Source: a virus. From it: a stretch of DNA of 64,000 nucleotides. The stretch covers positions 32,001-96,000 of IMG/VR virus record IMGVR_UViG_3300009408_000003. One strand, 5' to 3'. Shown one piece after another: positions 1 through 64,000 of the stretch (within the stretch, counting starts at the first letter, position 1; every line of letters starts with the position of its first letter). The translations under genes were made by a program, and so were the position numbers. The notes beneath the pieces were generated by a model. The model ran no database searches. It worked only from the letters and a program-made list of their open reading frames with translations, and was not told where the DNA came from.

Positions 1-3000
1 CGCTATAGCTAAATTAATATCATCTGGACTTTGTTTTAATGCTCGATTAACTACTGTTATTGTATGTTTTAAAACGTTTCCTTCTGGGTGGTGTATTGTA
101 TCTTGTCTTATGTGTTTTAGATTTAAAACACGTTTCTGTAAATCAGTAGGTAGTTTACTAAAAAGCTCTTTAAACGTTCTTATTTGCAATTTATTATTTA
201 TATTAGATTCATTTAAATATCGTTTTTCTTCTTCATTATTAATCCAGTTTCCAATTTCTTTACCTTTTATATTAGCCGGTGCATCTTTCCCAGTTACATT
301 AATACTAAATTTGACAAATTTAGTATAATCTACTTTATTATGATTACCATAATCTATAATTTGTTTATTTGTTAATGTTGTTCGTTTTTGCTGTTTTTTA
401 TACTCAACAATATCTTTTGGTTTGAATTTATCTAATGATTGTAAAAATATTACATTAATAATATCTTTTGTAGTATATCCTATTTTATTTAAAACATTTT
501 CTAATAAATCTTTACTATTTTTCTTTAATAATTGAGCCATTACTACAATATAATCTGAATCATCTATGTATGGTTTATTTATTTTTAAATTTGGAAATGT
601 TAATGATAAAAATTTTAGTTTTTCCATTAAATCTAAATAGGTTTTAGTTGATTTAGCAGATTCTATTGATTTTATAAATTCCATTCTAATTCTATTTGGA
701 CTGACATCCTTTAATGTAGGATCTTTCTTAATTGCAAGTAAGGTATCTGTATCCATGCTTCCACCTAATTTAGAAGTAAATCTAACAGCTCGTAATTTAC
801 GTAAATGATCTTCTGCAAACCTATCTGCTGCATTTCCTACTGTTCTAATTTTTTTATCTTTTAAATCTTTTATACCACCAACTAAATCAACAATTTCTTT
901 ACGATCAATATCATAAAATAGTGCATTAATTGTTAAATCTCTGCGTTTTACATCCCCCTCAATATCAGTATAATCTATTCCAGTTAGTTTACGATTTTTA
1001 CCTATATCAGTTCTAAATTGTGTTACTTCATCGCCATCTATTATAACTGTTCCATATTTTATACTGATAGTATCACATTTTAATCCTTCTTTTTTACAAA
1101 TATCAACCATTTCATCTGCTTTTGCATCGGTTGATAAATCGAAATCATGTGGCTTTTTGCCTAAAATAGCATCTCTAACTGCTCCACCTACTACATATAA
1201 TTTTTTACCGTGTTTTTTAAATGCTTTATCAATTTTTTTAACACTTGCTGGTAATGCAAGATTTAATGTATGTTTAGCTTCTGTAATTATGGTATTTTCA
1301 GTTACATTTTCTTTATTATAATTAGTAATAATACGTTTCATTATTTCTGGCGGAATTTTCTCCGTACCAAATCGTTTAAGTACTATTTTTAAAAATGTTT
1401 CTAATGCTTTATCATCAGGTTCGACACCGGCAAATAATGCTGCTTTACCAGCCCCTTTTAATATAGTTTCAGCAACTACGTGTGGAATAAATTCTTGTGC
1501 AACATGACCGGCAAATGCTATAAGACCATGACCAATTCCGCCAGTTGCAACGCCAAAAAGAGCTGTTGTAACTACTTTTATAGCTACACCTTTTAACGCA
1601 GATTTTTCTTCATCTGATAGATTTTTTCCAGACATGAAATGTTTTGCTGCTATTCCTGCATATTTAAATTCTTCTATTTCTTCTTTTGCACCGTGTTTTA
1701 TCTTAATTAAACTACCTTTTAATTTATCTTTAATAGTTTCTGCTATGGTTCGTCTTAATTTAGACTCGCCATTATGCATTTCTTGCACAAAAAAATGTTT
1801 TTCTTCATCAGACCATGTTTCTAATTTTTTACGTACATCTGCAAATTTATCAGTCGTTTTTTGTTTTATTGTTCCAGATACATTTGATTTAGATTTATCT
1901 GAGGTTGATTTATCAAAAATATTTGGTGTTGGACTTGCAGTTTTTTTACCTAATTTTTTTGTACTGGTGGTTACATAGTGACCACTAGCGTTTTTAGTAT
2001 ATACAGGTGCTGATTTATCCTTTTCAGAACCAACTTTTTTATATCTACCGTATCCAATATGTGTGAATTTGTCATCTTCACTTTCAATTATAATATTTGA
2101 GGCTAGTTCGTGTATATGTTTAAATGATACGTCATCCCATTTACGAGAAAGTTTTAATAATGGAATAATATCTAAATTTATTCGTACTGCAACTATCTTA
2201 GCTTTGTTATTTAATGCATATAAGGCCAACACTCTATGATGACCATCTAAAATATATCCGCCTTTAGAAACTACAATTGGTTTAGATAAATTAGATACAG
2301 ATTTAGTCATTAATGTTTCTACTTTATCTCTATTAATATTTTTTTGTGTAAGATTTAATTTTGATATTGGTATTTTTTCAATTTTATATGAATAACCATT
2401 AGCTTTAATATATTTTAAATAGTTTTTTAATTTACTAGATTCAATTTGTGGCATATCTTTACGAGGAATACCTAAATTTTTAAATCCTGTTGTTATATCT
2501 TCGGTTACTATACTTTCAAAAACGTTTGGTGCTTTTTTAAATAATCTGAATGTTGTTATGCTTCTACCATTAATAGTAGGCATGCCGTGTGCATCAACTC
2601 CTATATCTTTAACTACTACTTTTTTATTTTTGAATTTTCCCATTAAAATAGTATCGCCAATATCAACTGGTAATGTTATATTTTCATTCATGTATAATTC
2701 AAATTCGAACTCAATTTCCCTGTCAGCATGGGCTATTTCGCCAGATAACGCTTTTATTTGTGCTTCTGCATTTTTTTCAAGTTGAGTTTTTAATAATTCA
2801 TAACCAGCTAATGTAGCTTTTCGTGTTGCATGTGCATACCATTTTGTATATGCATTACTTGAATAAATATCAATTTGGTTATTCGGTGTCATAGCTCCAA
2901 TTACACCTGCAGGATAGAATGATACAGCTGTTACTGGGCCTTTTGGATAAGTCGGATAATTCTGATAATCTTCAACATCTTTAGTCATTATCATATTAAT

Positions 3001-3762
3001 AACCTCGTATCCTATTTTTTTAGCTCGTATTGTTGACACTTTAGAAAATGTATCGAACGTTCCAATAAAACTAGATGGCCCATCATCAGCATCAACTGTA
3101 CCGAGCGAGTTTTCATTTAATAACCATTCTTCAATTGTTTCTTTACTAATTTCAACTATTTCATTTAATTTAGATGTAACTAAATTAAAAATTGTTTTAT
3201 TGTAACTAGGAAAAGCTACCGTTTCAAAGAATTTTTTCTTTTCATCTGTTGTTCCTAATGCTAATCCGTTTCTAACGGTTGTACCACTTAATGTACTAAG
3301 TGTTGGCGCGATAAATACATATCCAGCATCTTTATATGGTTCAGTTGGTTTATTATTATCAAGTTTTCTAAAATATTTTCCGCCTAGCCTTGTTGAATCT
3401 TTTTTACCAACTACAGCAACATATGCAGTAGTATTTTCATCAAATTTACTTAAAATTTCAACTGGTTTATATGGATTTCTAATCTGAATTACATTTGATT
3501 TTGGAATATCAAACATAGTAGTTATTATTTTAAATTTTTCTTTAAAATTAAATGGTGATTTATCTTTAGAAACAACATTAGAAGTACCTATATAGATATT
3601 ATTTTTTCCGAATTTTTTAACTAAATATAAATATATTGCATAATGACCATTATGAAATGGCTGAAATCGGCCTGTAAAAATTACAATTGTTCTTTTTATT
3701 TTATCAGGTGTATCTTCTAAAAGTATTTGTTTTACTAAATAATTACTTAATTTTGTATTCAT
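1..3762 (-). CDS. Multidomain (poly)protein, 3' end outside window: HxGH nucleotidyltransferase + unknown domains + ParB-like domain + hydrophobic domain + CCA-adding enzyme + HD-type domain
   Basis: ATG at 3762; I read the frame by hand and found no stop down to position 1. Motifs: FTGRFQPFHNGH and SGTTVR (NTase); RKDMPQI and PIVVSKGGYILDGHHR (ParB-like); LYVVGGAVRDAILGKKPHDFD, RRDLTINAL and RFAEDHLRKLRAVRF (CCA/poly(A) polymerase class II); HHPEGNVLKHT (HD-type). Confidence 0.9.
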   Translation of the reverse strand, partial: MNTKLSNYLVKQILLEDTPDKIKRTIVIFTGRFQPFHNGHYAIYLYLVKKFGKNNIYIGTSNVVSKDKSPFNFKEKFKIITTMFDIPKSNVIQIRNPYKPVEILSKFDENTTAYVAVVGKKDSTRLGGKYFRKLDNNKPTEPYKDAGYVFIAPTLSTLSGTTVRNGLALGTTDEKKKFFETVAFPSYNKTIFNLVTSKLNEIVEISKETIEEWLLNENSLGTVDADDGPSSFIGTFDTFSKVSTIRAKKIGYEVINMIMTKDVEDYQNYPTYPKGPVTAVSFYPAGVIGAMTPNNQIDIYSSNAYTKWYAHATRKATLAGYELLKTQLEKNAEAQIKALSGEIAHADREIEFEFELYMNENITLPVDIGDTILMGKFKNKKVVVKDIGVDAHGMPTINGRSITTFRLFKKAPNVFESIVTEDITTGFKNLGIPRKDMPQIESSKLKNYLKYIKANGYSYKIEKIPISKLNLTQKNINRDKVETLMTKSVSNLSKPIVVSKGGYILDGHHRVLALYALNNKAKIVAVRINLDIIPLLKLSRKWDDVSFKHIHELASNIIIESEDDKFTHIGYGRYKKVGSEKDKSAPVYTKNASGHYVTTSTKKLGKKTASPTPNIFDKSTSDKSKSNVSGTIKQKTTDKFADVRKKLETWSDEEKHFFVQEMHNGESKLRRTIAETIKDKLKGSLIKIKHGAKEEIEEFKYAGIAAKHFMSGKNLSDEEKSALKGVAIKVVTTALFGVATGGIGHGLIAFAGHVAQEFIPHVVAETILKGAGKAALFAGVEPDDKALETFLKIVLKRFGTEKIPPEIMKRIITNYNKENVTENTIITEAKHTLNLALPASVKKIDKAFKKHGKKLYVVGGAVRDAILGKKPHDFDLSTDAKADEMVDICKKEGLKCDTISIKYGTVIIDGDEVTQFRTDIGKNRKLTGIDYTDIEGDVKRRDLTINALFYDIDRKEIVDLVGGIKDLKDKKIRTVGNAADRFAEDHLRKLRAVRFTSKLGGSMDTDTLLAIKKDPTLKDVSPNRIRMEFIKSIESAKSTKTYLDLMEKLKFLSLTFPNLKINKPYIDDSDYIVVMAQLLKKNSKDLLENVLNKIGYTTKDIINVIFLQSLDKFKPKDIVEYKKQQKRTTLTNKQIIDYGNHNKVDYTKFVKFSINVTGKDAPANIKGKEIGNWINNEEEKRYLNESNINNKLQIRTFKELFSKLPTDLQKRVLNLKHIRQDTIHHPEGNVLKHTITVVNRALKQSPDDINLAIA

Positions 3763-3866
3763 ATGATATTATATTATATTATCTAATATATAAATATAAC
3801 AAAAATGAGAACTCGATAAAACTTTACCAAATTCTCATTTTAAAATTTATTTTTATAAAATATTTT

Positions 3867-5483
3867 TTATCTCATTCCAGGAAGTTGCGGCTGTAATACT
3901 GGTGTTTTTTCTTGTTTAGTAGCAATAACACATGATGTCATTAATAGTAATCCGGCAACAGATGCACTGTGTGTTAATGCAAGTCGTGTTACTTTTGTAG
4001 GATCTATAATTCCAGCTTTTAGCATATTTACATATTCATTTGTTCTTACATTATATCCATAATTTTTTTTAGATGCTTCTATTTTACTAAGAATAACATC
4101 TGGCGATATTCCTGCGTTTTCAATTATTATTCTAAAAGGGGCCTCAATTGCAGTTTGTACAATTTTTACTCCTAGTTGTTCATCTTCGGTTAATGTTTGA
4201 TTTATTTTTAGATTTTTCGATGCGTTTATTAATGCTAAACCACCGCCGATTACAATCCCTTCTTCTACTGCAGCACGTGTTGCATGCAACGCATCATCAA
4301 CTCTATCTTTTTTCTCCTTCATTTCAGTTTCAGTAGATGCTCCAATATAAATTATCGCAACACCACCACTTATTTTAGCTAAACGTTCTTGAAGTTTTTC
4401 TTTATCATATTCTGATGTTGAATTTTCTATTTGTTGTTTTATAACACTTATACGAGATTTAATATCAGTTGATTTACCACCTCCGTTAATAAATGTAGTT
4501 GTATCTTTATCAATATTTATTTTTTCGCAAGTACCCAAGTGTGAAAGTGTTGCATCTTCTAATTTTAATCCAACTTCATCAGATATTACTGTTCCGCCAG
4601 TTAAAACGGCTGTATCTTCTAATATTTCTTTTCTTCTATTTCCAAATGCTGGTGCCTTTATTGCTGCTATTTTTAATGAACCTCTTAATTTGTTTACTAC
4701 GAGTGTTCCAAGTGCTTCACCATCGATATCACTTGCAATTATTAATAATGGTCGACCACTATTAGCAACAGGTTCTAGTAATGGTAATAAATCGTTTATT
4801 GTAGATATTTTTTTATCATACAATAAAATATAAGGATTTTCTAATTCGCATACTAGCGTTTCTTGATTTGTTATAAAATATGGTGAAAGGTAACCTTTAT
4901 CATATTGCATGCCTTCTACCGTTTTTACTTCAATTTCAGTACCTTTAGCTTCTTCTACAGTAATTACTCCGTTTTTACCAACTTTTTCCATAGCATCTCC
5001 AATCATTAATCCAATAGTTTCATCATTATTTGCTGAAATTGTTGCTATTTGTACAATTTCTTCTGGTGATGATACTAATTTTGAATTTTTTCTTAGGTTA
5101 TCTACTATATGATTAACCGCTATATCAATACCACGTTTTAATTCAGTTGGATTTGCGCCTGATGTAACTAGTTTTAATCCTGAATTAAATATTGATTGAG
5201 TTAATACAGTAGCGGTAGTAGTACCATCACCTGCTAAATCATTCGTTTTTGAAGCAACGTCTTTTACAAGCTGAGCTCCCATATTTTCAATTGGATCATC
5301 AAGTTCTACACTTTTTGCAACAGTAACACCATCCTTTGTAATATGAGGAGAAGAAAGTTTTTTACTTAAAACTACATTTCTACCTTTTGGCCCTAATGTA
5401 CAGCTTACTGCAGCTGATAATTTATCAACTCCTTGTTTAAGTTTCATTCTTGATTCGTTACCATGTATTATAATTTTTGTCAT
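3867..5483 (-). CDS. groL: Chaperonin GroEL
   Basis: [32 protein letters not shown] and [13 protein letters not shown] motifs; 538 aa. Confidence 0.97.
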
Positions 5484-5707
5484 ATTGTATTTAATTAAAT
5501 TTGTAATGTTCTAGTATGTATTTGAATTTTTAATTTTTACATTTTATTTAAGCATAATCTATAATAAATTATATTTTATAATAAAAAATCGCCAGTCTTC
5601 TCTATTATAGTTGAAAATGGAGTTCAACATTTTTAGTTGATAAAATAAATGCTTAAATAAAATGTGAAATGTATTTTTTTTAATTACATTATATAGTCTA
5701 TAAGTTT

Positions 5708-5838
5708 TATTATATATTTAAAAAATAGGATAAGTAAGAATTTATACTTGTAGGCTAAGCTTATAAGCTTATAAGCTGTATTATATATATTTAAAAAAAT
5801 AGTATAAGTAAGAATTTATACTTATAAGCTTATAAGCT
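5708..5838. repeat. Tandem duplicated unit, each copy followed by an AGCTTATA-based palindrome
   Basis: Identical 20-mer ATAAGTAAGAATTTATACTT at 5730-5749 and 5804-5823; perfect palindromes at 5758-5777 (20 bp) and 5821-5836 (16 bp). Confidence 0.85.
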
Positions 5839-6124
5839 AGTCATAAATATATATATAAAAATATATAAAATGTACAAAAAAAATCATTTTTATTGATAAT
5901 TTATTTTTAATACAGTTTTATTACGATATTCTTATTATAGTACAGTATTTTAATAAAAATTAATAAAATACTTTTTGTTTCTTCTTTCACCCAGCTACTA
6001 GTGTAGTACTGTCCAGAAGCGTTAATTCGGGACTACTCATCCCTATTTTATTGTTAATACTTATAATATAAGAAAAAACTACAGATTTTTAATTAAATAA
6101 TATTTTATTGTAGTTTTTTTCATA

Positions 6125-6502
6125 TTATTTAGGCTTTGTTGGGAATATATATGGTTTAGTTTTAGTAATATCACGTAATTGTTGTCTATATGTTGCCCAT
6201 TCTGCTTGTTTATTGGCAGAAATAGGTGAATTTAATAGTTGTGTCCAATCTGATTGTTTTAATAAGTGATTTCTTTTGGCTCTAATTACACTTTTATCTC
6301 TAACTTCTGTTTCAGTTGCAGTTAACGGTTCTTTAGTATGTAATCCATTAACTACTTTACAACGTGTTTCTATTGCATCTAACCACTCTTGTTTAGTTAA
6401 TTCAATAAAAGGTACTGGAATATTTTTAAGTTCCCATACATCTGATGTATAGAACCCTTTATAATAACCGTTTGTTCCGTAATTTCCGTAATATTTTTTC
6501 AT
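6125..6502 (-). CDS. Phage tail (fibre) assembly chaperone
   Basis: KRNHLLKQSDWTQL...WATYRQQLRDIT is the typical tail assembly chaperone signature; lies directly after the tail fibre. Confidence 0.85.
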   Translation of the reverse strand: MKKYYGNYGTNGYYKGFYTSDVWELKNIPVPFIELTKQEWLDAIETRCKVVNGLHTKEPLTATETEVRDKSVIRAKRNHLLKQSDWTQLLNSPISANKQAEWATYRQQLRDITKTKPYIFPTKPK

Positions 6503-6518
6503 TTTTTAATCTTTTTTT

Positions 6519-7049
6519 TTAATATCCTAACGCTACCCAATAACAATCGTATGGACTATCAAGTATTACTGTTGCTCCCGTTGTGCTAATTGAAGAAACG
6601 TAATTAAATCCATTTGCACCAGAGCTATTTCTTATTGTGTTAACAGTTACAGCTTTACACTCAATCATAAATGATGTTGGAAATGTAATATTTGTAGTTG
6701 CACTAGTTCCATTAGCTCTTCCCCATTGCATCATAAATCCATTAGGTAATCTTTGATATCCTGTTGTATTATATGTTCCACTATTTCCAAATGTTAAATC
6801 TGAACCGTCTAATGTTAATCCTCCTGCTATGTTTACTAAATTATTTCCTATATTAGCAGTAGAAGTATCTACAGTTACATATCTACTAGTATCACTATTA
6901 ACTAATACACCAGCACCATTAAGAGTTATACCAGGATTAGCAGTTCTAACTGAAATAGTACTTGTATTTGCAACTGTTGTAATATATGCAGCAGGATTAA
7001 GTGTTGGTGAAGATCCGTAATATCTAAATATATGATGCTGTGCGTATTT
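6519..7049 (-). CDS. Tail fibre C-terminal (gp53-like/H-type lectin-like) domain, out of frame with the upstream fibre gene
   Basis: Frame is open from 7049 (no ATG until 6734). It encodes GYQRLPNGFMMQWG...TNITFPTSF...CYWVALGY, a common fibre-tip domain. Confidence 0.75.
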   Translation of the reverse strand, partial: KYAQHHIFRYYGSSPTLNPAAYITTVANTSTISVRTANPGITLNGAGVLVNSDTSRYVTVDTSTANIGNNLVNIAGGLTLDGSDLTFGNSGTYNTTGYQRLPNGFMMQWGRANGTSATTNITFPTSFMIECKAVTVNTIRNSSGANGFNYVSSISTTGATVILDSPYDCYWVALGY

Positions 7050-10000
7050 CTAATGTTAATCCAATATTAGTAAAACCACCAGAAGGTGATGCTGCATTAA
7101 ATATTAAAGAAGGAATATCCCATACAGCTGAATATAATGTAGTACTTCCAGCCAGTACTGCAGGTGTATCATAATATATATATTGGTTTGCATCAGCATT
7201 AATAAAATATCTAGCTCCATTAAAAAAATAGGATGTATGAATTACATTACTTACAACAACTGATTTATCATGAATTTCGCCAATAGTTGGGTCAGGTAAT
7301 ATTGTATCTGTATTAATTGATAATTTTATAGCATCATTAGAATCTCTAACTATAATAGACTCATTAGATGCATCTAAAGATATTCTATTAAAAGCTGATG
7401 ATAATGTATTTGAATTAAAATCCCAAGAACCTATATTACCACTTGATGCTGAAATACTTCCTATAAATCCAGCATTATTATTATTACTATAAAATACTGG
7501 AGTTGATATTGTGCCATCTGTTAACGTAAATACAGAACCAGTTGCAGCGAAATTACTAGCATTATCAAAAATATAATTTGCTGATTTTAAAACGCCAGTT
7601 GTAATATTATCACCGTTAATTACAGTTGTATTACTACCACTTAATGCAGAGAATGTTGCGATATCTGTAAATTGTAATGAATTGCTTGCGGCAGTAAACG
7701 TTGGGATACCTATATTACCTAAAGCAGTGGTTTCTGTTACATTATAAACCGAAACCCAATACTTACTATCACCCGTAGCAATTGGAGGTGTTTTAGACCA
7801 CTTAGCAGTTAATCCTGAAAATGAGAATGTTGAAAATGTATATGATGTCGCACTTGGAGTTGATGGTTGTGTTAGCGCTGCTAATTGATAGTACACATAA
7901 CCAGTAGTTGACTTTTTAGCATCAGTACCATTTGTACCATTTGTACCATTTGAACCGTTTGAACCTGTTGCACCAGTTCGTGAAACGCCAAATGTAAATG
8001 TTTTTGAAAAGGTTGTGCCTGTCGTATTATCTATTATATTTACAACTACATTACCAGTATCGGCTGTTAATGCACTTTGTGTAAATTTTCGTTGAGATGA
8101 TACGGTGGATTGAGAAGTTGATATTCCACTTGTAGTAACTGTTCCTATACTGTATGTATTAGTACCACTTACAGCATATGTGTATTGAATATTGCCTCTA
8201 AATACTCTAATTTCGAATGAACCGTTTGTATATTGAATGCCACTAAATCCAGATACAGGAGCTGAAAATGTATGACTATCATTTGTTAAAAAAACAGTAA
8301 ACGCATCTGAACCCTCTCGGATACCATTTAAATCTATATTATCAAATGCTAGAACTGCACCGCTTCCGTTCTCTTTAACATTTACAGTCCAATTATCTGC
8401 TGTATTAGATATTGGATATTGAGATGAATTTATTGGAGTATGAGTAGCAGTTGGCGAATATGATTGAACAACAGATGAGCCACTTCTGAATTCATAATAT
8501 GGCGTTGTAAAATTTTGTGCCGTAGCTGTTAATAAAATTGATTGGCCTGCAACTAAATTATCATCACCATCATAATTTACTACATATTTATCACTTGTCA
8601 ATGATACTGCTCGAGCATTATTTCCGTTAGAACCACTAGCACCAAGTTTTGATTTACTAAATGTTTGTATTTTTGAAATATTAAACAAATCGCCACCTGC
8701 GCGCGAACCACTAATTTCATATAATATACTAGCAACATCAGACATCATATTTGATTGATTACTAATCGTTACAAAATCACCAGAATCTATAATAGATCCA
8801 TTTGAGATATTTGTTGGTGTAAGCGATATATTCCATGTACCATTTACTGTGCCAACTCCATCATAACTTAATTCAGTAGTACCTTCATATATATGAATTT
8901 CAGTGCCTGAACCAGCATAGTTACCGTTATTACCGTTATTATCGGTTGGAATTGTATGACTATCATTCGTTAAAATAGATGTTATAGCGTCATATCCATC
9001 TTGACCATCAGAAACAATATAAAATGTTTCATGTGTTTTTGTTATTACATTTGTTTGTGGATCTGTAAAAGTATAAGTTACTTGTACATCTTTTGTTGCT
9101 ATAGCAATATTTTCAGTTAATATATTTCCATCACCGTCATCTACGATTACCGTAATATTTGGATCACTTGTCCCAATATTATATTTATAATAATCTAATG
9201 GATTTACATAGTTTGGTGTAAGTATTAAATCACTTGTATAATTTATATTATCTGTTCCATAAAATGAGCCAGTAACATTTAAAACGGTTGGCGAATATGA
9301 CCAACTTGGATTATCTTTAGTATTTGTATTAACACGGGTTGTATTTAAGGTAGATGATATAATATTTCCGCCTGCTACACCATCGGTTACATCTAATAAT
9401 GTAATTGTATCTAAAACATTTAATGATGCATCTTTTAATGATATAGTTTTAGGTAAATTTAAAGTACCTTGATTATTTTTTAATTGAGTACCGTTAATGG
9501 GTTTAATATAATAAAATTCAGAACTATCACCTGAAGTACCTGGTTTTATTGCCAATAATGTAACTGTATCAAATGCTAATTCTGTTTGATTACCATCTGC
9601 GACACCGACTCTTACATTTATTGGTGAGATAAAATAAGTTGTTGGAATTGTTACTGAAAACTGATCAAAGTTTGAACCCATTCCTGGAGTATAAGATGTT
9701 TCATTGGGTGTTTCAGCTGAATTAGTTGTGAACTTAAAATATGCATTAGTAAAATTTTGAGAAAACGCACTAAAAATAAGTGTTCCACTTGGTGCTGGAG
9801 TATTACCAGCTGCATTATATGTTATGACATAAGTTGCCGCTGATAATTTTACTACTTTTGCATCTATTCCACCAGAACCAGTAATTCCATCAAGTGTTTT
9901 ACTAATAGTAGCAACTAATGTTTGTGTACCTGGCGTACCCTCCGTATCGGTATAATTTATTGGGATATTTATAATTCCATTATTAGCAAACATCACACTT

Positions 10001-12870
10001 GCATCTGAAGTAACAGTTACTATATTTGTCGATTGTGTTGTAGTTATACCTCCAGTAGTTGTAATTGTTCCAATACTAGTAAACACATCAGTCGAACCTT
10101 CTATTGCAGAAACTTCTATACTAGTTGGAACAGTAGAACCACTTCCACTAGAATCAGCTTGAATTACTTGTGATAACGGATTTGCAAATGTGATAACACT
10201 TGGAGTAGCATTTTTAGCTTTACTATATGTAACTATTCTTTGAAAATCCGTTGTTATTCCATTTCCGGCTTTGTATCTTAATGATAATTCTATTGAACCA
10301 CTATCATTAAATAATGTAGATATTCCATAAGTGTTTGTTGATGGATTTATTTGATTTGGTGTACACCCAGAACCGGTTACAGCAATAATATCAAATCTAT
10401 TATTTGTACTTAATCCAGATTCAAAGGATATCGGTGTAAATCCTACGTTTACCGAAATTGCTCCGTCTCCAGTATCGTATGTGTTTGATGATGCATTACC
10501 GGTGGATAATGACGGAAAAACAACACTTTCTTTAGTAAGACTTACAGAAATTGCATCAAAATTAATTAATGGGGTTATTGTTACTGAATCCGAATATTCA
10601 TTTGCAAGCGAATCTGACCCAGTAAATTCATATGTTACACTTCCGACTGAATAATTATAGTTTGAACCTTGTAATTGAAAAACACGTTTTCCACCGTTAT
10701 CTAAAACTAATTCTAATGGTGGTGCTCCACTTCCAGAATTTACTGTTATTGGAGTTGTATTTGAAGCTAAATTTAATCGTTCTACTTGAAAATCTATAAT
10801 TTGGTTACTAGGTCGTATAACCAGTTCGGTTGGTTCGTAATAAAAATTTGTAGAAGTAGATGAAGCTAATAATGATGAAATTCCTAATGCATCTTCAAAT
10901 CGATAAATAGTTTGAAATTTAGTAGTATCTTCAACAGATGCAGAATATATTATTGAACCAACGGTTACTGCTGAATTGCTTCCTGTATAATTTGAGATAG
11001 TTAATGTCGCACCATCATCAGTTACATTTGTTAAAAATCCAGGATATTGTCCACCTGCATATGAAGCTGATGTTAAATATGTACCTACATCATCAAAAGC
11101 TGAAGATGCGTATGTAGTACTACCAGTTAATAAATTTTTAGTTATCGTAAATCCTATTTGTTGAAACACAGGATTTCCACTTGAACCTGATGAAAATCTG
11201 AAAGTTGATGTATCTGTAGTAAACTCTAAAAATTTTGTTAATTGAGATGCATTAGAAGTATTACCGCCTGTAAATGTGTAAGTTGAAGTTACATCAACTG
11301 GAATAAAATTATTATTTATATCATAAAATTCAAATTTAAAATCAAATGTTTCTTCTGGTAGTATTCTTGGTACATTTTGTATCAATGTAATTTCATCAGG
11401 TGAAAATGAAGTTTCTTGTGAATTTCGTAAGCTAACATCAGATATATACCAATCATCACCCATAAATTCGAATACAAGTTTAGCATTTGCATCATTTGTA
11501 GCTATTATATTTTTACTTACGCGTGTTATTTCTAAATTAGAATCACTACTTACAGTATCAAAAAAAGTTTGTTCATAGGTAGATGAACTAAGATATGCTT
11601 TAACTGTCTTAGAACTATCTGGAGTACCGTTTAATATTAGTTTAAATGATAATGTATATTCTACATCATTCGCAACTGCAATTGTATTTACTGTTTCAAC
11701 TTTTTGAACTCCACCAACTCCAACATTATAATCTATAAATAATGAATTTAATAATTCTGTATTGTTTATTGATACTGGATGCGCGTTTGATGATGTTATC
11801 CAATATGTTGGGAAATTAGTTTCAGTAAAGTTACCGTATGAAATATCATTTGCATTTTGAATTGTAACATCTTTTAATAATTCGGTTGATTCTATTCTTG
11901 TATCTTGAATAAATTGATAATCTCCTACATCGTTACGAGATTTACGATACACTTTAACGCGTGCTACATCTCCTACAAAAGTTTTTAGTTGATTTATTTT
12001 AATATTAGCAAATGAGCCTGTTAAAGCTGATGCTGTAAATGACTGATTTTCAATATGTTCAAATGTGGTAGTGTATGATGCAGTAGTAAAAGTTTTTACA
12101 ATATTATTTTCCGTGTATGGAGTTTCAACTAAAACATCACGATTATTTAATACGTCGCGTACTGTTCCTGAATAATTTAATGATGGAACTGAAATTATAT
12201 TTTCATCTACTGAACCTGTCCAAAATGAATCGTCTACGGTATGTAATTTATATAACGTACCAGCACTCCAGTTAGTTAAATCAGTATTTTCGGTTGGAGT
12301 AATAGGAATTCCAACTAAACTTCCGGTTTGAGTAATATTAGGGGTTACAACTGTAAATATCGGTTTGATAAGTTCAACTATTGTTATATTTGGCCGTTTA
12401 TAAAATCGGACTTTATCCTCGTTTAAAAGTAATTTATTTATTTTAAATTCGTGTTCCCATTTTACATTGTATAATCCGCTCCATTCAACTGGAACATCTA
12501 CTGTTGCGCCAACATCATTAACATAAGTTTTTAGTTCGCCTAATATTGTGATTTTTCCTATGCCAATTGGGGTATCATCATACACATGAATAGATACTAA
12601 TATGGAAGTACCTTCATAATAATCAACTGGAATACCATTTCCAGATTCAAAATATACTGGATTACCTGCTACATCTAAAACTTCTATTTTAATTTCAGAT
12701 GTTGCTTGTAAATGAGGTGTACCCTCAATTAAAAATCCGTTTTTACCACCAGTTAATGTATTATTAAACTCGGTAATTCTAAAATAATTAGAATTTGGAT
12801 TAGTATCTTCTAAAAATGTTTGATAATTAGATAAATTTAAAAGAGGCGCGTATTTTTTGATTATTGCCAT
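7024..12870 (-). CDS. Large tail fibre / baseplate-attached structural protein
   Basis: 1948 aa, S/T/N/G-rich, repeated 'LTNDSHT' modules, collagen-like GATGSNGSNGTNGTNGTD; followed by the fibre tip domain and chaperone. Confidence 0.75.
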   Translation of the reverse strand: MAIIKKYAPLLNLSNYQTFLEDTNPNSNYFRITEFNNTLTGGKNGFLIEGTPHLQATSEIKIEVLDVAGNPVYFESGNGIPVDYYEGTSILVSIHVYDDTPIGIGKITILGELKTYVNDVGATVDVPVEWSGLYNVKWEHEFKINKLLLNEDKVRFYKRPNITIVELIKPIFTVVTPNITQTGSLVGIPITPTENTDLTNWSAGTLYKLHTVDDSFWTGSVDENIISVPSLNYSGTVRDVLNNRDVLVETPYTENNIVKTFTTASYTTTFEHIENQSFTASALTGSFANIKINQLKTFVGDVARVKVYRKSRNDVGDYQFIQDTRIESTELLKDVTIQNANDISYGNFTETNFPTYWITSSNAHPVSINNTELLNSLFIDYNVGVGGVQKVETVNTIAVANDVEYTLSFKLILNGTPDSSKTVKAYLSSSTYEQTFFDTVSSDSNLEITRVSKNIIATNDANAKLVFEFMGDDWYISDVSLRNSQETSFSPDEITLIQNVPRILPEETFDFKFEFYDINNNFIPVDVTSTYTFTGGNTSNASQLTKFLEFTTDTSTFRFSSGSSGNPVFQQIGFTITKNLLTGSTTYASSAFDDVGTYLTSASYAGGQYPGFLTNVTDDGATLTISNYTGSNSAVTVGSIIYSASVEDTTKFQTIYRFEDALGISSLLASSTSTNFYYEPTELVIRPSNQIIDFQVERLNLASNTTPITVNSGSGAPPLELVLDNGGKRVFQLQGSNYNYSVGSVTYEFTGSDSLANEYSDSVTITPLINFDAISVSLTKESVVFPSLSTGNASSNTYDTGDGAISVNVGFTPISFESGLSTNNRFDIIAVTGSGCTPNQINPSTNTYGISTLFNDSGSIELSLRYKAGNGITTDFQRIVTYSKAKNATPSVITFANPLSQVIQADSSGSGSTVPTSIEVSAIEGSTDVFTSIGTITTTGGITTTQSTNIVTVTSDASVMFANNGIINIPINYTDTEGTPGTQTLVATISKTLDGITGSGGIDAKVVKLSAATYVITYNAAGNTPAPSGTLIFSAFSQNFTNAYFKFTTNSAETPNETSYTPGMGSNFDQFSVTIPTTYFISPINVRVGVADGNQTELAFDTVTLLAIKPGTSGDSSEFYYIKPINGTQLKNNQGTLNLPKTISLKDASLNVLDTITLLDVTDGVAGGNIISSTLNTTRVNTNTKDNPSWSYSPTVLNVTGSFYGTDNINYTSDLILTPNYVNPLDYYKYNIGTSDPNITVIVDDGDGNILTENIAIATKDVQVTYTFTDPQTNVITKTHETFYIVSDGQDGYDAITSILTNDSHTIPTDNNGNNGNYAGSGTEIHIYEGTTELSYDGVGTVNGTWNISLTPTNISNGSIIDSGDFVTISNQSNMMSDVASILYEISGSRAGGDLFNISKIQTFSKSKLGASGSNGNNARAVSLTSDKYVVNYDGDDNLVAGQSILLTATAQNFTTPYYEFRSGSSVVQSYSPTATHTPINSSQYPISNTADNWTVNVKENGSGAVLAFDNIDLNGIREGSDAFTVFLTNDSHTFSAPVSGFSGIQYTNGSFEIRVFRGNIQYTYAVSGTNTYSIGTVTTSGISTSQSTVSSQRKFTQSALTADTGNVVVNIIDNTTGTTFSKTFTFGVSRTGATGSNGSNGTNGTNGTDAKKSTTGYVYYQLAALTQPSTPSATSYTFSTFSFSGLTAKWSKTPPIATGDSKYWVSVYNVTETTALGNIGIPTFTAASNSLQFTDIATFSALSGSNTTVINGDNITTGVLKSANYIFDNASNFAATGSVFTLTDGTISTPVFYSNNNNAGFIGSISASSGNIGSWDFNSNTLSSAFNRISLDASNESIIVRDSNDAIKLSINTDTILPDPTIGEIHDKSVVVSNVIHTSYFFNGARYFINADANQYIYYDTPAVLAGSTTLYSAVWDIPSLIFNAASPSGGFTNIGLTLEIRTASYI

Positions 12871-12889
12871 AAGAATATTCTGTATATTC

Positions 12890-12898
12890 TATAAATAT
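12890..12898 (-). promoter_or_regulatory. Putative late promoter ATATTTATA (representative copy)
   Basis: Same 9-mer at 3789, 21067, 23452, 28809, 35681, 56196 and 57084, each shortly upstream of a minus-strand start. Confidence 0.55.
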
Positions 12899-12951
12899 AT
12901 CAAAAAATTAAATCCTAATATTTATACTAAAGAAATCTAAAGAAATATCAC

Positions 12952-13149
12952 ATGGAAAAATATAAAATGGTTCAGCTAAATAATAATACCCACTCTCTAT
13001 TACGTCAATACGCAAAAGAAAATGGATATTCTATAAAAGGATTAATTCACAAAATGATTAGTGAACGAATTGGTAATAGAAATATAAAAATTGACCCAAA
13101 TAAAGTTATAAAGTCTCAGCCAAGAATGATAAGTTCTAAGTTTTTGTAG
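12952..13149 (+). CDS. Small ribbon-helix-helix-like DNA-binding protein
   Basis: KMVQLNNNTHSLLRQYAKENGYSIKGLI fits the beta-alpha-alpha RHH pattern; fills the gap between minus-strand genes; the only convincing plus-strand gene. Confidence 0.55.
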   Translation: MEKYKMVQLNNNTHSLLRQYAKENGYSIKGLIHKMISERIGNRNIKIDPNKVIKSQPRMISSKFL

Positions 13150-13426
13150 TTGATATTTTATTATGGACTATGTGTGTATCACCACATTTTTCACACTTGC
13201 AAATATTTGCATCTTTATATTTTTCGGGATGTTTTTTATCATAAAGAAAATTTACTAATGTAGATGTATGTTCAGCTGCTCCACATTTTGGACAGCATTC
13301 ATGCTTTTTATGATATTGTTGCATAAATTTTCTACGTTCTTTATCTTGAATTTCACATTTAGCTTTAAATTTTTTTAAAGTTGTATCTGACCAGTTTTGT
13401 GGTTTTGCATATTCGTCTATATTCAT
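13136..13426 (-). CDS. Hypothetical zinc-ribbon protein
   Basis: CPKC and CEKC pairs. Confidence 0.6.
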   Translation of the reverse strand: MNIDEYAKPQNWSDTTLKKFKAKCEIQDKERRKFMQQYHKKHECCPKCGAAEHTSTLVNFLYDKKHPEKYKDANICKCEKCGDTHIVHNKISTTKT

Positions 13427-13431
13427 GTTTT

Positions 13432-14958
13432 TTAAAATTTTACGTGTGAAAATCCGTTTTCTTTTTTAATTTCAACTAAATTATCTACAGCATCACGCAT
13501 TGTATCTATGTGTGATATTATCATTACAAACTCAAATTGAGTTTTTAGATATATAAATAATCTATATAATGATTGCATATTTTCACTATCTAATGTACCA
13601 AACCCTTCATCAATAATTAAAAAATTTGGCCTTGGTAAATTACAAATATTAATTAATGCAACTCTAATTGCTAAACCTGATACGAACCGTTCCATTCCAC
13701 TCGACATTTCTAAACTCCATTTTTGGTCGCCATATACAAGATTTGCATTTATATTTTTTCCATCTATTTCAAATTGAATACCAAATTCTACTATTTGAGC
13801 AAGTATATTATTTACTTCTCCCTCAATCATCGGTAACGCTTTTTCAATTAATTCATATGAAACACCATCTTTACTTAATGCGTTCAAATAATATTTAAAT
13901 AAATTAGTTTGTTGCTCTAAATCTTTAACTTCTTGAATTCTATCTTTAATAGTTTGTATTTGAGATTTAAGACCAGAATACGTTCCATTAAGACTTAAAA
14001 TTATTTTGTTTAATTTTCGTTCATGCTCCTTAGTGGCAACTAGACTATTACGAATTACTGATAGTTGACCACGTACTATTTTATTTTTATTTATTTGAGC
14101 TTCATTTTTATAGTATTCTTCAATTAATTTAGTTTGAGTATAAAGTTGAGATTCATTTTTAGCTTCGGCCGTTTCATACGTAGCAATTTTATTTATAAGA
14201 TTTGATAGTTCTCTTTCAACTTGTATTTCTTTAGATTGCGTATCTTTTAATATAATATCAGTTTCTTCTATATTTTTTAATTCTAATAATTTATTATCTA
14301 ACCGTAGTTTTTCATTATTATAAGATTCTAATAATTTATTTTGACGTTGTAATTCAAGTTTTGCGCTTTCTTTTGATGCAATTATACTTGTTGAGTTCTC
14401 CATACAAATTTTACAGTTGGGATTATATTTATGCGAGTTTAAATGAGCTAATCTTTGAATTAATGAATCATTTTTAATAATTAATTTATCAATTTCATTT
14501 TTTACAATAATCATTTGATTATTTACTGTATGTAATTTTACTAAATCAATACTTAGTTGTTCTTCATCGATACTATCAAGTATTTCTTCTAATCGTAATT
14601 GTAACCGTTCTAATTCTAATATTCTTGTTTGAGTTTGATTTTTTTGGCGTAATGTTTCTACTGATTGATTTTCCAATAAATGTTTTCGCTTTAATAGTTC
14701 AGTAATACCCACTAAATCAGAATCAAGTCGAACAATTTGACTATTTAATTTAATAATTTTTTTGTTAAATTCATCAAGTTTGTTTCGTTCTTGCTGTAAT
14801 TCAAGATCTTTTGTAGCATATTCGCTTTTTACCTTAATAAGTTCAGTTTCATTTTTAGCTAATTTAGTCGTAAAATCATCTTTATTAAATTTTCTGATAA
14901 TGGTCGCCGTATCACGATTTTCATCACTAGCTAATTGATACAGTTTATCAAAAGTTGC
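13432..14958 (-). CDS. Rad50/SbcC/gp46-like ATPase, C-terminal part
   Basis: Zinc hook CKIC, signature MSSGMERF, Walker B LIIDEGFGTLD, H-loop ISH; frame is open upstream of the annotated GTG (14712) to 14958. Confidence 0.85.
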   Translation of the reverse strand, partial: ATFDKLYQLASDENRDTATIIRKFNKDDFTTKLAKNETELIKVKSEYATKDLELQQERNKLDEFNKKIIKLNSQIVRLDSDLVGITELLKRKHLLENQSVETLRQKNQTQTRILELERLQLRLEEILDSIDEEQLSIDLVKLHTVNNQMIIVKNEIDKLIIKNDSLIQRLAHLNSHKYNPNCKICMENSTSIIASKESAKLELQRQNKLLESYNNEKLRLDNKLLELKNIEETDIILKDTQSKEIQVERELSNLINKIATYETAEAKNESQLYTQTKLIEEYYKNEAQINKNKIVRGQLSVIRNSLVATKEHERKLNKIILSLNGTYSGLKSQIQTIKDRIQEVKDLEQQTNLFKYYLNALSKDGVSYELIEKALPMIEGEVNNILAQIVEFGIQFEIDGKNINANLVYGDQKWSLEMSSGMERFVSGLAIRVALINICNLPRPNFLIIDEGFGTLDSENMQSLYRLFIYLKTQFEFVMIISHIDTMRDAVDNLVEIKKENGFSHVKF

Positions 14959-15869
14959 TCACCATTTAATGATTTAACTACTCCTGCGGTTTCTTTCCAA
15001 AAATTTACATTTACTTTAAGATTAGTTTTTTTACGAGTCCACTTTGCGGTACGTTCAATAAAATATTTAGTTTCATCTATTTCAAATTCAAATTTACAAT
15101 AAAAACTGTCTTTTCTATTATTTAATATATGTTTAGATGAATTACTTCTTGAAGTTTTATCAAATATACAAAATAATAATGCAGAAAATAATGATGATTT
15201 TCCTGCAGTATTTGGAGCAAAAACACCTATCATGCCTCTTGCTTTATCAAAATTTATTATATTGTGTTCACCATATGAAAACATATTATCAAACTCAAAT
15301 TTTATTGGAGTCCAAATTATATTTTCTACTCGGTTAGTATCATTTATTTGTGAATTAATATTTGAATTTATATCAGTTATATAATTTAAATCTGATTCAT
15401 CTAGCAGATATTGTCTTTTTAAATAGTCTCGTATTAATTGATTCTGAAAAGTTACGTCATGTACTTCACCAACAATATTTTTATTTAAGTTTGAGTTTGT
15501 TTTAAGATTACCAATCGTATCAGTACGTGTTACCGTAACTTCTGCAACTTTAAACAGTTTTTTTAATTCTGTGATTCGAAGTTTCATATCTGCAGCTTCT
15601 GTTTTGGTAAATCGCAATCTTAAATGAGGATATTTCGGTAATTTTGTGTTAACTTCATCATACACCCAATCTGGTATTATTCCGTTTATAACATCTATTG
15701 TTAAATATCCATAATCATTGCGAATATTATGTTCGGTAAAGTTTCTTTTTTTGACATCCCATAATAAATATCCATGCTTTTCTAAAAGTTCGCCATGATT
15801 CTGTTGTACCAAACTGCCACAATATGCAACTGCAGGCCGTATTCGTTTAATTTTTATTTTTTTACCCAT
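14931..15869 (-). CDS. Mre11/SbcD C-terminal part fused to the Rad50/SbcC N-terminal ATPase lobe
   Basis: AYCGSLVQQNHGE (last phosphoesterase motif) followed by FDNMFSYG and Walker A APNTAGKS. Confidence 0.85.
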   Translation of the reverse strand: MGKKIKIKRIRPAVAYCGSLVQQNHGELLEKHGYLLWDVKKRNFTEHNIRNDYGYLTIDVINGIIPDWVYDEVNTKLPKYPHLRLRFTKTEAADMKLRITELKKLFKVAEVTVTRTDTIGNLKTNSNLNKNIVGEVHDVTFQNQLIRDYLKRQYLLDESDLNYITDINSNINSQINDTNRVENIIWTPIKFEFDNMFSYGEHNIINFDKARGMIGVFAPNTAGKSSLFSALLFCIFDKTSRSNSSKHILNNRKDSFYCKFEFEIDETKYFIERTAKWTRKKTNLKVNVNFWKETAGVVKSLNGEQLLINCIN

Positions 15870-15884
15870 GTATTTTTTTAATAG

Positions 15885-17516
15885 TTATTTATCAACAATC
15901 CATCCTTTATCTAAATATAATTGCAAATCATCTTCATCTATTTCCATGTATTCTTCGCTAAATTTTTGTAGAAGTTGTCGTTTGTGTATATCTCCAAGCA
16001 TCGAAATTTGAAATCCATCGAACATATCAACTATAAATGAATTCGATGCTACTGTATATCCAATATCGGTTTGAGCTTTATTAACTGGCCCATGAAAACA
16101 ACATATTTTATTTTTCATATTAATATCATACCCATTTGGCCAGTTAATTTTATTGTCCATTATAGAATATACTACCCAATTTAAATTTTTAAATGGATAT
16201 ATCCCAGTTTCTCGTAAATAATGAAGTTTTGGATTATTTAAATTTTCAACTATTGGTGTTAATACATCTAATCGATAATTATTATTTAAGTTGCAATTCC
16301 CTGAAATTGATATTTTATCTTTATACCGTATTAATAAATTATCATTTGGTACTGTTAAACAATATACATCATCATCATAATCAATTAAATTTATTTCTTT
16401 AATTATTGAATTTCTTATTTTATTTGAATCAGTACAACTTGCATGATATTGCTGTTTTGAATTAGTATATTTTCCAACTATAACAGATTTATTTAAACGA
16501 GATGTATACCCAGCTAAACGTGCAATTGTAAATAATATATCAACACTATTTTTATTAATTGATGAAAATCTCCAATAGTTTCCACGAGAAGTATTCCCAT
16601 CACCATGTAAATAGCCATCAATAAATGATCTATAAAAACTTAAATTTTTATTTAATATTTCAATAGGAATTTCTTTTTTACCATCAAAAAAATTATAAAT
16701 ATTTTTAGCTAAAGTTGAATAAATATTAATATAAACAGTCCCATCTGATTGCACGTTTATATTATATGAATAATTTAATTCATCTAATAAATTAGATAAA
16801 TATTTTATTTTACGCTGTTTTTTTAAATGAAATTGTATTCTACAACTTCCTGTTTTTTTATTTTTCAAAACAAACGTACCATCTGCAAATGAAAATCCTA
16901 ATAATTTTGCATATATATTTGGGATATAATTATTTACAATACCATTTAAAGGTATTGGTGTATTAATTTTAATATCTTTAGCCGTTTTTTTGTAAAATTT
17001 ATTAGGATAGTGTGAATATGTATACAAAATATTGTGAGTAGGTGTTACAATTTGCTCAATATCTTTTCCTTTTAAGTGAATTAAATTTACTTTATATCGC
17101 TTTTTAATGTTAGCTATAGGTGTTTGAAATTCAATTTCTGAATTATTTATATTAAATGTTGCAACATCATCTTTTTTAGAATTATTTACATAATCTGCAA
17201 ATGTTATCCACCCAGTTTTTGTTAAAACTTCATGATTAGGTGTAAAACAATCGTGATTGCCGGCAATTATAAAAGTATCTCGTAAATTAGCACATTCGGT
17301 AAAAAACCAACTTATTTCTTGCACTAATTCAGGTGACATTTCAGTTTTAGCATGAGCTATATCACCCGCTATATAAATAACTGAATTTTTGATGTTATCT
17401 GTTTTTACTTGTTTTAAGAATTTTCTAAATACTGCTCTATATTCTTTATGTCTTTGAATATTTCTTATATGCAAATCAGAAATATGATATATATGTGTGA
17501 TATCGGTATTATTCAT
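15885..17516 (-). CDS. Mre11/SbcD/gp47-like metallophosphoesterase N-terminal part, intein-containing
   Basis: SDLH, GDIAH, GNHD, FHG and GDIH motifs; 318-aa intein inserted right after GNHD. Confidence 0.9.
   Translation of the reverse strand: MNNTDITHIYHISDLHIRNIQRHKEYRAVFRKFLKQVKTDNIKNSVIYIAGDIAHAKTEMSPELVQEISWFFTECANLRDTFIIAGNHDCFTPNHEVLTKTGWITFADYVNNSKKDDVATFNINNSEIEFQTPIANIKKRYKVNLIHLKGKDIEQIVTPTHNILYTYSHYPNKFYKKTAKDIKINTPIPLNGIVNNYIPNIYAKLLGFSFADGTFVLKNKKTGSCRIQFHLKKQRKIKYLSNLLDELNYSYNINVQSDGTVYINIYSTLAKNIYNFFDGKKEIPIEILNKNLSFYRSFIDGYLHGDGNTSRGNYWRFSSINKNSVDILFTIARLAGYTSRLNKSVIVGKYTNSKQQYHASCTDSNKIRNSIIKEINLIDYDDDVYCLTVPNDNLLIRYKDKISISGNCNLNNNYRLDVLTPIVENLNNPKLHYLRETGIYPFKNLNWVVYSIMDNKINWPNGYDINMKNKICCFHGPVNKAQTDIGYTVASNSFIVDMFDGFQISMLGDIHKRQLLQKFSEEYMEIDEDDLQLYLDKGWIVDK
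16296..17249 (-). mobile_element. Intein with LAGLIDADG homing endonuclease
   Basis: Starts CFTPNHEVLTKTGW; ends VYCLTVPNDNLLIRYKDKISISGN with +1 Cys; internal LLGFSFADG and FIDGYLHGDG. Confidence 0.92.
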
Positions 17517-17950
17517 TTATTGATATATTATTTTGTATATTAATTTATTATGTTTACAGTATTCTATTGCAGCTTTATTTTTTTCATCTATAATTTCTTG
17601 ATTATATATTCTTCCTTTTAATTCTATTAAATGCAATTCACCATTTGTATATGTAATTAAAAAATCTGGGGAGTATGTATGTAATTTTCCGTTATACGAA
17701 TATTCTATTAAAATTCCATGCTTCTTTGTCCATTTAGCCACACTATCATCTTTATCATATTTTTTCATATATTCAAGTTCAAATCCAGACGAATACTATT
17801 CATCCATACCAGTCTTAATGCTCACATAATGGCCACGTTTATACATCTTGGGCCCACTTTATCTTGATTATTTAATGCCCAGTTTGCAAGAAAATTTTTC
17901 CTCTTAGCGGAGTTCCACACTTCTGATTTTTCTTTTGATTTAGATATCAT
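17517..17950 (-). pseudogene. Degenerate TnsA-like PD-(D/E)xK endonuclease
   Basis: YSPDFLITY...LIELKG motif. In-frame TAG at 17796-17798 within MYKRG...GMDE*YSSGFELEYM, plus an apparent frameshift near 17850. Confidence 0.55.
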
Positions 17951-18000
17951 CGGTGTTTTGCTTAATCATGTATGTGAAGTTGTAATCGTTACTATTATAA

Positions 18001-18939
18001 TTACAAATTATTTAATTTTTGTGAAATTATATCGCTATAATTGGTGTGGTCTGTTTCGCGAATTATTTTAGTGGTGGCTGCAAACCCCATTTCTGATGCA
18101 TCCTTATGATTAGGTATTATGTTTTTTACCCTCACTCCTTGCGCTCTAAAGAAATTTGTATAGTACAATGCTTGTGATTGTGCATCTGCATCCAACATTA
18201 TATTAATATCGGTTGTATTAGATACAAATATTTTTTTCATTAATTTTTTAGGTATAAATTTACCAAGTAGCGGTATAGCATTTCGTTTTATACTCATCGC
18301 ATCAAATATTCCTTCGCATAGCGTTAGGGGTTCATTCCAACATATTTGATTTTCTAATGCAATTATATTTTTACTATATAATGGGTTTTTATATTTATAT
18401 TCTTCGTCATCAAATACAGTTCTAGCTACAAAATAATTAAGTTTACCGTTAATATCGTATGATGGAATAATTATTCTACCTGCATATCTACCAGTTTTAC
18501 AATATCCTATATTGTACCGTATAATATCACATTTAGTTATATTTCGATTATTAAGATAATAAATTACACGTTTATATAACGGATTAAATGTTGTGTCCTC
18601 TTTTGCTAACGATATAAATTCTTCTGGTAATAATAATTCAATTTCAGGTTCAGTTGTTGTATGTGCAACTATATAATCATTGCCATATATTTTATTTAAT
18701 GTAGTTAATGTTTTTGGTTCAACATTAAGTTTTTTGAGTAAATTATAAATTTTTAAACCTTTAGCACCGCAAACCCAACATTGCCATTTTTGGGATTCAA
18801 CATGTACTTCAAGTTTTTTCTTATGATGATGACAAAATGGACAATAATATGCTCTGTTATCTTTAGCGGTTGGTGTTCCAACCCCTAATATAATATCAAG
18901 AATTTGTATTACCTTTGTTTTATCGTGTTGTGAAAGCAT
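18001..18939 (-). CDS. DNA primase (zinc finger + Toprim)
   Basis: CPFC...CWVC zinc finger, GRIIIPSYD...YFVAR, LCEGIFDA, MLDAD. Confidence 0.9.
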   Translation of the reverse strand: MLSQHDKTKVIQILDIILGVGTPTAKDNRAYYCPFCHHHKKKLEVHVESQKWQCWVCGAKGLKIYNLLKKLNVEPKTLTTLNKIYGNDYIVAHTTTEPEIELLLPEEFISLAKEDTTFNPLYKRVIYYLNNRNITKCDIIRYNIGYCKTGRYAGRIIIPSYDINGKLNYFVARTVFDDEEYKYKNPLYSKNIIALENQICWNEPLTLCEGIFDAMSIKRNAIPLLGKFIPKKLMKKIFVSNTTDINIMLDADAQSQALYYTNFFRAQGVRVKNIIPNHKDASEMGFAATTKIIRETDHTNYSDIISQKLNNL

Positions 18940-18957
18940 AATTTATAGTTATAACTA

Positions 18958-18990
18958 CAAATATACGAAAAAAAAATGAGAAATCCTAAT
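18958..18990 (-). promoter_or_regulatory. Phage early/middle promoter TAGGA-N18-TATATTTG
   Basis: One of 8 fixed-spacing copies; upstream of primase. Confidence 0.7.
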
Positions 18991-18992
18991 AA

Positions 18993-19430
18993 TTAAACGT
19001 CTTTTCTGAAATATGTTCCGTTTATGTTTGAATTATAATAATTTGTATGCGGTTCTATAACTTCATTTAAAAATAATTCTTTGGTTTCTAAATAACTTAA
19101 TTGTTTTTTGGTTTTTGCAAAATACAGAATTTTTTTAGTATATTTCATACCGTTTTTTATATCTTCGTTTAATTCTGTATTAGAACCAGTATATACTTTC
19201 CAATTAGATTCTTTTTTTGCCATTTCGTAAAGTTTCAATCGTTTATCAGTAACTAATGCTGCTTCTTTTTTTCCGAATTTTCGTTTTCTAACGGTATATA
19301 AAAGTTTTCTTCCCACATATTTTTTATTAGTTTTAGTAGTAATTTCATATACGAATCCGATTGTATCATCTGGCATATCTGATAAATCAGTTATTAAGAC
19401 GTTATTATATGTCCATATTGGTACTGTCAT
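18993..19430 (-). CDS. GIY-YIG family endonuclease
   Basis: GFVYEITTKTNKKYVGRK...YTGS...YYNSNI pattern. Confidence 0.75.
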   Translation of the reverse strand: MTVPIWTYNNVLITDLSDMPDDTIGFVYEITTKTNKKYVGRKLLYTVRKRKFGKKEAALVTDKRLKLYEMAKKESNWKVYTGSNTELNEDIKNGMKYTKKILYFAKTKKQLSYLETKELFLNEVIEPHTNYYNSNINGTYFRKDV

Positions 19431-19578
19431 GTTTTTTAATATTTAAATTAATATAGATAGTTTGTCATTTAAATTATGAAATAATGAATTAGATATATTT
19501 CATTCTTGAACTATCTAATTTTGAAAAATGTTAGATTATTGTTTCGGAGTTATCCCGATTTATTTTTTGGTGAATAAA

Positions 19579-19761
19579 TTATTTATTAACCGTATCAGAA
19601 TATAGAGTGGTTGGTACTACTCCACGACGTGCAGCATCTATAAGACTTTTATCTGCAATTAAATTTTTACCTCCATCATTTGATAATGGGGTTTTATCAC
19701 TTTTAGTTTTGATTTCGTATTGATCTTTATTTTGATTAAATATGTCTATTATTGATGCCAT
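19579..19761 (-). CDS. Hypothetical protein
   Basis: 60-aa ORF in gene-sized gap. Confidence 0.5.
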   Translation of the reverse strand: MASIIDIFNQNKDQYEIKTKSDKTPLSNDGGKNLIADKSLIDAARRGVVPTTLYSDTVNK

Positions 19762-19882
19762 AGTATGTCTCCTTTATATTATATAAGTATTAAATATTTT
19801 TGTTTGCGATAAATTTGTAATTATTAAAATGATATCGTTTCATATTAGGTAAACCACCTTCTTTATTTCAAAAAACGAACCC

Positions 19883-21016
19883 TTACGTATCTAAACGTAT
19901 AATGAAATTCAAATTATAATCTGGGAGTTTTTTAATTGGTTGAGGTAATTTTGCAACCGCAACCATGTTTTGTTCTGCATCATATAATCCAATAGTAGTA
20001 ACAAATGTAGATATGTATGAACCAGTAGGGTCAGTTGTTCCATAATTATAATAATCATCCCAACTACCAGTTGAACTTCCAACTGAACCAAAAAACTCAG
20101 ATTTTTGTCTTATATCTGCGATTTCATTAATAATAGTTGTTCCAGCTGGTTTTGAATTTGCTATTGCTGTTGTATTAAATTCATACGAGTTAGATACTGT
20201 TATATCAATCGCTGTTGGATTTTGGGATGCGTTAAATTCGCCTTTTGTTGCTGAAACTAATACTTCGGTTTCATACAACGTTTGTGTTGAACGATATGAT
20301 AAATCATAATCAACAACTGAACCAGTATAATTTGTTACTACTATTAATCCGTCTGAATAAAAAACGTTACCTTTTTTAGTTGCTTGTATATCTGTTGCTG
20401 GAAATACTAATTGTTGACTTAACGTCATTATTCCAGTTTCAAAATTTATTTGAGTTATATAATAATTATCGGTATTACCATCAATTGTAAATATTGCTAT
20501 TCCACTATTAACATCAAAAAAAGATACAGTTACTACATAGGTAGTTACACCATCATTAAATGTAATTGTTTGAGCATTATTATCATAATTGGTAAATTCA
20601 TACGTAGGATTTGGTGTAATTAGTTGTCCATATGAATTATCAATAAACGATTCTAATGCTCCACTAATTTGTAATGTGACACTACCTTTTTTTATTTGCT
20701 CACCATACATTGGCTGCGCAATATCAATTATGTGTAATACCGTACTAAAAGGACGTTCTGTTTCATATTCTGCAGGATTTTTCATTACACCATATTGTGT
20801 GATGGTGTTTCCATTTGCTGAATAATATTTTGCTATTATAGAATTATATAATGGATGTACATATAATCCGTTACTTTGAGTAGAAGTCTCTAAATCAAAT
20901 AAACCATCTTCATTATACGCAGTAGTTACTGGTACAACGGTTTGATCCGTAATCCATTCTTTATATACTTTAAATTGTCTTTGCGATATATTTGATTTTG
21001 GTATCTGTTTAAACAT
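19883..21016 (-). CDS. Virion structural (baseplate-associated) protein
   Basis: C-terminal VTTIGLYD...VAVAKLPQPIKK motif shared with 21174-22385; structural cluster. Confidence 0.6.
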   Translation of the reverse strand: MFKQIPKSNISQRQFKVYKEWITDQTVVPVTTAYNEDGLFDLETSTQSNGLYVHPLYNSIIAKYYSANGNTITQYGVMKNPAEYETERPFSTVLHIIDIAQPMYGEQIKKGSVTLQISGALESFIDNSYGQLITPNPTYEFTNYDNNAQTITFNDGVTTYVVTVSFFDVNSGIAIFTIDGNTDNYYITQINFETGIMTLSQQLVFPATDIQATKKGNVFYSDGLIVVTNYTGSVVDYDLSYRSTQTLYETEVLVSATKGEFNASQNPTAIDITVSNSYEFNTTAIANSKPAGTTIINEIADIRQKSEFFGSVGSSTGSWDDYYNYGTTDPTGSYISTFVTTIGLYDAEQNMVAVAKLPQPIKKLPDYNLNFIIRLDT

Positions 21017-21173
21017 ACTTAATTTGTGCTACCACTCTCTAAAGAAAGTGTGGTTAGATTAATATCTATAAATATTAAGAAATTAAATTATCAAGTGGTG
21101 TGATACCTTTTTTAATATCATGTTCCAAGACTATTTTTAATTCGCTATTTAACTTAACTTTAATAACTATTTA

Positions 21174-22385
21174 TCAAAAATCAAGTTTTACTTTTATGAG
21201 TATCTCGGTCGCGAATGATTTTGGTATCGGTTGTGATGTTTTAGCAACAGCTAATAATTCGTTTGAATCATTAAATAATCCCACAGTTGTAACATATGCT
21301 TTTGGATCATTTTCAAAACTTGCAATTGCAAATGTACCATCTGAACCAGACACGAATGTTGGATTATTAGAAAAATTGTATTCTCTATTTGTTGCTCGTA
21401 CAAAATAATGAGCTGTAGATATATTTTCAGTACGTCTACCTTGAAAATCACCGCCTAAATTAATTGATTGAAATAATCTTCTATGATTGTATTGTTCTGC
21501 AGTAACTAATAAACTACCATCTAACGAACCGTATGGTACACTTCCTACTAATCCACCTATTGCTGATGGGTTTAGTATAATTATTCCTTGGTCTGGATAA
21601 AATAGTCCATATCCTTCGCCAGTAGTTGTTTCATATGTATTTTCTATCGTTGCAGCAGCTTCTGTTCCTAAATTAAGTGAACCACTTACAATATTAAATA
21701 CTCTGCCTGCTTTTCCAACAGTATCATTGAATTTTTTAGCACTATCATCAATAAGTGTAAAAGAACCGTTTGAACCACTTAACGTTAATGAAATGTTTCC
21801 CGGATCCATCGATTCTTTGTATCTTGCACGTGATACATTTATTGCATAAATATCATCTGAATCATGAGTACCAGCTGCACTTGAAGAACCGAATGTAAAT
21901 AAGTTATCAGATTGGTCTAATAATATTGAACGATATTGAGCATAAGTAGCTTTTGTAGATAATGTTGAATTATCATCATTTGCTAATGATACTGAACCTG
22001 ACCCGTTTTTGTTACCATATGCTATAGCAAATTGTACAGCCGCGGTAGAATCAACTGCAGGGTCTTTATCATATGCATTAATATAATAGCTTTCAGCTGG
22101 TTGAGTTGATGATGAAAATATTGAAGTTAAACTTCCTGTGTCGCCACTCCATATACCAGTTGTTACAACTTCTGTTTTACCAGTTATTTGGTCGAATTCT
22201 CCAAATCGTTTATAAATACCTGTATTTATTGTGCCACCTTGAGCTGTTAGTTTATCTCCACCTGTTAAATATCCATTTAAAATACTAACGATTTGTTCGG
22301 AAGTTAAATTTCCTTGATTTGCTGATAAATATTGAGCAAGTTCGGTTGATAAATTAGTTCCTGCTTGGCCAGTTATATTTGCCAT
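21174..22385 (-). CDS. Virion structural (baseplate-associated) protein
   Basis: VTTVGLFNDSNELLAVAKTSQPIPK, paralogous to 19883-21016. Confidence 0.6.
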   Translation of the reverse strand: MANITGQAGTNLSTELAQYLSANQGNLTSEQIVSILNGYLTGGDKLTAQGGTINTGIYKRFGEFDQITGKTEVVTTGIWSGDTGSLTSIFSSSTQPAESYYINAYDKDPAVDSTAAVQFAIAYGNKNGSGSVSLANDDNSTLSTKATYAQYRSILLDQSDNLFTFGSSSAAGTHDSDDIYAINVSRARYKESMDPGNISLTLSGSNGSFTLIDDSAKKFNDTVGKAGRVFNIVSGSLNLGTEAAATIENTYETTTGEGYGLFYPDQGIIILNPSAIGGLVGSVPYGSLDGSLLVTAEQYNHRRLFQSINLGGDFQGRRTENISTAHYFVRATNREYNFSNNPTFVSGSDGTFAIASFENDPKAYVTTVGLFNDSNELLAVAKTSQPIPKSFATEILIKVKLDF

Positions 22386-22462
22386 TTTATTTTTTTGTTT
22401 TTATATGATTTGTATGTAAATACATTCATTAGTTATATTTATTATTTATTTTTTATTGTGTA

Positions 22463-22774
22463 TTATGCAACTTTAGTTACTTTAATATTCATTAATTTTT
22501 GTACTTCTAACTTTTTACCTTTATTACTAACAAAAAATCCTAAACCGTCATTATGTTTAACAGCACCTTTAAATTTAGTTGGTATATTACTAGCGATATT
22601 GTATGCTATTTCATCTCCCACTTTTGGTTCGTAGTGTCTAGTCGATGTGAAATCATCAGTAATTCGAGCTTCTTCATTCAACGAAATTATAGAGTTCTCA
22701 AAATGTTTTGATACAACTTTGCCTATCGCAAATTTATTTTTAGATATGTATTCTTTATAATTAAATTTTTTCAT
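22463..22774 (-). CDS. Hypothetical protein, possible head-internal protein
   Basis: Basic N-terminus ending in ISLNE followed by a small beta domain. Confidence 0.5.
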   Translation of the reverse strand: MKKFNYKEYISKNKFAIGKVVSKHFENSIISLNEEARITDDFTSTRHYEPKVGDEIAYNIASNIPTKFKGAVKHNDGLGFFVSNKGKKLEVQKLMNIKVTKVA

Positions 22775-22780
22775 AATTTA

Positions 22781-23410
22781 TTATGTTGGTTGTATATATG
22801 AAACTGTTACTGGTATCGTAGAAGAACCGCCAGTTTCGTTACCATATACTGTAATTGTTGTTTTTATAGTTTGTGTAATATTTGGATTTGGTATAAATGT
22901 AAACGTCATTCCACGTTCAACTTGAGCAGTTGTACTTATTTCGTCACCCAAGAAGATTGGTGCTGTACCACTACCTACTGCAAGACCTGTACCACTAATC
23001 ACACCAGAATTTTTATTAGCTAATACAACTGTATATCCAGAAACGGTGTTTCCGCTTGGTGAAGTTGTTGGTGATAATGATACTTGACCAGATGTTTGAT
23101 TTACTAAAATTGATGGTATACCAAATTCTACTTTAGGTATTTTTTTAGTACCTTTTGGTAACGTTACTAATTTATATCGTAATGTTTGAGTTTCATCTGG
23201 TGATGCTTCTGTAATTGGAATTGCCTTAATTGCTGAATCATAATATGCACTACCTTTTGGATGAGCTGGTTCATATAAGGTATAATCTATTTCATCATCA
23301 CCTAATGCAAATTGTGTAATATTAAGACCAGAGCCTGCTGCTAATTTTTCTCTACCTTTTTTGGTAAGAATTGCATCTACGGTAATCTCTGTATTGTTCA
23401 AGTAAGCCAT
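22781..23410 (-). CDS. Baseplate/tail-collar-like structural protein
   Basis: AILTKKGREKLAAG...ITQFALGDD resembles the N-terminus of tail-collar fibre proteins. Confidence 0.55.
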   Translation of the reverse strand: MAYLNNTEITVDAILTKKGREKLAAGSGLNITQFALGDDEIDYTLYEPAHPKGSAYYDSAIKAIPITEASPDETQTLRYKLVTLPKGTKKIPKVEFGIPSILVNQTSGQVSLSPTTSPSGNTVSGYTVVLANKNSGVISGTGLAVGSGTAPIFLGDEISTTAQVERGMTFTFIPNPNITQTIKTTITVYGNETGGSSTIPVTVSYIQPT

Positions 23411-23483
23411 TTTTATTATATTTTTTTAATTATTTTGTTAGTTTATACATGTATAAATATAAGTTTTTTATTTTTCGGTTATT

Positions 23484-23828
23484 TTACTTACTTCCGTTAT
23501 AGTGTTTACCATTAAGTGCTTTACTTATAATTTTATTATGTAACCAATCCACAATATCTTTATAATATGGTTCGCCTCTGTGTTGTCCTACATGATGCAC
23601 CATAGCTGTTCCATCATTTACAGCTTTTTCATTATTTGTCATTACAAAATGTGTACTATCACCATGCTTTTTTAAATACCATGGATAACCATTAATGAAT
23701 ATTTTTATCGTATCATTATTATCAGTTGGTTTATTCATTGAATTTTTTGATACTGCTTCTGTTAACAGATTATCCATTCGGATTTCGTATTTATATTTTT
23801 TTTTCATACTGTATTTATTTTCATGCAT
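23484..23828 (-). CDS. Hypothetical protein, possible head-internal protein
   Basis: N-terminal MDNLLTE motif; the real start may be later than annotated. Confidence 0.5.
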   Translation of the reverse strand: MHENKYSMKKKYKYEIRMDNLLTEAVSKNSMNKPTDNNDTIKIFINGYPWYLKKHGDSTHFVMTNNEKAVNDGTAMVHHVGQHRGEPYYKDIVDWLHNKIISKALNGKHYNGSK

Positions 23829-23860
23829 TTTATATAATATAATCGATTTCTAAAAACGGT

Positions 23861-26800
23861 TTACGATACGTCAAGGATAGGTTCGCCTGAGCCTCTGCCT
23901 GTATTAGATACTTTAAGTATATTAGGGTTAGTAATAAATGTTTCTACTGCAGGGCCACCATCTAATGTTGTTGCCGATGTTTGTTTTGAACCATTAAAAA
24001 ATGCATTTGCTAATCCACTAGTTAAATCGTTTGTATATCTGTAATGACTTGGTAAATAGCCATCTAATGCTACTACTTCTGTAATATTACCGGTTATAAT
24101 TGGTGCGGGTTGGTCAAAATTTAAAAAAGTAACTTTATAATCATAAAAAGTGGTAGGAACTAAGTGTGTTCCAACCGTAGGATCATTAGGATCAATATTT
24201 TCTGGTATTAATTTTATATTACTCTCTTGTATTCTGTATACCTTTTTCCTATCTTGTACTCGATTACCATCTTTATCAATATATGTTCTAATAGTGTTAC
24301 CATTAGTTGCCCATATACCAAATCCAGCAACTGTAACAGAATTTGGATTAATTCCTATTGTTTCTAAACTAATACCAAAAAATGCGCCAGTAAGTGTACC
24401 CTCTATTTTAGCATCTATTGATACCTCGTGATTACTATAATTATCTGATATTAAAACTAAATCATCTGATACTGGGATTATTCCATTATAAAATGGAGTT
24501 GTACCCGCAAGCGATAAATCCGTTTCCGTATTAAGTGTACCATTATATTGGTCATTATTTGCTATTAGTTCAATATCTTCTTGCGTATTTAATATTCCAG
24601 TTTTACCAACCGTTGAAGCTTCTAATTCGCTATAATTATCTACATCTATTGAACTTTCTTTATATAGTTCTTTTGCTATTGGTTTTGTATGTTTATATTT
24701 GTTACGTTCTAATAAATGAGGTTCAATCAATAATCCACTAGCAACTTTAGCTCTAGCAGGTATTAATGATTCTAGTGTTGTAAATAAAGTTTGGTCTATA
24801 TATCGTACTAATTGAATATATTCATAAATATTTAAATTAAAACGAGTAAAATAATATTTTCTTAATGAATCTAGTTCAGAATAATTATTTTTATAAATAT
24901 CAGCTGGATTACCAATATAATTATCAATATTAAATTGTCCTAATGAACGTAATATATTCATATTGATTTCGCGAGTTGGCGAAAAGAATAACCCTAGTTT
25001 GTTAGAATCATCAGCGTTATCAAAACTTGTTACATTCGAAGTTGAACCGAAATTTAAATAATTTTCTAATGTTTGCGATTCAAATCTTACTTTATTACTA
25101 TATCCTATACCAGTTGCAGGAACATTAGCAGTTACAGTTCTTTCATATGATACGTATTGGTATGGATATGAAGTTATTGATGGAAATCCAACTGCAGTAG
25201 CAACCGGTTCACCATAAAAGGTATTAATAGCCACATTTTTAATATTTGGGTCAGCATTTCTATCTTTTGGATATTCAAAATCTAATCTAAATATTAAATC
25301 TTCTGTTGATGAAGAAACGTGGTTTCCATCTATCGCATCTGGCAATAATGTATGGTTTGTAATTCTTGATTCATCTAATGCTATTGACCATAGTCTAAAT
25401 TCATCAATTGAACCAGATAATGTTGTACCAATTGAAATATTAGTGTCCCATCCCCAACTTTGACTTCCGGTTGGAACAATAAGTGAGCCAGTTCCCTCAT
25501 TTCTAATACGTTCATTAAATCCTTCTTTTCCATAAATATCAAATACATAATCGCTACCACTCAATGTACGGTTAACTACAATTTGTGTGTATTCATCATT
25601 AAATACTGGAAAATATGTAGTTGATCCACTTACGATGTTACCACCACTTCCTGATAAACTTAATTCTACGGATGCTAATGAGCCTGTTCCTGCTAATAAT
25701 TTTAATGACCAAGCATCACTTGAAACTAAAGTTTGATCATATCGATATTCGGTATTAATTCGCATTTCTACTGAATTTGGATACTTGTAATCATCTGGAG
25801 TTATAATAGAACTTGACTCATATTTTTTCCACGGAACAATAACTGATGCTGTTTGATCAAAATTAAGAGCTGATGTTCTATCATCAAATGTAAATTTAGT
25901 TACACCAGATTGTGTAGGATCTACTGGCCCACCAAATTCTAATATAGATAGCATTGAAGTTGGAATTCCATAACAGGCCATTGCAGCATGCAAAGCTCGT
26001 TTTGTACCTTTATGTTTGTATAAATATGGTAAATTGTTTAATAAACGTCTCCAAATTTCTTGCTGACGTTCCTTTCCAGTCATAGCCGAAGCGTTTGTAC
26101 CATCTTTATTTTTACCGAATGCATATTCCCAAAGATACTGAGAACGAACCCCCATATCTGCATCCCAACCAAGCGATTCTAACATATGATAAATTAAATC
26201 ATTGGTAATTCCTTCGGTATTTGAATGGGTGAGTGTTTTAGATGTAGCAACACCTTTTATATAACTTGAAAGTACGTCAAAGTGTTGTCCTATCATGTGA
26301 AAAAACAGAACAAAATCTTGACCGTTTGGATCATTTAAAATATGTTGTGGTATATTATTTACTAATAAGTTTTTATTATTAGTATCATACAAATCTGCAG
26401 AAGATATTATATTATTGTACCATGTTTGAGTATCTAAATCGGTAGAACCACTTAAAGTGTTTTGTTCAGCACCAGGATATGATAGTGAACCACTTTTAGT
26501 ATATAATAATTTTTCGAAAGCGTCAAAACCTTTTTTAACATTACTAATTTGTTCTTCAACTCTTGCTATTTGGTTAAGTATCGAAATAGAACCACTTGCA
26601 AGTGAAGTATCTGTTAATGAATTTAATGCAGTTTCATGAAATTCTATTAATTTTACTTTATAAAAGAAATTCTCAGCTCGTTCTGTAGCTGATGAATACT
26701 TTACAAAATTATCCCAGCGATATTCACTACCACTTATATAATTAATATTTAATTTAGCTAAACTAAATTCGTTGTTACCAACATATTCATTTAATAATTC

Positions 26801-28783
26801 AGTTGATGTTACTGAACCACTAGCTACTAAATCATCAAGTATTTGATATCCAATATCATCACCCATTTCTAAATTAAAATTTGGTGTTAACGAAATACAA
26901 TCAGTTATTTCTTCATTAATTAATGATAATTGATCAATAATAGAAAGAGATTGAATCTTAGATATCCATAACTGCTGATTTGGTTGTATTTTATTTGATA
27001 ATGGTTCATATAATTTTAAAACTAATGATTTTACTTCATTTGTTTTTCGTATTTTGCTAGTTTCTTTGTTTTCTGTATATGTGGAGAATGTTTCAGTATC
27101 AATTGCCCATGCTGCAATCAATTTGTTATTTCCATCTCCTAAATGAGCATAATGAGTTAAATATTGTGAAGTTTCATTTTTAAATATATTTGTATTAAGT
27201 TCAGATTCAAATGCAGATTTAATATCTTGAATTACTTGAGCACGTTTTAAACGTAAATTACCTTTATCAAATAAAATAGTAATTTTTTCTTCTTTTCCAC
27301 TTGTTAATTTATCACCTTCTGCATTAAATGGAATTAAAATTAAATCAAATGATATTTTATCTGTATTTTTATTTACAGTTTTTTTAGATATTTTTAATAT
27401 ATTTTCTATCGATAACGTAATTGCGCCAGTTTCGCTTCCTTTTGTTATAAAAAACTCTTTATCATGTTTTGTTACATAAATTTCTATGTAATTTGTATTA
27501 ATTGATTGCCAACTAATTTTAAAATGCTCTTTAAACCCTTTAAAATCTGCACCTTTAATATTGTATGGATAATTTATTTTAGTAATATCAGGCCCGTCTA
27601 AATATGTTTTATTTACTACATTAATATGTACTCGTTTAAGTGGGCCACTACCAAATGCAGTAGATACTGGTTGTAAATATAATGTATATTGGCCTATACC
27701 GTTTCTGAAATCAGCTGATTTTAATCGTATTATTCCATTTGGGTCTAATGTACGTGTGGTTGTTCCAAGTGTATATAATACTAATTGTGAATTATGCGAG
27801 TTGTAGACAACATTTAATGGATTTGCTGAAGATATGTTGTATTCTAAATTATCATTTTCTACCTCAACGTCTGGTGTATTTATACTATCGGTTGCAGCTA
27901 TTTTATTAGCTATTACAATAATTCGAGTTAAGCCAGGTAATAATTCTTTTCTAAAATCATTTGATAATTGAGTTGGATTAGCATCGTTTGGATTATAAAT
28001 TTTATAATTAACCGAATGTGTAAAGTTTGAAATACCAGATTTTTCAAATTGAATCCATGCTATATCTGCATTATTATAATTATTAACGGTTATTGTAGTT
28101 GGAATATCATCTTCTACAAATGCAGTACTTCCATCAGAAGTTATATATTTAATAATGTTATTTTCACTTACATCACCAACTATTTCAACTTTGTATTCTG
28201 TTTTGGTACTAGTTGCATTATCAGGCGGTCTAATTACATTATTAGTTATATCGAATTTTAAATTAAGGTTAGTAACTGATGAGTTTGATAAATCAACTTC
28301 TAATGGTTTCCATTCATTATTAACTAATTTTGCTAATTCAATTATATAAATTTTAAATCCTGCAGAATTAATTTTGGTTTTTGAAGTAACTTTATATTGT
28401 ACATTATCAGTATTATCGCTTTGGCCTGCTTTAAATATTTTTGTTTCTAATAATTCTTTAGCATTAAAGGTTAGTGTCCATGGACAATGAAATTGTGTTA
28501 CTTTATCATCTATTATAATTCCAGTATTAGTTGGTATTGATGTTAGATGTATATAAACTGTGTTTTCAATTATAACATTCGTACTAGTATCAACTGGTAT
28601 TGGTTTGAATTTACAAGAACCATCATCAATTGTAGCTAATGAATTATAATTTATTGCTTTTGAATTAGTGCATCCTCGTACTAAATTAATCGTATTGTCG
28701 CCACTATCGGTATTACTACCGCCACCGCCACCGCCACCATTATTTAAATAAAAATCTGCATTTATGAATTTATCAACTGACAT
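23861..28783 (-). CDS. Large baseplate wedge protein (gp7/P2_I-like domain)
   Basis: 1640 aa; RLLNNLPYLYKHKGTKRAL and YIDQTLFTTLESLIPARA segments; LamG-like region; N-terminal GCT...DDGSC repeat. Confidence 0.7.
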   Translation of the reverse strand: MSVDKFINADFYLNNGGGGGGGSNTDSGDNTINLVRGCTNSKAINYNSLATIDDGSCKFKPIPVDTSTNVIIENTVYIHLTSIPTNTGIIIDDKVTQFHCPWTLTFNAKELLETKIFKAGQSDNTDNVQYKVTSKTKINSAGFKIYIIELAKLVNNEWKPLEVDLSNSSVTNLNLKFDITNNVIRPPDNATSTKTEYKVEIVGDVSENNIIKYITSDGSTAFVEDDIPTTITVNNYNNADIAWIQFEKSGISNFTHSVNYKIYNPNDANPTQLSNDFRKELLPGLTRIIVIANKIAATDSINTPDVEVENDNLEYNISSANPLNVVYNSHNSQLVLYTLGTTTRTLDPNGIIRLKSADFRNGIGQYTLYLQPVSTAFGSGPLKRVHINVVNKTYLDGPDITKINYPYNIKGADFKGFKEHFKISWQSINTNYIEIYVTKHDKEFFITKGSETGAITLSIENILKISKKTVNKNTDKISFDLILIPFNAEGDKLTSGKEEKITILFDKGNLRLKRAQVIQDIKSAFESELNTNIFKNETSQYLTHYAHLGDGNNKLIAAWAIDTETFSTYTENKETSKIRKTNEVKSLVLKLYEPLSNKIQPNQQLWISKIQSLSIIDQLSLINEEITDCISLTPNFNLEMGDDIGYQILDDLVASGSVTSTELLNEYVGNNEFSLAKLNINYISGSEYRWDNFVKYSSATERAENFFYKVKLIEFHETALNSLTDTSLASGSISILNQIARVEEQISNVKKGFDAFEKLLYTKSGSLSYPGAEQNTLSGSTDLDTQTWYNNIISSADLYDTNNKNLLVNNIPQHILNDPNGQDFVLFFHMIGQHFDVLSSYIKGVATSKTLTHSNTEGITNDLIYHMLESLGWDADMGVRSQYLWEYAFGKNKDGTNASAMTGKERQQEIWRRLLNNLPYLYKHKGTKRALHAAMACYGIPTSMLSILEFGGPVDPTQSGVTKFTFDDRTSALNFDQTASVIVPWKKYESSSIITPDDYKYPNSVEMRINTEYRYDQTLVSSDAWSLKLLAGTGSLASVELSLSGSGGNIVSGSTTYFPVFNDEYTQIVVNRTLSGSDYVFDIYGKEGFNERIRNEGTGSLIVPTGSQSWGWDTNISIGTTLSGSIDEFRLWSIALDESRITNHTLLPDAIDGNHVSSSTEDLIFRLDFEYPKDRNADPNIKNVAINTFYGEPVATAVGFPSITSYPYQYVSYERTVTANVPATGIGYSNKVRFESQTLENYLNFGSTSNVTSFDNADDSNKLGLFFSPTREINMNILRSLGQFNIDNYIGNPADIYKNNYSELDSLRKYYFTRFNLNIYEYIQLVRYIDQTLFTTLESLIPARAKVASGLLIEPHLLERNKYKHTKPIAKELYKESSIDVDNYSELEASTVGKTGILNTQEDIELIANNDQYNGTLNTETDLSLAGTTPFYNGIIPVSDDLVLISDNYSNHEVSIDAKIEGTLTGAFFGISLETIGINPNSVTVAGFGIWATNGNTIRTYIDKDGNRVQDRKKVYRIQESNIKLIPENIDPNDPTVGTHLVPTTFYDYKVTFLNFDQPAPIITGNITEVVALDGYLPSHYRYTNDLTSGLANAFFNGSKQTSATTLDGGPAVETFITNPNILKVSNTGRGSGEPILDVS

Positions 28784-28824
28784 AAATTATTCTAACTGTT
28801 TTTCTTACTATAAATATTAGTATT

Positions 28825-30423
28825 TTAAATATTAAGATTATTACCAGAAATAGTTACAATAGGACTACTTCCACCATGTAATAATTCACCTTCCGAATAT
28901 GTAGTGACAGTTGGGTCAATAAGAGGAACTGGATTATAAATACATTTACCAGCTTTACCGTAATTTAATGCGTTACGGTCACTGCATATAGGAAGATCCA
29001 CTTGAATTTTTGCGTATTCTCTAACATCGCCAGTAATTTTAAAATATTTTGATGGATTATATGATATTGTTGTTGACTGATATTCGTTACCATGCCAATT
29101 ATGTAATCCAGTTTTATTCGTATATTGAATTACACCAGTGGTCGACCATACATAAAATGTTTTAAATGTGCTAGTTTTATTTTGAGAATTATCTGAAATT
29201 ACGCAGCTTCCGTCATCAATTGTGGCTAATGGGTTATAATTAGTAGCTGCAGGATTTGTGCAACCACGTACATCTGTATTTGTAATTACTTCTATATCTG
29301 AACCGTTATCCTCATTTAGATAAGTACAACTTCCGTCATCCTTAATAGCTAATGCATTGTAGTTTAATGCGTGAGGATCAGTACAACCACTAATAACAGC
29401 AGCAACACTTTCGGGTATTGTTGTTTCATAATTAGAATCTTCAGTAGTAGTTTTTAAAATTTTACTTATAGGATCAAATGTTATTTGATCCTCTTTAGAT
29501 AATACGCTATCCTTAATGATTGTTCGTTGATATAAATAAAAATCAATAATAGTTTGTAATGTAGTTACCGCAGTTGTTTTAATAGTATCTATTGATAACT
29601 CGACTGATGGTTCAGTTGATATTGAATTACCATATATTAAAGAATTAATATCATATACTTTATTTTCCACAAAATAGTTCATTGCTTCGACATATTTTGT
29701 TTTTATTTGTTCTAAAAATGCATCAAAATTGGGTATTTTAAATTCATCTTTTAATAACTTAATATATTCTTTACCTTCAACTGTAATCCCTTTTATTTTT
29801 AAGAAGTTTTCAACAACTCGATGAATATCAACATTATCAATAAATTGTTTGACAAACGATATTGTATCATCTCTAAATTCTCCATTATCTGTATATACTT
29901 TGTATCGTTCTGCTAAATCTGTTAATACTTCATCATCACCATTTTTAACTGGTAATACTCTAATTTCTGTACGTGATGGTGATATTTCATGTATCCATAA
30001 TTTATCAAATTTACGGTTTTCTGAGCCAACTCGTCTATTTAATAGAGTTATTTGTGTTTTGAAAATACCATTAGTATAACCGGCTTCATTTATCAATTTT
30101 TCAGTATCTACCATATACTGACGAGCTTCGTTTGTTTTAGTAGTATCTGGATTATTATTAATTAAAAAATACTTAGAAATATTAGCATCATCTAAATAAA
30201 TATAGCGAACTAGCATATTAGTATCGCCTTGTGGTAGTTGATTATTATTAGAATCATATAGAATAAATTCAATAACATCAGTTTTTCCATGACGAAACCA
30301 TTGTGTACCATCTAGCCCAAATAAAGATTTACTAAAATCTCTTTCGAAAATTTTTCTATCTTTAGAAGTTATAGCGAATCCTTTATTTCCTATTATATCT
30401 TTAAATTGATTTATATTGCTCAT
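28825..30423 (-). CDS. Structural protein with GCT...YN...DDGSC repeats
   Basis: Two full Cys-bracketed repeats plus one partial; baseplate cluster. Confidence 0.55.
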   Translation of the reverse strand: MSNINQFKDIIGNKGFAITSKDRKIFERDFSKSLFGLDGTQWFRHGKTDVIEFILYDSNNNQLPQGDTNMLVRYIYLDDANISKYFLINNNPDTTKTNEARQYMVDTEKLINEAGYTNGIFKTQITLLNRRVGSENRKFDKLWIHEISPSRTEIRVLPVKNGDDEVLTDLAERYKVYTDNGEFRDDTISFVKQFIDNVDIHRVVENFLKIKGITVEGKEYIKLLKDEFKIPNFDAFLEQIKTKYVEAMNYFVENKVYDINSLIYGNSISTEPSVELSIDTIKTTAVTTLQTIIDFYLYQRTIIKDSVLSKEDQITFDPISKILKTTTEDSNYETTIPESVAAVISGCTDPHALNYNALAIKDDGSCTYLNEDNGSDIEVITNTDVRGCTNPAATNYNPLATIDDGSCVISDNSQNKTSTFKTFYVWSTTGVIQYTNKTGLHNWHGNEYQSTTISYNPSKYFKITGDVREYAKIQVDLPICSDRNALNYGKAGKCIYNPVPLIDPTVTTYSEGELLHGGSSPIVTISGNNLNI

Positions 30424-30429
30424 AATTTA

Positions 30430-31704
30430 TTAATTTCCACTACCGCCTTTACGTAATTTTCGCCACATTCTAGCTTTTATTGCGAATGTATCGCCTAACG
30501 AGGTTGTTACTGATATTGTATCATCAAAATTTTTACCCCTACCTTTTGGACTATTTATATTACGGATTTTAGTAAAATTAGCAGTTACTTTTCCTGCCAC
30601 TTTTCCAACTCTAGGGTCTATACTCAATGAAGTTGGGCCACCTATCCATGGTGAATTATGTCCGCCCGTATCTACTGCATAACTAAATGTAATTGTTATG
30701 CTTTGGTCTGATTTTAAATTATAAAAATCAATTACATTACCATTAGGCCATATGTGGAATGTTCTCCAACTTTCAAATTTTAAAACATTACCATTTAATA
30801 ATTCTTTAGGTTTTGTAATATTTGATTCTGGTATTTTCCAACCAACATTTGTAGTTTGACGGAACGAACCAGGTGGGCCCGTTAATATTAAAGCAGCAGC
30901 AGCCGCTTCATCTTTAGATTGTATTGTTTGTAATAATTCAGTTTGTGTTAACTGTAAATTTTTCACTACTGTTTCTAAATCTTTTAATTGTTGTTGCAAC
31001 ACTTCTTTTTGAGCTTGTAATCCTCTTACTTGTGCTTCTAGCGAAACTCGTTCAATTGCTTCTTCTATTCCTTTTGTTAATGCAGTTTGAAAATCTGATA
31101 ATAACGATGAATATCTATCATTAGATGCTTGTGTTTCATTATTCGCAACTGATGTTAAAATTTTTTCGGAATCTACTGTTTGGTTTAATGTTTCAATTTG
31201 ACTTTTTAATTGATCTATTAAACTCAATGTCTTATTCAGAGCTTCAGTTTGCTTTGCTAATTCATCAATTTTTATACCAAGTTCTTTAACTTTTGCATCA
31301 TATTTTGATTTAGCAATAGTTTCTAATTTTTCTGTTGGTGGAGTTTTAATAAGTTCATCTACTATTACATCAACCGCTTTTGTTAATTCATCCTCAATAT
31401 AAATTGGTTTTTCAATATTACCAACTGTGCCGCCTTTTGTCGTATTAAGTGTGAATCCATTTTTATTTACTTTACTTTTGGAAATACCAATTTTTTCATT
31501 TTTAGTAGAATCACCTGCATATAAAGTAGATACATTTTCAGTTATACTAGTAGTTACTTGAATATTATTTAAATCAGTCCAACCTAAATAATCTCGTATC
31601 ATTTCTTTATACGTTTCAGTATATTGATCTGACGCTAGAATTATAGCAACACCCTGCTGCATTATTTCTGAATTTTCATATTTAGTTTTAAAATCTATAT
31701 TCAT
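30430..31704 (-). CDS. Hypothetical coiled-coil structural protein
   Basis: Long heptad-rich segment; 1-nt overlap with the next gene. Confidence 0.55.
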   Translation of the reverse strand: MNIDFKTKYENSEIMQQGVAIILASDQYTETYKEMIRDYLGWTDLNNIQVTTSITENVSTLYAGDSTKNEKIGISKSKVNKNGFTLNTTKGGTVGNIEKPIYIEDELTKAVDVIVDELIKTPPTEKLETIAKSKYDAKVKELGIKIDELAKQTEALNKTLSLIDQLKSQIETLNQTVDSEKILTSVANNETQASNDRYSSLLSDFQTALTKGIEEAIERVSLEAQVRGLQAQKEVLQQQLKDLETVVKNLQLTQTELLQTIQSKDEAAAAALILTGPPGSFRQTTNVGWKIPESNITKPKELLNGNVLKFESWRTFHIWPNGNVIDFYNLKSDQSITITFSYAVDTGGHNSPWIGGPTSLSIDPRVGKVAGKVTANFTKIRNINSPKGRGKNFDDTISVTTSLGDTFAIKARMWRKLRKGGSGN

Positions 31705-32762
31705 TATGTTTCGACAGTAAATGTTAAATTATCATCTGTAAAATATTCAATGATTCCGTTACGTTCTGTTTTTATTTCTATATAATAACTTCTATTAGTA
31801 TTCCAACTTTTTAAATTTAAATTAAAATAATTACCATTTTCATCACAGCTTACTTTACTATATTCTCCAAATGGTATTACAATTTCATTTGTAATTGCAT
31901 CTCTAATTTGATAATAAGTAGTAATTGGTAAAAATTTTATATCATTATATGAATATAAATTTGTATAAGTTTTTAATGGATATTTTTCTCTACCGAAAAC
32001 TCGTATTATAGGCGTACTATTAACTTTATATACTTTTTTTAATCGTCTAAATGTTACTTTAATAATATCTGCAGTTAATTCTGTTAATGAACCGGTTATA
32101 AATGAACTATCATCCCAACCAACTCTTATTTTTGGTTGATATATTGTATTTGTATCTTTACTAAAATATTTTAATGTACCGTAATCATTATTATCTGCTT
32201 CTTTAGTATCACTAAGTTTTAATATCCAACCTTCATTTGGTATTGAACCGGATAACCAAGCATTTATTGGGACTATTACATCTAATGCTAAATCAACTGA
32301 TTCATATTCAAATGATTGACTAGCTGAATAAGTGGTATACCATGTACCACCACTCCCAATAATCGAACCAGTTGTATTAAGAGCATAACTTCCACTTAAC
32401 CAGTTTACGTTAGTTTTTCGAGAATCCCAAGTTGAATTTTCAGTACTAATTTCATCAAACTTTGTACCGGTACCCATATCCCAAGACTGTGAAATTGGAT
32501 GTGCAAAAATAGTGTAAGTTGTTGGAACTTCGCTACTTTCATCTTCTGTAATAATTAATTCAGCTGATGTTAGAATGACACCTTCATTAGTAATTGAACT
32601 TGATATTTGATTTGTATCAAATTTAATTAATGAATGCGCTATTTCTTCAAGTCCACCAACATATGTTTTGGAAATTTCCAATATTTCATCACGACCGGTA
32701 TTTTGATTTGGTTGTAATGAATATAGTGTTGTGTCTTTACTTGCGGTATAAAATCTATACAT
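31704..32762 (-). CDS. Virion structural protein (beta-sandwich/carbohydrate-binding-like)
   Basis: ASKDTTLYS...HSLIKFD...QPKIRVGWDD pattern; coupled to the gp6-like gene. Confidence 0.5.
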   Translation of the reverse strand: MYRFYTASKDTTLYSLQPNQNTGRDEILEISKTYVGGLEEIAHSLIKFDTNQISSSITNEGVILTSAELIITEDESSEVPTTYTIFAHPISQSWDMGTGTKFDEISTENSTWDSRKTNVNWLSGSYALNTTGSIIGSGGTWYTTYSASQSFEYESVDLALDVIVPINAWLSGSIPNEGWILKLSDTKEADNNDYGTLKYFSKDTNTIYQPKIRVGWDDSSFITGSLTELTADIIKVTFRRLKKVYKVNSTPIIRVFGREKYPLKTYTNLYSYNDIKFLPITTYYQIRDAITNEIVIPFGEYSKVSCDENGNYFNLNLKSWNTNRSYYIEIKTERNGIIEYFTDDNLTFTVET

Positions 32763-34627
32763 TATAATACCTTTCCTTTAATATCTGTGTTAGGGTATTT
32801 CAATTCAAATATGCTGGGGTCTAAACTTGGAAATACCATTTTTCCTTTAGTTGCATCTTCTATATTATATGAAATTCTTGAATATAATCCTAAACATTTA
32901 TTATTTATATCACACTTAGGAACACTTTGAACCCCCTCAACTCCTGCTACAATTAGTTCTAATTCGCTAATATTTATTGGCATATTAAATGACCATTTAT
33001 CTATATCAAAATAATTTGTGATTGCATCGATACATTTTACTAATACTTCACGTTTATTATATCCACCGTACACTCGTATTTCAAAATCAACTCCTATATT
33101 AATTATAAATCCATCTATAAGATTAACGCCATCTGTAAGCATTCTAAATTCATTTAGATAGGTTTTAACGTTTTCCTTTACTGCTTGATTTAAAGTTGAT
33201 AATTTTTTATCTGAATCATATCCTAATATATACGCATTAATTGCAAATGAACGGTTATCAACTTTACCATACGGTGCCACAAAAGCTTTTGCAACTCCAC
33301 CATATTTTGGTGGCAATGATAAAATTCTAACTTGATAATCCTTTTGAGTTACCGCTCTATTTTGTGAACCGAAATTTGCAAGTGCATTTTCTCTAATTTC
33401 ATCAATAGTTTCTTCGCCTCTACCACCTGTTGCAGGTTCTTCATTTTCAACTGCTACTGAAGCTTTCATTTGATTATATAACCCTAATTGAGCAGGTGTA
33501 AACGCAATTGAATCTTCATCAAATTCTATACTTTGTACTCTCGTTAAATCGCCTTTAGCTACATTAGATTCAACTCCGCCACCTATAACATATGAAACTG
33601 TAAGAGTTGTGTTTGATGGCGCTTGACCATAAGTTCTAGTTTTTAAAAAATTCGCAGGATCAAATGATTCGCCTAATCTATCGATTGAAGAAGCTAATCC
33701 TAATCCAACATTTTTAAAATTCGGTATCAATGTTTCATCAGCAGATGTTGAATTACCACCACCAAAAACTAATGAAGTTGTATTATCTGGATTTATCCTT
33801 GTTGTAAATCTTCGAGATGTTTTAATTAATTTTAATATATTAGGTACAGTATCTTTATATTTAGCTAAATTATCATCAGTTTGTTCTGTGGTTGGATAAT
33901 CTACATATATCATTTCTTGAGCTAAATAAGGTACTTCATACCATTTATTACCGTTTGAATCTCTGACATCATAAATTTGAATAACATTAGTATCACTCAA
34001 ACTTATTTCAGAATATTGTTTTGGAGCAGTAAATGTTTGGTCTATGAATTTAAGTGTACCAGAAATTGCTTTTATTTTTTTCTTAACTAAATAAAATACT
34101 GGTTCATTTGTTATACCATCTTTTTCATGTACTGAAATTTCTCTGGCATCTTCAACCGCAAAATCTAATAATTCAGTTGTTCTAAATAATGCATTTGTAG
34201 TTGTTGATTCAACTAGCATTCCTTCTTTAATTCGTAAATAATAACGTGAATCTGGAGTATTATTTACTCCACTTCCTACAGCCGGTACTAACTGATATAC
34301 AGATATTTCTACTAATGCAGGTGTTGTTACCTTTGTCTTATATCCAAGATATGTAGCTAATCCAAGCACATTACTTTTATCTTCCGCATATAACATAAAT
34401 GACTCTTTTAATGAATCATCAATATAATATGAAAGAACATCACCAATATAGGATGCCATTTCAATAAACATCATACCTGGTGATGCCTCGTTAAAATCAG
34501 AATATGTTTTTGGAAAATATACCTTTGCATATTCAATTAAATTATTACGAAAACTTGTAAAATCTTTATTAAGATAATTTATATCTCTGTTTTGATTACG
34601 TTTTTTAGTTATACTATTTAATGCCAT
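32762..34627 (-). CDS. Baseplate wedge protein gp6-like (baseplate J family)
   Basis: DFTSFRNNLIEYAK, SDFNEASPGMMFIEMASYIGDVLSYY, ATGGRGEETIDEIR, QNRAVTQKDY. Confidence 0.88.
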   Translation of the reverse strand: MALNSITKKRNQNRDINYLNKDFTSFRNNLIEYAKVYFPKTYSDFNEASPGMMFIEMASYIGDVLSYYIDDSLKESFMLYAEDKSNVLGLATYLGYKTKVTTPALVEISVYQLVPAVGSGVNNTPDSRYYLRIKEGMLVESTTTNALFRTTELLDFAVEDAREISVHEKDGITNEPVFYLVKKKIKAISGTLKFIDQTFTAPKQYSEISLSDTNVIQIYDVRDSNGNKWYEVPYLAQEMIYVDYPTTEQTDDNLAKYKDTVPNILKLIKTSRRFTTRINPDNTTSLVFGGGNSTSADETLIPNFKNVGLGLASSIDRLGESFDPANFLKTRTYGQAPSNTTLTVSYVIGGGVESNVAKGDLTRVQSIEFDEDSIAFTPAQLGLYNQMKASVAVENEEPATGGRGEETIDEIRENALANFGSQNRAVTQKDYQVRILSLPPKYGGVAKAFVAPYGKVDNRSFAINAYILGYDSDKKLSTLNQAVKENVKTYLNEFRMLTDGVNLIDGFIINIGVDFEIRVYGGYNKREVLVKCIDAITNYFDIDKWSFNMPINISELELIVAGVEGVQSVPKCDINNKCLGLYSRISYNIEDATKGKMVFPSLDPSIFELKYPNTDIKGKVL

Positions 34628-34629
34628 TT

Positions 34630-35061
34630 TTATCCTTGTATTGCGAATGTTATTTCTTGCGTACTTAGCTCACTACCTACTGTAAATTTTAGATTCATGT
34701 TAGCTATATGTTTATCTTTCATTTCATCAGTCATTTGTACATCAATTTCTTTAATATTAATATAAGGTAGCCAAAAGCCAACATTTTTTATTATTGCATC
34801 CTCCAATTCAGTTTCAAATTCACTTGTCATTTGTTCGAACAATAATTCTCTTAATCCTATACCGAATTCAGGTTGCATGATTCGTTCACCCTTATTAGTT
34901 AATAATAGATTTAATAAATTGGCTTTAGCTTGATCGAACGAAGTAAATGCTTGTTCAAAATAGCCAGTTGGGCCGTTTCTAACTGGCAAAATGATACCAT
35001 ACGCATAATCGTTAAATTTTACTGTATCTTTTACTACCTTTTTACCAATTATATATGCCAT
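34630..35061 (-). CDS. Baseplate wedge protein gp25-like
   Basis: KANLLNLLLTNKGERIMQPEFG signature. Confidence 0.9.
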   Translation of the reverse strand: MAYIIGKKVVKDTVKFNDYAYGIILPVRNGPTGYFEQAFTSFDQAKANLLNLLLTNKGERIMQPEFGIGLRELLFEQMTSEFETELEDAIIKNVGFWLPYINIKEIDVQMTDEMKDKHIANMNLKFTVGSELSTQEITFAIQG

Positions 35062-35067
35062 TATTTT

Positions 35068-35658
35068 TTATTTTCTAGTTTTAAACTTGCTAACAAGTTC
35101 TGAATTATCTCTATTTAATATTCTATCCAATCCAGCCAATCCAGTTTTTACCCCTAATCCTTGCTTAGAAACTTTGTTCGGTGTTGAATATCCACCGTAT
35201 CCCATTTTAGCGGCCATTTGTGCTTTTATTCCATCTGCACCCGCAGCACCGATATTACTATCAAATGAAACTGTTTTATTCATATCTTTGAAACTTTCAT
35301 CTAATTGTGCAGTTTGGTTATACTCTGCCGGTATTCCTCTTGAACTGAATGGTTTTGTATTATTTAAAATTTCATTCAACATTGGATTTTTACTTAATCT
35401 TTTTAATGATGCAGATTCTGCAGGTTTAGTTTTAGAATGACTTTTATCTAATATAGAATTAGCAAGAGTAAATGGATCAATATCATCAGATAATTCTGTA
35501 TTTGAACTAACCTCATTTTCATAAATAGGTTTCTTTCTACTAATTTTATATTCCTTTAATTCTTTGCAAACTCCCTCTTTAACTAATTTAGGTAAGCGTC
35601 GCGCCAGTTCTCGTTCAACTATTAAACGAATAACTGTTACTAATTTTTTTGAATTCAT
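35068..35658 (-). CDS. Hypothetical protein
   Basis: 196-aa ORF preceded by the ATATTTATA motif. Confidence 0.6.
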   Translation of the reverse strand: MNSKKLVTVIRLIVERELARRLPKLVKEGVCKELKEYKISRKKPIYENEVSSNTELSDDIDPFTLANSILDKSHSKTKPAESASLKRLSKNPMLNEILNNTKPFSSRGIPAEYNQTAQLDESFKDMNKTVSFDSNIGAAGADGIKAQMAAKMGYGGYSTPNKVSKQGLGVKTGLAGLDRILNRDNSELVSKFKTRK

Positions 35659-35757
35659 ATTGTTAAGTTGTTATTCTTATTATAAATATGTGGTTTATTA
35701 TTTTTGATATTTTATTTAAACTAAACAAAAACGATTTGATATATAAGTTTAATTGTG

Positions 35758-36327
35758 TTAAGATTCTGCCGGTATCGTATATGCTGTCCATTCTAAAAAG
35801 CCTGGAGCTATAGCGGGTGGTACACTAGGATATAATGATATAGTGTTATACATTCCTTCAATAGTTGTTAAGTGTAATGTTATTCCTGCTATTAATTGAT
35901 CTAAATAAATTTCGCTATCTGTTATTGGAGTTTGAGTACCCATATTCGGAAATTTACCTGGATTAGTAACTAATGCAGAAGTAGTTGATATATTTTGGAA
36001 TGAACCTACTGCAGGAATTACAGGTGTTGGAAATGTGTTTAAAGTAGCACCAGTCCAATATCCTATTATACCGTTACCAATACCATTTATTATAGTATAT
36101 AATCCGTTTTTCTTTTGTAATGCAAGTGTATGAGCTAATATTATTTGTGATTCCATTAAATCGGTATTACCTTTTTGAATACTCACATTATTTATTATTT
36201 GAAATCCGCGTTTTATTAACATATCATATTCTGTTACCAGTTTTTTTGCATAATCTTGATAAGAATTTATACCTTGCTGGTTATTCATGTATGATAACAT
36301 ATTAGATTTAAATATTTTAAATGACAT
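35758..36327 (-). CDS. Hypothetical baseplate-region protein
   Basis: 189-aa ORF abutting the gp5-like gene. Confidence 0.6.
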   Translation of the reverse strand: MSFKIFKSNMLSYMNNQQGINSYQDYAKKLVTEYDMLIKRGFQIINNVSIQKGNTDLMESQIILAHTLALQKKNGLYTIINGIGNGIIGYWTGATLNTFPTPVIPAVGSFQNISTTSALVTNPGKFPNMGTQTPITDSEIYLDQLIAGITLHLTTIEGMYNTISLYPSVPPAIAPGFLEWTAYTIPAES

Positions 36328-37581
36328 TTATTCGGTATAATTTAATGTTGATAATACTGTATCTAACTTTGATTGAAGTTTTTTAAAATCTGCCGTATTT
36401 GTTGGCCCGACAGATGTTGGCCCACTAGGAGTTGGATATACTTGTTTTACGATTAAATCTATTAAATCAGATAATATTTTTCGTAAGGTTTCGCCTCGTG
36501 CTAACGGTTCTGCATCTTTTTCTGTATTTAAATATATTTTTCCTTTGCCACCTAGTATAAATGTGTTAAAATCATTTGTAGTTAATTTAACATCACCGTT
36601 AAAATCTAGCAAAGCTCCTGCGTTACCATTATCGATTGACATTGTACCATCTGAAATAAATCCCCAGTTACCTTTTGAATAAAAAATCATTTCAGCAGCT
36701 TTTGATGAAAAAATAATACGTTCAGAATTAATTAATATTTGATCTTGACCAGTTAATTCAGATGGATAATTTGTAAAATGTTTAGGTTTTGTTTTAAAAT
36801 TGGTATTACCGCCATCATCAATAGTACCTGGCTGGAATGCTAATTTGTAATTATTAGATACTAATGCTATTGTTGAACCATCGCGATTAATATCTTCTTC
36901 AGTAACATCACCACTTTTTAATTTGTTTAATGAAAACGAATTTTGTTTATTTCGTATTAAAATAGTTGGCGAATATTTATTATCAGAATTATTATATCCA
37001 CTAAATCGAATTGATTGACCAAATCTACTTTGAATTAGTTTATCTCCCTCATATAGTTTTAATCGGTTGGTTTGGGTTTCACTAAAATATTTTCCTATCT
37101 TAGCATCTCTATCGCTTTTGCCACTTGTATTAGTAATACCAGTTTGGGAAGAAGTATTATAATCATTAGCTCTAGTTGTACTTGGTTCGACTTCTTCAAA
37201 CGTATCTTTTTCAAAATTTTCGATAGCATTACCAATATTAATATCACCTTTATTAATTCGTTTATAATATACAATGCTACCAATTTTAATTAGTTCTACA
37301 GTCTCCCCAACTAAAGGTATATCTAAATTTAATTGGTCATATGGTGGATATACCGATAAATTAGTATTAGATACTGTTTGAATATCTAATGCTCTAATAA
37401 TGCATGAGCCAACATCATACGTATCTTTCCCTGTAGAAAATATTTTTAGTTTAGAATCAGTTAATCGACTATTTGTACTATCTAATATTGGTTCAATTAC
37501 GATACCAACTTTAGCATGAGTAGGTAATCTATATTTATTTGTATGATCAGTATGTTGTGACCTGCTTGTTCTATTCGACAT
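36328..37581 (-). CDS. Baseplate hub/spike protein (gp5-like)
   Basis: N-terminal IPLVGETV (OB-fold-like), EGDKLIQSRFGQSIRF, QILINSERIIF, C-terminal PTPSGPT. Confidence 0.65.
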   Translation of the reverse strand: MSNRTSRSQHTDHTNKYRLPTHAKVGIVIEPILDSTNSRLTDSKLKIFSTGKDTYDVGSCIIRALDIQTVSNTNLSVYPPYDQLNLDIPLVGETVELIKIGSIVYYKRINKGDINIGNAIENFEKDTFEEVEPSTTRANDYNTSSQTGITNTSGKSDRDAKIGKYFSETQTNRLKLYEGDKLIQSRFGQSIRFSGYNNSDNKYSPTILIRNKQNSFSLNKLKSGDVTEEDINRDGSTIALVSNNYKLAFQPGTIDDGGNTNFKTKPKHFTNYPSELTGQDQILINSERIIFSSKAAEMIFYSKGNWGFISDGTMSIDNGNAGALLDFNGDVKLTTNDFNTFILGGKGKIYLNTEKDAEPLARGETLRKILSDLIDLIVKQVYPTPSGPTSVGPTNTADFKKLQSKLDTVLSTLNYTE

Positions 37582-37582
37582 A

Positions 37583-37993
37583 CTATTTTTTTAATTTTTT
37601 AGTAATTTTTTTAGCATTAGATTCTAAATCTTCTATTTTTGTTTCTGTATTGGATTTAGCTGATGTTATTGTTTGTTCTAGCTCATCTAATAATTGAAGT
37701 TTTTCTTTATCGGTTAATACCGAATTATCATCACCAGCTTTATTTTCAGCTGAAATAAGTTTTTGAGCAATACTAGCTAGTTTTATTAACGCATCATCAT
37801 TTTTTACAGAAGTTTCTACTAAATCTTTAATAACCGGCCCAAGCATTGCCATATCGCCAGCATGACGTATGAGTTTTCGCATGTCCGCTATTAATTCGGA
37901 AATTCTCTTTTTTTTGTTTTGTTGATTATCATATATATTTTTAAATAATTCTGATAGATTTTTTCCTGGAAATAATTTAAATTCTGAGCTCAT
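37583..37993 (-). CDS. Hypothetical protein
   Basis: 136-aa helical ORF. Confidence 0.6.
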   Translation of the reverse strand: MSSEFKLFPGKNLSELFKNIYDNQQNKKKRISELIADMRKLIRHAGDMAMLGPVIKDLVETSVKNDDALIKLASIAQKLISAENKAGDDNSVLTDKEKLQLLDELEQTITSAKSNTETKIEDLESNAKKITKKLKK

Positions 37994-38031
37994 AATATTA
38001 ATACATTAATTTACTAATAAATATAAGAAAC

Positions 38032-38058
38032 AAAAAAACCCAACGTATGTTGGGTTTT
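38032..38058 (-). terminator. Intrinsic terminator
   Basis: AAAACCCAAC/GTTGGGTTTT 10-bp stem, 4-nt loop, U-tract on the minus strand, downstream of the sigma gene. Confidence 0.8.
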
Positions 38059-38161
38059 GAGGAATATACTCTCAATCACTTTGAATTACGATTGAGGTTT
38101 GTAATCCTTTAATTAAAAGAACTCTTTAATATATGTATGCAATATTTAAAAAAATATACTG

Positions 38162-38899
38162 TTATTCTTTATTATTCCAAAATGATTTATCTTCATTTTT
38201 AAAATCGCCAGTTTCTAAATATTCATTTAGCATTCTATGTTGATACGTTTTCATTACATTAACTACCTTTGTAATATAGTGAGTTTTGCAATCAGTCATT
38301 TCTCTGATTAATAAGTATAAATGTTTTTTATTAAAATTTTCAATATAATCACTCCTACGAAATAATTCAAGAATAGCATCTGCTATTTGAATATCTCTAC
38401 GTTTAGTAAATACTTTTGTTAAATGGGTGTCCCAATATTTTAGCATTATAGTTTTAAACTCCTTAAATTCAGTTCCTTCAACCGTTTCATAATGGTTATC
38501 TGATGGATTCCATGTTTCAGGCATTACAGACAACAATGAGTTTTGTTTCCACCGTTTGTAATTATCGTTATTTAGGAATATAAGATAATTTTTAGCTACA
38601 ATTGTAAAATATGAAAATGCCCTACCACGACCCTCTTGAAACATATGTAATTTTTCTACCATGTGAGACACTACTTCTTGTTGTACCGTAGTTTTTGGAA
38701 CATCAAAATAAGAAAATTTAAATGTGTTCATGACATTTTCTGCCATTTTTTCAAACGGATATTTTATTCGTTCTTGATAAATTTTACTTCTAATTTTAGG
38801 GTCTGTGCATTTATTGTATTCTATAATTGCATCTTGTGCTGGTGTACCAAAGTACATTTTTGATTTTTTACGTCTTTTTTTCTTTCGTTTGATATTCAT
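38162..38899 (-). CDS. Phage RNA polymerase sigma factor (late-transcription type)
   Basis: YF...QDAIIEYN and EKLHMF...GRAFSYFTIVAKNYL resemble sigma region 2 of gp55-like factors. Confidence 0.7.
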   Translation of the reverse strand: MNIKRKKKRRKKSKMYFGTPAQDAIIEYNKCTDPKIRSKIYQERIKYPFEKMAENVMNTFKFSYFDVPKTTVQQEVVSHMVEKLHMFQEGRGRAFSYFTIVAKNYLIFLNNDNYKRWKQNSLLSVMPETWNPSDNHYETVEGTEFKEFKTIMLKYWDTHLTKVFTKRRDIQIADAILELFRRSDYIENFNKKHLYLLIREMTDCKTHYITKVVNVMKTYQHRMLNEYLETGDFKNEDKSFWNNKE

Positions 38900-38901
38900 A
38901 T

Positions 38902-39165
38902 TTAAAATTTCTTATCTAAATCAGTTATGGCTTGTTTAATATCTTTAAACGCGGCACCGACTTCATCATCTGATTCAAATGATTTATTAATATCGGCTTT
39001 AGTCATGACTTGTAATGCTGCGGTAATATAAGATTTCATATTAGTTACAGTAGTTATTACTAAATCTTCAAGTGATTCAGTTTGTCTTAATAAATTTAAA
39101 ATTACAAATGCAGCAATTAAATTTATTGCTACACTAATTCCTAATAATATATATATTATATGCAT
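38902..39165 (-). CDS. Small membrane-anchored coiled-coil protein
   Basis: N-terminal hydrophobic helix; adjacent to the lysozyme-like gene. Confidence 0.5.
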   Translation of the reverse strand: MHIIYILLGISVAINLIAAFVILNLLRQTESLEDLVITTVTNMKSYITAALQVMTKADINKSFESDDEVGAAFKDIKQAITDLDKKF

Positions 39166-39234
39166 AAGTTAATGATTATATTGGTTATAAATAAGTATCG
39201 CGATACTTAAATGGTGAGTGATTATATTTTTTTA

Positions 39235-39843
39235 TTATAATTCTAGTGAATAGCCACTAAATTTTGTTAAATATTTGGTAAGTGGTGTTCCATATTTATC
39301 TTTAGGATTTTTACCATTTCTAAAAAATCGTTTCACATTACCTTGTCCAGCTAAATGAGCTGCAGCTAATATACCACTTTCAGTTATAACAGTATTATTA
39401 ATAACTAAACCATTATATTTTTTGATATATCTACGTAAACGTCTTTTATTATATCGTAATAATTTTAACATTAATTTTTCTTGTAATTTTGGTGAATTTA
39501 AAAAATAAGTAGTAGAACCTTTATATCTTAAAGTTCTAAGAGTTGATTTACCAAATTGATATTTTCCTAAATATCCAAGTGTATTAACTCTTTTATAATT
39601 ATTACCACTTTCTGTGAATCCTAATTTAGTTAAAAAATCATTTTGAGTGTGTAAAATTAATTTTTTGTTAACTAATACTATTTTTTCGGTATTTGTATTA
39701 ATTACTGTAATTGGTATTGTAGATATGGTATGTACGATTACATTTTTTGAATTATTATGTATTTTGTTTACCTTATAAGGTAACATAAATGAACATAATA
39801 ACATTGGTAAAAGTACAACTAATTTATAATATTTCATATACAT
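39235..39843 (-). CDS. Lysozyme-like muramidase/lytic transglycosylase with N-terminal signal
   Basis: TESGNNY...YLGKYQFG catalytic pattern, ILAAAHLAG; hydrophobic N-terminus. Confidence 0.8.
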   Translation of the reverse strand: MYMKYYKLVVLLPMLLCSFMLPYKVNKIHNNSKNVIVHTISTIPITVINTNTEKIVLVNKKLILHTQNDFLTKLGFTESGNNYKRVNTLGYLGKYQFGKSTLRTLRYKGSTTYFLNSPKLQEKLMLKLLRYNKRRLRRYIKKYNGLVINNTVITESGILAAAHLAGQGNVKRFFRNGKNPKDKYGTPLTKYLTKFSGYSLEL

Positions 39844-39860
39844 ATTGATTAATTATACAA

Positions 39861-39893
39861 CAAATATACAAAAAATATTTTATATATCCTAAT
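39861..39893 (-). promoter_or_regulatory. Phage early/middle promoter
   Basis: TTAGGA-N18-TATATTTG, upstream of the lysozyme-like gene. Confidence 0.7.
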
Positions 39894-39906
39894 AAAAGTA
39901 TAAAAT

Positions 39907-40149
39907 TTATGCAATACCCCCTTTACCGGTCAATGGAAAATTATTAGTTAATTTAGATTCATTTTTTATTAATTTGTTATATGCTGATACCTTTTCCGTT
40001 ATAGTTATCTCTAAATCTTCTTCACTCAAAATATCATTATCAATTAGAAGTTGTACTAACGCTAAAATTAATATTTTTTGTTGTGTCATCCTAGTATTTA
40101 AATCTTGCATTATTTGCAATATGTCATCATCATTTATTTTTTTATTCAT
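39907..40149 (-). CDS. Hypothetical protein
   Basis: 80-aa ORF. Confidence 0.55.
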   Translation of the reverse strand: MNKKINDDDILQIMQDLNTRMTQQKILILALVQLLIDNDILSEEDLEITITEKVSAYNKLIKNESKLTNNFPLTGKGGIA

Positions 40150-40161
40150 ATCATTTATTTT

Positions 40162-40377
40162 TTAATAAAGAGTAGTGAAATCCATTTTTTGTTTAATAAG
40201 TCCAAATGAGTTATCAACAGTACTTTGTTGATATCCAATTGATAATGCTAATCGCTTACAAGCTATTTTAAATTCGGTTATATCCATGTCATCTGGTATT
40301 TCTAATTCTACTTTTTTAATTTCTCTGTTATGTTTGATAAATTTCTTATCTGTATATTCGAAAATTAGTTTTGCCAT
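40162..40377 (-). CDS. Hypothetical protein
   Basis: 71-aa ORF. Confidence 0.55.
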   Translation of the reverse strand: MAKLIFEYTDKKFIKHNREIKKVELEIPDDMDITEFKIACKRLALSIGYQQSTVDNSFGLIKQKMDFTTLY

Positions 40378-40380
40378 AAT

Positions 40381-40998
40381 TTAAATTATTTTGCATCCGA
40401 TTTTTAATAATGGTATTGCTTTTTTGTACTTCATAAATTCAGTACTATTATCTGGTAGTTGTATCATTACACGTTCGTTTCTTCCATATTTTTTAGGAAC
40501 TGTTATTGTTGTTGAAAATTTCCGAGTTGGATTACACATTAAAATTCCGTTTAAATGATCAATTTCATGCTGTACACAAACACATTCTAATAATCCTCTA
40601 TCAGCAAAAAATTCTTTTGATGTTTTCCATTTTTCTGCAGAACTAGTTGGTTTAAACGTTAATACTCCTAAATTGTCGCATTCTATTTTTACAGTTTGGG
40701 CACGAACCGTTTTTACTGACTTTTTCATAGATCTAGTATCTGATAAACATTGTTCTGCATATACAACGGTTTCCTTTGAATATTCTATAATTTTTGGATT
40801 AATTAATACTATTGGTTCAATAACATTAATTATGCATGCGCGTGTCTGTAATCCTAATTGATTAGCAGCCAATCCAATTCCACCATGTTTTGTTACTTCA
40901 GTAGTAAGTATTAGCGAGATTTCTTCAACTTCTTTAGCTGATAAGGGTTGCGGTAACAATGATTGTTTTAAAAATTTGGTATCTTTAATTATTTTCAT
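40381..40998 (-). CDS. def: Peptide deformylase
   Basis: GIGLAANQLG, EQCLS (variant of EGCLS), QHEIDHLNG. Confidence 0.9.
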   Translation of the reverse strand: MKIIKDTKFLKQSLLPQPLSAKEVEEISLILTTEVTKHGGIGLAANQLGLQTRACIINVIEPIVLINPKIIEYSKETVVYAEQCLSDTRSMKKSVKTVRAQTVKIECDNLGVLTFKPTSSAEKWKTSKEFFADRGLLECVCVQHEIDHLNGILMCNPTRKFSTTITVPKKYGRNERVMIQLPDNSTEFMKYKKAIPLLKIGCKII

Positions 40999-41099
40999 TT
41001 AGTTTGTTATTATTTTCTGAAATTTATTTTTTGTAGATGTGGTTATAAACTAATTCTTTAAATTAATATTAGTTATATAGTTATTATTTTTTATGAAAA

Positions 41100-41255
41100 T
41101 TAATCATGCGCATTGTAGCGTCTATATTCTTCATCATCTATTAATTGTTGCAGTTTTTGTATTTTAAATTTATCATCAAGTGTTAATACTGATTTTGATT
41201 TAAGATACAATATTTTAGATTCTATTGTTTTTCGTGATAATCTGTGTGATTTCAT
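41100..41255 (-). CDS. Small hypothetical protein (51 aa, not in ORF track)
   Basis: ATG 41255 to TAA 41100, just downstream of the promoter motif at 41285-41317. Confidence 0.45.
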   Translation of the reverse strand: MKSHRLSRKTIESKILYLKSKSVLTLDDKFKIQKLQQLIDDEEYRRYNAHD

Positions 41256-41284
41256 AACTATATTGTATTATATTATAATCTTTA

Positions 41285-41317
41285 TAAAGATACAAAAAAA
41301 AACTGAGAGATCCTAAT
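41285..41317 (-). promoter_or_regulatory. Phage early/middle promoter
   Basis: TTAGGA-N18-TATCTTTA. Confidence 0.65.
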
Positions 41318-42705
41318 TAATTTGTTAGAAAGTTTAATCTTTCTATTTCATTTTTAATTTTGATGTTCCATTCGTTCCATTTTATATTTTTTAGCATCCA
41401 TTGTCTATAATAGGGTGGTATCTTCCTAATTTCAGTATTTTTATAACGTCCAAATGTCATATATATTTTTTCAATATTACCATCTTCATCTACTATTTTT
41501 CCTAAATCTGCCCCATTTTCTAAATGTAATCCGATCTCATGCATTGGTAAATCTGTTATTTGCATTCCATTACTACCATATAATTGCCATTTTTCATTCT
41601 TATCAGCATAGTATAAATCTTCAACTTTACCGAATCTTTTTAATGATCCTACAAAATCTACAATTAATGCATTTACTTTAGTTGGATATATACGTGTTGC
41701 TCTGCCAACAAACTGATACCACCATGAAATCGAGTTTGTTGGTCTTCCCGTAATAATACAATCTAGTTGCGGATAATCAAACCCAACAGTTAACACATTT
41801 ACTTGTACTACAACTCGTAAGCGGTGTGATTTAAATTCTTCTATGATACGATTTCTATCTTTTTTTGGTGTACCACCATGCACAACTGCCGCATGCGGAA
41901 TTTCACCAGCAAGTTCAGTAGCCTGTTTAATGGTTGGTACTGCAATTAAAATAGATTTTCTATCATATAATTCTGCTACCTTTTTTACTATTTTTTGATG
42001 TATATTTTGATTTTCATATACGTTTTCAATAGATTTAGATGTATAATCTGAACGGGCTGAATTATACACTAATTTTCCAGTATCAAATTCATATGATTGG
42101 TATTGTAATTTACTCCAATACTTTAATCGTACAATATCTTGGATTTGCGCAACATATAATATATGTTTAAAAAATTGGCCGTTTTTACTCCAATTTGTTA
42201 ACATAACTAATTTAGAATATGGTATACCATCTTTGCCCATATTTGTTTGTAATTTTAATGGGGTTGCCGTAAATCCTAATATATGAGTTACACCCACACC
42301 TTCTATAAATCGTCTTAATAATCCATCTGAATTTCTCGGGTAACGATCACATTCGTCAATAATAACTTTAGTAACTCCTAATTTTTTAATGTCTTGCGCT
42401 ACTGATATTAATGAGCCTAATGTACCATAAGTAACAGCACCAATTTCTTTTTCTCGCATCGATGCAGAATAAATACATGCTGTACCACCTAAGGTTGTAA
42501 ACTTTTCATAATTTTGTTCGAGCAATTCTTTTGAAGGTTGGATAACTAATACTTTATCATTAATACCTTTTGCAATAAAGGCGATAGCAATAGATTTACC
42601 AAATGCAGTAGGAGCAACAATAATTGAAGGGGCAAATTTAGGAGTATTAAAAAATTCGATTCCCATTTGTACAACTGGTATTTGATTAGGCCGTAATGTT
42701 ATCAT
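41317..42705 (-). CDS. Superfamily 2 helicase (UvsW/RadD-like)
   Basis: APTAFGKS, IIDEC, GFTATP, VLTVGFD, QFVGRATR. Confidence 0.9.
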   Translation of the reverse strand: MITLRPNQIPVVQMGIEFFNTPKFAPSIIVAPTAFGKSIAIAFIAKGINDKVLVIQPSKELLEQNYEKFTTLGGTACIYSASMREKEIGAVTYGTLGSLISVAQDIKKLGVTKVIIDECDRYPRNSDGLLRRFIEGVGVTHILGFTATPLKLQTNMGKDGIPYSKLVMLTNWSKNGQFFKHILYVAQIQDIVRLKYWSKLQYQSYEFDTGKLVYNSARSDYTSKSIENVYENQNIHQKIVKKVAELYDRKSILIAVPTIKQATELAGEIPHAAVVHGGTPKKDRNRIIEEFKSHRLRVVVQVNVLTVGFDYPQLDCIITGRPTNSISWWYQFVGRATRIYPTKVNALIVDFVGSLKRFGKVEDLYYADKNEKWQLYGSNGMQITDLPMHEIGLHLENGADLGKIVDEDGNIEKIYMTFGRYKNTEIRKIPPYYRQWMLKNIKWNEWNIKIKNEIERLNFLTN

Positions 42706-42935
42706 TATAAATTATATTTGTCTTTCCACATTTTTTTAAAGATAGTACCAACTCCTATTCGCAAATAAACTGCAGTTTTAGGAATTCCAACCATTTTTAT
42801 ACGAGGATTAATCATTGAATCTATTAAATTATCGATATTTTTATTTTTAAAAACTTTCATTCTAATTTTTGAATTTTTTCGTGTAGTATTTTTAAATACC
42901 ACTACTAATTCTGTTTTTGGATATGTTCCTCCCAT
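42705..42935 (-). CDS. Hypothetical protein
   Basis: 76-aa ORF overlapping the helicase start. Confidence 0.5.
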   Translation of the reverse strand: MGGTYPKTELVVVFKNTTRKNSKIRMKVFKNKNIDNLIDSMINPRIKMVGIPKTAVYLRIGVGTIFKKMWKDKYNL

Positions 42936-42957
42936 TTTAAAAATTTAGATAATATGA

Positions 42958-44121
42958 TTAATATGTTTTACTTGTAAAATTGGTCGGATATTTAGTACGA
43001 TATCCATCTAATATTGCTTGTGTTCCGCCTTGAGTATTCATCCAAAACTTAACTGCCTTTGGATCGTTAACCCAACGTTCAATTTTATTCCAATCAAACC
43101 ATGGATGATGATAATATGATGCACCATTATAAGAATTTCGCCAACCACCTTTTTCATATTGCAATTTATCAAGTTTTACAATAGAGTCATCAGTTGTTTT
43201 TGACTTGTCTGAAACAGTATCAGCTATAATTGTTTCAGGCTCAGTTACTTCAATATCGTTTATATTAGTAACTAGTTCAGAACCACCATATAACGGCTTA
43301 GGTTTACTTATTTTTTTTTTATGTTGGGTATTTTCATCTACCTTTAAAGCGGTGTTAAATGCAACAATAAGAACTACAGCAAGTGGATCAAATACAAATA
43401 TAATGATAAGTGTTAACCAATTTACAATTGTATTCATTTTCCATCCTAATGCCTTCGCCAAAAAACGTAAAGGCCCAACTTCTGCTGAAATAGTTTCGGC
43501 ACTTTTTATGTGTAATATTTTATTATCTAATGAAGTTAATGAATCATTCATAACTTCAATTTTATTATTTATATTGTTTCGTTGACGTTTTGTATCTGTT
43601 AATTCAGCGGTCAATACTCTACGTGTATTTACAGAAGTTGTTGTAATAATTTTGCCAGTTTCTTTATCTTTATACTGAATTACATTATTAGAAAGACCTT
43701 TTGCATAATTATTAATAGTTGCAGCTAATTGCTTTTTTTCAGATATGTATTCTGTTAATTGAGTTTTGTATCTTAATTTTTTTCGTTCTACCAGTTCAAT
43801 TTTCGCTTTTGATACATCTAATTTATCTGCGGTTGTTTGATATGCAGATGTTAAATATCCGTATATACCAGCTGATGTAATTATCATCAATACAAAAATA
43901 GCAATAGTTAAATATATGCGTAAAATTTTATTTATTTGATTCCAATAATTATATAGAAAACTTGCACCAATTAATTTAGCTATTTCAAGCGAACTAGCCA
44001 TTATTAAGACTGATATGGTAGCGCCAGCAAATAATTTTGATAATCCGTTTACCGAAAAAAATGCCGAATTAAATGCGACAAACAATGCAGCTAACCCTAA
44101 TAATATAGTTCTGAATTTCAT
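42958..44121 (-). CDS. Multi-pass membrane protein with coiled-coil
   Basis: Three N-terminal TM segments, coiled coil, EVGPLRFLA and FVFDPLAVVL segments. Confidence 0.7.
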   Translation of the reverse strand: MKFRTILLGLAALFVAFNSAFFSVNGLSKLFAGATISVLIMASSLEIAKLIGASFLYNYWNQINKILRIYLTIAIFVLMIITSAGIYGYLTSAYQTTADKLDVSKAKIELVERKKLRYKTQLTEYISEKKQLAATINNYAKGLSNNVIQYKDKETGKIITTTSVNTRRVLTAELTDTKRQRNNINNKIEVMNDSLTSLDNKILHIKSAETISAEVGPLRFLAKALGWKMNTIVNWLTLIIIFVFDPLAVVLIVAFNTALKVDENTQHKKKISKPKPLYGGSELVTNINDIEVTEPETIIADTVSDKSKTTDDSIVKLDKLQYEKGGWRNSYNGASYYHHPWFDWNKIERWVNDPKAVKFWMNTQGGTQAILDGYRTKYPTNFTSKTY

Positions 44122-44336
44122 TATGAAATACTTACGAGCTCTCCAATTTTATTTAAACCATTAATAGCATCTCGTAAATACTGTTTGGCTTCGACTGGGC
44201 TTGCTTGTTTAGTTCCGTCAATCATATAATTAACTAGTTTAATTCTACCTTCAACTTGCGTTAATAATTCATCAATTTTTAATTTGTATGCGTCTTTCAT
44301 TATAAAATATTTTATATATATAAATATAAGAAACAA
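44121..44336 (-). CDS. Hypothetical protein
   Basis: 71-aa ORF; the real start is probably the later MKDAYK. Confidence 0.5.
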   Translation of the reverse strand: MFLIFIYIKYFIMKDAYKLKIDELLTQVEGRIKLVNYMIDGTKQASPVEAKQYLRDAINGLNKIGELVSIS

Positions 44337-44370
44337 AAAAAGAGGATATTTTTTTCAAAAATCCTCTTTT
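44335..44370 (-). terminator. Intrinsic terminator after hsp20
   Basis: AAAAGAGGAT/ATCCTCTTTT inverted repeat with U-tract. Confidence 0.7.
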
Positions 44371-44395
44371 ATAATATTATAATCTTAAAAATATA

Positions 44396-44788
44396 TTATT
44401 CTGTAATTTCAATATTTTTAATTGGAATCGTTTTTTCTTTTAATTTTTTAATTTTGATTTCTAGGATTCCATGTTTAAGACTTGCTGTGATACTATCTGC
44501 ATCAAGGACTCTACCAAGAGTAAATGAATACCCGAAGCTTTGTGATAACGGATTTGATTTTTTCTTTGTATCAAGTGTTACTATTTTTAATTTAGTCTTT
44601 TCATTTGTGATTTTAATATCATCAAGTGATAATCCTAAAGCATTAATAGATAAAATGATAGTTCCATCTTTTTTATTAGTTACATCATATGTATCGAGTT
44701 TTGATGAGGTTGTTTCAGTTGATTTTGAGTATTGCGTAAATAATGGTTCAAAATCTGCTATTTTTGTTGTTGGGAATACATTAAACAT
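44396..44788 (-). CDS. Small heat-shock protein Hsp20
   Basis: Alpha-crystallin pattern: INALGLSLDDIKI...FTLG...DADSITASLKHGILEIKI. Confidence 0.8.
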   Translation of the reverse strand: MFNVFPTTKIADFEPLFTQYSKSTETTSSKLDTYDVTNKKDGTIILSINALGLSLDDIKITNEKTKLKIVTLDTKKKSNPLSQSFGYSFTLGRVLDADSITASLKHGILEIKIKKLKEKTIPIKNIEITE

Positions 44789-44840
44789 TTGTTTTTCGTT
44801 TTTAATTATTATTTATAATTCAATAAGTGTACCAATAAAC

Positions 44841-44880
44841 ATTTACTGACATTAATGTCAGTAAATATGACAATATGTCA
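44841..44880. promoter_or_regulatory. Palindromic operator-like site upstream of hsp20
   Basis: Perfect 26-bp palindrome at 44841-44866 (TGACA-N4-TGTCA core) plus TGACA-N3-TGTCA at 44868-44880. Confidence 0.6.
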
Positions 44881-44899
44881 GTTTATTAGTAAATTTAAG

Positions 44900-45553
44900 T
44901 TAAAATGGAGTATTAAGCCATTCTCTGCGTTCTTGTCTACATGACATATTATCTGCCCAATGTAAAATATATGGAAGCTCAGTTTTTAATGTCATATCTT
45001 TATTAAATGAAATGAAGTATTTTTTAGTTGCTTCGTCATATAATCCATCGGTACATTTTATACCAATCATCTCCCTTTCAGTATATTTAATTCCATACTG
45101 ATTTAATAGCCAAAATGCGCGGTCTGGCACATCCATAAATTGTAGTTTACCGTTTACATTAAACAGTTTACCTTGATTTTTTCTATGCCATTCTGATTGA
45201 TTTGCTATGTAATATGGTTGTTTTCCATCACCGAGTTTTCCTAAATCGTGGTGAAATGCTGCGAAAAATAATTCATCGTCAGTAAAATCTACCTTTATAG
45301 TTTCTTCAAATACTTTTTTAATTTTATATGCGTTTTTTACCACATTCATAACATGATCAATATATCCTCCAATATATGATGAATGGAAGTGTTCAAATCC
45401 GGATGCGGGAGCAACTGCAAGTTCAGTACCTAATTCATTTTCTGAATACATATGTAATAGTTTTTCTAATCGTTCTCCTGTGAATATCTTAGATAGCATT
45501 CCTATAAAGTTGTTGTAGTTTGCTTGTAATTCTTCTGGTGTATAAGTTTTCAT
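44900..45553 (-). CDS. HD-domain phosphohydrolase
   Basis: HSSYIGGYIDHV...AFHHDLGK...LHWADNM. Confidence 0.85.
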   Translation of the reverse strand: MKTYTPEELQANYNNFIGMLSKIFTGERLEKLLHMYSENELGTELAVAPASGFEHFHSSYIGGYIDHVMNVVKNAYKIKKVFEETIKVDFTDDELFFAAFHHDLGKLGDGKQPYYIANQSEWHRKNQGKLFNVNGKLQFMDVPDRAFWLLNQYGIKYTEREMIGIKCTDGLYDEATKKYFISFNKDMTLKTELPYILHWADNMSCRQERREWLNTPF

Positions 45554-45589
45554 TTTTGTTTTTAAAATTAATAATATTTTTTAATTAGA

Positions 45590-45910
45590 TTAAAATTTTT
45601 CATATATATTTCTTTTTGTTAATGCTCGGTATAATACTTCTGTTTCTTCTTCGGATTCGGTGTGCCCTAATCCATTCATACCATCTAGTTCTACTACATA
45701 TTCACCTTTTGATAATCCTAGTTCCTCCCATTCATCATTTGCTGATGATATCAACTGTGGTGCTTCATCATCTGGATTATCTTTCGGTAATGGTAATATC
45801 CAATAGTAAAAAGTTGTATCTGATATAGTATCTTCTATTTTTTCCCAACCTTGTGTTTCAAACATGACATCAGTTATCGGAGTTTCATTAATTTCAATTG
45901 GCGGTTGCAT
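45590..45910 (-). CDS. Hypothetical acidic protein
   Basis: 106-aa ORF. Confidence 0.55.
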   Translation of the reverse strand: MQPPIEINETPITDVMFETQGWEKIEDTISDTTFYYWILPLPKDNPDDEAPQLISSANDEWEELGLSKGEYVVELDGMNGLGHTESEEETEVLYRALTKRNIYEKF

Positions 45911-46126
45911 ATTTATTATTTTTTATTTAAGATTTGAGTTCAGCGTACAATCTAACGTTTCTTGAACGAACATATATTTTCTTATCAGGTTAGTCAGCTA
46001 ATTCTGTCATTCCTTTTTTTGTTAATCGTAATATTGCTAACTTGGTTTTATTAAAAATTAATGGACGAAATGAAGAATTCATCGCTAAATCGCCAGTATT
46101 TGATAAAATAAATTCGTGTGTTTTCA

Positions 46127-46606
46127 TTATAATAATACTTTTAATATTGAATTCCATGTTGGGTATTCATTCCATTTATTATTTTCATAATCCCACCCAA
46201 ACGATAATAATTTACCAGTAAACTCATCAGCTCCATTAGCTAATCTATCATCAATCAAATAATCACCCATTAATAAATCTTTTCTATGTGTAATTATTAG
46301 TTTTTTGTGAAATAACTTTTTAAAATATGCTTCTATCCAATATCGTTTATCAGTATTTGATTCTGGGTTACCCCATGGTGCTGATGTTAATATGAATATA
46401 TCATATTTATTACTTTCACTTAATTTTTTTATTGATTCAATAGCACCTTTAATTGGTGGTGGAAATCGAAAAATTCCTGGAATATGGTCTGGATTTTCTT
46501 TGTATTTATTAGCAATGTTTAAATGTTCACTAAACCATGCATCCATTGCAGATTTAGTATCTACAATTACGCCATCCATATCAATATATAATATTTTTTT
46601 CGTCAT
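46127..46606 (-). CDS. 5'(3')-deoxyribonucleotidase (NT5C, HAD family)
   Basis: YIDMDGV, ILTSAPW, GDYLIDD. Confidence 0.9.
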   Translation of the reverse strand: MTKKILYIDMDGVIVDTKSAMDAWFSEHLNIANKYKENPDHIPGIFRFPPPIKGAIESIKKLSESNKYDIFILTSAPWGNPESNTDKRYWIEAYFKKLFHKKLIITHRKDLLMGDYLIDDRLANGADEFTGKLLSFGWDYENNKWNEYPTWNSILKVLL

Positions 46607-46630
46607 ATGTTATATCTCTTACTTAATATG

Positions 46631-46663
46631 CTAAGATACAAAAAATAATTAAGATTTCCTAAT
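46631..46663 (-). promoter_or_regulatory. Phage early/middle promoter
   Basis: TTAGGA-N18-TATCTTAG, upstream of NT5C. Confidence 0.65.
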
Positions 46664-47097
46664 TAATTGTTGTTTTTTTTAAAAAAATGTGATAAATGAT
46701 TTTTTTTGATTGCATCCCATTCTTTTTTATTAATTTTTAGTTTAAGTTTTTTAGATAGTTGCCAACCAATTTCCCATGCATTAAGTTCTTTTAAGAAATG
46801 ACCTAATTGATATTTTTCATAATTACTATTAATATCTAATAATTTATATGAGTTAATTCCAGTATTTGTAGTCGACTGTAATGATTTTCCAATTTCGAAT
46901 AGTAAAACAATTAATCCGTTATGTTCTAAATCATAATTATAATGAATAATTATTTCTCGTTGAAAAAAACCTGTAAATATAGTATCAGTGCCTAGTAGTA
47001 CTCGGATTCCTCTATGTCTGAAAATGTAATCGGAAACCTTTTTAAATTTTTTAGGAAATACTCTTTTACTTATTTTATTATATTTAATCATTATCAA
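46663..47097 (-). CDS. Hypothetical protein
   Basis: 144-aa ORF with ELNAWEIG. Confidence 0.55.
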   Translation of the reverse strand: MIMIKYNKISKRVFPKKFKKVSDYIFRHRGIRVLLGTDTIFTGFFQREIIIHYNYDLEHNGLIVLLFEIGKSLQSTTNTGINSYKLLDINSNYEKYQLGHFLKELNAWEIGWQLSKKLKLKINKKEWDAIKKNHLSHFFKKNNN

Positions 47098-47252
47098 TTA
47101 CAAATTTAATATTAAATATCTCTTTTATTTTTCTAAAATGTTTAACTCCATTATAACTCATCTTATTATATTTAGGTATATACCTAATTATGCTACCTTT
47201 TCGTTTAACTTCAAGTTTAGTGCTTCTTATCAAAAATAAAAAGCCAACGCTC

Positions 47253-47546
47253 TTAGTCTATCATTTTCATTGAACGTTCGGTATTATTACCAATCACATT
47301 AATTTGAACTTCCATTTTATCAGCAATCAAATTAAACAGTTCAACAATATTCCTATTATCTTCTTTTTGTTTTTGCAATTTATCTTCTTCGGATTTAGGG
47401 TGTCCTTCGGTTCTGTTTAATTTTCCATTCAGTTTTTCAGTTAATCCAGCAAGTTCCTTTAATTGCACGCACTTGTGGTCTAACCTTTCAAACGCTTGTA
47501 TAAGTGTTTGTCTTTCTTGTACTTCTGTCATTGATTTACTTTCCAT
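47253..47546 (-). CDS. Hypothetical coiled-coil protein
   Basis: ORF in small-gene cluster. Confidence 0.55.
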   Translation of the reverse strand: MESKSMTEVQERQTLIQAFERLDHKCVQLKELAGLTEKLNGKLNRTEGHPKSEEDKLQKQKEDNRNIVELFNLIADKMEVQINVIGNNTERSMKMID

Positions 47547-47636
47547 TTTATTTATATTTAATTTTATAGGTACTCTAAGTTTTCCCTTTCTCTTTTTTAT
47601 TTTTTTTAATTAGTGCTTAAATTAAAATTTGTAGTT

Positions 47637-47894
47637 CTAAACACGCACAGTTCTTATACTTGTACGATGCTGCGTAAAACATATTGTGTTTGGTTCGTCA
47701 TTACAATAGCAAACAGAACAATGAACTGCTCCGTATATACCTTTCGCTTTTACAACTGTGTTTCTGCTTTCATACTTTGTTTTTACATTTTCCATAATTT
47801 TAAGTTTTAATGTTTGTACTAGCAAAGGTACGTAAACTAATTGAAAGTACCAAATAGAGTACAAAGATATTTTTGCCATCGCCCACAAAAACAA
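47637..47894 (-). CDS. Hypothetical protein
   Basis: ORF in small-gene cluster; the real start is probably MENVK. Confidence 0.4.
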   Translation of the reverse strand: MFLWAMAKISLYSIWYFQLVYVPLLVQTLKLKIMENVKTKYESRNTVVKAKGIYGAVHCSVCYCNDEPNTICFTQHRTSIRTVRV

Positions 47895-47957
47895 TAGATA
47901 ACACTAAGTGAACCACATTAAAACCATGGTTTATTATTTCCGTTGTAAGTAATTATG

Positions 47958-48287
47958 CTATTTAATATTGTACTTTGGGTGTTTACACGGTTTCATCGTA
48001 CAGTCTAATGCTACACGTTCATTACCTCCACACTCGCAAATCGCCACTTCGCTATGTTCACATTCACATAAAGGTTGTAAGGTATTATTATATATTCGTA
48101 TTGGCTTATTACATCTCATACACCAATTCGCTTCGCTACTACCAACTCCAAATAAAATTAATGCTTGGGTTAAGTCTTTTAATCCAATTACTGTCTTTGC
48201 AGTCCCCCCTTGTACAGATATTAGTATTTCACCTTTATCTCTTCCCATTTCAATAAGGCAATCGTTTTCTTTACATTCGTATTTCAT
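47958..48287 (-). CDS. Hypothetical Cys-rich protein
   Basis: ORF with several CxxC-like pairs. Confidence 0.55.
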   Translation of the reverse strand: MKYECKENDCLIEMGRDKGEILISVQGGTAKTVIGLKDLTQALILFGVGSSEANWCMRCNKPIRIYNNTLQPLCECEHSEVAICECGGNERVALDCTMKPCKHPKYNIK

Positions 48288-48348
48288 AATTATATATTTA
48301 AGTTAATAATTCGCACTAATCTTATTTTGTTAAGTTGGCAACAATAGC

Positions 48349-48657
48349 CTACTTGTAACTATCTTCAATCGCATTTACTGCATTTATAAAGTCTGTTTTA
48401 TCAATTATACCCATTTCATACATTTGTATTTTTTGGTATATTTCAATTCCTTTGCAATAAGAATATTTTGTTTCTAATGGTAAGTTATTCTTTTCAAAAG
48501 CCGTAGGCATACTATTGCCAACACTGGCTATAATTAATACCTTGTTTTCGTCTTTATTTGCAAAGTCCTGTGAAACTTTTTCGTAGTCAAAATCGTGATT
48601 ATTTATCAACCCTTTATCATTTAGTTCTAACAAAAATCTTATTAATATTTCTTCCAT
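48349..48657 (-). CDS. Hypothetical protein
   Basis: ORF in small-gene cluster. Confidence 0.55.
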   Translation of the reverse strand: MEEILIRFLLELNDKGLINNHDFDYEKVSQDFANKDENKVLIIASVGNSMPTAFEKNNLPLETKYSYCKGIEIYQKIQMYEMGIIDKTDFINAVNAIEDSYK

Positions 48658-48743
48658 TTTTATTAAGTTTAATTATTAATTCACAGTACTAATCATAACC
48701 TCTTACGTTGCAAAACATATTATTGCTTTTCATTTTTTTGCAT

Positions 48744-49004
48744 CTATTGTGCCATCCCATTGTATCTGTTTTCAAAATTGTACTTTTTTGTATTATTAAT
48801 GTATTCAAAGACTTGGTCTTTAGTAGATTTCATTATAGTTCCTTTTCTCTTTTCAATATCAGCAAAGGCTTCTGCAAATTCCATATTAATACTTTTAGTT
48901 CCCCTTATATCTTCCAATACATCTACAAGTTTTTTTAACTGCAAACTTACAATTCCGCCATTGAAAAGTATTTTTTCGATTCTGTTTTTAATATGAGTTG
49001 TCAT
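48744..49004 (-). CDS. Hypothetical protein
   Basis: ORF in small-gene cluster. Confidence 0.55.
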   Translation of the reverse strand: MTTHIKNRIEKILFNGGIVSLQLKKLVDVLEDIRGTKSINMEFAEAFADIEKRKGTIMKSTKDQVFEYINNTKKYNFENRYNGMAQ

Positions 49005-49467
49005 AATTTATATGTTTTAATTAATTAATACTCAAATGTAAACATAAATTTACTAACTACCAAATAAATATTGAAGTTTTTTTTAATTATTTTACCGTGC
49101 AGTATAAAAATAATGCCTTAAATAGTTGTATATTAAACATTTGTAGTCTTATTTAAAATCATTATAAATATAAAAATTAGTATTTTATAAATGACATTAT
49201 TATTATACTATCAGTTATGTGCAATTTAAAAAATTATTTATTATTTCTTTAATCATCTTTTATATATTTATTTAATTAAAAAACTCTTTGCCCAAATTTC
49301 AGTTATAGGATATTTTTTTAACAACTAGAGTACTAGGTTTACGTTCTATAATATATTTTACAATAAACACAACTGCTGATACAGTTTATAATAATTGGAG
49401 AGTAACAGCTTCAGTTACCATGCTTATATCCCACTTACTTATTATTGTTTATCTTCAATCAAAGAGT

Positions 49468-49662
49468 TTAATTTTTAGAATCTTTTTCAATTATTTTCTT
49501 CCAAAAATCAGGATAATCTTCTGGTAGATAATTCATTTCAGTGAAAGACATACAATCTTCTTTATCATTGTCAGGTAAATCAAATCCATCTTCTGTTTCT
49601 TCTAAAATATATCCTAATTTAGGACTTCTTGGGTATGTTTTAATAAGTTTATATTTTCTCAT
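49468..49662 (-). CDS. Hypothetical protein
   Basis: MRKYKLIKTYP...PDFW. Confidence 0.55.
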   Translation of the reverse strand: MRKYKLIKTYPRSPKLGYILEETEDGFDLPDNDKEDCMSFTEMNYLPEDYPDFWKKIIEKDSKN

Positions 49663-49666
49663 TACT

Positions 49667-50011
49667 TCAAATTATTTTTTTGCACCATTTTTCTTTAGCA
49701 CTTCTATATAATATACTTAATTGTGTTTTATCTTCTCCTGCATTATTTATAAATATAGGGGTAATAGTTGGTTTTAGTATTTTATCATATAAATATTTTA
49801 TTCCTAAAAATATATAATAAAATATAACTGTTAATATAGCTAATATACATATTATAATAGAAAAAATTATAATTCCTGTAATTAAAAATAAAAAAGATAA
49901 TAAATATAAATTATATGTATTTTCCTTAAATACAGGAAATAGTGTACTTAGTATCATATATCCAAATAATGTAGCTGAAAGAGAAATTAATACAAAAAAA
50001 AGATGCATCAT
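49667..50011 (-). CDS. Small membrane protein
   Basis: Two hydrophobic segments. Confidence 0.5.
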   Translation of the reverse strand: MMHLFFVLISLSATLFGYMILSTLFPVFKENTYNLYLLSFLFLITGIIIFSIIICILAILTVIFYYIFLGIKYLYDKILKPTITPIFINNAGEDKTQLSILYRSAKEKWCKKII

Positions 50012-50103
50012 TTTTTTTCTTTAATTCTTCTTGCGTCATAATATTTTTAGTTTTATTTTATTCGTAAAATTACATTGTCATGTCCGCATCTGTTGACGGT
50101 CAT

Positions 50104-50409
50104 TTAATGATTGATGTTAAACATTATGTTATATATTTCAATAGCATCTTCTATCTTAATCCAATTATTACTTTTAAACATTTTGTATAAATCATCATTT
50201 TTGACAAACATTGTTTTTATCCATTCTTCAAAGTTAGGCATTTCTTTACACCTAAACGTCACTTCGTTACTACCATCATCGTTTAAACCTAATGCTTTAA
50301 TTACGCTATCTAAATCAATTAATAGTTGCTCTCTAACATCTACTTGTGCTCCACGCATTTCAAGTATAGAATTATAACCATACTTTTCTGCAAATTCTTC
50401 TTTTGTCAT
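50104..50409 (-). CDS. Hypothetical protein
   Basis: ORF in small-gene cluster. Confidence 0.55.
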   Translation of the reverse strand: MTKEEFAEKYGYNSILEMRGAQVDVREQLLIDLDSVIKALGLNDDGSNEVTFRCKEMPNFEEWIKTMFVKNDDLYKMFKSNNWIKIEDAIEIYNIMFNINH

Positions 50410-50477
50410 TTTATTTATATTTAAAAATTATTATTATCTAACCGTACTATGATTAACCAAATACGTTGACAATAATA

Positions 50478-50828
50478 CTACATAATTTCAAAAATAAAAG
50501 TTTTGTTCCCATTACCTTTTTCTTCAACATAATAAAAAGAACCTGTTTTTTCAATATCTCTAAACCTTTTATTTGTTATACGTTTAGTTTTTATATTTAT
50601 TTTATCCATTGCTTTTTTATGATTTTCTCCCCTTACAAATTGTTTGTCTCCCAATTTCCATTTAATAGACTTTGTAATTGAAAAGAATCTTTCACTTAAA
50701 TCTTCATCACTATTAAAGTGATATATTAATCTCATTCCCTTAATTTTCCAAGTTCCACCACGTTCAGTTATTTTTTCTGCGTGTTTCACTAATGCTTTTG
50801 TATTTGTATGTGTTTTTTTATATTCCAT
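50478..50828 (-). CDS. Hypothetical protein
   Basis: ORF in small-gene cluster. Confidence 0.55.
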   Translation of the reverse strand: MEYKKTHTNTKALVKHAEKITERGGTWKIKGMRLIYHFNSDEDLSERFFSITKSIKWKLGDKQFVRGENHKKAMDKINIKTKRITNKRFRDIEKTGSFYYVEEKGNGNKTFIFEIM

Positions 50829-51296
50829 TATTTCAAATTTAGTTTAGTTCGTTAATTAGTCATACTATGGGTAACGACGTATAAAAAAATTCCTTTTTAA
50901 TTGTGCTTTTGTGTAACATTATCGTTTTGCTTTTAATTACATATCAAATATATAACATATGTATCATATATACAACATAAATAGTAAAAAGTTTTATTTT
51001 TATTTAAAAATAATTAATCCACCACTATTTTTTTATTAACTCGCTAATCATATACGTTTACAGTTGGGACGTAATATGCTAGCTGAAATTTACAAATGAA
51101 AGTTTAATCTTTCAAACTACACCCAACAACATATATAATTTATAGGCAATAAGGTTATTATTCAATATTTATTTCTATTTATTAAAGTAGGCTCTTAATT
51201 CAAAATTTCTATATGTTAATGTCTACAAAATCATATACAAGCCGTTAGCATTAATTAGTAAGTGTTATTTAGGTCACACAAACCTTATATATTTCG

Positions 51297-51485
51297 TTAG
51301 ACACAATTATTTTCTTCTAAGAATGTATCAATTTCCTCTATATCTATCCAATCAGTGCCACTACCCTCGTTATCTTTGTTGAACCAATACATAAATGGAA
51401 TTAACAGTTCACGCTGTTGACTAACCATAGATATATCAAACGTCTTTATTAGCATCTTCTGCCCATAATGCATTAGAAGTTTCAT
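51297..51485 (-). CDS. Hypothetical protein
   Basis: Short ORF; start uncertain. Confidence 0.35.
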   Translation of the reverse strand: MKLLMHYGQKMLIKTFDISMVSQQRELLIPFMYWFNKDNEGSGTDWIDIEEIDTFLEENNCV

Positions 51486-51626
51486 CTTTAAATTTTTGTC
51501 TTAAATTTTCTTGTTCTTTACTCATAATATCTGTTTTAAATTAATACGCGCAAAACAATAATGCTTAAATTCTTTAATGTTCTATAATTCGTTTCCATAA
51601 TCAAAAATAAAAGTCTTTGCGCTTCT

Positions 51627-52310
51627 TTAAATTTCTATAATATTACCATTACTGCTTAATTTTCCAAATTCATTATCTGTAACAATACTTCCATTACTAA
51701 ATATAGTATCTGAATTTGATAATTTTAGTAATCCAGAATTTGTAACTCCTTTACAATTATGAATATGGCCAAAACAATGTAATTTTGGATTTACTTTATT
51801 TATTCTTTTTCTTAATGCACTACACCCACACATTTCAATATTATGATACCTGTCTATACTTATATCTAATATCCCTTTTGGCGGCGTATGTGTTATAACT
51901 ATATCTGTATCTAAATCTATATGTTCCCATATTTTAGCTATTTTACTTCTATTTTTCATAAAAGACCAATCACCAAAAGTAGGCACAAAAGGAGAACCAA
52001 ATATTTTTAATCCTAAAACTTCAATAGTCTCATTTTCTAAATAAATAATTCCATTATCTTTAAAATCTTTTTTAGTTATAACGTTTTTATAAATTGCTGT
52101 ATCGTGATTTCCAGCTACAAATATTTTATATTTTATATTTAATTTAGAAAACCAATAGATAAAATTCATTATTTCTTGATAGCTCATTTCTAAATTTTTA
52201 GGATTACTACAATCTCCAGAAAAAATTACAATATCTATATTTTCAGGTACTATTAATAATTCGTGGTAAGTATGGGAATCCCCAATATGCCATAGTTTTT
52301 TTATCATCAC
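51627..52310 (-). CDS. Calcineurin-like metallophosphoesterase
   Basis: GDSH, SGD, AGNHD, ITHTPP, FGHIH. Confidence 0.9.
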   Translation of the reverse strand: MMIKKLWHIGDSHTYHELLIVPENIDIVIFSGDCSNPKNLEMSYQEIMNFIYWFSKLNIKYKIFVAGNHDTAIYKNVITKKDFKDNGIIYLENETIEVLGLKIFGSPFVPTFGDWSFMKNRSKIAKIWEHIDLDTDIVITHTPPKGILDISIDRYHNIEMCGCSALRKRINKVNPKLHCFGHIHNCKGVTNSGLLKLSNSDTIFSNGSIVTDNEFGKLSSNGNIIEI

Positions 52311-52666
52311 TTTTTTATTTTTATGAAATATTTTAAGGCTTTATTTATTTCTTTTACAATTCCTTGTATCAGGCTAAGATGGAGTAACTTCCCAAAAGTG
52401 TTTTCCATCAATATCTTCTCTATATCATTTTCTCTTACACATTGTTTCGTAGGCAACTTCACTTCGTTACTACCAGCAACGGTTATAGTTAATTTTTTAA
52501 CTAACTTTAATTCTTCAATTATAGCTTGTCCAATTCTATAACTATCATTTTTTGCATTTGTTTCAATAAAATGCATTGCTCTTGTAATAATTTTGTTTTT
52601 TATTTCTTGTGTCATAATATTTTGTTTACGTTTATATAAGCTAATACTTATTTTTGAATTTACCAA
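52307..52666 (-). CDS. Hypothetical protein
   Basis: ORF overlapping the next gene's start. Confidence 0.5.
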   Translation of the reverse strand: MVNSKISISLYKRKQNIMTQEIKNKIITRAMHFIETNAKNDSYRIGQAIIEELKLVKKLTITVAGSNEVKLPTKQCVRENDIEKILMENTFGKLLHLSLIQGIVKEINKALKYFIKIKK

Positions 52667-52769
52667 ATAAATTAGTATTAAATTATACCTGATGAGGTAT
52701 GATTAGTAGTAATACATACTTAATTATACCCGTTAGGTGTTTAAACAGATTTCCAAATTTTTCTCATTT

Positions 52770-52967
52770 TTAAATTGTTTCTACGTTAGTCCAAGCAGCT
52801 ATATAAATTTTATTTCCATTTTCATCTTTACCATTGCAATGCATTCCATCAACTCTAAATATTGTAATTATATCGCCGTTTTTTAAACCGACTGAACCAG
52901 GCGGAGTTTTTATGCTTTCATCAACTATTTTTACTTTAGTTCCGTAGTTAACATTATATGCTTTCAT
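52770..52967 (-). CDS. Hypothetical small beta (SH3-like) protein
   Basis: 65-aa ORF. Confidence 0.55.
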   Translation of the reverse strand: MKAYNVNYGTKVKIVDESIKTPPGSVGLKNGDIITIFRVDGMHCNGKDENGNKIYIAAWTNVETI

Positions 52968-53008
52968 AATTTATATTTTATTTTTAATGTTACATATTTA
53001 ATTAATGT

Positions 53009-53494
53009 TTACACATCAAAATGTATTGATTTATGGGCCTTGAATAAATCAATCATATTACTACCTTCAACTTTTTGTTTATCCCATAACTCTTCAAACA
53101 TTTTTTCATCTGGGAATCCAGTCGGAAATGCTTTCATAGTAAAATCTTCCCAAGAAATGTTTCGCTTATTATGTGATTTTGCCCAATATTGCAGGTAAAG
53201 AATATAAACCATACATTTACCTACGTTTCCATTTAAAAACATAAGAATAAATAGTTGTACTTTTTTTTCAATAATAATAGTAAACGTATTTTTTATTCTA
53301 CTTTCAATAGCTGATAGAACCCAACTTTTTTTCTTTACTTCTTCATACACTCCATCTATATTTTTAGGTGGTATAAGTGTTAAAGAAATCATTATATCTG
53401 TTTGCTCTTTAGTCATTAGATGTTTTGGTAATTTACCAAAAGGGTCTAATAATGTTTTTTCTAGTGAATTAGGTTTTAACTCTGATATTGTCAT
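53009..53494 (-). CDS. Hypothetical protein
   Basis: 161-aa ORF directly after the promoter at 53520-53550. Confidence 0.65.
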   Translation of the reverse strand: MTISELKPNSLEKTLLDPFGKLPKHLMTKEQTDIMISLTLIPPKNIDGVYEEVKKKSWVLSAIESRIKNTFTIIIEKKVQLFILMFLNGNVGKCMVYILYLQYWAKSHNKRNISWEDFTMKAFPTGFPDEKMFEELWDKQKVEGSNMIDLFKAHKSIHFDV

Positions 53495-53519
53495 TTTCTT
53501 TTATGTTTTAAAATTTAAT

Positions 53520-53550
53520 CAAATATACAAAAAAAATTGAGATATCCTAT
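53520..53550 (-). promoter_or_regulatory. Phage early/middle promoter overlapping a terminator hairpin
   Basis: ATAGGA-N17-TATATTTG inside a TGAGAT/ATCTCA hairpin. Confidence 0.65.
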
Positions 53551-53760
53551 TAAAATCTCATTTTTTTGAAATAATTTAATTATTTACATTTACATCTTTT
53601 CAAACAATTATTCCAATATAATGTACCACATTTTTTACAAGGTACAATATCATCTTGCATTGTTTCTTTAAATTCTTTCATAGTTTTAAAATCAAACCAT
53701 TCAAATTCAGACTGTAAAAATTTCTCTTTATCTTTTGTAACTATATTCATTTGTATTGTA

Positions 53761-53967
53761 TTAATCGTTATGCCAATGTGTTATTCCTGTTTTTTTAGCA
53801 TAATAATACCAAGTATTATGATCACTTACCATACTATAACCTAAATCAATCGTAATATTATATTCATTCGCCGGAATTCCAGTTTCATCAAATTTTAAAT
53901 AATCATCTTTTAAAATAAAAACTGGCGATATAGTTAATTTACTAAGATTATTATTAACTGTTTGCAT
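53761..53967 (-). CDS. Hypothetical protein
   Basis: Short ORF; may start further upstream. Confidence 0.4.
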   Translation of the reverse strand: MQTVNNNLSKLTISPVFILKDDYLKFDETGIPANEYNITIDLGYSMVSDHNTWYYYAKKTGITHWHND

Positions 53968-54103
53968 TGCATCGGTAGGTAATCCATGATGAGATATTTT
54001 TAATTAACTACCATTTAATGTAACAAAGGTTGCTCCAGAATGTCTTGTTTTTTTATGTTTAAATATTTGCTTAAAATTTTCCATTACTTTATTAATTATG
54101 TTA

Positions 54104-54310
54104 TTATTTTAATTTATTTAGTTTCTTCCTTAATTCAAAAAGTGAATCACTAGTTAGCAACTTTGCTCTAAGTTTTAGTTCTTTTGAACGTAACTTACTT
54201 GCATTAATATAATCTTCAGCTTTGATAAATCTTTCTTTTTCTCCTACTATTTGATTTAGTTCTAACACACATAATAACTGAGATGCTACTGTTTTTAATA
54301 CTGTTTCCAT
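54104..54310 (-). CDS. Hypothetical protein with UVR-motif-like segment
   Basis: IKAEDYINASKLRSKE resembles the UvrB/C coiled-coil motif. Confidence 0.45.
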   Translation of the reverse strand: METVLKTVASQLLCVLELNQIVGEKERFIKAEDYINASKLRSKELKLRAKLLTSDSLFELRKKLNKLK

Positions 54311-54471
54311 ATTGTAATTATATAATTTATTTTTTTAAAATGTTACTTACTATAAATGTATCACAAAAGTTCTGATAACCATTTGTATTTATTCCGTCAA
54401 TTTCTATATTATCTATTTTTGTATAATCCATAATAATTTAATTTAAGTTATATTTCTTTATTATAGTTAAT

Positions 54472-54504
54472 CAAATATACGAAAAAAAAGTGAGAAATCC
54501 TAAT
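54472..54504 (-). promoter_or_regulatory. Phage early/middle promoter overlapping a terminator hairpin
   Basis: TTAGGA-N18-TATATTTG inside an AAAAAAAGTG/CACTTTTTTT hairpin. Confidence 0.7.
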
Positions 54505-54538
54505 TATATCCCACTTTTTTTATTTTTTTTTAAATTAA

Positions 54539-55471
54539 TTATTGGTATTCATAAAGTATTTTTAAAAGCTCACTTAGTGCTTCGTGTCTATGATTATCCT
54601 TTAAACTAACTGTAAATACATATTTAGATTCTTTCAATTTAGCTATTTCATGAATTGCTGAATCATTGTTATATTTTAAATCAATTTGATAATAATCGCC
54701 AGTTAGTATCATAGTTGAGTTTTTACCCAATCTACTAATAGCCATTCCTAACTGTTGTTTAGTTAAATTTTGAAATTCATCTACGATTACAATCGCGTTA
54801 TCAAAAGTTCTACCTCTAAAATGCGATAGTGAAACTAACTCTATATTTTCATCGCTTTCCATTTTTGCCAAAATTGCTGGTTTATTATAAACCTTTCTCA
54901 TGTTTGAACGAATAGGAACTAACCATGGCTCCATTTTTTCATTTAGTGATCCTGGTAAATATCCGTTATCTTCGTTTGATACCGTAGGTCTAGTTATAAT
55001 TATTTTATTTACATTTCGTTGGAAGAACTGATCTAGTGCAACTTGAACTGCTAAAAGTGTATTATGGTGAATTATTTTATTAGTAGTTTGGTATAAATGA
55101 GTTTTGTTATTAATTTCAAAATCAAATACTTTTTCGTTAGGTTGAATTTCTAAATTAGTAATTGTTGATTTTATTCCATTTGACTTAATTAAAGAATCAT
55201 TTATTTTTAAATCATTTACTGATTTACAATGTATTGTATCATAACAAATTTTATGATTTAATGCAGTTCTAAAAACTTCATTGCTAGTAGTTATTTTACA
55301 TATATCATCATGTTTAAAAATAATTCCGTTTATGTTTGTCCATTTATTTTTTTCGTCTTGTATTTGAATATTAGTTTTTTGAAAGTATTCTTTATTTTCT
55401 TCAAATTTAATATTTTCATATTTTTTAATCGCATCAAATAAATTACCAATTTCAATAGTTACTTTTTTCAT
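54539..55471 (-). CDS. phoH: PhoH-like ATPase C-extein preceded by a 137-aa C-intein
   Basis: ...VFDFEINNKTHLYQTTNKIIHHN then TLLAVQVA; ITRPTV, GYLPGSL, RGRTF, IVDEFQN, LTGD. Confidence 0.9.
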   Translation of the reverse strand: MKKVTIEIGNLFDAIKKYENIKFEENKEYFQKTNIQIQDEKNKWTNINGIIFKHDDICKITTSNEVFRTALNHKICYDTIHCKSVNDLKINDSLIKSNGIKSTITNLEIQPNEKVFDFEINNKTHLYQTTNKIIHHNTLLAVQVALDQFFQRNVNKIIITRPTVSNEDNGYLPGSLNEKMEPWLVPIRSNMRKVYNKPAILAKMESDENIELVSLSHFRGRTFDNAIVIVDEFQNLTKQQLGMAISRLGKNSTMILTGDYYQIDLKYNNDSAIHEIAKLKESKYVFTVSLKDNHRHEALSELLKILYEYQ

Positions 55472-55652
55472 ATTTTTTGTATAAATTTGAATTTAATAAA
55501 TTTTTCAATTTCGGATTAGCTAATTATATTTTAGTTTTTATTTATCCGATTTTTGCTGTGTTTTTGACTTTATTAAGGTAGTTGTTTTGAACCAAAAATT
55601 CATAAAATTTATCATCTATTTTAATATCAATTTCAGATTCATATGTAATACA
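55061..55652 (-). mobile_element. Naturally split mini-intein (IntN 55545-55652; IntC 55061-55471)
   Basis: Cys1 follows GSGK; HN followed by +1 Thr at the end; the halves are in separate ORFs with a 70-nt gap; no endonuclease. Confidence 0.85.
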
Positions 55653-55793
55653 TTTACCACTACCTGCTTTACCAGTTATAAAAGTATATGGATGTGTTAA
55701 TATTTTAGCCTTTGCTAATTTTTGTTCTTCTGATAATGTGATAGTAAATTTTACTTTGCTTTTAGGAGGTTGTTTTTTAATATTTTCCTTCAT
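55542..55793 (-). CDS. phoH: PhoH-like ATPase N-extein followed by a 36-aa N-intein
   Basis: LSEEQK...ITGKAGSGK then CITYESEIDIKID..., then stop. Confidence 0.88.
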   Translation of the reverse strand: MKENIKKQPPKSKVKFTITLSEEQKLAKAKILTHPYTFITGKAGSGKCITYESEIDIKIDDKFYEFLVQNNYLNKVKNTAKIG

Positions 55794-55833
55794 ATTAGTT
55801 TAATTAAAATGATTAAAATTAGATTAGTGTGTA

Positions 55834-56190
55834 CTATTTTTGTAATGAAGTATTGTAGATTGTGCTAGTTTCACTACTATGCTGTTTATTTTTTATTTTT
55901 ATTATGTTTGCGCATTGTTCATAGTTTTCAATACTTTTAAAATAATTTAAACAATGGATTAATACTTCATCATAATTATTTTTTTCTATAATTACAACCG
56001 ATGATACATTGGGATGCACTAATAATATTATTTCAGATAAATTTTCATCTATTGCGGTATCAATAGCTTTAACTATTTGAGTAAATACATTATTACCACA
56101 TGATTTTATAAAATTACTAACACGTGGTTTATTGGTTGGATCTAAATATTTTCGCCAACCTACTCTTGAATATATATTTCTATTTATCAT
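55834..56190 (-). CDS. Hypothetical protein
   Basis: 118-aa ORF ending in an ENYEQCA motif. Confidence 0.6.
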   Translation of the reverse strand: MINRNIYSRVGWRKYLDPTNKPRVSNFIKSCGNNVFTQIVKAIDTAIDENLSEIILLVHPNVSSVVIIEKNNYDEVLIHCLNYFKSIENYEQCANIIKIKNKQHSSETSTIYNTSLQK

Positions 56191-56246
56191 ACGATTATAA
56201 ATATTAAAAATTATAAATAGTAATTAAATTAATTGTGATATTTGTC

Positions 56247-57080
56247 TTAATTTGCTTGTTCAAGTAGTACCCATTTTTTTCCAGTCCACTTATATAAGTT
56301 GCCAGTAGTATCAACTTGTCTAACTTCATCAACATAAGTACCACCGCTATCAAATGGAAAATATGTTCTTAATATTGATTTAAACTTTATTATATTGCTA
56401 CTGATACTAACTGATGCATCATTTGAATTTTTTACTGAAGTAATTGCAGTAGGTTCTGGTGTTGCAGTTTTAGGATTTCCGAGTACTAAATCTGAACTTA
56501 CTTTATTCAAATCAAGATTTTTCAATTCTTCTGAATGATCAAATCCAAGTTTACTAGTGGTTTCCACCAACCATCCACCAAAGGTAGAAACTGGTCTAAG
56601 TTTATCATCTGAACTTACTATCCAATTAATATGTTTTATAACAGATTCTTTATCATTTATCGTGTTTACCACACTAACTTCTGCATATTCTTCGGGTATT
56701 TTAAATTTAGGTAAATTCCAATATCTTGATAATTTAAAAAAGTCAATTTCAGCTATAGTTACATTATTTCTATTAAAAAACGGTTGATTTTGTTGAACAG
56801 CTTTATATAAGTCTCGCAAAAGAGCACTAGAAATCCAATCTTCAAATTTAGTTTTTTGTTCATCAATATAAAATCTAATGATAAATCTAAACGAAATTGT
56901 TGGATTGGTTTTTAGTGTACCTAATTTTAAATCATCTAATGGTACATTAATAAATTTTATAAAATTTTTGGGATATTTTCCAGTAAATTTAATTGAATCA
57001 TTATCTGCTGTATAAGAATTTTCGACAGCAATATTTTCTGGATATTTATCTCGTAATTCGTTTAATCCTTTATATTTCAT
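56247..57080 (-). CDS. Hypothetical protein
   Basis: 277-aa ORF preceded by ATATTTATA. Confidence 0.6.
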   Translation of the reverse strand: MKYKGLNELRDKYPENIAVENSYTADNDSIKFTGKYPKNFIKFINVPLDDLKLGTLKTNPTISFRFIIRFYIDEQKTKFEDWISSALLRDLYKAVQQNQPFFNRNNVTIAEIDFFKLSRYWNLPKFKIPEEYAEVSVVNTINDKESVIKHINWIVSSDDKLRPVSTFGGWLVETTSKLGFDHSEELKNLDLNKVSSDLVLGNPKTATPEPTAITSVKNSNDASVSISSNIIKFKSILRTYFPFDSGGTYVDEVRQVDTTGNLYKWTGKKWVLLEQAN

Positions 57081-57125
57081 ATATATAAATATGAAAGAAA
57101 AACAATTATTGCTGTTAGGAATAAT

Positions 57126-57332
57126 TTAAATATCCTCGTATTCAGGTTCTTTTATTTCATTACAAAAATAATATACTCCAGTTTTACCAGTTTTAAATGC
57201 TGATTCACACCCCAAGTATTTTTTCATAGCATCGAGATTAGTAATTTGTTCAATTGGAGCTATTGCATGTATTAAGTATGGAGTTTTATTTATATATTGG
57301 ATCGGTCTATAACGATTTATAAAAATTTTCAT
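57126..57332 (-). CDS. Hypothetical protein
   Basis: 68-aa ORF. Confidence 0.55.
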   Translation of the reverse strand: MKIFINRYRPIQYINKTPYLIHAIAPIEQITNLDAMKKYLGCESAFKTGKTGVYYFCNEIKEPEYEDI

Positions 57333-57352
57333 AATTTAAAAAAGATGTTTAT

Positions 57353-57595
57353 TTAATTCATTCCGGCTATAGAATACACGTGTCTACGTAACTCTAAACC
57401 TGGATATTTTTTATTATAGTGTATATCTAATACTATATTTTTACATACTACATCAAAATCTATTGGTATATTACGTATCGATGAAACTTCTTTATAAAAA
57501 TCAATAATGTAAGTTTTTAATTTATCGGTTATTTTTATCCCATATTTATCAGCCCAATAATCAATAATATTATTATATTCGAAATCGTATGTCAT
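57353..57595 (-). CDS. Hypothetical protein
   Basis: 80-aa ORF. Confidence 0.55.
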   Translation of the reverse strand: MTYDFEYNNIIDYWADKYGIKITDKLKTYIIDFYKEVSSIRNIPIDFDVVCKNIVLDIHYNKKYPGLELRRHVYSIAGMN

Positions 57596-57831
57596 TACAT
57601 AAATTTTTTAAATGGATGTGTTTTCCGTTCTATTTCCTTTTTTATTTCGGCGAGTTCTTTTGGACTATGTGGTTTACACCACGTATCCCATTCGATTGAT
57701 GCCAAATAAGATTTCCAAGCTCCTTTATAAATATTGTAAAATTTATCTTCAGCAATTTCTTGTGGAGTTCTACTACCTTTATAATTAGCATCACGCTCTA
57801 ATTCATCAATATCAATATAATTATAACTCAT
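57595..57831 (-). CDS. Hypothetical protein
   Basis: 78-aa ORF with 1-nt overlap. Confidence 0.55.
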   Translation of the reverse strand: MSYNYIDIDELERDANYKGSRTPQEIAEDKFYNIYKGAWKSYLASIEWDTWCKPHSPKELAEIKKEIERKTHPFKKFM

Positions 57832-58000
57832 TATATATTATTGTAACGTCTTTTATCAAACCATAAACTTCTCTTTGTTCGGCTTATACCGGTCAATTTA
57901 GACATTTTTTGATTTAATCTTTCTCGTGTATCTACTATATTTTTATCTTGTATATACATAATTTTTTGGTTTAATTATTTATTTATTAAATAAAGGTACA

Positions 58001-58030
58001 AAATAAAAGTGAGAATTCTCACTTTTATTT
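58001..58030. terminator. Perfect 30-bp palindrome, terminator after the TROVE gene
   Basis: AAATAAAAGTGAGAATTCTCACTTTTATTT, 2 nt beyond the TROVE stop. Confidence 0.75.
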
Positions 58031-58032
58031 AA

Positions 58033-59652
58033 TTATATTTCGATGGTTTCTATTTCCTTAATTAATTTAGTATAACCTTTAGAGTTAATTTCAATTATAT
58101 CAAATATTCTTTCAGACCATCCAGCAATTTGAGTAACGTTTAATGCTCTATTAAAGACTGATTTTCCACCGGTTGCTCGTATGTTTACTGAAACAGTATT
58201 ACATTTAGGGTTTATTAATTTAAATTTTTTAAACAATGATTGAAATGTTCCTAATCCTGCTCTTGATGAATAATCCCATCTACCTTCACCACCATGTCCA
58301 ATAACCATATCAGAAAATATAACTAAATTATCAACTTTAGTTTTATTTTTAATAACGTCACGCAAGAAGTAATACAACCCATTTTCAGTTGCTCCACCAC
58401 AATTTCTACCCATTTTAAATGAATCTCTATTATGTTCTAATAATCCTTTTGTTCTATCCATTGGTACTAATATTAATCTATCGCCAAATAATCCAACATA
58501 TACATTTTTTTGAGAATATGCTAACATTGAACCAAATAGGTTTCCAATCATTGCAGTTGTAGTTTTTGAAAATGCTGATACCTTACTTGAACCGCCACCA
58601 TCACCACGTACTGAACCGGAGTGGTCAATTAATACTGCAGTATTACCTTCTAACATTGGAATATTTTCAACTGAATATTCTAAAGCTGTTTCTAGTCCTT
58701 TCAATATTTTAGTTTTAAGTTCATCCATGTTTGGTATTGTATCGCCTTCAAACACAATTTTACTTTTGTTATATTTAGAAACCCCAACCTTTTCAATTTC
58801 AGTATATGCCGATGCAAATCTGAATGGTAATAATTTTGATTTTAATACCTTTCTTTTGTTAGTTAATTGAGATACTGCTTCATCAACTTTATTTGGAGCT
58901 AATGTTAAAATGTTTCTTAGATTTCTAACTAAATTCATCATAGGCATACCTTGTACATTTTCAATCACATTTGTAATTGCTTCTTTTTTGGTTTCCTTAA
59001 CATCTTTTCCGGTTTCTTTAGCTGTTTTACCAGCTTTAGTCATTTCTTTTTCAAAGATTTTAGATGAATATAATCCGTCTAAAGATTCGCCATTCATTAA
59101 TCTTTTGTATGCTTCCGCATTAACTTGTGTACCTTTTGGGTGCATTAAGTTAACTAAATCAACTAAAGAAATTTCTTTCTTCTCCATTTTGTATTTATCA
59201 ATTAAATATGGATCTAATGATTCCAATTTTAATTTGAATCCTCGTTTAATTGAATTAGCAATTTTTGTACTTCCTTTTGAGAAATAATAAGCTAAGATTT
59301 CACTCATATCATCTGGTCTTTGTGCGATTTTTTTATAAAATCTTGAAGCATATGATTTTCCGGATAATCTTGGTGCTAATTCTCCTGATAACAAGTGAGT
59401 AACAGAACGCATGTGTGAATCATGTCTTAAATACAATGCAAATTTAGCAACAAATTTTTCATCAACCTTTTTTATTGCTTCTTTAATTCTATTTACAATT
59501 TCATTTTCACTTTCGTAATATGAACGTTGTAAAAAGGTAGTTAAACAAGTTGCTAACAAATCTTCTTTTGCAGTTAGTTTATAAGCTTTTTCACCCATTT
59601 CATTTATAGTAGTTGGTACTACTTTTGGTTTTCTTTTGTTAAATTTTGACAT
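58033..59652 (-). CDS. TROVE-domain Ro60/Rsr-like RNA-binding protein with C-terminal vWA domain
   Basis: NEMGEKAY, FVAKFALYLR...MRSV, RPDDMSEIL, YLIDKYK, MMNLVRNLRNI, SKLLPFRFASAY, MIDAS IDHSGS, FSDM, GWSERIF. Confidence 0.9.
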   Translation of the reverse strand: MSKFNKRKPKVVPTTINEMGEKAYKLTAKEDLLATCLTTFLQRSYYESENEIVNRIKEAIKKVDEKFVAKFALYLRHDSHMRSVTHLLSGELAPRLSGKSYASRFYKKIAQRPDDMSEILAYYFSKGSTKIANSIKRGFKLKLESLDPYLIDKYKMEKKEISLVDLVNLMHPKGTQVNAEAYKRLMNGESLDGLYSSKIFEKEMTKAGKTAKETGKDVKETKKEAITNVIENVQGMPMMNLVRNLRNILTLAPNKVDEAVSQLTNKRKVLKSKLLPFRFASAYTEIEKVGVSKYNKSKIVFEGDTIPNMDELKTKILKGLETALEYSVENIPMLEGNTAVLIDHSGSVRGDGGGSSKVSAFSKTTTAMIGNLFGSMLAYSQKNVYVGLFGDRLILVPMDRTKGLLEHNRDSFKMGRNCGGATENGLYYFLRDVIKNKTKVDNLVIFSDMVIGHGGEGRWDYSSRAGLGTFQSLFKKFKLINPKCNTVSVNIRATGGKSVFNRALNVTQIAGWSERIFDIIEINSKGYTKLIKEIETIEI

Positions 59653-59670
59653 AATTTTTATTGTTTTAAA

Positions 59671-60040
59671 TTAGTAATTTCTTTGTTTTTGTAATTTGTT
59701 TAACCAGTCTAATTCCTTAGCCGTTAATAATCGATAAAATCGTTTACCATTACTTTCATATCCATTGTTAAATAATGAAACGAATTCTTCGGGTGTATAT
59801 GTTCCATGACAATAATATAATCCATTAAGAATTACAATAGGGGTTGAAGTTGAATTAAACTGTTTTTGTAATTTTAATTTACCTACTGCATCTATAACAC
59901 CAATATGCGATTCGCTTCTCTAACCAAAATGCATCATTACCTTCGTGGATAATATCTACATTTTCATTTTCTGAATTTAATTGGGTTACAAATTTTCCAA
60001 TTAAACTCCTTATATCGTTTACTGTTATAATTTGTCTCAT
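59671..60040 (-). pseudogene. Frameshifted hypothetical gene
   Basis: ATG overlaps the upstream stop (ATGA). The first frame stops after 53 aa; a second frame open from 59919 to 59671 supplies a plausible C-terminus. Confidence 0.45.
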
Positions 60041-60543
60041 AATGTTAATAATTTTTCGATGTAATCGAACATTACTTCATATTCTTTGACATATATTTTA
60101 TTTTTTAAATTTGGAAATTCACTTTTATATTTTTTATACATTGATGAATTTGTCATTAATGAATACAATACATTTGATATTACATCACATAATTTCACAT
60201 ATATTGCTAATTTATTTTGTGATAAATTTAAAAAATAATTATCATTATGACGTTCTTTTCTATTTTTTCCCTTTTCATCCGTACACGCATAGATTAAATC
60301 CGCAACGGGAACACCAGCAATATTTCGTATATCATTATAAGTTACACGAGCATCTTCAATTAAATCATGCCCCCAAGCTCCCATTTCAGTAATCTGTACT
60401 TCTACTTTACTAGATAACAGATGTTTCCATTTTATTGATTGAGCAGTTACCATTTTTAGATGAAATGAATATGGTAAAGCTGTATCATATTTTTGGTTGC
60501 AGACAATATCATGCTGTTTAATACAATAATTTTTAAAATCCAT
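60037..60543 (-). CDS. RelA/SpoT-type HD domain, small alarmone hydrolase (SAH/Mesh1-like)
   Basis: PYSFHL, HDLIEDARVT, VADLIYACTD, VKLCDVISN; no synthetase domain. Confidence 0.8.
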   Translation of the reverse strand: MDFKNYCIKQHDIVCNQKYDTALPYSFHLKMVTAQSIKWKHLLSSKVEVQITEMGAWGHDLIEDARVTYNDIRNIAGVPVADLIYACTDEKGKNRKERHNDNYFLNLSQNKLAIYVKLCDVISNVLYSLMTNSSMYKKYKSEFPNLKNKIYVKEYEVMFDYIEKLLTL

Positions 60544-60907
60544 AATAATATTTTTTTTTATTTTATGATTATAATATCTAAAACGTATGCAATAAACAAG
60601 GTATAGATGCTATTGATATCAATTGAATAATTAAACCTGAAACTAAATATACCGAATCTTCATTAATCCAAAATTTAATATTAGTTAAACAGATAAAAAT
60701 ATACAATATTCCCACAAAAGGAAGATTCCATAAAATCAATTTAATTTTTTTCATTATTTATAAAATTAAAAATATATTATTATCCGTTTACAAACGTTTC
60801 CAATTTAGGTATAATTTCGTTTCTAATCTTGATTTTTGAATAAACTTAAATGTGTATTTTAGTGAATCATCAGTAGTTTTATAAGTGTATTCCATAATTT
60901 CTATTTT

Positions 60908-61225
60908 TTAATATGAACTAGATGGCCTTATTTGATTTTCTAAGAATGTAGTACTTTCAAATTCATCATCACTATGATTTGTTAATGAATGAAAATATTC
61001 AGATAATTCATTAGCCAAACCAACTAGTTTTGAATCGTCTCTCCAATTTTGGATAGTACAGTCATTCATAATTCTTCCTAGCATACCACCACCTAAATAA
61101 TTTTGATATGCGGTCATCAAACCACCTTCATATTTTCCATTATCTATTGTATCAAGTGCAATTTCAATTCCACCTCCTCTATGTGAATAATCTAATCTTT
61201 CAGTTATTTTTTCAAAATCTCTCAT
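60908..61225 (-). CDS. Hypothetical protein
   Basis: 105-aa ORF directly after the promoter at 61267-61299. Confidence 0.65.
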   Translation of the reverse strand: MRDFEKITERLDYSHRGGGIEIALDTIDNGKYEGGLMTAYQNYLGGGMLGRIMNDCTIQNWRDDSKLVGLANELSEYFHSLTNHSDDEFESTTFLENQIRPSSSY

Positions 61226-61266
61226 AATTTAAAATTTTAATGTTTATGTTTTAATAATTTATACTG

Positions 61267-61299
61267 TAAATATACAAAATATATTTCATATATCCTAAT
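61267..61299 (-). promoter_or_regulatory. Phage early/middle promoter
   Basis: TTAGGA-N18-TATATTTA, just after the RNA operon terminator. Confidence 0.65.
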
Positions 61300-61309
61300 T
61301 TATTTGCAT

Positions 61310-61348
61310 AAAAAAAAGGGACTAAAATTAACTAAAATTTTAATCCCC
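61310..61348 (-). terminator. Intrinsic terminator closing the tRNA/ncRNA operon
   Basis: GGGATTAAAATT/AATTTTAGTCCC stem followed by 8 U. Confidence 0.8.
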
Positions 61349-61464
61349 TATAGTTTAAACGATAATATCCGGCTTTTTAGAATTATCATGATTATTCATC
61401 ATAATTTTCACGTATTCGGTTTTATTAGATACTGGCTTTAATTATCGTTTATTTATTATAAGGG
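61346..61464 (-). ncRNA. Unknown structured small RNA (about 119 nt)
   Basis: TAAACGATAAT/ATTATCGTTTA 11-bp stem, CCCT-TATA/TATAGGG closing stem, internal ATTATGAT/ATCATGAT hairpin. Confidence 0.45.
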
Positions 61465-61523
61465 AAAAATTGATATGAGAATATATTAATTTAATTTCAA
61501 TACTTACCACTTATTATATTATT

Positions 61524-61646
61524 GGTAAGGGAATATTTAAAAGAGTGTCATTGTTTAAAAACGCAGGGTCGAATCTGCTACCTTTTATTTTGAATATAAA
61601 TGCTCTACTATGAGCTAATTTTTACGAAGTACCTCTGTTTATTACC
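61524..61646 (-). ncRNA. Y-RNA-like element containing a complete tRNA-like cloverleaf (61555-61624, anticodon position UCA)
   Basis: Acceptor TAAAAAT/GTTTTTA, D arm GCTC/GAGC, anticodon arm TTTAT-ATTCAAA-ATAAA, T arm GCAG-ATTCGACC-CTGC; flanked by GAGGTACTTCG and ACACTC. Confidence 0.6.
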
Positions 61647-61711
61647 ACTTGCCGATATTTTAAAGAACGTTTTTGTTTCTTAATTCATATTGAATAGAAA
61701 AACATTTTTTG

Positions 61712-61785
61712 TATTCCGAGTAGGACTTGAACCTACGACCACCAAGGTATAAGCTTGGGACTCTGACCAACTGAGTTATCGGAAT
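61712..61785 (-). tRNA. tRNA-Ile (UAU)
   Basis: ATTCCGA/TCGGAAT acceptor, CCAAG-CTTATAC-CTTGG anticodon arm, GTAGG-TTCAAGT-CCTAC T arm; no encoded CCA. Confidence 0.9.
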
Positions 61786-61789
61786 AGTT

Positions 61790-61828
61790 ATGAAGAGTCA
61801 TTGTGGCAAGAGAACCGAGACTCTTCAT
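61790..61828. repeat. Perfect 10-bp hairpin immediately 5' of tRNA-Ile
   Basis: ATGAAGAGTC/GACTCTTCAT with 19-nt loop. Confidence 0.7.
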
Positions 61829-61989
61829 TGTTTGTTATAGATTATTTTTTGTTGTTACTTGGATAAACCTATTTTCTTAAAAATTCCATAGTTTAGACGA
61901 AGTCAAACTTTAACCTTATTATGTCTGATTTCAATTGTTTTGAATGAGCAATACTGGATACATAATCATCCATAGCGTAAAAACAACTC

Positions 61990-62067
61990 TGGTAGCGAGA
62001 GCAGGATTCGAACCTGCGTCGTTCAGCTTATGAGACTGAGCTGGGGCCATCTCCAGTCTATCTCGCG
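61990..62067 (-). tRNA. tRNA-Met (CAU), initiator-like
   Basis: CGCGAGA/TCTCGCT with C1 mismatch, loop CTCATAA, GCAGG-TTCGAAT-CCTGC; CCA encoded. Confidence 0.88.
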
Positions 62068-62210
62068 ATTTATTTTTTAAAAAATTAAACATTGTTGTAA
62101 ACTACGTTAGTAGTATCAGGAATATTTTCACTGGGTTTCCTGTTTTTATGCCAGATTTATTTTTTATAATTTCATACTGAAGTATGATTTTTTAAAAATA
62201 AGAGAAATTT

Positions 62211-62256
62211 GTAATGAGTGTTTTTTTCATTTAGACAATCGAAGTAACTCATTTAC
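62211..62256 (-). ncRNA. Minimal Y-RNA-like stem (no tRNA domain)
   Basis: GTAAATGAGTTACTTCG...AAACACTCATTAC; same end motifs as 61524-61646. Confidence 0.5.
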
Positions 62257-62280
62257 TTACTACTTATTTATATTTTATTG

Positions 62281-62353
62281 AGCTTTTAATGAGATTTGAA
62301 CTCATGATCTCGTTCTTACCAAAAACGTGTTCTACCTGCTGAACTATAAAAGC
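62281..62353 (-). tRNA. tRNA-Thr (GGU)
   Basis: GCTTTTA/TAAAAGC, CGTTT-TTGGTAA-GAACG, ATGAG-TTCAAAT-CTCAT; no CCA. Confidence 0.9.
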
Positions 62354-62359
62354 AATTTA

Positions 62360-62471
62360 AGAGTTTACTAGAGGCTATTGGGGGCTATCAGCGGAGAATA
62401 TTTTCCTCTGTTAATTCAGATTCCCAATCTTAATTTCCGTCTAATCTAGCCTTTTACGCTTGATAAACTCT
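62360..62471 (-). ncRNA. Unknown 112-nt rod-shaped RNA
   Basis: Nested stems AGAGTTTA/TAAACTCT, AGGCT/AGCCT, ATTGGG/CCCAAT and an apical GAG..CTC hairpin; GC-richer than flanks. Confidence 0.5.
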
Positions 62472-62575
62472 GTATTAAATTATAATCATGATTGTTCGGT
62501 CACAGTATGTTCTTCTAAAACTAATACCCCCTCTGTATTTTGATTATCTTTACAGATATTTTAAATAAATTTTTG

Positions 62576-62650
62576 TACTCCAGATGGGGTTCGAACCCAT
62601 AAAATTTAGTTTCTAAAACTAAAATGTCTAGCCATTTGCATCACCGGAGC
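62576..62650 (-). tRNA. tRNA-Leu (UAG) with short variable loop
   Basis: GCTCCGG/CTGGAGT, TTAGT-TTTAGAA-ACTAA, ATGGG-TTCGAAC-CCCAT; A73; no CCA. Confidence 0.85.
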
Positions 62651-62659
62651 ATATAAAAT

Positions 62660-62990
62660 AAAATGCTGAGATTACACATTTTCTGTTAATACTTTTGTTT
62701 TCGTACCGCCAAACTGCTAAGTTTTTTGTTAAAAACGTATCCACTCATAACTTATGAGTTTATCAACATTACCGCCTTTTTTAAAGAGTGGCATTTCTCT
62801 TATCATAATAGAACTACTCGATTTTTGTTTTTCTCCCAACCTTTAGAGCTGTTAGTGGTCGCTAAACCATTAGATGCAAACTCTAATCAATTATCATCCA
62901 CCTTGCGAGTTTCAGATAAACTACATTCCCGAATGGGTGTAGTATTAGGTAATTTGTTTTCTATTATTGTTAGGGTCTTTACGTTTTATC
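62660..62990 (-). ncRNA. Large structured ncRNA, GOLLD-like (short form)
   Basis: Dense hairpins (CTACA-CCC/GGG-TGTAG, C-GCAA-G tetraloop, ACTCATA/TATGAGT, TTAGAG/CTCTAA). The 3' end GTGTAATCTCAGC resembles GOLLD termini as I recall them. Lies between two tRNAs. Confidence 0.45.
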
Positions 62991-63000
62991 AATTTAATGA

Positions 63001-63074
63001 TGGGATGTATAGGGTTTGAACCTATGACACCTTGTGTTTAAAAACAAGTGCTCTACCAACTGAGCTAACTTCCC
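63001..63074 (-). tRNA. Atypical tRNA, Val-like body with 8-nt anticodon loop (UUUUAAAC)
   Basis: GGGAAGT/ACATCCC acceptor with an A-A mismatch, canonical D arm GCTC-AGTTGGTA-GAGC, CTTGT/ACAAG stem, ATAGG-TTCAAAC-CCTAT. Confidence 0.7.
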
Positions 63075-63077
63075 TAA

Positions 63078-63620
63078 AGTTAATTTTTCACTTCGATGTG
63101 CCCTAACGGTTGTTTCATACTCTTTTGAAGTACAAAATGCAACACACCAACTGTGTTTCAGATTACCAATCCTACTGTACGGTACTTCTAGTCTACACCG
63201 GAAAACAATAATGTTCCTTTCAACTATAATACTGATTAATTGCTCTAATACTGGCGGTACTTGAACTCAAAATCTACAACTTATTCTGTTTTGGTTTTAT
63301 TGAGGTAGTATCTTATAAGATAGGTACTAACCTATTTGAACTCACCGAACGGCTCTGTTCTTATCCTTTCCTAAGGGTCTTACTTTAATTCAATTTCCTA
63401 AAAAATTGAAAACTTTCAATTTACTCCATATTCACCATCGGTAATTAATGATGCCCCGTATAGGTTTACGGTTGAAATGTTGCTTGTTTAAACAAACCTA
63501 GTTATAGGCGGGTAGATGTGAATTTCTATCCCTTTCGATATCTCACGATACCATATTTTTGTCTTAACCGAAGTTAAAGTAGGATGTTAAGCCACCCTTG
63601 TATCTTTATTAATGCAGTAT
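63078..63620 (-). ncRNA. Large structured ncRNA, ROOL-like (about 540 nt)
   Basis: More than 10 hairpins and a possible TAGGTTT/AAACCTA pseudoknot. The 3' half (AATCAG..TAGTTGAAAGG..CCGGTGTAGACT..AAGTACC..GGTAATC..GAAACAC..TGGTG..CAAAAG..GCACATCG) matches ROOL RNAs as I recall them. 5' boundary approximate. Confidence 0.6.
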
Positions 63621-63809
63621 ATTCATTATTTCTTATGTAAGTACCAATGTATAAATAATTATTTGACAATTACATGAGGTTTCAATGTTTATGTCGGATA
63701 TGTACCATTATAATGATACATAATTAACATTATTAAATAAATGACTTTAATAATACATTAATGTTTTTCAATATTTTAATGAACGTATTTTTTTAATAGT
63801 TTTGTGTTA

Positions 63810-63842
63810 CAAAGATACGAAAAAATATTTAAATATCCTAAT
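63810..63842 (-). promoter_or_regulatory. Phage early/middle promoter driving the ncRNA/tRNA operon
   Basis: TTAGGA-N18-TATCTTTG. Confidence 0.7.
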
Positions 63843-63876
63843 TTTTTCTTAGTTTTTTTTAATTATTTTTAAAGTA

Positions 63877-64000
63877 TTAAATTCTACTTTTCAAAGTTGT
63901 TATCTCTGCTTCAATTCGTCTAATATCTCTATCAGATAATTTTATCATATTAGTACCATGTTTTTCTGGTTTTGTTTTACGTTTCAATTGTGACTGTAAA
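63877..64000 (-). CDS. 3' end of a hypothetical gene starting beyond the window
   Basis: Open frame ...IRRIEAEITTLKSRI* with stop at 63877-63879. Confidence 0.5.
   Translation of the reverse strand, partial: LQSQLKRKTKPEKHGTNMIKLSDRDIRRIEAEITTLKSRI

Follow-up and report, generated by a model that had tools for sequence, protein, structure and literature searches.

The question raised by this locus is how two neighbouring ORFs of a marine phage, each carrying a part of the ATPase PhoH and separated inside the Walker A motif, could give one protein with an intact P-loop. The window analysed here is a stretch of 64,000 nt from a 120-kb IMG/VR phage record with a G+C content of about 27%. We concluded, with a probability of roughly 0.85, that a naturally split class-1 intein is located between Lys and Thr of the PhoH Walker A motif (GKAGSGK/T, where the slash marks the junction), that it is predicted to trans-splice to a 220-aa PhoH, and that it was probably derived from a fractured gene.

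Two ORFs encode PhoH, broken within the Walker A motif

The gene phoH is encoded by two co-directional ORFs on the minus strand, with a gap of 70 nt between them (55541-55472). PhoH and the split intein are each present once in the 120-kb record. The features of the locus are as follows.

55793..55545 (stop 55544-55542), minus strand: N-ORF, 83 aa; 47 aa of PhoH up to GKAGSGK, then Cys and 35 further residues
55653..55793, minus strand: PhoH N-extein, 47 aa, ending in GKAGSGK (Walker A as far as its Lys); collinear with the PhoH N-termini at the 57 related loci that lack the break
55652-55650, minus strand: Cys1 codon
55575..55652, minus strand: IntN core, 26 aa, with a b1-b2 hairpin (about residues 1-13) and a family-specific helix (about residues 14-26); delimited by modal length, invariant C1, DNA homology and predicted interface
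55545..55574, minus strand: C-terminal tail of IntN, 10 aa, NKVKNTAKIG; absent from relatives and partly overlapping the endonuclease-gene relic
55472..55555, minus strand: probable remnant of a free-standing homing-endonuclease gene (its 3' end), covering the 70-nt gap and the end of the IntN ORF; moderately supported by blastn and the gap alignment
55471..54542 (stop 54541-54539), minus strand: C-ORF, 310 aa; 137 aa ending in IIHHN, then Thr and 172 PhoH residues
55061..55471, minus strand: IntC, 137 aa, canonical b3-a1 onward; AlphaFold2 model, HINT-fold matches, invariant residues and profile matches
55255-55253, minus strand: block B His73 of IntC
55123-55121, minus strand: block F Asp117 of IntC (block F also has His125)
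55066-55061, minus strand: block G His136-Asn137 of IntC (Asn137 at 55063-55061)
54542..55060, minus strand: PhoH C-extein, 173 aa, starting with Thr+1, the T of GKT; PF02562, PHROG 170
55060-55058, minus strand: Thr+1 codon

The C-ORF matched the Pfam PhoH profile (PF02562) over profile positions 33-203 (E 1.6e-42; 145.8 bits against a cut-off of 27) and also PHROG 170, and its extein part showed 72-81% identity to intein-free PhoH of related phages. The N-ORF matched PF02562 over positions 6-34, weakly and under the gathering cut-off (E 0.15), and it was collinear with intact homologues. The two PhoH halves thus abut in the profile. With a score above the gathering level and a Walker A motif that is intact on joining, the product belongs to the PhoH-like ATPases.

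With the C-ORF as query, IMG/VR yielded more than 600 PhoH relatives, and the best 80 loci were inspected for read-through. In 57 of these 80, PhoH was uninterrupted (..GKAGSGKTLLAVQ..; GKAGSGKT[LM][LV]A) and shared its N-terminus with the N-ORF; the putative homing site in intein-free phoH is GGTAAAAC(N). Because the 57 related loci read straight through, the insertion lies exactly between K and T of Walker A, and a chance pattern of ORFs is excluded. Joining the two extein parts restores GKAGSGKT as in the 57 relatives, and removal of the intein leaves a normal 220-aa PhoH. The first-pass annotation, which had described PhoH as two genes broken between GSGK and T, was correct to the base on this point, and the ORF coordinates also bore out its 70-nt gap, its 137-aa IntC ending in IIHHN and the Thr at which PhoH resumes.

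Stops were present in all three frames between the two ORFs, four of them in the frame of IntC, so no single indel could fuse the halves. Programmed read-through or frameshifting that would give a contiguous intein was rejected on the same ground. The stops also bear on whether the split is an assembly or sequencing artefact, the phage really having a contiguous mini-intein or an uninterrupted phoH. The locus is known from a single metagenomic record, and contiguous members of the same intein family do exist (P0007, P0010, P0027, P0076 and P0106). Against this stand the stops in every frame and the recurrence of the same stop-restart design, in which IntN stops at residue 25-27 and a conserved Met opens IntC, in independent assemblies from different samples. 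We regard an artefact as extremely unlikely.

No terminator-like site was found between the N-ORF and the C-ORF, and no Shine-Dalgarno sequence was evident upstream of either. About 25 nt past the PhoH stop, a hairpin at 54482-54514 (minus strand) with a 6-bp stem, including one G-T pair, and a 13-nt loop is followed by eight T; it is plausibly a weak intrinsic terminator, absent from the consensus-scan list. Upstream of phoH, ORFs of 277 aa and 118 aa (55834-57080, minus strand) look conserved in the same order at positions 497-1594 of L004, an intein-bearing relative described below. By eye, the N-termini of the two 118-aa ORFs are similar, which points to a local gene order kept upstream of phoH in both.

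The inserted parts have the fold and residues of a class-1 intein

IntC was modelled with AlphaFold2 together with 10 extein residues from a family alignment of 16 sequences, and the model had a mean pLDDT of 87.7. The leading Foldseek matches of the model were all inteins or bacterial intein-like (BIL) domains, with E down to 6e-6. In VIA-align comparisons the model was superposed on the TvoVMA intein with Z 12.0 (rmsd 2.9 over 135 residues) and on VidaL with Z 10.6 (rmsd 2.9 over 124 residues), and RadA (Z 10.9), PolB16 (Z 8.8) and gp41-1 (Z 8.5) were also matched. The alignment to inteins of the HINT fold extends over IntC residues 1-137.

The window's IntC scored E 0.29, under the cut-off, against the Pfam Intein_splicing profile (PF14890), which 19 of 117 relatives matched at E <= 1e-5. 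A profile of the family reached solved inteins at about 1e-6: gp41-1 at 1.3e-6, CatC (the consensus TerL IntC) at 1.4e-6 and VidaL at 1.2e-5. The profile of the short IntN, searched against the PDB, matched only the P-loops of ClpA and p97.

Among 14-16 aligned members, C1, K53, H73 (block B), D117 (block F), Y127, N131, I133, H135, H136, N137 and T+1 were invariant, and H125 was nearly so. C1, H73, D117, H136, N137 and T+1 were nearly invariant also across 117-150 library representatives. The full class-1 catalytic set is thus present, with block B reading A-x-x-H and not T-x-x-H. The first-pass reading had depended on IntC keeping the catalytic residues of blocks B, F and G, and H73, D117, H125 and H136-N137 are all in place in the HINT-fold model.

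The dN/dS ratio (Nei-Gojobori) was calculated between the window and three close alleles, which have diverged from it at dS 0.6-1.3. It was 0.20-0.25 for IntC, 0.21-0.39 for IntN codons 1-26 and 0.12-0.16 for the C-extein. These ratios indicate that IntN, IntC and the C-extein are all under purifying selection, which argues against a pseudogene and against an artefact.

Position of the split and predicted association of the halves

In every structural alignment, IntC residue 1 paired with residue 11-16 of solved inteins, so IntC is without strands b1-b2 only. The break is therefore at the N-proximal S1 site after b2, as in VidaL and PolB16, and the alignment of family-profile position 31 to CatC residue 13 is consistent with this. 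A break after helix a1 (the S2 site, TerL-like) was considered and rejected because b3-a1 lie in IntC.

The modal length of IntN across 14 family members was 26 aa with an invariant C1, and IntN reaches this length because a conserved 13-residue segment, a helix, follows b2. Residues 27-36 were absent from relatives in the family alignment. The IntN of 36 aa given in the first-pass annotation is accurate as encoded, but the conserved IntN is only 26 aa, and residues 27-36 are a tail that probably arose from deletion of an endonuclease gene. IntN is short by either count, next to an IntC of 137 aa.

Association was predicted for IntN with 10 extein residues against IntC. The complex scored 0.79 against 0.34 for the best control, although split-intein complexes are already among the solved structures and the score may reflect likeness to them and not independent support. 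Of the solved complexes 58 of 80 attain the mark used, as do 2 of 110 mismatched pairs; both counts are rough here because author-built alignments were used. Between prediction runs at least 78% of the contacts agreed, and the partner pLDDT was at least 66. In the model, IntN residues 6-12 lie between IntC residues 3-8 and 35-37, the contacts of IntN 16-26 with IntC 10-18 show helical spacing, and C1 is close to H73, to D117 and to the HHN-T junction. No IntN residue beyond 26 is part of the interface with IntC, which leaves the 10-aa tail outside.

Tight association predicted by the model would also be expected if the intein halves were only non-covalent docking domains and PhoH worked as a two-chain complex. 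A precedent is the split NrdA of phage Aeh1, a fragmented phage enzyme assembled via domains derived from a mobile element (PMC3045599). Docking alone, however, would not select for splicing residues (C1, the block B His, the block F Asp, HN and T+1) that are invariant across many exteins, and an insert of 173 aa that stayed unspliced would lie within the phosphate-binding loop, separating K from T of GKT. We consider docking without splicing very unlikely. The reading supported in silico is a Cys1/Thr+1 atypically split intein on whose trans-splicing an intact Walker A loop depends, because the HINT fold, the conserved catalytic residues, purifying selection, the recurrent split and the docking model all agree with it.

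Related split alleles and the history of the gap

A search with IntC alone gave no viral or metagenome contigs, as its peptide patterns were too allele-specific, and a query with the family alignment succeeded. The closest split PhoH alleles, with their identity to the window (C-ORF, tblastn), were as follows.

L084: IntN 26 aa, IntC 137 aa, 77% identity
L087 (the same locus as L004): IntN 26 aa, IntC 137 aa, 76% identity
L085/L086: IntN 27 aa, IntC 137 aa, 73% identity
L088: IntN 25 aa, IntC 138 aa, 51% identity

Ten further loci had the same split design in ClpA-like, clamp-loader and helicase genes. The two intein parts are thus found on separate polypeptides in independent genomes, in L084-L088 and in these ten loci.

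The halves in L084 and L087 are separated by an ORF of 357 aa (361 codons, stop to stop) whose stop codon shares bases with the ATG of IntC. L088 has a homologous ORF of 378 aa from the first Met (406 codons from stop to stop), and the Clp-like, clamp-loader and helicase loci likewise have homologous ORFs between their intein halves. In three ClpA-like loci (L093 2407-3372, L095 2279-3457 and L097 2237-3385) the intervening ORF is on the strand opposite to the host gene, so there is no translational coupling to IntC, unlike the apparent coupling in the PhoH loci.

Searches of Pfam, the PDB and PHROGs with the intervening ORF of the relatives gave no significant sequence match. Its fold model was of low confidence (pLDDT 66.5). 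The EDxHD enzyme I-Bth0305I (3r3p) was the second Foldseek row for this weak model, the first with a compact domain (E 0.07; TM 0.52, target-normalised; 79 columns), and Vsr (1vsr) was lower in the list for the C-terminal domain. The intervening ORF of L114 had a weak match to DUF559 (E 0.023). The intervening ORF of the relatives probably encodes, by this model-based likeness, a Vsr-like (EDxHD) homing endonuclease.

Nothing similar to the intervening ORF was found in the window's 120-kb record, where the gap is only 70 nt. The earlier statement that the locus has no endonuclease is right for the window, but close relatives carry an endonuclease-like ORF between the halves. DNA homology between the window and L084/L087 runs through IntN to about codon 26, breaks, resumes in the end of the endonuclease ORF and continues into IntC; the collinear blastn match covers the final 75-87 nt of that ORF in L087/L084. 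A local alignment of the gap alone to L087 was collinear, ended 11 nt before the IntC ATG and scored 41 against 28.1 +/- 3.5 for shuffles (maximum 40; 0 of 300 reached the score; z about 3.7). The homology is short and AT-rich, and against L084 alone it was not significant. Much of the gap and the IntN tail are probably a relic of the 3' end of the endonuclease gene, for which these matches give moderate support. Most likely, the window allele lost about 1 kb that included the original IntN stop, and the loss would have added NKVKNTAKIG.

Other alleles without the endonuclease gene were found, with gaps of 28 nt (L085/L086), 113 nt (L094) and 30 nt (L103). An exact search for the window's deletion junction in viral and metagenome contigs found no second contig; this leaves the exact allele without independent support but, as records of its own genome may be absent from these sets, does not count against it. 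In L101 (2498-2653), an IntN of 42 aa that includes a 16-aa Gly/Ser/Pro-rich tail is followed by a gap of 844 nt; judging from the sequence, IntN would here too have been extended by read-through into the region between the halves, the second such case.

Because the 10-aa tail was found in no relative and the junction in no second contig, the window allele might splice less well. In the strongest form of this argument the locus is decaying: deletion of the endonuclease gene extended IntN by 10 aa, the halves splice poorly and PhoH is being lost. In favour of this, the window's record alone has the tail and the exact junction, and the intein is sporadic among PhoH alleles, most relatives being without it. 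However, both ORFs are intact with all catalytic residues kept, and dN/dS is about 0.2 in the intein parts and 0.12-0.16 in the C-extein over a divergence of dS 0.6-1.3. The tail lies outside the predicted IntN-IntC interface, and GOS-TerL is active with an IntN of 37 aa that can be trimmed to 27 (PMC11766414), so such tails can be tolerated. Alleles without the endonuclease gene also persist (L085/L086, L094 and L103). Decay appears quite unlikely to us, and a trans-splicing intein is the reading that we prefer.

A different phoH gene, of the PIN-PhoH (PhoH2) type, is also fractured in a huge phage (L119 1029..127, minus strand; L001 51..2364, LR756500.1, a 462-kb uncultured phage). Its break is three residues upstream in the P-loop (..GKAG/C... 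and ...SSHN/TGKT) and its IntN has 26 aa. A 430-aa ORF between the halves, which resembles the L004 intervening ORF by eye, overlaps the start of IntC.

A wider intein family at the Walker A junction

The family profile was searched against 1.84 billion representatives of clusters at 50% identity. It matched 2583 proteins at E <= 1e-3, 509 at E <= 1e-10 and 46 at E <= 1e-30. IntC began within the first 20 residues, as in the split form, in about 124 of the best 150 representatives and was internal in 26. Seven inspected internal members were contiguous mini-inteins after G-K, most of them with an extra helix, or after G-E in the RecA-like P0097; the five contiguous members named above belong to the family. 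In P0010, a 919-aa ClpA-like protein with the intein at about residues 495-643, an 8-residue linker replaces the IntN helix directly before the conserved Met of IntC, and this sequence suggests that in P0010 the parts of a split intein were fused again through a deletion.

A clear C-terminal motif was present in 85 members. Their +1 residue was T (75 members), S (9) or C (1), and 77 of the 85 ended in HHN. The exteins of 117 members were scanned against Pfam. The following families, all of them P-loop NTPases, were counted among the 117.

Clp-type AAA_2: 19 members
ResIII helicases: 13 members
RecA: 8 members
Clamp loaders: 5-6 members
PhoH: 5 members
DnaB: 4 members

Judged by these profile matches, the window's element is one member of a large, mostly split family that is located nearly always at GK/T of P-loop ATPases. 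A literature search of partial coverage found no description of a split PhoH intein or of a P-loop split-intein family. We tentatively propose, at somewhat less than even odds, that a large family (509 clusters at E <= 1e-10), undescribed in the literature searched, homes to the Walker A GK/T of unrelated P-loop NTPases (Clp, UvsW-like helicases, RecA, clamp loaders, PhoH and DnaB), is mostly split at S1, and uses an amphipathic IntN helix after b2, docking on IntC a1, as a built-in capture handle. If this is true, the family would supply many natural and possibly orthogonal short-IntN inteins, whose visible junction needs only Lys at -1 and Thr at +1.

Comparison with known split inteins

The layout is close to the fractured genes of environmental phages described by Dassa, London, Stoddard, Schueler-Furman and Pietrokovski in 2009 (PMC2677866). 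L084, L087 and L088 have exactly that layout, with an endonuclease-like ORF between the intein halves, whereas the window allele has lost the endonuclease gene. Since only a relic-like gap of 70 nt is left, the window is a derivative of a fractured gene and not a strict member of the class. PhoH and Clp are not mentioned in PMC2677866, where all but one of the split inteins have an IntN of 88-105 aa, in contrast to 36 aa in the window. Half of these fractured genes carry Vsr-like homing endonucleases (PMC2677866; PMC3239194), and for the intervening ORF of our relatives membership in the Vsr-like/EDxHD class is only suggested.

An IntN of 15-37 aa is found in the natural split inteins AceL-TerL, GOS-TerL, VidaL and PolB16 (PMC13014065). 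The reviews consulted list no other characterised natural split intein whose IntN is peptide-sized, and these four are prized for semisynthetic protein labelling. VidaL (16-aa IntN; PDB 6vgv) and PolB16 OarG (15-aa IntN; PDB 8cpn/8cpo) are broken at S1 after b2 (PMC13014065, PMC10189870), and they have the split position, the fold and the phage or metagenomic origin in common with the window's intein. Identity to them is, however, just about 15-18%. The IntN core of the window is longer (26 aa), with a 13-residue helix after b2 that is modelled to pack on IntC a1, and its insertion is at GK/T of the P-loop. PolB16 further differs in having Ser1/Ser+1 where the window has Cys1/Thr+1.

AceL-TerL and GOS-TerL, with IntN of 25 aa and 37 aa, and their consensus Cat (PDB 6dsl) are like the window's intein in being naturally split, with a short IntN, in phage genes. 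By the family profile, Cat ranks with gp41-1 as the closest solved relative (CatC E 1.4e-6; with the helicase member L116, E 1e-4). GOS-TerL also has about 10 dispensable extra residues in IntN (PMC11766414). The TerL inteins are, however, broken after helix a1 (S2 site; PMC13014065), whereas b3-a1 of the window are in IntC, and they have Cys+1 and are located in terminase, in contrast to Thr+1 and PhoH in the window.

PhoH itself is a known intein host, with 21 inteins in Actinobacteria and Deinococcus-Thermus in Table 1 of Novikova et al. 2016 (PMC4760082), and the same paper names the P-loop as a hot spot of intein insertion in DnaB, MCM and RFC. The bacterial PhoH inteins are described there as contiguous, and nothing in the passages on them marks them as split, unlike the window's intein. 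Inteins with Thr+1 are listed in a table of PMC11766414.

The proposal in the first-pass annotation of a new atypically split Thr+1 intein thus held in part: the short IntN and Thr+1 are upheld in silico, but the type is not new, as short IntN, fractured genes and Thr+1 have all been described. The locus adds a real case to an arrangement that is rare but already known, and is not a new kind of intein.

Proposed mechanism and implications

The following steps are drawn from the complex model, the conserved residues and the established class-1 pathway, and cover the two chains, the insertion of IntN and splicing. The two co-directional genes, 70 nt apart, would give two polypeptides. The IntN hairpin (residues 1-13) would insert between the first strand of IntC (3-8) and strand 35-37 and complete the HINT fold, and the IntN helix (14-26) would pack on IntC helix a1. 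Cys1 would then form a thioester, and attack by Thr+1 would give a branched ester. Cyclisation of Asn137 with the help of His136, followed by an O-to-N shift, would release the 220-aa PhoH with an intact P-loop. The ancestor was probably a fractured gene with a free-standing homing-endonuclease gene between the halves, and a deletion of about 1 kb probably removed this gene and left the relic in the short gap and the 10-aa tail of IntN.

Current concepts are unchanged by the PhoH locus. It is a candidate short-IntN split intein with a Cys1/Thr+1 pair and an S1-type break, well supported in silico, and its hundreds of natural relatives could be mined for fast or mutually orthogonal pairs. Alleles with the endonuclease gene, with a relic of it and without either would represent stages in the life cycle of a fractured gene. 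The Walker A loop would offer a common landing site through which one intein family could pass from one ATPase gene to another, unrelated one, and PhoH, a common auxiliary gene of marine phages, can in this way be made dependent on post-translational ligation.

Follow-up and report, generated by a model that had tools for sequence, protein, structure and literature searches.

A phage Ro60 gene with linked Y-like RNAs, next to a GOLLD RNA, at the downstream end of a large tRNA region

The window analyzed here is a 64,000-nucleotide stretch from an uncultured phage, whose genome has 28% G+C and carries myovirus-type baseplate and head genes. The host probably belongs to the Bacteroidota, as suggested by the promoter type and by the nearest relatives of the phage's Ro60 protein, which are found in crAss-like phages. 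A tRNA region of about 12 kb with 31 tRNAs extends past the window, and the span studied (63841-58001) is its downstream end only. In our best explanation, which as a whole we consider likely, this span comprises two adjoining transcription units. Unit 1 (63841 to 61316) would contain RNAs only and no protein genes, in the order GOLLD, tRNA-Leu, a structured spacer, tRNA-Thr, Y-like RNA 1, tRNA-Met, tRNA-Ile, and Y-like RNAs 2 and 3. Unit 2 (61298 to 58001) would encode two small uncharacterized proteins, a small alarmone hydrolase (SAH), and Ro60. All features described below lie on the minus strand unless stated otherwise.

The RNA-only unit is opened by the promoter-like site P1 (63810..63841; TTAGGATAT ... 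TATCTTTG) and closed by an intrinsic terminator (61316..61349), a 14-bp stem followed by TTTTTTTT. The promoter motif, TTAGGATAT-N15-TAnnTTTG, occurs about 10 times in the genome, always on the coding strand, and is kept upstream of tRNA-Leu in a relative, L006. In over 15 other viral contigs, promoters of the P1 type also precede GOLLD, 0.9-1.26 kb before its 3' end. A second site of the same motif family, P2 (61267..61298), opens the protein operon, and a palindromic terminator-like hairpin without assigned strand (58001..58030) lies directly past Ro60. Between P1 and the 61349-61316 terminator, no open reading frame (ORF) of at least 60 amino acids was present on the minus strand, leaving about 2.5 kb gene-free. 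An earlier sequence-only reading of this DNA had placed a promoter at 63810-63842, a terminator at 61310-61348, and about 2.5 kb of noncoding sequence between them, all of which agrees with our results.

The conserved core of GOLLD was identified at 62663..63150 (Rfam RF02032, 152.2 bits, E 1e-40, model positions 1-416). This match covers the full length of the core, but at barely above the gathering score of 150 bits it marks a divergent member of the family (Weinberg et al. 2009), whose cryo-EM structure is a nanocage (10.1101/2024.12.08.627333). A tRNA-like insert (63001..63074; Rfam tRNA 59.8 bits) occupies the GOLLD linker. ARAGORN reported it with an undetermined anticodon; it has an 8-nt anticodon loop (UUAA), which sets it apart from known GOLLD RNAs, and lacks an encoded CCA. 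An insert equally far from the GOLLD 3' end occurs in 4 of about 112 other GOLLD loci. Upstream lies the variable 5' domain (63151..63800, 5' end approximate), with raised G+C and frequent UUCG- or GNRA-capped hairpins. According to the literature, the 3' region of GOLLD RNAs is conserved and the 5' region variable, with tRNAs placed in the linker (10.1101/2024.12.08.627333), and the window copy shares these traits as well as its site in a phage tRNA array. The sequence-only reading had recognized the GOLLD-like RNA and the atypical tRNA, which proved to be nested within it, but had also proposed a ROOL-like RNA and thus two giant noncoding RNAs. Because ROOL gave no Rfam match, neither at the gathering score nor at E<=1, there is one giant RNA and not two: judged from its sequence, a GOLLD RNA of about 1.1 kb made up of the 5' domain, the linker with its tRNA-like insert, and the core.

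Downstream of GOLLD, the four predicted tRNAs were all found: tRNA-Leu(UAG) at 62575..62650, tRNA-Thr(GGU) at 62280..62353, tRNA-Met(CAU) at 61990..62067, and tRNA-Ile(UAU) at 61711..61785. Leu and Thr are separated by a conserved structured spacer of no assigned family (62354..62574), which is 70% identical to its counterpart in L006 and, when the two sequences are folded together, shows 11 compensatory pairs; it had no Rfam match. An encoded CCA is present in tRNA-Met and, as the sequence-only reading had stated, absent from four of the five tRNAs of the span, and it is absent from 29 of 31 genome-wide. The CCA-adding enzyme which that reading had placed in the window is there as a module (PolyA_pol head, RNA-binding domain, and HD) that forms a domain of a 1,913-aa ORF running off the window start.

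Unit 2 includes a 105-aa ORF of no assigned family (60908..61225), which gave no lead in Pfam, PHROG, NCBIfam, or Atlas and is absent from relatives; at its position L006 has only about 230 nt. The SpoT-type HD gene (60037..60543, 168 aa) is assigned to the small alarmone hydrolases by both sequence profile and predicted fold. Profile searches matched SpoT, Rel, Mesh1, and SAH chains (E 5e-8), and the top folds for the AF2 model (pLDDT 96.7) were P. aeruginosa SAH (TM 0.77-0.80), Mesh1, and RelH. Similarity to known SAHs (6YVC, 3NQW, and 7QOD, respectively) extends over the whole length at TM 0.7-0.8 and includes the catalytic HD...ED...D...N residues, of which H59 D60, E63 D64, D120, and N124 are invariant among 30 homologs. 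However, sequence identity is only about 20%, and the protein is phage encoded, its gene lying directly upstream of Ro60 in the phage's clade. The gene for Ro60/TROVE, a protein of RNA surveillance (58033..59652, 539 aa), was matched by Pfam TROVE (5.8e-14), phrog_850 (1.7e-37), and the Thermus phage Ro60 structures 9KOP/9L5Y (4e-12), and its translation contains a DHSGS motif of the MIDAS type. Both protein assignments bear out the sequence-only reading.

The Y-like stems noted there turned out to be three copies of a covarying, seemingly undescribed RNA family, of which we collected 29 copies from about 19 viral contigs. These RNAs are 58-136 nt long, and their 5' and 3' ends come together to close two helices, both of which covary. 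In P1, AAG[U]RG pairs with CYCUU; P2 joins N6GAG to CUCN6 and mostly has a single bulged base, and an invariant UACUUCG box occupies the inner junction. The middle is swappable: it may be missing, hold a hairpin, or be filled by an entire tRNA-like body. The R/Y pair, an unbiased test, was matched in 26 of 26 copies. Cognate P2 arms paired at -7.8 kcal/mol versus -4.7 kcal/mol for noncognate arms (0 of 2,000 permutations as good), and 91.3% of cells were paired, compared with 79.8% after shuffling (0 of 500) and 41-63% after sliding. Single copies gave weak thermodynamic z-scores (-0.2 to -1.1). Copy 1 (62197..62268; model R1 73.3 bits, E 6e-12) is a short form without tRNA-like cargo, and both helices were recovered in its minimum free energy fold. 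Copy 2 (61524..61653; 60.3 bits, E 3e-9) carries a natural-order tRNA-like body (61624-61555) with the anticodon loop AUUCAAA, a 4-bp T stem, and an 8-nt loop, which scores 44 bits with the Rfam tRNA model, yet was not called by ARAGORN. Copy 3 (61457..61515; 28.2 bits, E 0.009) is degenerate and lacks the GAGNUACUUCG box but keeps the P1 helix.

Searching by RNA pattern alone yielded 21 viral records with Y-like RNAs, which were compared with 27 large GOLLD phages as controls. TROVE was found in 18 of the 21 records and in 1 of the 27 controls, counts that do not represent independent events because a good many carrier phages may share ancestry. A position within 4 kb of Ro60 on the same strand has served as a criterion for Y RNAs (PMC4201824); in the 18 TROVE records, the Y-like RNA lies on the TROVE strand at a distance of 0.15-8 kb, in genomes of up to 434 kb. 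Each Ro60 relative has three to five Y-like copies upstream, and they also precede Ro60 in the crAss-like phages csAssE-Sib and cr111_1. Among 80 SAH loci, model R1 matched only in the 5 with Ro60 and enough flank. One complete 325-kb phage has a Y-like RNA and no TROVE. Judged by genomic co-occurrence, Ro60 and the Y-like RNAs are a genuine linked module. Since the Y-like RNA occurs almost only beside Ro60 in the sampled viral records, the three small stem-shaped RNAs are probably the Y RNAs of this phage group and putative Ro60 partners.

In comparison with YrlA/YrlB (Chen et al. 2014, PMC4201824; RF02553) and Yrl1/Yrl2 of phage phiLo (PMC12135203), they are likewise small RNAs (here 58-136 nt) present in several copies, on the Ro60 strand and within a few kilobases of the gene, whose 5' and 3' ends make a long bulged stem. 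As with YrlA and YrlB, a long form with a tRNA-like module exists beside a short form without it, and a CGAA-containing box near the stem, another trait of known Y RNAs, arises in some copies (7 of 26) where AA follows the UACUUCG box. However, the conserved boxes are different (AAGURGURA, GAGNUACUUCG, and UUCYCUU), the cargo is interchangeable, and the window's copies lack GNCGAAN0-1G, the motif for Ro binding in bacteria. The copy 2 cargo has natural order and an anticodon arm, whereas YrlA is permuted (T - acceptor loop - D) and lacks that arm. The Rfam YrlA model, which does detect the known YrlA-like RNAs of phage CcrColossus as well as Bacillus phage G, matched none of the Y-like copies and reached at best 19 bits elsewhere in the genome.

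Different readings of the individual RNAs were considered. That 63151-63800 is a separate large RNA outside GOLLD, ROOL-like or new, could be argued from the end of the Rfam GOLLD model at 63150 and from a detectable homolog for only part of the stretch (63385-63173). This homolog, however, is the 5' flank of an Rfam-verified GOLLD (L062; 186 bits), likewise with an embedded tRNA, and the stretch is gained or lost jointly with the core, 63783-62651 being missing from L006 as a single block. Together with the lack of a ROOL match and the published GOLLD RNAs, which exceed 800 nt and vary in the 5' domain (10.1101/2024.12.08.627333), this renders a separate RNA highly improbable. We give equally little credence to the 61624-61555 body (anticodon UCA) and the GOLLD-embedded tRNA as working suppressor tRNAs for stop codons. 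By their loops, AUUCAAA and UUUUAAAC, they would decode UGA and UAA, but the genome uses the standard code, with real stops (TAA 124, TAG 21, TGA 17) and short read-through tails, the first body has an aberrant T arm and was rejected by ARAGORN, and cargo anticodons vary freely between homologous copies. The repeated stems might also be scaffolds for tRNA-precursor processing or termination, or a selfish repeat of tRNA arrays, rather than Ro60 partners. They are interleaved with tRNAs, some beginning 3-14 nt past one, a T-run follows 12 of 26 copies, and the crAss-like cargos are annotated as ordinary tRNAs, so the stem could be the leader-trailer of real tRNA precursors and not a Y RNA proper. 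We nevertheless regard this as distinctly unlikely, given that R1 had no match in 100 tRNA-rich GOLLD loci (0.87 Mb) or in the 72 SAH loci that lack Ro60, many of which have tRNAs, and that the stems stay within 8 kb of TROVE, on its strand, although identity among the linked Ro60 proteins is just 28-81%. G-U pairs in the helices further argue for RNA-level selection.

The sequence-only reading had pictured one integrated module that provides tRNAs, mends them, or acts as their decoy or shield when host defenses target translation. Such a counter-defense system would take in GOLLD, the tRNAs and Y-like RNAs, SAH, Ro60, and the CCA-adding enzyme, together with RtcB. One genome does hold 31 tRNAs, the CCA-adding domain, RtcB, SAH, and Ro60 along with its RNAs; SAH enzymes are able to restore the CCA ends of tRNAs after pyrophosphorylation, toxSAS enzymes have a part in antiphage immunity, and tRNA-like cargos could serve as decoys. 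Even so, we consider this unlikely, as most pairs fail to co-occur. None of the three Ro60 relatives, one of which is a complete 175-kb genome, has GOLLD, and only 1 of 27 large GOLLD phages has Ro60; Ro60 is nearby in 8 of 80 SAH loci; and RtcB is as rare in Ro60/Y-RNA records (1 of 21) as in controls (1 of 27). A search of the genome for repair genes found RtcB 24 kb from Ro60 but no archease, Rnl2-type ligase, or PNK-type kinase, and the cargo anticodon loops differ between copies, with no common target. The Salmonella rsr-yrlBA-rtcBA RNA repair operon likewise unites Ro60, Y RNAs (putative here), and RtcB in one genome; here, however, RtcB lies far from Ro60 and is not coinherited with it in related phages. 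Since neither GOLLD nor RtcB accompanies Ro60 from phage to phage, a single island is only partly supported: the Ro60/Y-like RNA linkage stands, SAH lies directly upstream of Ro60 in the relatives of this phage, and GOLLD would, on the explanation we favor, be an independent passenger of tRNA arrays outside the Ro60 module.

Anatomy, covariation, and genomic linkage are what the sequences show; how the RNAs are bound, processed, and used we infer from the parallel with Rsr-YrlA/YrlB of bacteria and with Ro60-Yrl1/2 of Thermus phage phiLo, where a Ro60-Yrl-PNPase complex was obtained in vitro (PMC12135203). The functional core would be Ro60 and the Y-like RNAs. tRNA-processing enzymes would excise the latter from the polycistronic transcript, Ro60 would bind their bulged stem, and the cargo may dock a tRNA-recognizing or exonuclease partner, e.g., host PNPase. 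SAH enzymes reverse tRNA CCA pyrophosphorylation (10.1101/2021.04.30.441581), and the SAH, predicted to be cotranscribed with Ro60, most likely takes 3'-pyrophosphate groups off its substrate, be it alarmones or the CCA ends of tRNAs. During infection, the Ro60/Y-like RNA particle would deal with structured RNAs that are misfolded or damaged.

Comparison of the window with three relatives found through their Ro60 proteins (L005-L007) revealed short conserved non-coding blocks, which were also repeated. A 19-base pattern derived from the block alignment, AAGTRGTRA-N6-GAG-N-TACTTCG, was used to scan IMG/VR and returned 22 stretches in about 19 contigs, many from 100-430-kb phages. The elements are 58-136 nt long, and all copies with enough sequence end in TTCYCTT. 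Helix P1 pairs AAG[U]RG with CYCUU, and helix P2, mostly with one bulged base, pairs N6GAG with CUCN6; an invariant UACUUCG box lies at the inner junction. The R/Y pair matches in 26 of 26 cases, with the 3' arm located regardless of R. Cognate P2 arms pair at -7.8 kcal/mol versus -4.7 kcal/mol for non-cognate arms, and none of 2,000 permutations was as good. Across the alignment, 91.3% of cells are paired, versus 79.8% after shuffling (0 of 500 reaching the observed value) and 41-63% with slid partners, and full pair switches occur, such as AU 11 / UA 11 and GC 17 / AU 8. The Y-like stems proposed in the sequence-only reading are thus borne out as a covarying RNA family. As in Y RNAs (60-130 nt), the 5' and 3' ends pair into a long bulged stem, as judged from the P1/P2 covariation, with which minimum free energy folds agree.

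The covariance model of the family, R1, finds five copies in the genome, each of them on the minus strand within the tRNA region. Three of them lie in the window: copy 1 at 62268-62197 (73 bits), copy 2 at 61653-61524 (60 bits), and the degenerate copy 3 at 61515-61457 (28 bits). Every relative carries three to five copies upstream of Ro60. In the variable middle there may be just a short linker, a hairpin or T-arm hairpin, or else a tRNA-like body, either permuted or in natural order. Copy 2 carries as cargo the "tRNA" at 61624-61555, which only Rfam reported. The acceptor stem of this body consists entirely of A-U pairs, its 4-bp T stem closes a loop of 8 nt, and its anticodon loop reads AUUCAAA. 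Cargo anticodon loops vary freely among homologous copies and the genetic code of the phage is standard, which together argue against a decoding role. Stop codons number 124 TAA, 21 TAG, and 17 TGA genome-wide, with short read-through tails only, and these real stops also rule out an alternative code or stop recoding as the cause of the UCA and UUAA loops. A conserved box, ACGTTCTTTAAAATAT, is found 5-35 nt upstream of those Y-like copies that follow no tRNA (window 61654-61700 and homologous positions in the viral contigs L005, L220, L228, L234, and L236), and may be their own promoter.

The family is specifically linked to Ro60. Among 21 records collected by the RNA pattern alone, three of which were already known through Ro60, 18 encode a TROVE protein; of the three that do not, two are fragments (5 and 27 kb). 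TROVE is encoded in only 1 of 27 control records of large GOLLD-bearing phages. The one clear exception to the linkage is L232 (IMGVR_UViG_3300037424_001372; 324,744 bp, rated complete), which has a Y-like RNA with tRNA-like cargo and no TROVE match. According to the locus coordinates, the Y-like RNA lies on the TROVE strand, 0.15-8 kb away, and in about 10 records no more than 0.6 kb upstream. R1 had no match among 100 GOLLD loci (0.87 Mb), and among 80 loci of the small alarmone hydrolase (SAH; 1.09 Mb) it matched only the five in which Ro60 is present and the flanks are long enough. Identity of the linked Ro60 proteins to the one in the window ranges from 28 to 81%. In the crAss-like phage csAssE-Sib, three copies directly precede an annotated "Ro sixty-related protein", and the annotated tRNA-Tyr and tRNA-Lys sit within two of them; likewise, the tRNA-Gln of the crAss-like phage cr111_1 lies inside a Y-like scaffold directly upstream of Ro60. 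These crAss-like scaffold sites are L368:5639-5914 and L367:4890-5019 (GenBank OR575929.1 and MT774387.1).

For bacterial Y RNAs, Chen et al. considered RNAs within 4 kb of Ro60 on the same strand (PMC4201824), and the window copies, 1.8-2.6 kb upstream of Ro60 and on its strand, fall within this range. The family nevertheless differs from the Y RNAs described. The YrlA model (RF02553), which detects known YrlA-like RNAs in CcrColossus (42 bits) and Bacillus phage G (36 bits), reached at best 19 bits in this genome versus a gathering score of 69, and it did so on neighboring tRNAs, with no match on the Y-like copies. YrlA has a permuted order (T, acceptor loop, D), whereas the cargo of copy 2 keeps the natural tRNA order. 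The GNCGAAN0-1G motif of bacterial Y RNAs, through which Ro60 is bound, has no minus-strand match in 57500-64000 and a single plus-strand match, which is the chance level; the family carries the invariant UACUUCG box instead. No paper in the literature collection searched links crAss-like phages with Ro60 or Y RNAs, which does not by itself prove novelty. The Ro60-linked family, with its exchangeable tRNA-like cargo, probably represents a novel form of Y RNA, to which Ro60 would bind by analogy, while GOLLD and the individual genes for Ro60 and SAH are new members of known families.

Both protein genes named in the sequence-only reading were recovered. The Ro60/TROVE gene (59652-58033) matches PF05731 with 52.5 bits versus a cut-off of 23 (5.8e-14), phrog_850 (1.7e-37), and Thermus phage Ro60 structures in the PDB (4e-12); a DHSGS MIDAS motif was read in its translation, and a C-terminal vWA domain is predicted. 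The supposed SpoT-type HD gene (60543-60037) gave no HD match in Pfam at E 0.01, so that profile and fold searches were needed, and these identified its 168-aa product as a small alarmone hydrolase. A profile of 30 homologs matched only RelA/SpoT-type hydrolase domains in the PDB (E 5e-8), all of these homologs retain the catalytic HD, ED, D, and N residues, and the AlphaFold model (pLDDT 96.7) matches the Pseudomonas aeruginosa SAH, Mesh1, and RelH over its full length (TM 0.7-0.8). SAH lies directly upstream of Ro60 in L005, L006, L136, L137, L146, and more distant phages; Ro60 is found within 8 kb in only 8 of 80 SAH loci. An insertion between the two genes sets the window apart from its relatives. 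At 59671-60040, a 53-aa ORF is followed by an 82-codon open stretch in another frame without a start codon, absent from L005 and L006, and the insertion looks like a small frameshifted or slippery gene. The 226 nt separating SAH from Ro60 were rejected as the site of a Y RNA, since they are open over 82 codons in another frame and fold no better than shuffled sequences (z-score -0.06). ORF105 (60908-61225) gave no lead in any library searched or in the Atlas.

Upstream of the protein genes, the sequence-only reading had placed two giant non-coding RNAs, one ROOL-like and one GOLLD-like. At the gathering score, Rfam reported GOLLD and six tRNA matches. GOLLD (RF02032) matches at 63150-62663 over the whole model (positions 1-416) with 152.2 bits versus a gathering score of 150 (E 1e-40). 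ROOL (RF03087) was unmatched at the gathering score genome-wide and at E<=1 in 59600-64000, which rules it out as the identity of 63151-63800. The Rfam GOLLD model covers 416 positions only, and published GOLLD RNAs, which exceed 800 nt, are conserved in their 3' part and variable both in their 5' part and in a linker sometimes containing tRNAs (10.1101/2024.12.08.627333). About 650 nt separate the promoter from the GOLLD core here, and several observations assign them to the same RNA. In L006, whose Ro60 is 78% identical, tRNA-Leu(UAG) directly follows the conserved promoter; 63783-62651 was therefore gained or lost as one block. By nhmmer, 63385-63173 has a homolog immediately 5' of the GOLLD core in the contig L062, an Rfam-verified GOLLD (186 bits) that also has an embedded tRNA. 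The same promoter motif occurs 0.9-1.26 kb upstream of the GOLLD 3' end in more than 15 GOLLD-bearing viral contigs, and all eight of these that were tested contain a true GOLLD. Finally, G+C content is raised from about 62300 to 63620, a stretch with many UUCG- and GNRA-capped hairpins. The window therefore holds a single giant RNA, a GOLLD of more than 800 nt with a variable 5' domain. The tRNA-like insert embedded in this GOLLD lies 338 nt from the GOLLD 3' end; of about 112 other GOLLD loci, 4 have an ordinary tRNA at the same position.

The span 63841-58001 forms two transcription units, an RNA-only unit (63841-61316) and a protein operon (61298-58001). The promoter of the former was found where the sequence-only reading had put it, as a copy (63841-63810) of the motif TTAGGATAT-N15-TA(nn)TTTG; a scan confirmed the terminator as a 14-bp hairpin with a T-run at 61349-61316, and the stretch between them has no minus-strand ORF of at least 60 aa. 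The motif has about 10 copies in the genome, on the coding strand only (window 63841, 61298, 53549, and 39892, and six more), and TTAGGATAT-type motifs are common to many GOLLD-bearing IMG/VR contigs. Its downstream box fits the TAnnTTTG -7 element of Bacteroidota promoters, and the motif family suggests a Bacteroidota-type sigma factor. Because of this -7 box, and because the closest Ro60 proteins among GenBank phages are those of crAss-like phages (52-56% identity), we infer a Bacteroidota host. The record (120,327 bp, 28% G+C, nearly all genes on the minus strand), of which the window covers bases 32001-96000, belongs to a tailed phage, given PHROG matches to a baseplate wedge, a major head protein, and GroEL; the chaperonin gene is at window 3867-5483 (phrog_5725, E 3e-175). 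Two further non-coding features were noted: a perfect 10-bp hairpin at 61790-61828 (AUGAAGAGUC ... GACUCUUCAU), ending 4 nt before tRNA-Ile, and, separating tRNA-Leu from tRNA-Thr, a conserved spacer of about 220 nt (62354-62574), 70% identical in L006, with a long closing stem and 11 compensatory pairs. The spacer has no Rfam match, and a 15-nt pattern used to find wider homologs gave 120 matches, all due to chance and none with extended similarity.

ARAGORN located tRNAs for Ile(UAU), Met(CAU), Thr(GGU), and Leu(UAG), and one of undetermined anticodon nested in GOLLD, in agreement with the earlier reading. It counted 31 tRNA genes, all on the minus strand, at genome 93.7-105.2 kb; this region of about 12 kb extends beyond the window end, and the finding is therefore its downstream end only. 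An HNH endonuclease gene lies amid the tRNAs. The atypical tRNAs upstream of Ro60 do not form one conserved family, as L005 and L006 have an initiator-like tRNA-Met(CAU) instead. The proposed lack of encoded CCA holds genome-wide, two tRNA-Met genes alone encoding it, and the CCA-adding enzyme is present in the window as a domain of a larger ORF, with no stand-alone protein. Residues 855-1317 of this 1,913-aa ORF match PF01743 (5.8e-26), PF12627 (1e-5), and PF01966 (4.5e-7), a predicted class II CCA-adding architecture of PolyA_pol head, RNA-binding domain, and HD. The ORF (window 1-3762, continuing to genome 30021) also has a cytidylyltransferase-like domain and long stretches without assignment.

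The sequence-only reading had joined these elements into one island protecting tRNAs against host defenses, and had pointed to RtcB as a partner to look for in the rest of the genome. An RtcB of 387 aa (3e-106) is indeed encoded at genome 115.6-116.7 kb, outside the window, but RtcB occurs in only 1 of 21 Ro60/Y records versus 1 of 27 controls. An Rnl2-type ligase, archease, and a PNK-type kinase were not found in this 71%-complete record; co-occurrence counts and searches thus give no support to any of the four as co-inherited partners. The genes for RtcB, a NADAR domain protein, and an N6/N4 DNA methylase are neighbors at genome 114007-116739, upstream of the tRNA region. Of the island as a whole, most of the parts and the link between Ro60 and the Y-like RNAs stand, but GOLLD (TROVE in 1 of 27 records) and RtcB (1 of 21) are not co-inherited with them. 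A wider anti-defense reading of the entire locus is possible, although co-inheritance of its parts gives it no support.

By analogy with work on Rsr, Y RNA, and PNPase in Deinococcus and Salmonella and with the phiLo Ro60-Yrl-PNPase complex (PMC12135203), the Y-like RNAs would be released from a tRNA-rich precursor, Ro60 would bind the bulged stem, and the cargo would recruit a tRNA-recognizing enzyme or an exonuclease. During infection, the resulting Ro60-RNA particle would handle structured RNAs that are misfolded or damaged. Possible activities of SAH are the degradation of alarmones or the removal of pyrophosphate from tRNA CCA ends, the latter having been shown for MESH1 and ATfaRel (10.1101/2021.04.30.441581). 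On a broader view, Bacteroidota phages from crAss-like to 430-kb jumbo phages might use the Y-like scaffold as a general cassette to present tRNAs or their mimics to Ro60, combined in this phage with SAH, the CCA-adding enzyme, and RtcB as a counter-defense in which decoy tRNA bodies absorb host tRNA-targeting toxins and damaged tRNA ends are cleaned and rebuilt; we regard this as rather unlikely.

The part worth following up is the Ro60-linked RNA family. Ro60 and Y RNAs are conserved from bacteria to humans, and we know of no established role for the tRNA-like part of bacterial Y RNAs. In the family described here, a constant stem is separated from freely exchanged cargo, ranging from none through a hairpin, a T-arm, and a permuted tRNA to a natural-order tRNA, and the three to five copies per phage constitute a natural variant series for what Ro60 recognizes and what the cargo recruits. 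For genome annotation, the consequence is that "tRNA" genes of crAss-like gut phages, lying inside these scaffolds beside Ro60, may encode something other than ordinary tRNAs.

Follow-up and report, generated by a model that had tools for sequence, protein, structure and literature searches.

A structured region in a phage tRNA array is very probably the 5' domain of a GOLLD RNA that carries a tRNA-shaped insert

The GOLLD RNA family (RF02032) was reportedly described by Weinberg et al. in 2009. GOLLD RNAs are found near tRNA islands, have a linker that can hold tRNAs and form cages; of their two domains, the 3' one (P14-P27) is conserved and the 5' one less so, the Rfam model covering the 3' domain only (10.1101/2024.12.08.627333; PMC12990946). 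The published GOLLD alignment (supplement, PMC12286853) consists of matches to this model, that is 3' domains only, and is without P1-P13. Two GOLLD cages have been solved, namely the 14-mer of the 833-nt env-38 RNA (PDB 9MEE) and the 12-mer of the 700-nt Streptococcus agalactiae RNA (PDB 9L0R). Deleting the 5' domain is reported to make the stoichiometry of the S. agalactiae RNA looser. The Mycobacterium GOLLD has a pseudo-tRNA inside it, within a cluster of 32 tRNAs, and no separate pseudo-tRNA transcript was detected there (PMC6582537); in the published model, a linker tRNA is covalently attached and faces the cage interior (10.1101/2024.12.08.627333). ROOL RNAs (RF03087) are likewise large and ornate, are encoded by phages or prophages near tRNA genes and form RNA-only cages, and in this general make-up the RNA described here resembles them as well.

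The window analysed here is a stretch of 64,000 nucleotides from a 120-kb IMG/VR viral record, and the RNA in question lies on its minus strand (-). A scan of the whole window with cmscan at gathering thresholds gave a full-length match to Rfam GOLLD RF02032 at 63150-62663 (-), covering model positions 1-416 with 152.2 bits and an E-value of 1e-40; the score is barely above the gathering score of the family (150), and it is the E-value that is decisive. We consider it highly likely that the adjoining region, 63598-63151 (-), represents the 5' domain of one GOLLD RNA that is encoded by the phage, measures about 935 nt (62663..63598, -) and is made up of the 5' domain, P14, a linker with a tRNA-like insert, and the 3' domain. 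A match with the 5'-domain profile places the start of this RNA at 63597. That 63598-62663 would be one continuous RNA is something we infer from conserved co-linearity only. The sequence-only reading had drawn a separate RNA of ~540 nt at 63620-63078 and had listed the 3' domain apart as a 'short GOLLD-like' RNA. Its region does contain the 5' domain, yet the real unit is 63598-62663, and the lower 73 nt of the region (63150-63078) already belong to P14 of the Rfam GOLLD model. One GOLLD was read as two giant RNAs because the Rfam model represents the 3' domain only and because the tRNA-shaped insert breaks the match; this phage does not, therefore, combine two classes of cage-forming RNA.

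Twelve distinct relatives, found on viral, metagenome and Saprospiraceae-MAG contigs, have the same order of 5' domain, P14, tRNA-like insert and 3' domain. In L083, L021, L084, L087, L088, L093, L094, L096 and L100-L102 a single match runs from the 5' domain through the 3' end, and L083 shares 73% identity with the window across 740 nt. These loci came from several pattern searches. Conserved 3'-domain motifs retrieved 76 IMG/VR loci, among which only L021 resembled the window upstream of P14. A subfamily-specific pattern applied to metagenomes gave L083 and L084, the hairpin just 5' of P14 supplied a pattern that gave L087, L088, L093, L094, L095 and L096, and an extended pattern gave L100-L102, three contigs of Saprospiraceae MAGs. 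In all, this pattern of the hairpin just 5' of P14 (the H16/17 motif) produced 15 matches, 11 of them further loci with a full-length GOLLD. Among ~185,000 species genomes, the subfamily pattern matched only in the three Saprospiraceae (Bacteroidota) MAG contigs, which is a clue to the host of this GOLLD branch. A blastn search against 50,697 phage records matched the tRNA part only. The RNA is a new member of the GOLLD family, from a branch that is apparently tied to Saprospiraceae phages. Some pattern matches were discarded: the pattern ATCGNNAGATATNGAAAGGG gave, beyond L021, three loci (L078-L080) that were all without an Rfam match, and L081 and L085 from the metagenome scan as well as L086, L092 and L097 from the H16/17 pattern were not GOLLD.

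To follow the 5' domain outside the subfamily, we used R1, a covariance model of the core H2-H7 (128 positions) built solely from the 12 subfamily sequences. R1 gave full-length matches at 64 other GOLLD loci (E 1.5e-11 to 2.5e-5), matched only once within the window, and matched none of the eight chance pattern matches named above (L078-L080, L081, L085, L086, L092 and L097), which served as negative controls. An iterated nhmmer profile search with the 5' domain recruited the same GOLLD loci. Moreover, the 5' core was on the same strand as the 3' domain and 508-604 nt upstream of the anchor motif in 72 of 72 loci. At E<=10, R1 found nothing in Caulobacter phage phiCbK, mycobacteriophage PegLeg, Vibrio phage PG07 or S. 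agalactiae phage LYGO9. The 5' domain therefore represents the common metagenomic type while other branches differ, in keeping with the literature, and the lack of an R1 match in these four phages fits the variable nature of the GOLLD 5' domain. With regard to the surroundings of these loci, most IMG/VR GOLLD loci without an embedded tRNA (L002-L077) have a tRNA-Met ending right at the GOLLD 5' end, often after a tRNA-Pro, and embedded tRNAs occur at 10 of 64 distinct anchor-motif loci (7 from the first scan), only in groups with a 5' domain closest to that of the window. The related phage of L021 has a tmRNA gene (86.5 bits) at L021 1388-1744 (-), which equals L082 13605-13961, ~9 kb from its GOLLD. 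At L084 252-313 (-), downstream of the tRNA array of this related GOLLD locus, there is a sub-threshold match to 'freshwater-1' RNA (52 bits, the gathering score being 72).

The 5' domain (63151..63598, -) lies outside the Rfam model and comprises ~17 consensus helices and three local hairpins. It opens with the hairpin H1 (AGGGUG / CAUCCU, 63581..63598, -), in which 5 of 6 pairs show compensatory changes. Between H1 and H2 stands a UUCG-loop hairpin of variable length (CUUUAAC-UUCG-GUUAAG, 63563..63579, -); 12 of 13 sequences fold into a hairpin at this site, 3-25 bp long and in several cases with a UUCG loop. H2 is a GNRA-loop hairpin (GGUAUC-GUGA-GAUAUC, 63530..63552, -) with compensatory changes at 5 of 6 pairs; it is followed by a conserved GAAAGGG and is part of model R1. 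H4 (GCCUA / UAGGU, 63496..63509, -) forms 4-5 of its 5 pairs in 13 of 13 sequences, with CG:6/UA:4 and AU:6/UA:4 among its pairs and five pair types at the third. A long-range helix, H5 (63483-63475 with 63286-63276, -), closes a multi-branch region (63276..63483) that holds H6 (CCGUA...UACGG, 63471-63456), H7 (63453-63433), H8 (63420-63416 with 63303-63299), H9 (63376-63365), H10/11 (63360-63338) and an AUAGGU...ACCUAU hairpin (63335-63320), all on the minus strand. The stems of the last hairpin covary across 13 sequences beneath a conserved GU(A/G)G loop. Both this hairpin and the UUCG hairpin are supported, their absence from the consensus being due to alignment gaps. An extra hairpin (63389..63410, -) that folds on its own at -5.4 kcal/mol sits in a 27-nt insertion private to this phage, which is absent from 12 of 12 relatives (alignments A2 and A3). 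The consensus map continues with H12 (63274-63234, -), H13-15 (63232-63182, -) and H16/17 (63180-63153, -), the hairpin just 5' of P14; H16/17 bears the conserved ACAGUAGG motif, and near it starts the sequence conservation that is common to all GOLLD loci.

P14 (63093..63150, -) is the first helix of the Rfam model (positions 1-62, consensus helices 18-19), has the A-rich loop UUCAAAAGA at 63129-63121, and still lies within the region drawn by the sequence-only reading. The remainder of the conserved 3' domain (62663..63000, -) corresponds to Rfam positions 109-416 and terminates in GUGUAAUCUCAGC; in the Rfam alignment it includes the long-range pairing of AAUAAUAGAA with UUCUAUUAUG. A further long-range pairing, of CAC (63520-63518) with a GUG just 3' of P14, shows a single compensatory change and is tentative.

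Several observations made from the letters of the region held up. Positions 63078-63620 contain only a 33-aa ORF (+) and a 31-aa ORF (-), in agreement with the statement that there is no credible ORF. The minus strand does contain the four hairpins that were quoted, three of which covary in homologues; the one with the UUCG loop keeps its position but not its length. The region was also said to be richer in GC than its flanks, which is true relative to the upstream flank 63600-63999 (0.33-0.39 versus 0.155-0.22) but not downstream, where the tRNA and the GOLLD 3' domain are about equally GC-rich. A pseudoknot had been proposed between UAGGUUU (63500-63494, -) and an AAACCUA loop (63467-63461, -). 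These arms are complementary at 7 of 7 positions here, but only 1-5 of 7 pair in register in the 12 homologues, and the pseudoknot competes with the covarying local helix H4, of which UAGG is a part; we thus rejected it as a conserved feature.

The linker holds a tRNA-shaped insert of 74 nt (63001..63074, -), which scores 59.8 bits with the Rfam tRNA model and falls between GOLLD model positions 108 and 109. At this linker site, 15 of the 16 family sequences that were checked have a tRNA-shaped element, as does phage phiCbK, L087 being the locus at which ARAGORN calls no linker tRNA. Across 16 inserts the cloverleaf shows compensatory changes at 16 of 20 pairs. In the insert of the window, the acceptor stem contains an A.A mismatch and the anticodon loop (UUUUAAAC) has 8 nt; ARAGORN reads this insert as 'tRNA-???' or '?(Stop|Leu)(ttaa)'. 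Its discriminator base is followed by U, versus C in 30 of 30 free tRNAs of the phage as judged by their ARAGORN 3' ends (a single C in 28, and a full CCA in two tRNA-Met genes). An unpaired position in the acceptor stem is found in 14 of 16 inserts versus 4 of the 30 free tRNAs (Fisher p ~1e-6, a rough comparison, given the relatedness of the inserts). The insert probably remains tethered to the GOLLD RNA as a tRNA look-alike and is not a decoder, a reading that fits both the pseudo-tRNA of Mycobacterium (PMC6582537) and the linker tRNAs in the cage interior (10.1101/2024.12.08.627333).

These features bear on whether the RNA stays in one piece. RNase P and RNase Z might cut out or nick the insert, so that a ~510-nt piece (the region plus P14) would assemble non-covalently with a ~340-nt 3' piece. 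The insert does score as a good cloverleaf, its four stems are all under selection, the flanking tRNAs are clearly processing sites in the array, and a GOLLD 3' domain alone can assemble in vitro (PMC12990946). However, with its 8-nt loop, its acceptor mismatch and the lack of a C after the discriminator, the insert is unlike all 30 free tRNAs, and both the Mycobacterium transcripts and the published cage model mentioned above speak for a linker tRNA that is not released. We regard such a two-piece GOLLD as unlikely.

The tethered look-alike has also to be weighed against a working tRNA, of which GOLLD would be a precursor or storage form and whose 8-nt loop could read a four-base codon or the stop codon UAA. 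The ARAGORN reading with ttaa points in this direction, canonical loops do occur in some relatives (e.g. Asn GUU and Lys CUU), and the published idea of 'inhibited storage' is applicable (PMC12990946). A functional elongator tRNA, however, has a 7-nt loop with U33 and a purine at 37, and the cloverleaf here carries a loop of 8 nt. Nor do the inserts keep one anticodon matched to the tRNA body: the 16 inserts have ten readings (UUAA in the 8-nt loop here, UGA, UAG, UUU, CUU, CAG, GUU, CCA, UCC and a 6-nt loop), Leu and Ser anticodons stand on bodies with a short variable arm, and in 4 of 15 relatives the loop has A33 (two), G33 (one) or 6 nt (one). The frequent acceptor-stem mismatch also argues against a working tRNA, and the genes of the window, e.g. 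a 539-aa TROVE ORF, read normally with the standard code. A working tRNA is accordingly very improbable in our view.

If the insert is indeed a tethered mimic, its tRNA shape would be kept while the anticodon loop is free to vary, and it would be present in 12-14 copies in or on the cage. As a speculation with a low chance of being right, these copies might serve as decoys or a sponge for host defence nucleases that target tRNAs, or for other enzymes that bind tRNA, the variety of loops might reflect an arms race, and, together with the Ro60/TROVE gene and nearby tRNA-like elements, the locus might constitute an RNA-based counter-defence island. The TROVE (Ro60) domain (52.5 bits) is encoded by the 539-aa ORF at 58033-59652 (-), ~3.5 kb from the region, on the same strand and ~1.7 kb beyond the terminator-like hairpin that follows the tRNA array. 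The sequence-only reading had regarded its proximity as a functional clue. The gene is present, but the arrangement is not conserved among the relatives searched: tblastn found no TROVE gene in any fetched relative locus, nor was there one in five related GOLLD-bearing phage records, one of them 90% complete.

According to ARAGORN, the minus strand of the contig carries 31 tRNA genes, spanning window-equivalent positions 61711-73224, with 26 upstream of the GOLLD beyond the window end, one embedded in it and four downstream; a fifth downstream tRNA is an Rfam match at 61555-61624. With 26 tRNAs before it and four to five after it, the GOLLD therefore lies inside the array, near the array 3' end, and not at the head of a tRNA operon as had been supposed. 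The Mycobacterium GOLLD is likewise inside a tRNA array, near its 3' end (PMC6582537), and in this subfamily L101 has a tRNA array upstream too. A tRNA-Leu(UAG) (62575..62650, -) starts 12 nt past the GOLLD 3' end, and cutting at its 5' end probably defines that end; in L083, a tRNA ends 4 nt ahead of H1. The tRNA-Leu(UAG) has 76 nt and a 4-nt variable region, as compared with 86-87 nt (class II) for the other two tRNA-Leu genes of the phage, and it reaches a modest 47.5 bits in Rfam; it, too, may be an atypical tRNA. Further up the array, outside the window, the contig also contains an 85-nt tRNA-like gene with a 6-nt anticodon loop (103713-103797, -), which ARAGORN reports as 'tRNA-???(aa)'.

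After the last tRNA follows a terminator-like hairpin with a U run (61316..61349, -; L001 187-154, +61162), which is likely to be the end of the transcription unit. Upstream of the GOLLD, an AT-rich region (63625..63817, -) contains candidate promoter sites, sigma-70-like at 63736-63707, 63685-63658 and 63653-63625 and of the Bacteroidota type TAnnTTTG at 63817-63810 (all -). Matches of both kinds are no commoner there than expected by chance in AT-rich DNA, and we claim no promoter. Two 62-aa ORFs lie between a tRNA-Cys and the GOLLD, at 63877-64065 and 64070-64258 (-) (L001 2715-2903 and 2908-3096), and one of them has a weak match to DUF7649 (22.8 bits, under the cut-off).

With regard to the class of the RNA, the sequence-only reading was right as to kind, in that the phage encodes a large and ornate non-coding RNA within a tRNA island, and one of the class forming RNA-only cages, but not as to family. 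It had called the region ROOL and had proposed a search with the Rfam ROOL model as the check. A permissive Rfam scan of 62400-64000 (E<=10) gave only GOLLD, two tRNAs and three junk matches, and RF03087 had no match at E<=10 in this interval or in the whole 120,327-bp viral contig. This negative is meaningful because the known ROOL of plasmid pMP118 from Ligilactobacillus salivarius reaches 130.4 bits (E 1e-29) with the same model, and the ROOL assignment was thus refuted by its own test. Its size of ~540 nt, ornate look and phage tRNA context are the points in favour of ROOL, and GOLLD has all three too (PMC5737381). Conversely, R1 gave no match at the pMP118 ROOL locus at E<=10, the region is continuous with the RF02032 match and forms one domain of a 935-nt RNA, and the pseudoknot proposed for it is not conserved. 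We consider the ROOL reading as good as eliminated.

It should be underlined that the structure of the 5' domain was judged by comparison. A single-sequence fold was not significant against shuffles (z = -1.41), and the case therefore rests on the relatives. On alignment A3 (10 sequences, 5' domain plus P14), RNAalifold predicted 105 pairs, 67 of them with compensatory changes. In pair counting on the same alignment, standard pairs made up 94.5% of the cells, versus 78.5% in shuffled alignments and 37-45% when the 3' partner was slid by 1-3 columns, and 68 of the 105 pairs had changed on both sides, versus 38.9 (shuffled) and 10-23 (slid). None of 500 shuffles was as good as the observed alignment on any measure. 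Since the 10 sequences first counted were also those that had yielded the consensus structure, this structure was tested on three unused sequences, L100, L101 and L102, which are the independent ones. Of the pairs with both partners inside the 5' domain, they form 73/79, 74/80 and 73/79 (92%), versus ~40% in the slid control, and each sequence differs from the window at both partners of 26-27 pairs. These results show that ~20 helices of the 5' domain are supported by covariation, and the ORF-free, structured and hairpin-rich region is confirmed as real. Chance hairpins in a non-functional spacer, which the sequence-only reading had allowed for in case homologues showed no covariation and with which the single-sequence fold would agree, can be put aside almost entirely, given that 12 distinct relatives retain the region and that its covariation greatly exceeds that of the controls.

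By analogy with the env-38 and Streptococcus agalactiae cryo-EM structures, the GOLLD RNA would be made as part of the phage tRNA-array transcript, and cleavage of the flanking tRNAs would define the 3' end and, in some relatives, the 5' end as well. The RNA would then fold into two separate domains and self-assemble into a closed RNA-only cage of 12 to 14 copies, as in the solved relatives, with the linker, here including the tRNA-like module, pointing into the cage interior. The main value of the present work is a corrected annotation of the GOLLD locus, and a by-product is a covariation-supported map of the GOLLD 5' domain accompanied by a core model of 128 positions with which the 5' domains of most metagenomic GOLLD loci can be recognised. 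Moreover, in the branch linked to Saprospiraceae MAG contigs, the insert is retained in 15 of 16 sequences with conserved stems and a drifting anticodon loop, and this bears on what GOLLD cages hold or do.

Compared with known systems, the RNA of the window is like GOLLD in that its 3' domain scores above the gathering score, in its layout of two domains with a less conserved 5' domain, and in its A-rich P14 loop, its variable linker and its context in a phage tRNA island. ROOL, in contrast, is one intertwined fold of ~580 nt with neither a sequence nor a structure match to this RNA, of which the region is only half of a two-domain molecule. The window RNA is longer than the solved GOLLDs at ~935 nt because of the 74-nt tRNA-like insert and the 27-nt private insertion. 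It shares its 5' core with the 64 other metagenomic loci, whereas this core is not detectable in the GOLLD of S. agalactiae phage LYGO9, a relative of the solved S. agalactiae type, and the 5' regions of phiCbK and PegLeg, which R1 does not match, differ as well. As to the linker, phiCbK has a tRNA-shaped element at the same position, its annotated tRNA-Gly, and the Mycobacterium aubagnense / Mycolicibacterium GOLLD has one too; both GOLLDs lie, as here, within a large array and have tRNAs on either side (PMC6582537; PMC12990946). The insert of the window differs from those of phiCbK and Mycobacterium in its anticodon loop of 8 nt, and its subfamily apparently belongs to Saprospiraceae (Bacteroidota) and not, like theirs, to Alphaproteobacteria or Actinomycetota.
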